Positions 1-20,959 of a stretch of DNA of 20,959 nucleotides are shown here, piece by piece. The notes under the pieces were generated by a model. The model ran no database searches. It was not told the origin of the DNA and worked only from the letters and a program-made list of their open reading frames with translations. Every line of letters starts with the position of its first letter. The stretch's first letter is position 1. The stretch is from positions 1 to 20,959 of the forward strand of contig NW_021824717.1 of the NCBI RefSeq assembly GCF_006345805.1, written 5' to 3'. The translations under genes and the position numbers were made by a program. The DNA is from Octopus sinensis. Taxonomy: Eukaryota.

Positions 1-36
1 CACATACATACATACATACATACATACATACATACA

Positions 37-66
<30 letters not shown>
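1..66. repeat. (CATA)n microsatellite
   Basis: Perfect tandem CATA units from base 1, grading into (TA)n. Confidence 0.95.
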
Positions 67-71
<5 letters not shown>

Positions 72-139
72 GGGTACATTTAGATTATATAGATATTATA
101 TCGTAAAAATATTGATTATATTTTATATTTTAGGTTTAG

Positions 140-191
140 AAACACCTGAAGAATGTCTAAGATGTGCTGACACGAAACGATCGTAGTGGTT
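140..191 (+). ncRNA. Minimal type I hammerhead ribozyme motif (PLE pLTR-type)
   Basis: Stem I aaacac(140-145)/gtggtt(186-191), one mismatch; core CTGAAGA 146-152; stem II tgtc(154-157)/gaca(169-172) with an A.C mismatch at 10.1/11.1; GAAA 174-177; palindromic stem III ACGATCGT 177-184; predicted cleavage after GUA at 185. Followed by a T-rich tail and (TA)n. Confidence 0.75.
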
Positions 192-287
192 ATTCATTTG
201 TTAAATTTTAATTTATATAAATTATTTTATGTATTGGCTTAAGTCTTCTTTGTTTGATTTGCATAATAGTGGTTTTGTCTCTAATTT

Positions 288-329
<42 letters not shown>

Positions 330-357
330 ATATAATATATATTTATATATATATATA

Positions 358-778
358 CTCATTTGACTGTGCCTATGCTGGACCAACGCCTTTAGTCGAG
401 CACATGGACTCCAGGACTTATTCTTTTAAGCCTAGTACTTATTCTATCGGTCTCTTTTGCCGAACCGCTAAGTTACGGGGACGTAAACACACCAGAATCG
501 GTTGTCAAGCAATGTTGGGGGGACAAACACACACACAAACATATACACACACATGCACACACACACACAAACACACACACACACCCACACACCCACACAT
601 ATATATATATACATATGACGGGCTTCTTTCAGCTTCCGTCTACCAAATCCACTGACAAGGCTTTGGTTGGCCCGAGGCTATAGTAGAAGACAGTTGCCCA
701 AGGAGCCACGCAGTGGGACTGAACCCGGAACCATGTTGTTCGTAAGCAAGCTACTTACCACACAGACACCCCTACACC
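358..778 (-). mobile_element. tRNA-derived SINE (octopus OK/OR-like family)
   Basis: Minus strand starts with a tRNA-like head (TGTCTGTGTGG A-box-like, GGTTCCGGGTTCAGTCC B-box-like), then the body TCTTCTACTATAGCCTCGGGCC...GGATTTGGTAGACGGAAGCTGAAAGAAGCCCGTC, an internal (TG)n tract and tail ...CAGTCAAATGAG. Homologous copies at 16755-17196 and 20030-20192. Confidence 0.85.
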
Positions 779-779
779 T

Positions 780-791
780 ATTATACATACA

Positions 792-822
<31 letters not shown>

Positions 823-1045
823 TATATATATGTACTCTTATATATATATATATATATATAATATATATATAATATATATATATATACATATATATATGTA
901 TATATATATAGTATATATATATATGTATATATATATATGTATATATACTATATATATATAATATATATTATATTATATTATATATATATATAATATTATA
1001 TATTAATATGTATGTATGTATATGTATAAATATATATATACTACA
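780..1045. repeat. (CATA)n/(TA)n compound microsatellite
   Basis: Direct reading. Similar (TA)n tracts at about 2132-2292, 3510-3648, 5608-5702, 6010-6160, 9237-9335, 15835-16120 and 18540-18700. Confidence 0.95.
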
Positions 1046-1803
1046 TATGTGGAAAATCGGTTTGTGTTTGTGGAGTTGTTAGCTAACTCCTCCTACGTCG
1101 TTTTATCGATTTTGATGCAACTTGACACGTGAGTAGAACCTATGCCTGGAAACCTCATGGCATACTCATATTGTTGAAAAATCGATAATAGGGCCCCTGG
1201 GAGCGACCCTTATATATATCTAATATATTTCATTTTAACAGTCAAGGGAAATAACCCATGAATTTTCCTAAATCATTTGGTATAAATTAAACTGAGTATG
1301 CTTATCTTTAATTATTTGAACTGTTAGAGTTATTTTTGGCAATTTATCCTGTACAACCCTTAAACAAGTAAATAGTATTTTCTGAAGCAATAGATCCACT
1401 TATTTCCGTTAGTGTTATTCACGAATATACCAATACTAGCGCCGCTGAGAGTAGTATTCTCTGAAAACACACAAAAGCACTTTTCAGAGTTATTTACTTT
1501 GAATTGTTATTATCTCATATCTGATTTGCCTATTATTACGTAACATGCTTCACGATTTTAGTATACATACCTTATTAGTATTTCCTCCCAAGTTCTACAT
1601 ATTCTGGGAACGCTTTAAAACCCTTTTCGGGGCAACTTTATTTGAATTCTTACTATCGGGTAACTAATTTCCTGTTATTACGAAACTGACTTACAATTTG
1701 GGTATTCATAAATTATTGGGAATTCCTAAAAACAAGATCCTGTGTAAGACAGTTCGGTATTCTTTGCAAATGCACAAAAGGGATACATACTTTGATACAT
1801 ACT

Positions 1804-2132
1804 TTGAGAGAGCACATAAGTAGCAAGATCATCAGAAAGAAGTCCGGCATGAGAGATGTCATCGCAGAGTATACACGCAGCAAGTATAGATGGGCTGGAC
1901 ACGTCGCCCGGCTCACCGATAATCGGTGGACGCACGCAGTTGTCGAGTGGTACCCGCGTGAGCGGAAAAGATCACCCGGAAGACCTCCACGACGGTGGAA
2001 TTACGATTTCAGGAGGACGATTGGGATCATGTGGATGAGAAAGGCGCGATCCAGAGAGGAGTGGACAGCGTGCTGTGACCAGCGGTGTCAAATGGACACA
2101 TGACGGACTGGTCGGTCAAATGATCAAAGTGA
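1804..2132 (+). mobile_element. RTE-clade LINE 3' end fragment (end of ORF plus short 3' UTR)
   Basis: Translation LREHISSKIIRKKSGMRDVIAEYTRSKYRWAGHVARLTDNRWTHAVVEWYPRERKRSPGRPPRRW matches the WAGH.AR...RW....W.P....R..GRP..RW C-terminus of RTE LINEs. Stop at 2101-2103, ~30-nt UTR, then (TA)n. Confidence 0.88.
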
Positions 2133-2163
2133 TATATATATATATATATACATATAATATATA

Positions 2164-2290
<127 letters not shown>

Positions 2291-2292
2291 AA

Positions 2293-2640
2293 ACCGCTGG
2301 TCACAGCACGCTGTCCACTCCTCTCTGGATCGCGCCTTTCTCATCCACATGATCCCAATCGTCCTCCTGAAATCGTAATTCCACCGTCGTGGAGGTCTTC
2401 CGGGTGATCTTTTCCGCTCACGCGGGTACCACTCGACAACTGCGTGCGTCCACCGATTATCGGTGAGCCGGGCGACGTGTCCAGCCCATCTATACTTGTT
2501 GCGTGTATACTCTGCGATGACATCTCTCATGCCGGACTTCTTTCTGATGATCTTGCTACTTATGTGCTCTCTCAACGAGATACCAAGCATTGACCTTTCC
2601 ATGGCTCTTTGAGCCGTTACCAGTCTTTGCTCTTCTCTCT
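2293..2640 (-). mobile_element. RTE-clade LINE fragment, inverted near-identical copy
   Basis: REEQRLVTAQRAMERSMLGISLREHISSKIIRKKSG...WAGHVARLTDNRW... Reverse complement of 1804-2086 with one substitution seen (S/N codon). Extends 65 nt further 5' and lacks the last ~45 nt; bounded by TA tracts on both sides. Confidence 0.88.
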
Positions 2641-3068
2641 TATATATATATATTGTATAAAGGGCCTTTGATGCAAGTCTAATAAAGTGCCTTTCCAATG
2701 TCTAAAACCGCAAAGATTACGTGATTTTCACTTAGAATTTTCGCGTAAACTGACGTTGAAAATGGAGATGGTACGGAAACATTTGTAACTTATATTAAAA
2801 AATGTGTTGAGGTATTTTCCTTTGTCTTCTTTAGATTGGATTGTCTGCTCTTCGCCAAATCTATATGACGGTACAATCGTCACCTGATGTATTCCAGTGT
2901 TGGCTTCCATTTCGATAGTGCTTATACCCTAGTATTCGGGTCGAGTGCTTCTCTGTAAAAACCCCAACTTCACACTGAAGCTGAACTATGTCTATGTATA
3001 TGTATATATGTGTAGATATGTATGTTTCATATATTAATGTGTGTATATTAATGTATATATATACATTA

Positions 3069-3137
<69 letters not shown>

Positions 3138-3166
3138 AGGTTGAAAAAGAACACACGAGTTGATAC

Positions 3167-3505
3167 ATATGGAAAAAATAGTCAAGGTAGAAAATGCTAA
3201 AATAATTTTATAAAAAACATTTCAGTACCGATTTCAGCCATTGAGACATTTTTCAACTGTCAGTATGGAAAACAATTGAATTTTTTAAACAGAATATTTG
3301 CATAGTGTTCAAATACAAGGAAAATGCCAACTGTATTTGACCACTATGCAAATATTCTTTTAAAAAACATTTCTTTTAATTTTCCAAAATTTAATTGTTT
3401 TCCACACTTAGACTTGAAAAAGTCTCAATGACCGAAACCAGTACGGAAATGTTTTTTATAAAATTATTTTAGCATTTTCTACCTTTTCTACCTTGACTTT
3501 TTTCC

Positions 3506-3509
<4 letters not shown>
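3167..3509. mobile_element. Fold-back / MITE-like palindromic element (343 bp)
   Basis: Ends ATATGGAAAAAATAGTCAAGGTAGAAAATGCTAAAATAATTTTATAAAAAACATTTC ... GAAATGTTTTTTTATAAAATTATTTTAGCATTTTCTACC(TTTTCTACC)TTGACTTTTTTCCATAT. Inner stem GAATATTTGCATAGTG.TCAAATACA / TGTATTTGA.CACTATGCAAATATTC closes a 14-nt loop (3318-3331). No ORF. Confidence 0.8.
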
Positions 3510-3562
<53 letters not shown>

Positions 3563-3568
3563 TTATAT

Positions 3569-3613
<45 letters not shown>

Positions 3614-3649
3614 TATATATATATATATATAGTTATATATATATATGAT

Positions 3650-4870
3650 AGAACAATTACTTTGAAGCATTGTGTAGAATATATGTACAAAATGTGGTAG
3701 CTTTATGAAGCACATAATGCTAACCATTATAGTTAGTAACACCTATTTTCTGTATAAGGGTGTGACTTACAAACAGACGTCCGGCCTACCTATATGATCT
3801 AGCCTTTCAGGCCTGCTGGCCATCATTTACATGCATAAGCTAGAACGCACAGCACTCAACACCTGCCGCACATGCATCTTCTTCTCCACATACATTGATG
3901 GCATCCTTATCATCACATTGAGACGAATCCGGAACCCTCTCTCTACTCGACTTTCAACTCAGGATCACAGAGGAGGGCTCCATATTTACCAAATTCTACA
4001 GAAAAGCCGCTAGCAGAAAACTTTTCGTCCACTACCAATCAGCCTTATCCACCAGAGCCAAACAACGCATACGTGAGAAACGAGATTGCATGTATAAACA
4101 ACAATTGCAGCAAAGTGACCTACAAAGCCGTCAACACCAAGCAGTTCATCAGAGACCTAACTCTGAATGGCTACCCAGCATCTTTAGCCAAATAACGGCG
4201 CCTAAAGAACATCAGGGTCAATAAACCGTTATACTACCAATTCCAGCACGTGCTTCCTAAAGCTACCACATTTTGAAGACAGAACTACTGCAGCGATACA
4301 ACACTCAGTCCGCAGAGGACTCGACACACAGATAGTGTACACCGGCCCTTCCCTTAGAAAAGCTCTGTCCAAGAACAACACCTCTCATTACTCCGAAGAG
4401 TGCACATTATTGAACTGCCCCATGAATGACCCTGAATTGTGCCAGAGGACCTACCTTACATACGAGGTCATCTGTGGAAAATGTGGCGCATCGGACATCG
4501 GAAGCAAGACAAGAAAACTGCATATACGCATAAAGGAACAAATGCAGGCTGACACTTCTGTGAAGAAACATCTGCGAAAGTGCCAGACCCAGGAATCCAC
4601 AGTGCACATCAGTGGAACACAGCGAAGCAGGGGCAACCTTAGAATTTCTGAGGCCATTCTCATACACCATAGGAAACCAAATATCAACAACAGAAGAGAG
4701 TTACAGGAAGCTAGCTGGTTGCTATAGCAACACCTTTCCGCGCATGTCCACTCCACACGCTCTCACACACACGCATATCGGCAACATTCGATAATTTCTT
4801 GATAATGGGGTCATAATCCCGAAGCACTACATCAATTCTTATATTTGTTTTTTGTGATTTGTCTTGCATT
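3650..4870 (+). mobile_element. Penelope-like retroelement, 5'-truncated and decayed (RT C-half + GIY-YIG endonuclease)
   Basis: NTYFLYKGVTYKQTSGLPI*SSLSGLLAIIYMHKLE...FSTYIDG is the PLE RT GLPMGS and YxDD motifs, degenerate; HYQSA and RNEIACINNNCS...LTLNGYP give the thumb region; NCP...CQRTYLTYEVICGKCGASDIGSKTRKLHIRIKEQ...ISEAILIHHRKPNIN is a GIY-YIG domain (ORF 4335-4727). In-frame stop and frameshifts. Confidence 0.88.
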
Positions 4871-4990
4871 TACTCGCATTGTTCTGATCTTTCGCACGAT
4901 CCGTCGCTTTTTATATTTTTGAATTTATTGCGTTTTTAAATTTTGCAATCTATTTTTTTCGAGAATTCTATCTTTGAATCATTTTGGAAT

Positions 4991-5607
4991 CTGCGTTGAT
5001 TGCGATCACAGGTGATCTGTAGCTAAATTCTGTTTTTAAATGACTCGCTTCGAGATTGCATTCGGTACGATTTTGTTTGTATTTGTAGTTTATGACTTTA
5101 AAAGTCCCGCTCTAGCGTGCGGCATTTTTGTGTAATAATGCCCTCTATATAATATAAATAAATATTTTCAAGTAAAAAATTTACAGATTTTTTCTCTAAT
5201 GAGGTTTTTCACGCTAACTACTTGATATTTCTTATTAAGATTTTATCCTATTTTTTTTTTCCGAAGAAGCACGTTGTTACCGAAATGCAATTCGAAAAAT
5301 CCCGCCATTTACATAGATGTATGAGGGGTGAACAGTTCCATATGCTGCGATGGATGCGACGGTTGTCTGTCTGGTATGTTGATTTTGTTCATTCATGATA
5401 TATCTTGAATTCGCTGCACTGAAGGCAAGGGACGCAGATACTGCGTTGATTGCGAAATCACAGGTGATCTGTAGCTAAATTCTGTTTTTTTAAATGACTC
5501 GCTTCGAGAATTGCATTCGGTACGATTTGTTTATATTTGGTAGTTATGACTTTAAAAGTCCCTCCTAGCGTGCGGCATTTGTGTAATAATGCCCTCTATA
5601 TAATATA
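4991..5607. repeat. ~166-bp direct repeat pair (4991-5156 and 5441-5607)
   Basis: Both copies run CTGCGTTGATTGCGA..TCACAGGTGATCTGTAGCTAAATTCTG...GCGTGCGGCATTT..GTGTAATAATGCCCTCTATATAATATA. Period 450 bp; differences are mostly small indels. Confidence 0.9.
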
Positions 5608-5620
5608 TATTATATATATA

Positions 5621-5707
<87 letters not shown>

Positions 5708-5759
5708 TTACTTGGAAGGAGAAGAAAACGACGCGTGCGTTCAATCATATAATAACAAT

Positions 5760-5960
5760 TTAATAAATAAATTATGCATACATACATATATGTACATATC
5801 TACATCTATATGTATATATACATGCATAATGAGTACAGGACACCACAAATAAACGTAGAACACAACGAGAAACGAAACATAAAACCAAACAAGGAAACGG
5901 ACTATTTTTAACAACGAAAAAACAGAGTACAAGACAAACACAAGGAACATTCCCCTTCTT
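5760..5960 (-). repeat. Interspersed repeat, homologous to 18340-18500 (opposite orientation)
   Basis: Reverse complement TTGTCTTGTACTCTGTTTTT...TTCGTTTCTCGTTGTGTTCTACGT...GGTGTCCTGTACTCA aligns by eye with TTGTCCTGTAACTCTATTTT...TTCGTTTCTCATTGTGTTCGACGT...GGTGTCCTGTACTCA at 18340-18460. Family unassigned. Confidence 0.7.
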
Positions 5961-6104
5961 CAGCTGCCCCCTGTTTCGACTCAATTCGTGTTTCGAAGGT
6001 AATACATACAGATATATATATATATCTGTATGTATATGTATATGTATGTATATATATATACATATATATATAATATATATATATACAATATATATATATA
6101 ATAT

Positions 6105-6148
<44 letters not shown>

Positions 6149-6232
6149 ATATATATATATATATTATCTGTATGTATATGTGTATATATATGTATGTATC
6201 AAATGAAATAAAAAACAGAACACAAAGGATGT

Positions 6233-6324
6233 CGCGGTACACATGTTTCGAGCTTTATAACAACTTATTCTTACATCACATTATAATCGACGTAACAGAT
6301 AGTTTAAAGCCCTCTTCAGCCGCA
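6233..6324 (-). ncRNA. Type I hammerhead ribozyme, minus strand (unit A)
   Basis: Minus strand reads TGCGG-CTGAAGA-GGGCTTTA...TAAAGCTC-GAA-ACATGTGT-A-CCGCG. Stem I 5 bp (one G-U), stem II 8-bp base (one G-U), intact core, stem III self-complementary with G-U wobbles. Predicted cleavage after GUA (between 6238 and 6237). Confidence 0.85.
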
Positions 6325-6663
6325 TGCAATAGCTACATCAAAGACTTGTATCACATTATGGAAGGTCTGAGAAAGAACATTTGGTATTATTTATAATGGT
6401 AGGTAAACTGAGTATCACTGAGAAAGTATGTTTGTAAATCTTCATAATCAAATGGGTGTACAGGGTATTATTGGACTCCAAAAATCCATCCATACCGTTT
6501 TCTCACTCAATATAGAGTGAATACTGGGTAGATTCCGGTTGGGTTCATTCCTCTTGTAAGGGAAGGAATAAGGAGGATTTAATCCACATCTTTGTCTATA
6601 TATCTACCTTCTCTATAATGTTGCCACTTGATATGAAAATTTTTTGTATTAATGGAACCTCTA

Positions 6664-6755
6664 TAATTGGCTGAGGAGTGCTCAGCATTTTAAAACTGTT
6701 GTCATACTTACACATTTAATAAAATGATGTAGTACGAAACGATCGTACCAAATTA
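6664..6755 (+). ncRNA. Type I hammerhead ribozyme, plus strand (unit A)
   Basis: TAATTGG-CTGAGGA(6671-6677)-GTGCT...AGTAC-GAA-ACGATCGT(6739-6746)-A-CCAAATTA. Stem I 7 bp with one bulge; stem II 5 bp plus inner CATTTTA/TAAAATG; perfect palindromic stem III. Cleavage after A6747. Confidence 0.85.
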
Positions 6756-7591
6756 CCGGAGTCATTCTTGTTGCTTATTTTGATTATATATATATATATT
6801 ATATATATATACACATACATACATACACAACCCAACACAACATACATAGATACACCACACACATGTGCACACACAGGTACATACATACACACACATACAT
6901 ACATACAAACAGACACACGCATATGCCCTCACACACATACGCATACACATATATACACACACACATATACGCATATATATACATATACATATACATATAT
7001 ACATGTGTGTGGGTGTGTGTACACTTCCACTCGTACATACGTCCACGCATGCATACGTGTAAATCTCAAAAAGTATAAATCTTCATACCTATACCCCCGA
7101 GGATTCATTCATACACACACGCAAAAACATCACACACCTCTAAATATCTATCTTGAATTTGGGGATAACATTTTAAATTATTAGCAAGTTAATAATTAAG
7201 TGTAAGGGTAAAGTAAACGGTAAATTAGAAAAAAGTAAAAAAAATACGGTAAAATTAGAGAAAAAAAGTAAAAAAGTAAAAATAAAGATAAAAGTAAAAT
7301 CAGAAAAATCTCAGAAAAGATAGGAAAAAGATGGGAAAAAAATAAGAAAGAATAATAAGAAAAAAGAAAACTAGGAAAACATAGGAAAAAAATAGGAAAG
7401 GAAAAATTAGAGAAAAATTAGAGAAAAATCATAAGAAAAATAAGAAAGGTGAGAAAGATACATTAAATAAGAAAAATTAAGAAAAAGCACAACATCAATG
7501 TACAGAAGCAGAGATTAGAATGGAAAAGAGAATCGAGAAATGCTGGAGATAACAATGTTGTAAATGACTATGAAGATATTACAGTGGAGAA

Positions 7592-9233
7592 TTAAGGATT
7601 ATGAAATTTAAGCCTTATAATATTTGAAAGTATTAGTTAATTTATGCATAGAAGATGGTCTAAATTCAGATCTTTTATTAATTAGTTTGTTTTTATCTTT
7701 GGATTTAATGATTTTTAGGAGTTCTATGCAACATAGCTGCACCTGTTCTATTATTTTTATAAGACGCAGCTGATCCGATAATGGACCACCTAAGGCTAAA
7801 TTCGATATTATTGTCTTAAGTTCCCAAATTTTTCTTGATAATGATGTACTACTACCTTGTGTTTGAGCCTAAAGATGACCGGTGGTTATAGAATCTAGAT
7901 TTCCAGATGGATGAGCACCAATGTATGTAAGAATGTTTGCTTCAGTATTACTTCATAGGAATGAACTACATTTTTAGCTAAGAAATTTCCACTTAAAGGA
8001 CAGGCTGTTGCATCCACACAATTGCATCCGAATTACCATTTCCCGGCTGTCTGTTATTAATCTGTGGACAGATAATTTCGGTATGGTTGTTGTCAAGGTT
8101 GCTATTATGGTAGATAGAAGCTCCGCTAATATTTTCGCCATTGTTACTGCTATTATCACTATTGGTGCTATTTAAGTTGTTCCGGCCTATATTTCTTCTA
8201 CTTCTAGTACCGATATTGGATCTATCTTCTACATTTCTATTATTGCTAGTTATATTGCTATTACAATTGGTATAATTAAATTCATAATTATTATTCGATG
8301 TGGACTGAGTTATCACATTAAAAGTTGTAATAGTATTATCTTCATTAGTTATATAATTATTGGGTATAAGATTATCTCCGTTATTGTAATGGGTGTTGTT
8401 ACTAGCTGTTTCAATATTGCTATTACTATCCAGATTATTATTGTTATTATATTGGCTGTTACTATTATTAATGTGGCTATAGTCATTATCAACATTAAAT
8501 TCGCTGTTTAGGGAACTACTGTTATTTATCTCTAAGTTGTCAGCTTGGCGGTTAGGTATCGAAGTTATAGGGGTAATGCTTTGGCTATTGTTATTAGTTT
8601 GGCTACTACCAATGTTAACACCTGGACTGTTGGGGTTTGAATGATCATTATTATTTACTCTCAAAGTAGCTGTTCTAATTTTAATATTATTATGTTTAGC
8701 TATGAGACAGCTCATGTTAGGTAGAGTTGAGTATGATATCCTAATAGTTTTATTTGAAAAGATACTCCTATATTTATGAGTGGGTGGGAAGTTATTGGAA
8801 ATTATTGAAAATATTTTTTTGCATAATTTACCCTTAACCGCTATATTATATGGTATGTTATACCATATATAGTTACGTAATCTACTGTTCTTACTCCTGT
8901 GTCTTCTAATATTATCTGTGCTACACTCATCGGTAGGGTTTTCATTAACTAAATTTCTATTGGTGCGATTTCTATGTTTGTTTCCTAGTCTTGTTTGAAT
9001 TTAAATTTGAATTTGTATTAGTTGAATCTGTGTTTTTATTGCAACTATTTAGTCTAATTTCATTTAATTTCAAATTTAAATTTAAATGAATGGTTTTGGA
9101 ATCCTTAGTTCGTTTATATATGATGAAGTTTTATTGATGACGGTGTTCTAGGCGGTTCATCATATGATTTTTTGCCGAAGATATTTTCTGGGGGTATCCA
9201 AGCACTAGAGAGGGCTTGGTTATAATGATGGGC

Positions 9234-9234
<1 letters not shown>
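7592..9234 (-). pseudogene. Penelope-like element ORF remnant (RT thumb end + Asn-rich linkers + GIY-YIG), unit A
   Basis: Across frames: ..LGYPQKI.., RNYIWYNIPYNIAVKGKLCKKIFSIISNNFPPTHKYRSIFSNKTIRISYSTLPNMSCLIAKHN (WFNPP/FP..H/SYS..PN..HN PLE block), 240-aa Asn-rich ORF 7993-8715, then GCNCVDATACPLSGNFLAKNVVHSYEV. No RT catalytic core; 5' end abuts (TA)n. Confidence 0.85.
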
Positions 9235-9290
<56 letters not shown>

Positions 9291-9297
9291 TATATAA

Positions 9298-9336
<39 letters not shown>

Positions 9337-9409
9337 TTTTATCTGTATGTATATTGTATATATATATGTATTGTATCAAATGAAATAAAAAACAGAACAC
9401 AAAGGATGT

Positions 9410-9503
9410 CGCGGTACACATGTTTCGAGCTTTATAAAACAACTTATTCTTACATCACATTATAATCGACGTAACAGATAGTTTAAAGCCCTCTTCAGCC
9501 GCA
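9410..9503 (-). ncRNA. Type I hammerhead ribozyme, minus strand (unit B)
   Basis: Same core and stems as 6233-6324 (2-nt insertion next to stem II). Cleavage between 9415 and 9414. Confidence 0.85.
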
Positions 9504-9838
9504 TGCAATAGCTACATCAAAGACTTGTATCACATTATGGAAGGTCTGAGAAAGAACATTTGTATTATTTATATGGTGGTAACTGAGTATCACTGAGAAG
9601 TATGTTTGTAAATCTTCATAATCAATGGGTGTACAGGGTATTATTGGACTCCAAAAATCCATCCATACCGTTTTCTCACTCAATATAGAGTGAATACTGG
9701 GTAGATTCCGGTTGGGTTCATTCCTCTTGTAAGGGAAGAAATAAGGAGGATTTAAATCCACATCTTTGTCTATATATCTACCTTCTCTATAATGTTGCCA
9801 CTTGATATGAAAATTTTTGTATTAATGGAAAACCTCTA

Positions 9839-9931
9839 TAATTGGCTGAGGAGTGCTCAGCATTTTAAAACTGTTGTCATACTTACAACATTTAATAAAA
9901 TGATGTAGTACGAAACGATCGTACCAAATTA
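9839..9931 (+). ncRNA. Type I hammerhead ribozyme, plus strand (unit B)
   Basis: CTGAGGA 9846-9852, GAAA 9912-9915, ACGATCGT 9915-9922, cleavage after A9923. Identical stems to 6664-6755. Confidence 0.85.
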
Positions 9932-10758
9932 CCGGAGTCATTCTTGTTGCTTATTTTGATTATATATATATATATTTATATATATATACACATACATACA
10001 TACACAACACCAACACATACATAGATACACACACACATGTGCACACACGTACATACATACACACACATACATACATACAAACAGACACACGCATATGCCG
10101 CATCACACACATACGCAATACACAATATACACACACACACTACGCATATATATACATATACATATACATATATACATGTGTGTGGGTGTGTGTACACTTC
10201 CACTCGTACATACGTCCACGCATGCATACGTGTAAATCTCAAAAAGTATAAATCTTCATACCTATACGCCCGAGGATTCATTCATACACACACGCAAAAA
10301 CATCACACCTTCTAAATATCTATCTTGAATTTGGGGATGTAACATTTTAAATTAATTAGCAAGTTAATAATTAAGTGTAAGGGTAAAGTAAACGGTAAAT
10401 TAGAAAAAAGTAAAAAAAATACGGTAAAATTAGAGAAAAAAAGTAAAAAAGTAAAATAAAGATAAAAGTAAAATCAGAAAAATCTCAGAAAAGATAGGAA
10501 AAAGATGGGAAAAAAAAATAGAAAGAATAATAAGAAAAAAAGAACTAGGAAAACATAGGAACAAATAGGAAAGGAAAATTAGAGAAAAATTAGAGAAAAA
10601 TCATAAGAAAATAAGAAAGGTGAGAAGATACATTAAATAAGAAAAATTAAGAAAAAGCACAACATCAATGTACAGAAGCAGAGATTAGAATGGAAAAGAA
10701 TCGAGAAATGCTGGAGATAACAATGTTGTAAATGACTATGAAGTATTACAGTGGAGAA

Positions 10759-12396
10759 TTAAGGATTATGAAATTTAGCCTTATAATATTTGAAAGTATT
10801 AGTTAATTTATGCATAGAAGATGGTCTAAATTCAGATCTTTTATTAATTAGTTTGTTTTTATCTTTGGATTTAATGATTTTTAGGAGTTCTATGCAACAT
10901 AGCTGGCACCCTGTTCTATTATTTTTATAAGACGCAGCTGATCCGATAATGGACCACCTAAGGCTAAATTCGATATTATTGTCCTTAAGTTCCCAAATTT
11001 TTCTTGATAATGATGTACTACTAGCCTTGTGTTTGAGCCTAAAGGATGACCGGTGGTTATAGAATCTAGATTTCCAGATGGATGAGCACCCAATGTATGT
11101 AAGAATGTTTGCTTCAGTAATTACTTCATAGGAATGAACTACATTTTTAGCTAAGAAATTTCCACGAAAGGACAGGCTGTTGCATCCACACAATTGCATC
11201 CGAATTACCATTTCCCGGCTGTCTGTTATTAATCTGTGGACAGATAATTTCGGTATGGTTGTTGTCAGGTTTGCTATTATGGTAGATAGAAGCTCCGCTA
11301 ATATTTTCGCCATTGTTACTGCTATTATCACTATTGGTGCTATTTAAGTTGTTTTCGGCCTATATTTCTTCTACTTCTAGTACCGATATTGGATCTATCT
11401 TCTACATTTCTATTTTGCTAGTTATATTGCTATTACAATTGGTATAATAAAATTCATAATTATTATTCGATTGGACGAGTTTCACATTAAAATTGTAAAT
11501 AGTATTATCTTCATTAGTTATATAATTATTGGGTATAAGATTATCTCCGTTATTGTAATGGGTGTTGTTACTAGCTGTTTCAATATTGCTATTACTATCC
11601 AGATTATTATTGTTATTATATTGGCTGTTACTATTATTAATGTGGCTATAGTCATTATCAACATTAAATTCGCTGTTTAGGGAACTACTGTTATTTATCT
11701 CTAAGTTGTCAGCTTGGCGGTTAGGTACGAAGTTATAGGGGTAATGCTTTGGCTATTGTTATTAGTTTGGCTACTACCAATGTTAACACCTGGACTGTTG
11801 GGGTTTGAATGATCATTATTATTTACTCTCAAAGTAGCTGTTCTAATTTTAATATTATTATGTTTAGCTATGAGACAGCTCATGTTAGGTAGATTTGAGT
11901 ATGATTCCTCATAGTTTTATTTGAAAAGATACTCCTATATTTATGAGTGGGTGGGAAGTTATTGGAAATTATTGAAAATATTTTTTGCATAATTTACCCT
12001 TAACCGCTATATTATATGGTATGTTATACCATATATAGTTACGTAATCTACTGTTCTTACTCCTGTGTCTTCTAATATTATCGTGCTACACACTCATCGG
12101 TAGGGTTTTCATTAACTAAATTTCTATTGGTGCGATTTCTATGTTTGTTTCCTAGTCTTGTTTGAATTAAATTTGAATTTGTATTAGTTGAATCTGTGTT
12201 TTTATTGCAACTATTTAGTCTAATTTCATTAATTTCAAATTTAAATTAAATGAATGGTTTTGGAATCCTTAGTTCGTTTATATGATGAAGTTTTATTGAT
12301 GACGGATGTTCTAGGCGGTTCATCATATGATTTTTTGCCGAAAGATATTTTCTGGGGGTATCCAGCACTAGAGAGGGCTTGGTTATAATGATGGGC
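10759..12396 (-). pseudogene. Penelope-like element ORF remnant with GIY-YIG endonuclease, unit B
   Basis: AHHYNQALSSAGYPQKISF (Y..AL..SGY thumb motif) at the 5' end. ORF 10759-11331 contains KNVVHSYEV...TYIG...WKSRFYNHRSSF...STSLSRKIWELK...IRW-like SLRWSII...CQLCCIE...LINKRSE, a PLE GIY-YIG with the catalytic R, E and N positions retained. Confidence 0.88.
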
Positions 12397-12436
12397 ATAT
12401 ATATATATATATATATATATACATCTCTCTATATAC

Positions 12437-12660
12437 ACACGCGCACGCGCACGCACGCCTACGCACGCACGCCCACGCACGCACGTCCACGCACGCACAC
12501 GCACGCACGCCCACGCACGCACGCACGCCCACGCACGCACGCCACGCACGCACGCACGCCCACGCACGCACGCCCACGCACGCACGCACGCCCACGCACG
12601 CACGCCCACGCACGCACGCCCACGCACGCACGCCCACGCACGCACGCACGCACGCACACA
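12437..12660. repeat. (ACGC)n / (GCCCACGCAC) compound GC-rich microsatellite
   Basis: Tandem ACGC units interrupted regularly by GCCC; follows (TA)n and is the only strongly GC-rich tract in the window. Confidence 0.93.
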
Positions 12661-13061
12661 CACACTTACACATACGGACGCGTGCATATGTTCAATACCG
12701 TGTATGTTTTCAAACATGTCAAATCCGATGAAACAATTCAATTTAGGAAAATTCTGTTCTTGCATGATCAGGATTTTGACGTCTAACAATGTTCAAATGA
12801 ATGAAACTGGGAAACCTTTCGAAAATATTTCAAAAGAAAAAAATTCACGGATATTAGAGAAGGAGAAATTAAAATATTGACATTGGGGATTTTAATTGTT
12901 TTTTATTTGCCGTATCGCAATTTCGCTTATTTCACACACAAAACAGAAAGATCTTTCGAATGAACCAACTCCAACAAATTGTGAAAAAGGATTTATTTTC
13001 TTTCAAATCGTAATTTGTAAACTAAATAATTTCCTAGTCGAATGTGCTTAAAAAGATTAAC

Positions 13062-13172
13062 ACAGACACACACACAGACACACACACACACACACAGACA
13101 CACACACACACACAGACACACACACACACACACAGACACACAGACACACACAGACACACACAGACACACACA

Positions 13173-13230
<58 letters not shown>
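13062..13230. repeat. (CA)n microsatellite with CAGA interruptions
   Basis: Direct reading. Confidence 0.95.
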
Positions 13231-13231
<1 letters not shown>

Positions 13232-13732
13232 TCGTATTTTACTGTGGAACCCGAACTAGCAAAAACCATAATAAAATAGAGTGAAACTGGGTTAACAAAA
13301 CTCTACAACTCTTTCTATCCAATGGTTTCTTCCAACCCAATACGTACACGTACAGGGTTATCTATTTCGAGTTCCTCCATTGAAAACGAATTATTTCACG
13401 CCTCTCAAAGTTACCAATTGTTATGGTATAAACAATATGTGTGTATGTGTGTCTGCCCGTAGCTACATAAATATACAAACATATGCATATGTGGTTTATT
13501 TTAATATTATTATCATTCATTTGTGTAAGTAAATGAAAGTATTCAGTATCTTTTTTTCATAGATCTGTGTCTCACCGCGCCAATAACAAATATAAAATTC
13601 ATCTTATGAATAACACATGCAAGTTCAAATACTTTCTCTTGAAAACATACCCCGCAGAAGTATGATAAATGGAAACTAGCGTCAAAGATCCTCATGATAC
13701 TTGAGAATTACAATGAACGCAGTTTTATATTA

Positions 13733-15407
13733 TTAATAATATCTTCTTAATTTGCTAATGTGTACATTTTGACTGAAAGGCGTGATAAATGTCAGAAACA
13801 AGCACATATCGATAAGCACCAAGAATTCCATTACGTTGGCATAACTGAATGTCATGCGATGGAATACGTTATATTGCATGCAAGAACATACGCATAAATT
13901 TAAAGTACAAGTGAAAAATAGTTTGATATTAATCATCATTGCACTGCATAATACAACAACGATCAACGGTGTCTTTAACATATATTTCTGATGTTGCATT
14001 GTTAAAGCCTATATTAGCACAAATAAAATCCCGACAGTTTGCCCAATCGCATGCTTTCTGATTGTAACCAAAAAATTTGCAAGAATATTTTGTGTCACAA
14101 ATATTATATAACCACCATCCATCGTTGAAAGTAAGGTTGGAACCTATCAGCTCGATATCTCTATATGGACAGCGTGGTTTTGGGGTCAATACGCCATTAT
14201 GACACATCACAAACTTGTTGGAGTTCTTCACGTAAGGAAATTGACATGAATACGTAATATTCGTGTTTTCTGGAACCGTGCTACCAAATGGAAGATATTG
14301 CAAAGTGTCTGAATTTCGGTAGCTATGTATGTTAGACTTGTATAACAATTGACAGTTCTTTACACACCGTGGAAGTTTTCCACTCCACGTTCCATTCTCT
14401 AAACATGTTCTTTTAGAATCTCCCAACAACGTTTCTTCAGCAGAACAGCTATATTCAATAACTGAAAAATTATGTGACAAAATATAATTTAATCCATGTA
14501 GTTTCTCAATTTTGCACGTTTTTCTGCAAAGTATGTCTGGATACCATTTACTTGAAAAGCATTGAACGACTCCAATGCGACAGGAATGAAGGATCGTTTG
14601 CACGAATATAACACTTCTCTCCTTTGATTGATTAAGGTTCTTGGTTTTAAAATTTCTACCTTCAGAAATGTCACCACACTGCCAGCAATTTCAGGTACAA
14701 CACAAAATTTCAAATGCAGACAGTGCCGGAAAGCTCCAGCTACCGCCTTGAAGACAAGTTAATACAGCTTCACCTTTCAGACTATAAGGTCTAAAGCAAC
14801 TGAAAGAAATTGTTTCGTTAACTTTAACTTCATTTGTATTGTTTACATTGCCATGTTTGGGTGGATGCGGTGGGAGACATTTAACAATTTCACAGATTGG
14901 TGGTAGAGACGACCACTGTTTATTTTCTTGACAACGTATTGAATTGTTTCCTCGCAAAATATAATCAGAAACACAGGAAAAGCGAATAACAGAGTTATAT
15001 GTGTATGATATATTGATCATGAAACTGTTTGCAGGTTTAGGAAAAATGGGGCAAGTTATTAACTTACATTTTCTATCTTCATAAATCCATTTACCATTCC
15101 AACAAATAATATCGGCTGTATTCTCTACGCTTGCTTCAAAATAGCGGTTGCACTTTTGTTGCAGGTGTATTTTTTCCTCTTCCCATTTCAAAGTATATTG
15201 AATTCGACTGTTGTTTAATTTCGGTAAAGGACCGCAGTTTAGGATTTTTATCATTTGTTCAAGAAACCACGGAGTATAGTTTTTGCAGGTTGACGTCGAA
15301 TTACTGTATTCCGACACAATCTTTTTCATAACATTTGCAACTGTATTATTTTCACTCTTCACCGTGAATAAGATAAAGAAAAGGAAATAAAATGTATTGG
15401 ATACCAT
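13733..15407 (-). CDS. Secreted/surface multi-sushi (CCP) protein, ~6 CCP modules plus possible SRCR-like domain; apparent frameshifts
   Basis: Signal-peptide-like MVSNTFYFLFFILFTVKSE; CCP modules with C..P...C....G.....C...G.W....P.C spacing (e.g. CPIFPKP...FSCVSDYILRGNNSIRCQENKQWSSLPPIC; CLPPHPPKHG...FSCFRPYSLKGEAVLTCLQGGSW; CVVPEIAG...YSCKRSFIPV.IGVVQCFSSKWYPDILC; CKIE...YSCSAEETLLGDSKRTCLENGTWSGKLPRC). ORFs 14691-15407, 14489-14713 and 13929-14603 join through single-base shifts without introns. The true 3' end (13929 vs 13733) is uncertain. Confidence 0.85.
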
Positions 15408-15432
15408 TCTCTCAGTTTTGATATACTTTTGT

Positions 15433-15450
15433 CTGTCATGAAAAGGACTT
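15433..15450 (-). promoter_or_regulatory. Candidate 3' splice acceptor of a 5'-UTR intron of the sushi gene
   Basis: Minus strand TCCTTTTCATGACAG|ACAAAAGTATATCAAAACTGAGAGAATG: pyrimidine tract plus CAG, 25 nt upstream of the ATG. Confidence 0.45.
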
Positions 15451-15752
15451 GTAATGTTTAAAGGGTAGTCGCTTGTTCACTTTAATTCTAATGTCTTCTT
15501 GAGGAGTCTTTTATACTCTCCTTAACCCTCTTTTCCTCCAGTCAGCAATAAATAATTTTGTTGAGTCTTATTTTAAAATTGAGACATAGTTAATTAGAGC
15601 GGGAATAGGGTATATGAAAAAATGTAAGTAGGTGGGGCTTTTGCTTGACACACATACACACACATACACACACATACATATATATATGTGCGTGTGTGTG
15701 TATGTGTGTGTATGTTGGTGTATGTGTGTCAAGCAATATATATATATATATA

Positions 15753-16174
15753 ATATTTCGTTTTCACAAAGTATATATATATAGAAGTATATACATTGCC
15801 TGGTTACGTGTCTTCATACTACATCCTCAGCGTGTATATATATATATATATATATACATACATATATCATACATATATATATATAAATATATATATATGT
15901 ATATGTATACATACATACATATATATACGTATATATATATGCATATGTATATATATATACATACATACATACATTATATACACATTATATATGCATATAT
16001 ATATTAATATATATACATATGCATATATATAAAGATATGCATATATATATGTATATATATATGTATTTATATATAATATATATATATCTATATATATATA
16101 TTAGTATGTAGTATATATATATTGTAGTATGAAGACACGTAACTGTATGTTTATACTTTGTGAAAGCGAAATAT
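15753..16174. repeat. Inverted repeat pair flanking a TA-rich microsatellite
   Basis: GTTACGTGTCTTCATACTACA (15803-15823) is the perfect reverse complement of 16123-16143. ATATTTCGTTTTCACAAAGTATA (15753-15775) pairs with TATACTTTGTGAAAGCGAAATAT (16152-16174) with one mismatch. Confidence 0.85.
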
Positions 16175-16627
16175 ACAAACGCTTACACATAGATCCTGAC
16201 ATACCAAAGTATTGTGAAAAGATGAAAAAAAATATAGTTAACCTTTTACGATTCCGATTAATCTGTCAAGTCCAAGGCTTATTTATTCAGATTTTTGTAA
16301 ATTAACCATGCATCATTTCATAATTTCCAGATTTTGAAGATGAGATTACTTATTTTTGAAATGACGTTTTGGAATAAGTGAGAGAAGCTGTATCGTTTCA
16401 GTGTAAACATGAAGTAGTTAAAATATTTCGACCTGATAATGCTTATGGGTGAAAGGAAATAGATAGATAAATAGGTAGCTAGATAGGTAGATAGATAGAT
16501 AGATAGAGAAAAGTAAGAAAATAAGGATTCTATATACCCATATAGGCCCGTATAGATATATATGCATGGGAAAGGGATCATTTAAATATATACAGACAGT
16601 ACATATAAGCTTGCACATATGGCACTA

Positions 16628-16730
16628 TGACAAAACCCACCTTGGGCAAAACGGGAACCGGACAAAAGACCCCTAGGAGAAAATCCCCTTAGATAAAAGC
16701 CCCTCGGACAAAAGTCTCTTAGTTAAATTG
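16628..16730 (+). repeat. Degenerate 15-16-bp tandem array (GGACAAAAGCCCC-like)
   Basis: GACAAAA-like cores at 16629, 16645, 16661, 16677, 16692, 16707 and 16722. Resembles subterminal arrays of non-autonomous DNA transposons; family not assignable. Confidence 0.6.
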
Positions 16731-16754
16731 CGAAGCAGACAAACACCCCTTTCT

Positions 16755-17196
16755 CTTTTCTCTTCTTACTGTTTCAGTCATTTGACTGCGGCCATGCAGA
16801 GCACCACCTTTAATCGAACACCTCGACCCCGGACACATCTTTGTTAAGCCCAGTACTCCATTCTGTCGGTCTCCTTTGCCGACCGCCAAGTAACGGGGAC
16901 ATAAACACACCAGCATCGGTTGTCAAAGCAATGCCAGGGGGACAAACCCAGACACACAAACACACACACACGCAATATATATATATATATATTATATATA
17001 TATATATATAATATATATATATATATATACATATATACGACGGGCCTCTTCAGCTTCCATCTACCAAATCCACTCACAAGGCCTTGGTCGGCCCGAGGCT
17101 ATAGTAGAAGACACGTATCCAAGGTGCCACTCAGTGGGACTGAACTCGAACCATGTGGTTGGTAACAAGCTACTTACCACACAGCCACCCTGCGCC
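16755..17196 (-). mobile_element. tRNA-derived SINE (same family as 358-778), full length
   Basis: Minus strand begins GGCGCAGGGTGGCTGTGTGGTAAGTAGCTTG...GGTTCGAGTTCAGTCCCACTG (A and B boxes), has the conserved body and internal microsatellite, and ends ...GCAGTCAAATGACTGAAACAGTAAG. Confidence 0.88.
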
Positions 17197-17247
17197 TTTA
17201 TTTTTTGGTTATTCTTCGTTTTTTTTTATTTTCTAATTTTTTTTTTT

Positions 17248-17400
17248 ACGTGTTTCAGTCATTGTGCTGCGACCATGCTGGGACACCACCTTCAGGAATT
17301 TTTAGTGAACTGTATCAACCCCAGAAATTTTTATATTTTCTTACCTGTTTCAGTCATTAGACTGCAGCTATACCGGGGCAACGCCTTGAAGAATTTTTAG
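17248..17400 (-). mobile_element. Two stacked SINE/LINE 3'-tail fragments
   Basis: TGTTTCAGTCATT..CTGC..C.AT.C.GGG.CA..ACCTT..AGAATTTT occurs at ~17251 and ~17346 and matches the tail at ~16770. Confidence 0.7.
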
Positions 17401-17667
17401 TTACAGAAAAATCAGCATTTTAAAATTTAAATCTTTAGTCTTTTGCTTTCTTCTCTCTGCACTTACCTTTTGAACTGTCTCATGCCGTTCAAGGTCTAAC
17501 AGAATTATGGCGCCAAAGTCTAGTCGTTCAAACGTACTTTTTATCGTTTCTGTCTTTCTACACATTTCTTGAAGTAAATGCTTATCCTTTAGTTAGAATT
17601 CAGACAATATGTACATTAAGTAGTAGAGAGTCTTGTGCTCTGTTATTCTATTCAACTTATATTTATT

Positions 17668-17830
17668 TTCTCCTCCTCTCCCCTCCTCTTCTTTCTCCTC
17701 TCCTTCCTTCTCTCCCCCTTCTCTCCCCTCCTCTTCTCCTCTCCTTCCTTCTCCCATTCCCCCTCCTCTTCTCCCTTTCTTTCTTCTCTCCCCTCCCCCT
17801 TACCTCCCCCTCTTCCCTCATCTCTCCTCT
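17668..17830. repeat. Polypyrimidine (CT/CCT-rich) low-complexity tract
   Basis: Almost pure C/T on the plus strand; G-runs on the minus strand. Confidence 0.9.
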
Positions 17831-18124
17831 CTACACTACACCATACGACTTTACACATCACCACATCATATATACATACACACGTCCAGACCTCTCATAC
17901 GCACTAATACTACTCTCTCATACACACACACACACTCCTTCTCATACACACACACACACACTCTTATGTTGAGCGAGGTCATTTACCCTATATCTCCCCT
18001 AATTTCGGTCTGGCGTCTCACGTTTGATCTTTGACTTCTTGCCGAAATCAGATCGCCATGTTGATTCGCTAGCCTCTGCACGCATTTTTTTTTCTCCTTC
18101 TTTTCTGTGTTTTTTTTCTGTGTA

Positions 18125-18162
18125 TCTTTCTGTTGAAGAGCGTAGGCTCGAAACGTTAAAGA
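18125..18162 (+). ncRNA. Minimal hammerhead-like variant motif
   Basis: TCTTT-CTGTTGA-A-GAGC-GTAG-GCTC-GAA-ACGT-T-AAAGA. Stem I 5 bp, stem II 4 bp with tetraloop, 4-nt palindromic stem III. The core has A6->U and one extra A before stem II. Confidence 0.5.
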
Positions 18163-18292
18163 CTTGTTTTATTTATATTTCCTGAGCGCCATACTAAATA
18201 ATTGTTTGTTTGTATTCCACCTGCCATCGTCTTTTGTTATTTCCGTAAACCTGCCTTCTCGTCTTTTGTCTATTTTCATAAAGCTTTCCGTT

Positions 18293-18323
<31 letters not shown>

Positions 18324-18660
18324 CTATATATACTTTGTGTTAATTGTCCTGTAACTCTATTTTTTTGCTGTTTTTAAAAAAACTCCCTTCCTTTGGTTTG
18401 TGCCTTTTTTCGTTTCTCATTGTGTTCGACGTCCTTTTGGTGTCCTGTACTCAATATATGCGTGTATATGTACATGTCGAGGTAGGTAACGTCATTATGT
18501 TTTATAATTGCATATGTTTAATTTATTTATTAATATATATATAATATATATATATAATCTATATATATAATATATTATATATATATATTATATATATATA
18601 TATATATATATGTATATAATATATAATATATATATCTATATAATATATATATATAATATA

Positions 18661-18698
<38 letters not shown>

Positions 18699-18949
18699 TA
18701 TTTTTCTTCACTCGTTTTAGTGGTCTAATTTGTTTTATGTCCATTGTCACGCATCTGGTGACCTTTTCAGCAACACTTCGTTCCGTGTGTGTTCTTGTTC
18801 CACTTACTCCATTCCGTTCTTCTAAGATATGTATCCTTATGTGCGCATGCATTTCTGTCCTTGTTTGTGAGTGTGTGGTGTATGTGTGTGCGTGTATTCT
18901 TGTTGTGCGTTTGTATGGCGTGTGTGTGTGTATGTATTATAATATATAT

Positions 18950-19594
18950 AACTTAACTTAGAATAACTTAGAAAGGTTTTGGCCAGTATTTGCCCAGGCC
19001 ATGTCTAACTTAATAGCACCACCTGCGAAGTCTTTCAGTTCAGGATTTGGGCACAAGGCCCATTCGAGCAGAGAGTTATTGTTTGCGGAGACATATCCGG
19101 GTGTGTGGGTTTGTCCTGTACTGTTTGAAGGAATTTGTCCAAAGACTTCTTGAATTTTGTGTGGTCAGTTTCTTTTTTACGTGTCCTGGTGTACGTTGAA
19201 GAGAGCGGGTCCAATTGAGGTGAAATAGTTGTGCCGTATTGTCGTTATGTGATGCGATTAGATTTTTGTTGTGGACGGATGGCACGTGGTCCAAGCCTTG
19301 GATTCATTTTGAAGGTGATGCCAACATCATTCGGACAGTGCTGATGGAATATTTTCTACATCATACAGATAATGTATCGTTCACGGCGTCGTTGGAGTGA
19401 ATACAATTTCAGCTTCTCTAGTCCTACCCCAGTAGTCAAGGTCGACATGCCATCTATCTTTTTTTGATTGACCTTTGGGAGCTTCAATTCTCATAATATT
19501 TTGTTTTGTGTAGGGAGACCACAGTGGACAGCAGTATTCAAGGTGGGGTTGGGCAAAAGTGTAGAAGAGAAGGATAATATCGTGGGAATCTCTC
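18950..19594 (-). mobile_element. CR1/L2-clade LINE 3' fragment
   Basis: LFYTFAQPHLEYCCPLWSPYTKQNIMRIEAP...GLEKLKLYSLQRRRERYIICMM*KIF...FKKSLDKFL is the typical PHLEY/WSP/LYSL.RRR block. 3' tail of CTAAGT-like short repeats at 18950-18982; 5'-truncated at a TA tract. Confidence 0.88.
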
Positions 19595-19900
19595 ATATAT
19601 ATACACATATATAAATACATATATATATATAATCTATATATATATTTGGTGTGTGTGTGTGTATGCATATATATATAGTTTTTTAGTAACAGTGTGGTCT
19701 TCCCATCAACTCCATCCTCTCACCCCATTGGGCAGCTGCTGTCCCGAGAAAAAATGGTACAGTTTCTGTATTCTTCTGTGTATGTGTGTTCGCCCACGGT
19801 GTTGCCATCGGGATGGTAGTTGTTGATATTGCCATCGATGTCACCGCCGCTGCTGTTGAATGTGTTAGTAGTGTTGTTGACATCATCATGTGCGTATGTA

Positions 19901-19935
<35 letters not shown>

Positions 19936-20029
19936 TGTGCGTGTATAGACTCGCTTCGTATGTATCCATGCCCTTTATATACTTTTATTTGATAATCGAA
20001 CGGTGTGAGCTAAAACCATTTTTTTCAAC

Positions 20030-20192
20030 AGGGACCTAAGCACAACAACACCGGTTGTCAAGCGGTGATAGGGGTAGAGACACAAAGACGCACACACATG
20101 CACACATAAATATATATGTACGACGGGCTTCTTTCAGTTTCTGGCTATCAAATGCACTCACAAGGCTTTGGTCGGCTCGAGGCTATAATAGA
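20030..20192 (-). mobile_element. Truncated SINE copy (body only)
   Basis: ACACCGGTTGTCAAGC...ACGACGGGCTTCTTTCAGTTTC...CTCACAAGGCTTTGGTCGGCTCGAGGCTATAATAGAAGAC matches the SINE body; tRNA head absent. Confidence 0.8.
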
Positions 20193-20429
20193 AGACTTAA
20201 CTTGCAGCCACGGCTATATAAATAAATAGTTTTATTGTAGCTGTGGTTTCCTGTCTGTTGCACCATCTCATCTTCTAATTTGTAAACACTCTTTATCCCT
20301 CAAGAAGCTTACAGTACTTCCACAAATCTAACCTACCACCTTGCCGTCATTCCTTACAATACATACTTATTGTATAATACTACAACCCTTCTTTATCCCT
20401 CGCCTCCCACAACGATGCGTCATTAACAT

Positions 20430-20959
20430 GCAATCCTCACAACCAAAGCTTCACTGACTTGGTGAACAAAGTCCGCGAAAACATACTCCAATGGTGGGGA
20501 TACAAATCTAAAGGACTTCAAAGCATAGAGTAAAAGAAACATCTTATCAAGCAACAACGAATCTCTCTCGTTGCCAAGAAGTTAACGCACTAAAACTTTG
20601 AAAATCGCGACTACTGCTTCGGTTTTCACCATCGCTGACAATCTATGTTGGTGGTGCTCTTCAGTATTAGAAAATATTCAGTCTGAAACATACTAACCAC
20701 CTCCACAAATGCCAATGAAATATTCTTTGCAGCACTGCTCTCACCCATAAGCAGCGCAGCTGTTACACGTAGAATATCTTAGAACACATCTAAACATCTA
20801 AGACACTCTACTCATGAGCCACTCACAAGCCGCTACTAAGTTCACTCCAATATCTGACCCACAGATATATTTCATCTCTACCTGCGTTTTCTATAACATT
20901 ATTCCAATGAACTTAACTCGTTAAAACTTCCTGTTTGTATCACCCCTCCATTAGCCCAC
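20430..20959 (+). mobile_element. Possible old LINE-derived coding remnant
   Basis: A/C-rich strand with a mostly open but stop-interrupted frame (ADNLCWWCSS...PPPQMPMKYSLQHCSHP*...YFISTCVFYNIIPMNL), reminiscent of LINE C-terminal regions. No diagnostic RT motif seen. Confidence 0.3.

Follow-up and report, generated by a model that had tools for sequence, protein, structure and literature searches.

What could have brought two different hammerhead ribozyme (HHR) motifs, of opposite polarity and facing outward, so close together in octopus DNA? The locus, at positions 6233-6755, lies in a 20,959-nucleotide stretch from Octopus sinensis (NCBI RefSeq assembly GCF_006345805.1, contig NW_021824717.1, positions 1 to 20,959 of the forward strand), and this whole stretch is referred to here as the window. 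An earlier note, made from the letters of the DNA alone, offered two readings: a non-autonomous, ambisense retrozyme-like element mobilised by Penelope-like elements (PLEs), or two head-to-head pLTRs from different PLE families. We call the motifs HHR(-) and HHR(+) after their strands; together with the sequence between them and the tails beyond them they form what we term the module, which has the following parts.

6012-6199, not stranded: (AT)n microsatellite, left flank and presumed insertion target (TRF: period 2, 98 copies)
6198-6237, minus strand, read 6237 to 6198: T-rich tail of 40 nt, 3' of the HHR(-) cleavage site, ending in TTTGAT at the microsatellite (from the sequence)
6233-6324, minus strand, read 6324 to 6233: HHR(-), a type I hammerhead motif (structural descriptor match)
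6325-6663, not stranded: non-coding spacer of 339 bp, putative site of a 5'-to-5' junction between the arms (searches described below)
6664-6755, plus strand: HHR(+), a type I hammerhead motif (structural descriptor match)
6748-6784, plus strand: T-rich tail of 37 nt, 3' of the HHR(+) cleavage site, ending in TTTGAT at (TA)n (from the sequence)
6785-7003, not stranded: (TA)n followed by an (ACAT/AC)n microsatellite, right flank (from the sequence and TRF)

Both motifs are complete and match the structural descriptor at exactly the coordinates that the earlier note had given them (CUGAAGA, GAAA and GUA on the minus strand; CUGAGGA, GAAA and GUA on the plus strand). HHR(-) reads GCGG, CUGAAGA, helix II, GAAA, CAUGUG, UA, CCGC, with GCGG/CCGC as stem I; its 8-bp helix II (GGGCUUUA:UAAAGCUC) closes a 63-nt arm, its helix III is ACAUGUGU, and with GUA in place cleavage is predicted at 6238/6237. 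HHR(+) reads UUGG, CUGAGGA, helix II, GAAA, CGAUCG, UA, CCAA, with UUGG/CCAA as stem I; here a 5-bp helix II (GUGCU:AGUAC, extendable) closes a 58-nt arm, helix III is the palindromic ACGAUCGU, and GUA again goes with a predicted cleavage site, at 6747/6748. The conserved core (C3 U4 G5 A6 N7 G8 A9; G12 A13 A14; A15.1-U16.1; H17 not G) is exact in both, and all three helices are present: an open helix I of 4-5 bp, a helix II closed by G10.1-C11.1, and a helix III of at most 2 bp with a 4-nt loop. Both helix III segments are self-complementary, ACAUGUGU through two G-U pairs, and such self-complementarity is the "works as a dimer" architecture of metazoan and PLE hammerheads (PMC4209133).

Are two such motifs expected by chance? 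The descriptor demands CUGANGA, a helix II of at least 4 bp in an arm of at most 90 nt, GAAA, helix III, UH and a helix I of at least 4 bp. Across both strands of the whole window it matched only HHR(-), HHR(+) and their duplicates (9503 to 9410 and 9842-9927), and a relaxed version in which a covariant U3-A8 was also allowed returned the same set. Dinucleotide shuffles of the window yielded no locus in 300 and, in a separate run, 11 loci in 5335, which puts the chance rate at about 0.002 per window, or 5e-8 per strand-base. At 0.002 matches per shuffled window, the probability of a second, different motif arising by chance within 500 bp of the first is about 1e-4.

The Rfam hammerhead covariance models gave no match at the gathering threshold or at E<=10, either in the whole window or in 6200-6790. 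This silence carries little weight, because in a control on related PLE loci Rfam also missed descriptor HHRs adjoining intact PLE ORFs, its sole match there scoring 25 bits against a cut-off of 52. The Rfam 15 hammerhead models fail on descriptor HHRs 3' of intact PLE ORFs at four of these loci (L001, L002, L003 and L012), and PLE-associated ribozymes are probably undercounted by Rfam-based annotation.

Folding predictions differ for the two motifs. The catalytic fold of HHR(-), at -20.1 kcal/mol, is predicted to lie within 1.1 kcal/mol of the minimum (-21.2), and that of HHR(+), at -10.0 kcal/mol, to be 10.5 kcal/mol less stable than the minimum (-20.5). In the alternative predicted for HHR(+), GCUGAG/CUCAGC and GUACGA/UCGUAC hairpins would bury both core strands (CUGAGGA and GAAA). 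We infer from these models and from the architecture of the motifs that the ribozymes at this locus are probably inert relics, because there is a single HHR per polarity, cleavage as a monomer would need a stronger helix III, and misfolding is predicted for HHR(+).

Are the two arms diverged inverted copies? Local alignment of arm against arm scored no better than shuffles and found nothing common beyond the HHR core, which rules out diverged inverted copies of one element and agrees with the earlier view that the two HHRs are not inverted copies of one pLTR. The similarity between the two tails is weak (p about 0.03). A T-rich tail and (TA)n do follow each HHR, as had been described, the tails measuring 40 and 37 nt and the right flank passing from TA to ACAT repeats; no microsatellite remnant lies between the arms. 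The spacer, earlier put at about 340 bp without a convincing ORF, is 339 bp long, and a six-frame protein search of it found no ORF with a homologue or a Pfam domain; it also gave no nuclease-profile signal. Within the module, several weak tblastn matches had suggested that the plus strand of 6262-6381, antisense to HHR(-), was the C-terminal part of a PLE nuclease. We rejected this candidate, as a profile HMM made from 266 nuclease domains scored below 0 bits in every frame.

Set against the anatomy of a PLE, each arm carries its HHR close to the 3' end with a short tail behind it (37 and 40 nt), and the module sits in (TA)n, between (AT)98 to its left and (TA)n to its right. It has no ORF, where a PLE has one encoding a reverse transcriptase (RT) as well as a GIY-YIG nuclease at the C terminus, and its inverted arms are not copies of the same element.

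The earlier note had also stated that the module recurs intact at 9410-9931. Self-BLAST showed that this recurrence is real and that it is part of one 3.2-kb tandem duplication, in which 6061-9272 corresponds to 9233-12435.

9234-9371, not stranded: (AT)n microsatellite between the duplicated units (TRF: period 2, 71 copies)
9410-9931, not stranded: second copy of the module, with HHR(-) at 9503 to 9410 and HHR(+) at 9842-9927, inside the unit 9233-12435 (self-BLAST and descriptor)

Thus, the second copy belongs to the duplication and is not independent evidence of a mobile unit. Outside the microsatellites, the alignment of the two units over 3064 columns shows 55 gap events (44 of a single base) and 30 substitutions, many of which adjoin indels; between the module copies there are a handful of indels of 1-3 bases and very few substitutions. 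Because the copies differ mainly by indels of 1-2 bases, either a very recent duplication or an assembly artefact is indicated. The first would be an unequal exchange between (TA)n tracts; the second would be a duplication that a long-read assembly created falsely or left unpolished.

We searched more widely for other copies. Exact look-ups of the module ORFs and nuclease ORFs found no others, a six-frame query of a protein database with the module returned nothing, and neither did a first word-indexed search with the nuclease ORF. A metagenome scan for a 19-mer of HHR(-) gave only five bacterial matches, which is chance level, and a scan of viral contigs for HHR(+) gave no match. Beyond the local duplicate, no further copy of the module was found in the window or in the protein, metagenome and viral collections searched. 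Since no other copy of either arm was retrieved from these collections, neither arm is tied to a parent PLE.

Each duplicated unit carries a piece of a PLE on the minus strand.

7617-8904, minus strand: remnant of a 5'-truncated PLE ORF, frameshifted copy (tblastn with the relative P0042, and translation)
10759-11331, minus strand: open GIY-YIG nuclease ORF of 190 aa in the second unit (3147 homologues in a representative protein library)

In the first copy the post-RT segment runs from 8904 to 8674 and the GIY-YIG nuclease from 8026 to 7617; weaker, frameshifted tblastn matches there span 7935 to 7617. Residues 473-553 of P0042 match 8904 to 8674, and residues 564-706 match 11190 to 10783 in the second copy. 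By tblastn and translation the RT core is absent; a post-RT segment and a nuclease without an RT core identify the remnant as a 5'-truncated PLE. An asparagine-rich, AAT-type low-complexity stretch of about 650 bp (8026-8674 on the minus strand; about 11190-11850 in the second copy) separates the post-RT segment from the GIY-YIG domain, and a relative, P0011, also has a low-complexity insert in its linker.

Most homologues of the 190-aa ORF are short, and one of them scored above the Pfam GIY-YIG cut-off. The long ones, P0042 (720 aa) and P0144 (589 aa), include an upstream RT with FYPSI and YRDDGL motifs. They also show RWK, have DKT in place of DKG, carry a CxC-X5-C linker and lack CCHH, and their catalytic E and N are surrounded by CxxC/CxH motifs. 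These are the protein features by which Craig et al. (2021, PMC8557442) characterise the "Hydra" clade, whose members are short, always HHR-bearing and nearly always found in (TA)n (PMC8557442, section 11). Matched to this published description rather than placed by phylogeny, the nuclease of the remnant appears to fit the (TA)n-targeting, HHR-bearing "Hydra" clade.

Could HHR(-) simply be the hammerhead of this remnant? It would then be the cognate 3' hammerhead of a minus-strand PLE running from 9230 to 7617, with the HHR(+) arm and the microsatellites added to its 3' UTR afterwards, by insertion or expansion. HHR(-) has the same sense as the remnant ORF, lies downstream of it and was duplicated together with it, and no other HHR core, even a degenerate one, occurs between the stop codon of the remnant and the module. 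However, HHR(-) starts about 1.27 kb past that stop, against 0-192 nt in relatives, and the HHR(+) tail that lies in between borders (TA)n at just one of its sides, so that a simple nested (TA)n insertion is not evident. In some relatives (L010 and L013) the descriptor detected no HHR. On balance, we regard this explanation as distinctly unlikely.

The window is AT-rich and rich in microsatellites, and other repeats and genes share it. A second decayed PLE, of a different type, lies at 3750-4727 (+), with a 3' region extending to about 5600. It has RT motifs (G-LPI-SSLSGLLA and YIDG), a GIY-YIG ORF at 4335-4727, (TA)n on both sides (3513-3650 and 5600-5700) and, in its region, a 175-bp direct repeat (4991-5165 and 5441-5617, 91%); no hammerhead was detectable in it or in its 3' region. 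An unclassified repeat occurs in two copies that are 77% identical (5597-5937 on the minus strand and 18344-18682 on the plus strand), each preceded by (TA)n and truncated at a different 5' point, like a (TA)n-targeting retroposon. One copy of this (TA)n-flanked repeat carries a CUGAAGA box by itself, at 5957-5963 (-), which does not belong to an HHR; neither copy resembles either arm. A 290-bp inverted repeat (1804-2093 and 2286-2575, 99% complementary) consists of two convergent LINE-type ORF2 C-termini, with the motif ...RWAGHVARL..., and a (TA)n tract between them. The window contains (TA)n-flanked retroelement fragments apart from the remnant beside the module. Copies of a SINE-like interspersed repeat at 359-771, 16778-17190 and 20080-20196 are 79-89% identical, with no tRNA-like head by ARAGORN. 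Two long ORFs at 13929-15407 (-) contain Sushi/CCP domains (Pfam E = 2e-20 and 2e-7), the upstream one with a hydrophobic N-terminus resembling a signal peptide, and are probably exons of a host gene.

The earlier note had taken it as established that PLEs carry HHRs in one polarity, and that paired sense and antisense ribozymes are the hallmark of viroid-like circular RNAs. The first premise is incorrect. Inverted pLTRs and inverted 5'-truncated copies adjoining PLEs have been described (PMC8557442), and pairs of HHRs on opposite strands, spaced 100-700 bp, had been noted for Schistosoma by 2014 (Cervera and de la Pena, PMC4209133). We also fetched the genomic loci of full-length relatives and scanned them with the same descriptor, and found outward-facing HHR pairs in four of the six loci with flanks (L001, L002, L011 and L012). 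The sense HHR follows the stop codon of the ORF by 98 nt in L001, 142 nt in L002 and 192 nt in L012; in L003/L004 an HHR overlaps the stop codon. An identical HHR lies upstream on the opposite strand in each paired locus (L001 3916 to 3873; L002 2202 to 2159; L011 36702 to 36652; L012 2117 to 2061), and L011, a 48-kb locus of the bivalve Solemya velum, shows the same kind of pair as the others. The inverted arm of L001 is 3' UTR only and abuts the start of the ORF, and those of L002 and L012 take in a truncated ORF. In these related 3' ends a tail of about 40-50 nt separates the cleavage site from (TA)n, and in three of the four paired loci (L001, L002 and L011) the tail runs into (TA)n. The module differs from these loci: the helix II arm measures 12-29 nt in relatives, against 58 and 63 nt here, and in every relative examined both arms are identical copies of one element.

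Two further observations were made at these loci. Past the point where the 3' end normally lies, and solely on the side of the inverted arm, three different PLE families share a TAGCTCT(G/A) motif on the minus strand (L001 at about 3776-3838, L002 at about 2080-2118, L011 at about 36570-36600), and the sequence that it leads may be the optional 'tail' extension described for PLEs. In L002 (+), two different hammerheads of the same orientation stand 412 bp apart (7968-8014 and 8380-8425) and adjoin three tRNA-like sequences (7145-7797); this stretch may represent an array, retrozyme-like or SINE-like, that has nothing to do with the PLE of that locus.

Given the pairs in four of six loci and the published pairs, an outward-facing arrangement of opposite-polarity HHRs with tails in (TA)n is normal PLE geometry and the footprint to be expected of PLE integration. 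Because such pairs are usual in PLEs, paired polarity is no hallmark of circular RNA here.

The unrelated arms could still belong together. The module, about 580 bp long, could be a single non-autonomous element with two different HHR termini, mobilised by a PLE RT from transcripts of either strand. Such an element would account for the perfect cores and helices of both HHRs, for their atypically long helix II and similar-length tails ending in TTTGAT, and for the lack of a microsatellite remnant between the arms, and non-autonomous elements that share only their 3' ends with PLEs are known (PMC8557442; bioRxiv 10.64898/2026.07.22.740005). Yet the sole second copy is inside a near-identical local tandem duplication, with no other in the window or the collections searched; known animal retrozymes are, unlike the module, short tandem arrays with one HHR polarity (PMC7229834); and the related PLE loci show that outward-facing pairs arise without such an element. 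We consider this explanation unlikely.

A further proposal is that the module derives from a circular RNA, viroid-like or HDV-like and about 510-580 nt long, which self-cleaves in both polarities and entered the genome as DNA by reverse transcription. It would explain why there is one HHR motif in each polarity, and, read from the sequence, a pairing of about 10 bp is possible between the plus-strand core and the antisense of the minus core. Against this, the fold of 6238-6747 is only marginally better than those of shuffles (z = -1.8 for the plus strand and -2.2 for the minus strand) and is not rod-like, its centroid structure does not agree with the minimum-energy one, misfolding is predicted for HHR(+), the module has no ORF, and its ends are PLE-type tails and (TA)n flanks. 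We give this possibility very little credence. A genuine bipartite, non-coding mobile unit of about 580 bp with two different PLE-type hammerhead termini seems to us rather unlikely, whether as an element whose strands could each be transcribed, processed and retrotransposed or as an ambisense circular RNA in its DNA stage; if it were real, it would be the first ambisense retrozyme-like element in an animal genome.

We return to PLE ends. Our preferred reading, to which we assign a probability of roughly 60%, is that the module comprises the 3'-terminal fragments of two different PLEs or PLE-dependent RNAs, 5'-truncated and joined 5'-to-5' in a long (TA)n tract. Since both ends share their 3' anatomy with related PLEs (a type I HHR whose helix III is weak and self-complementary, some 40 nt of tail, (TA)n) and lie beside the remnant of what appears to be a (TA)n-targeting element, the evidence favours head-to-head PLE ends over an ambisense retrozyme-like element. 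Thus, of the two readings in the earlier note, the pLTR or 3'-end reading with different PLE families is the one favoured. The ambisense reading has no positive support: each unit has one HHR per polarity, short tandem arrays are absent, and prediction does not give a viroid-like fold. PLE integration is the likeliest origin of the module.

How might two such ends become joined? In the mechanism that we propose, the GIY-YIG nuclease would cut the (TA)n target, and both target DNA strands would prime reverse transcription from the 3' region of RNA, generating two outward-facing 3' ends. The hammerheads would be cargo of these PLE 3' ends. Two templates from different families could have been used, either within a single event or because one insertion followed another at the same hotspot, and the same (TA)n tract system would also have received the neighbouring PLE remnant. 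The module and the adjoining remnant would later have been duplicated in tandem between (TA)n tracts, or by the assembler. With a purified PLE protein, both strands of the target are cleaved and extended and reverse transcription begins internally (PMC11167929), and an internal start explains the tail. What HHRs do is unsettled even for active PLEs: HHR mutants had no effect on PLE insertion in vitro (PMC11167929).

Because the arms are unrelated and yet both HHRs are intact, we infer that they stem from two templates and belong to two source families, and not to one old, decayed inverted repeat. The lack of a microsatellite remnant between the arms mildly favours a single event primed from both strands rather than successive insertions. 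Counting against head-to-head PLE ends is the fact that the arms are heterologous, for which we found no precedent. In addition, the shared long helix II and the TTTGAT ends would also fit two ends of one co-evolving element.

As it stands, the module is best regarded as an ordinary by-product of PLE integration, and its use lies in annotation and caution. Opposite-strand hammerheads in animal DNA should be read first as inverted PLE ends, not as viroid-like replicons, and a "second copy" a few kilobases away may be a local duplication. The helix II arms of 58-63 nt widen the known range of PLE-type hammerheads. Furthermore, if the heterologous arms reflect a single integration, the locus would offer evidence from nature for what the extension of both strands by a PLE protein in vitro suggests, namely that each of the two target strands can prime on an RNA template of its own. 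The layout is known for PLEs; only the unrelated sequence of the arms is unusual.

The module can be compared with four known systems. Circular RNAs of the Avsunviroidae and HDV-like kind (PMC7936874, PMC8781251) resemble it in having an HHR in each polarity within a few hundred nucleotides, whereas the module is chromosomal DNA with microsatellite flanks and PLE-type termini, and its predicted fold is neither rod-like nor highly branched. Animal non-LTR retrozymes (Cervera and de la Pena 2020, PMC7229834; Li et al. 2026 preprint) are, like the module, non-coding, with type I HHRs that are evolutionarily tied to PLE pLTRs. However, retrozymes are direct tandem repeats of about 170-400 bp with one HHR polarity that release circular RNAs, whereas the module has one HHR per polarity. 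The window contains no short direct tandem repeats with same-polarity HHRs, and its sole module-bearing repeat is the 3.2-kb duplication.

The closest likenesses are with PLEs themselves. The module HHRs share with the PLE 'min-HHR', or small-helix-III type I hammerhead (PMC4209133), a short helix I of 4-5 bp, an enlarged helix II and G10.1-C11.1, as well as a tiny palindromic helix III that implies dimeric action, so that by analogy low self-cleavage would be expected (PMC4209133). They differ in lacking the unpaired base between 9 and 10.1 and in their much longer helix II inserts, and whereas a strict minimal HHR has no helix III, they have one of 2 bp with a 4-nt loop (PMC4209133). Head-to-head PLE insertions and inverted pLTRs of the 'Hydra' clade (PMC8557442) differ from the module in that its arms are unrelated, each less than about 350 bp and without an ORF, and in that its helix II arms are 58-63 nt rather than 12-29 nt. 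Like the module, they have an HHR near the 3' end, a short tail and (TA)n. An upstream inverted, 5'-truncated copy gives them outward-facing HHRs on opposite strands, as in L001, L002, L011 and L012, and in the window it is a Hydra-like nuclease remnant that adjoins the module.
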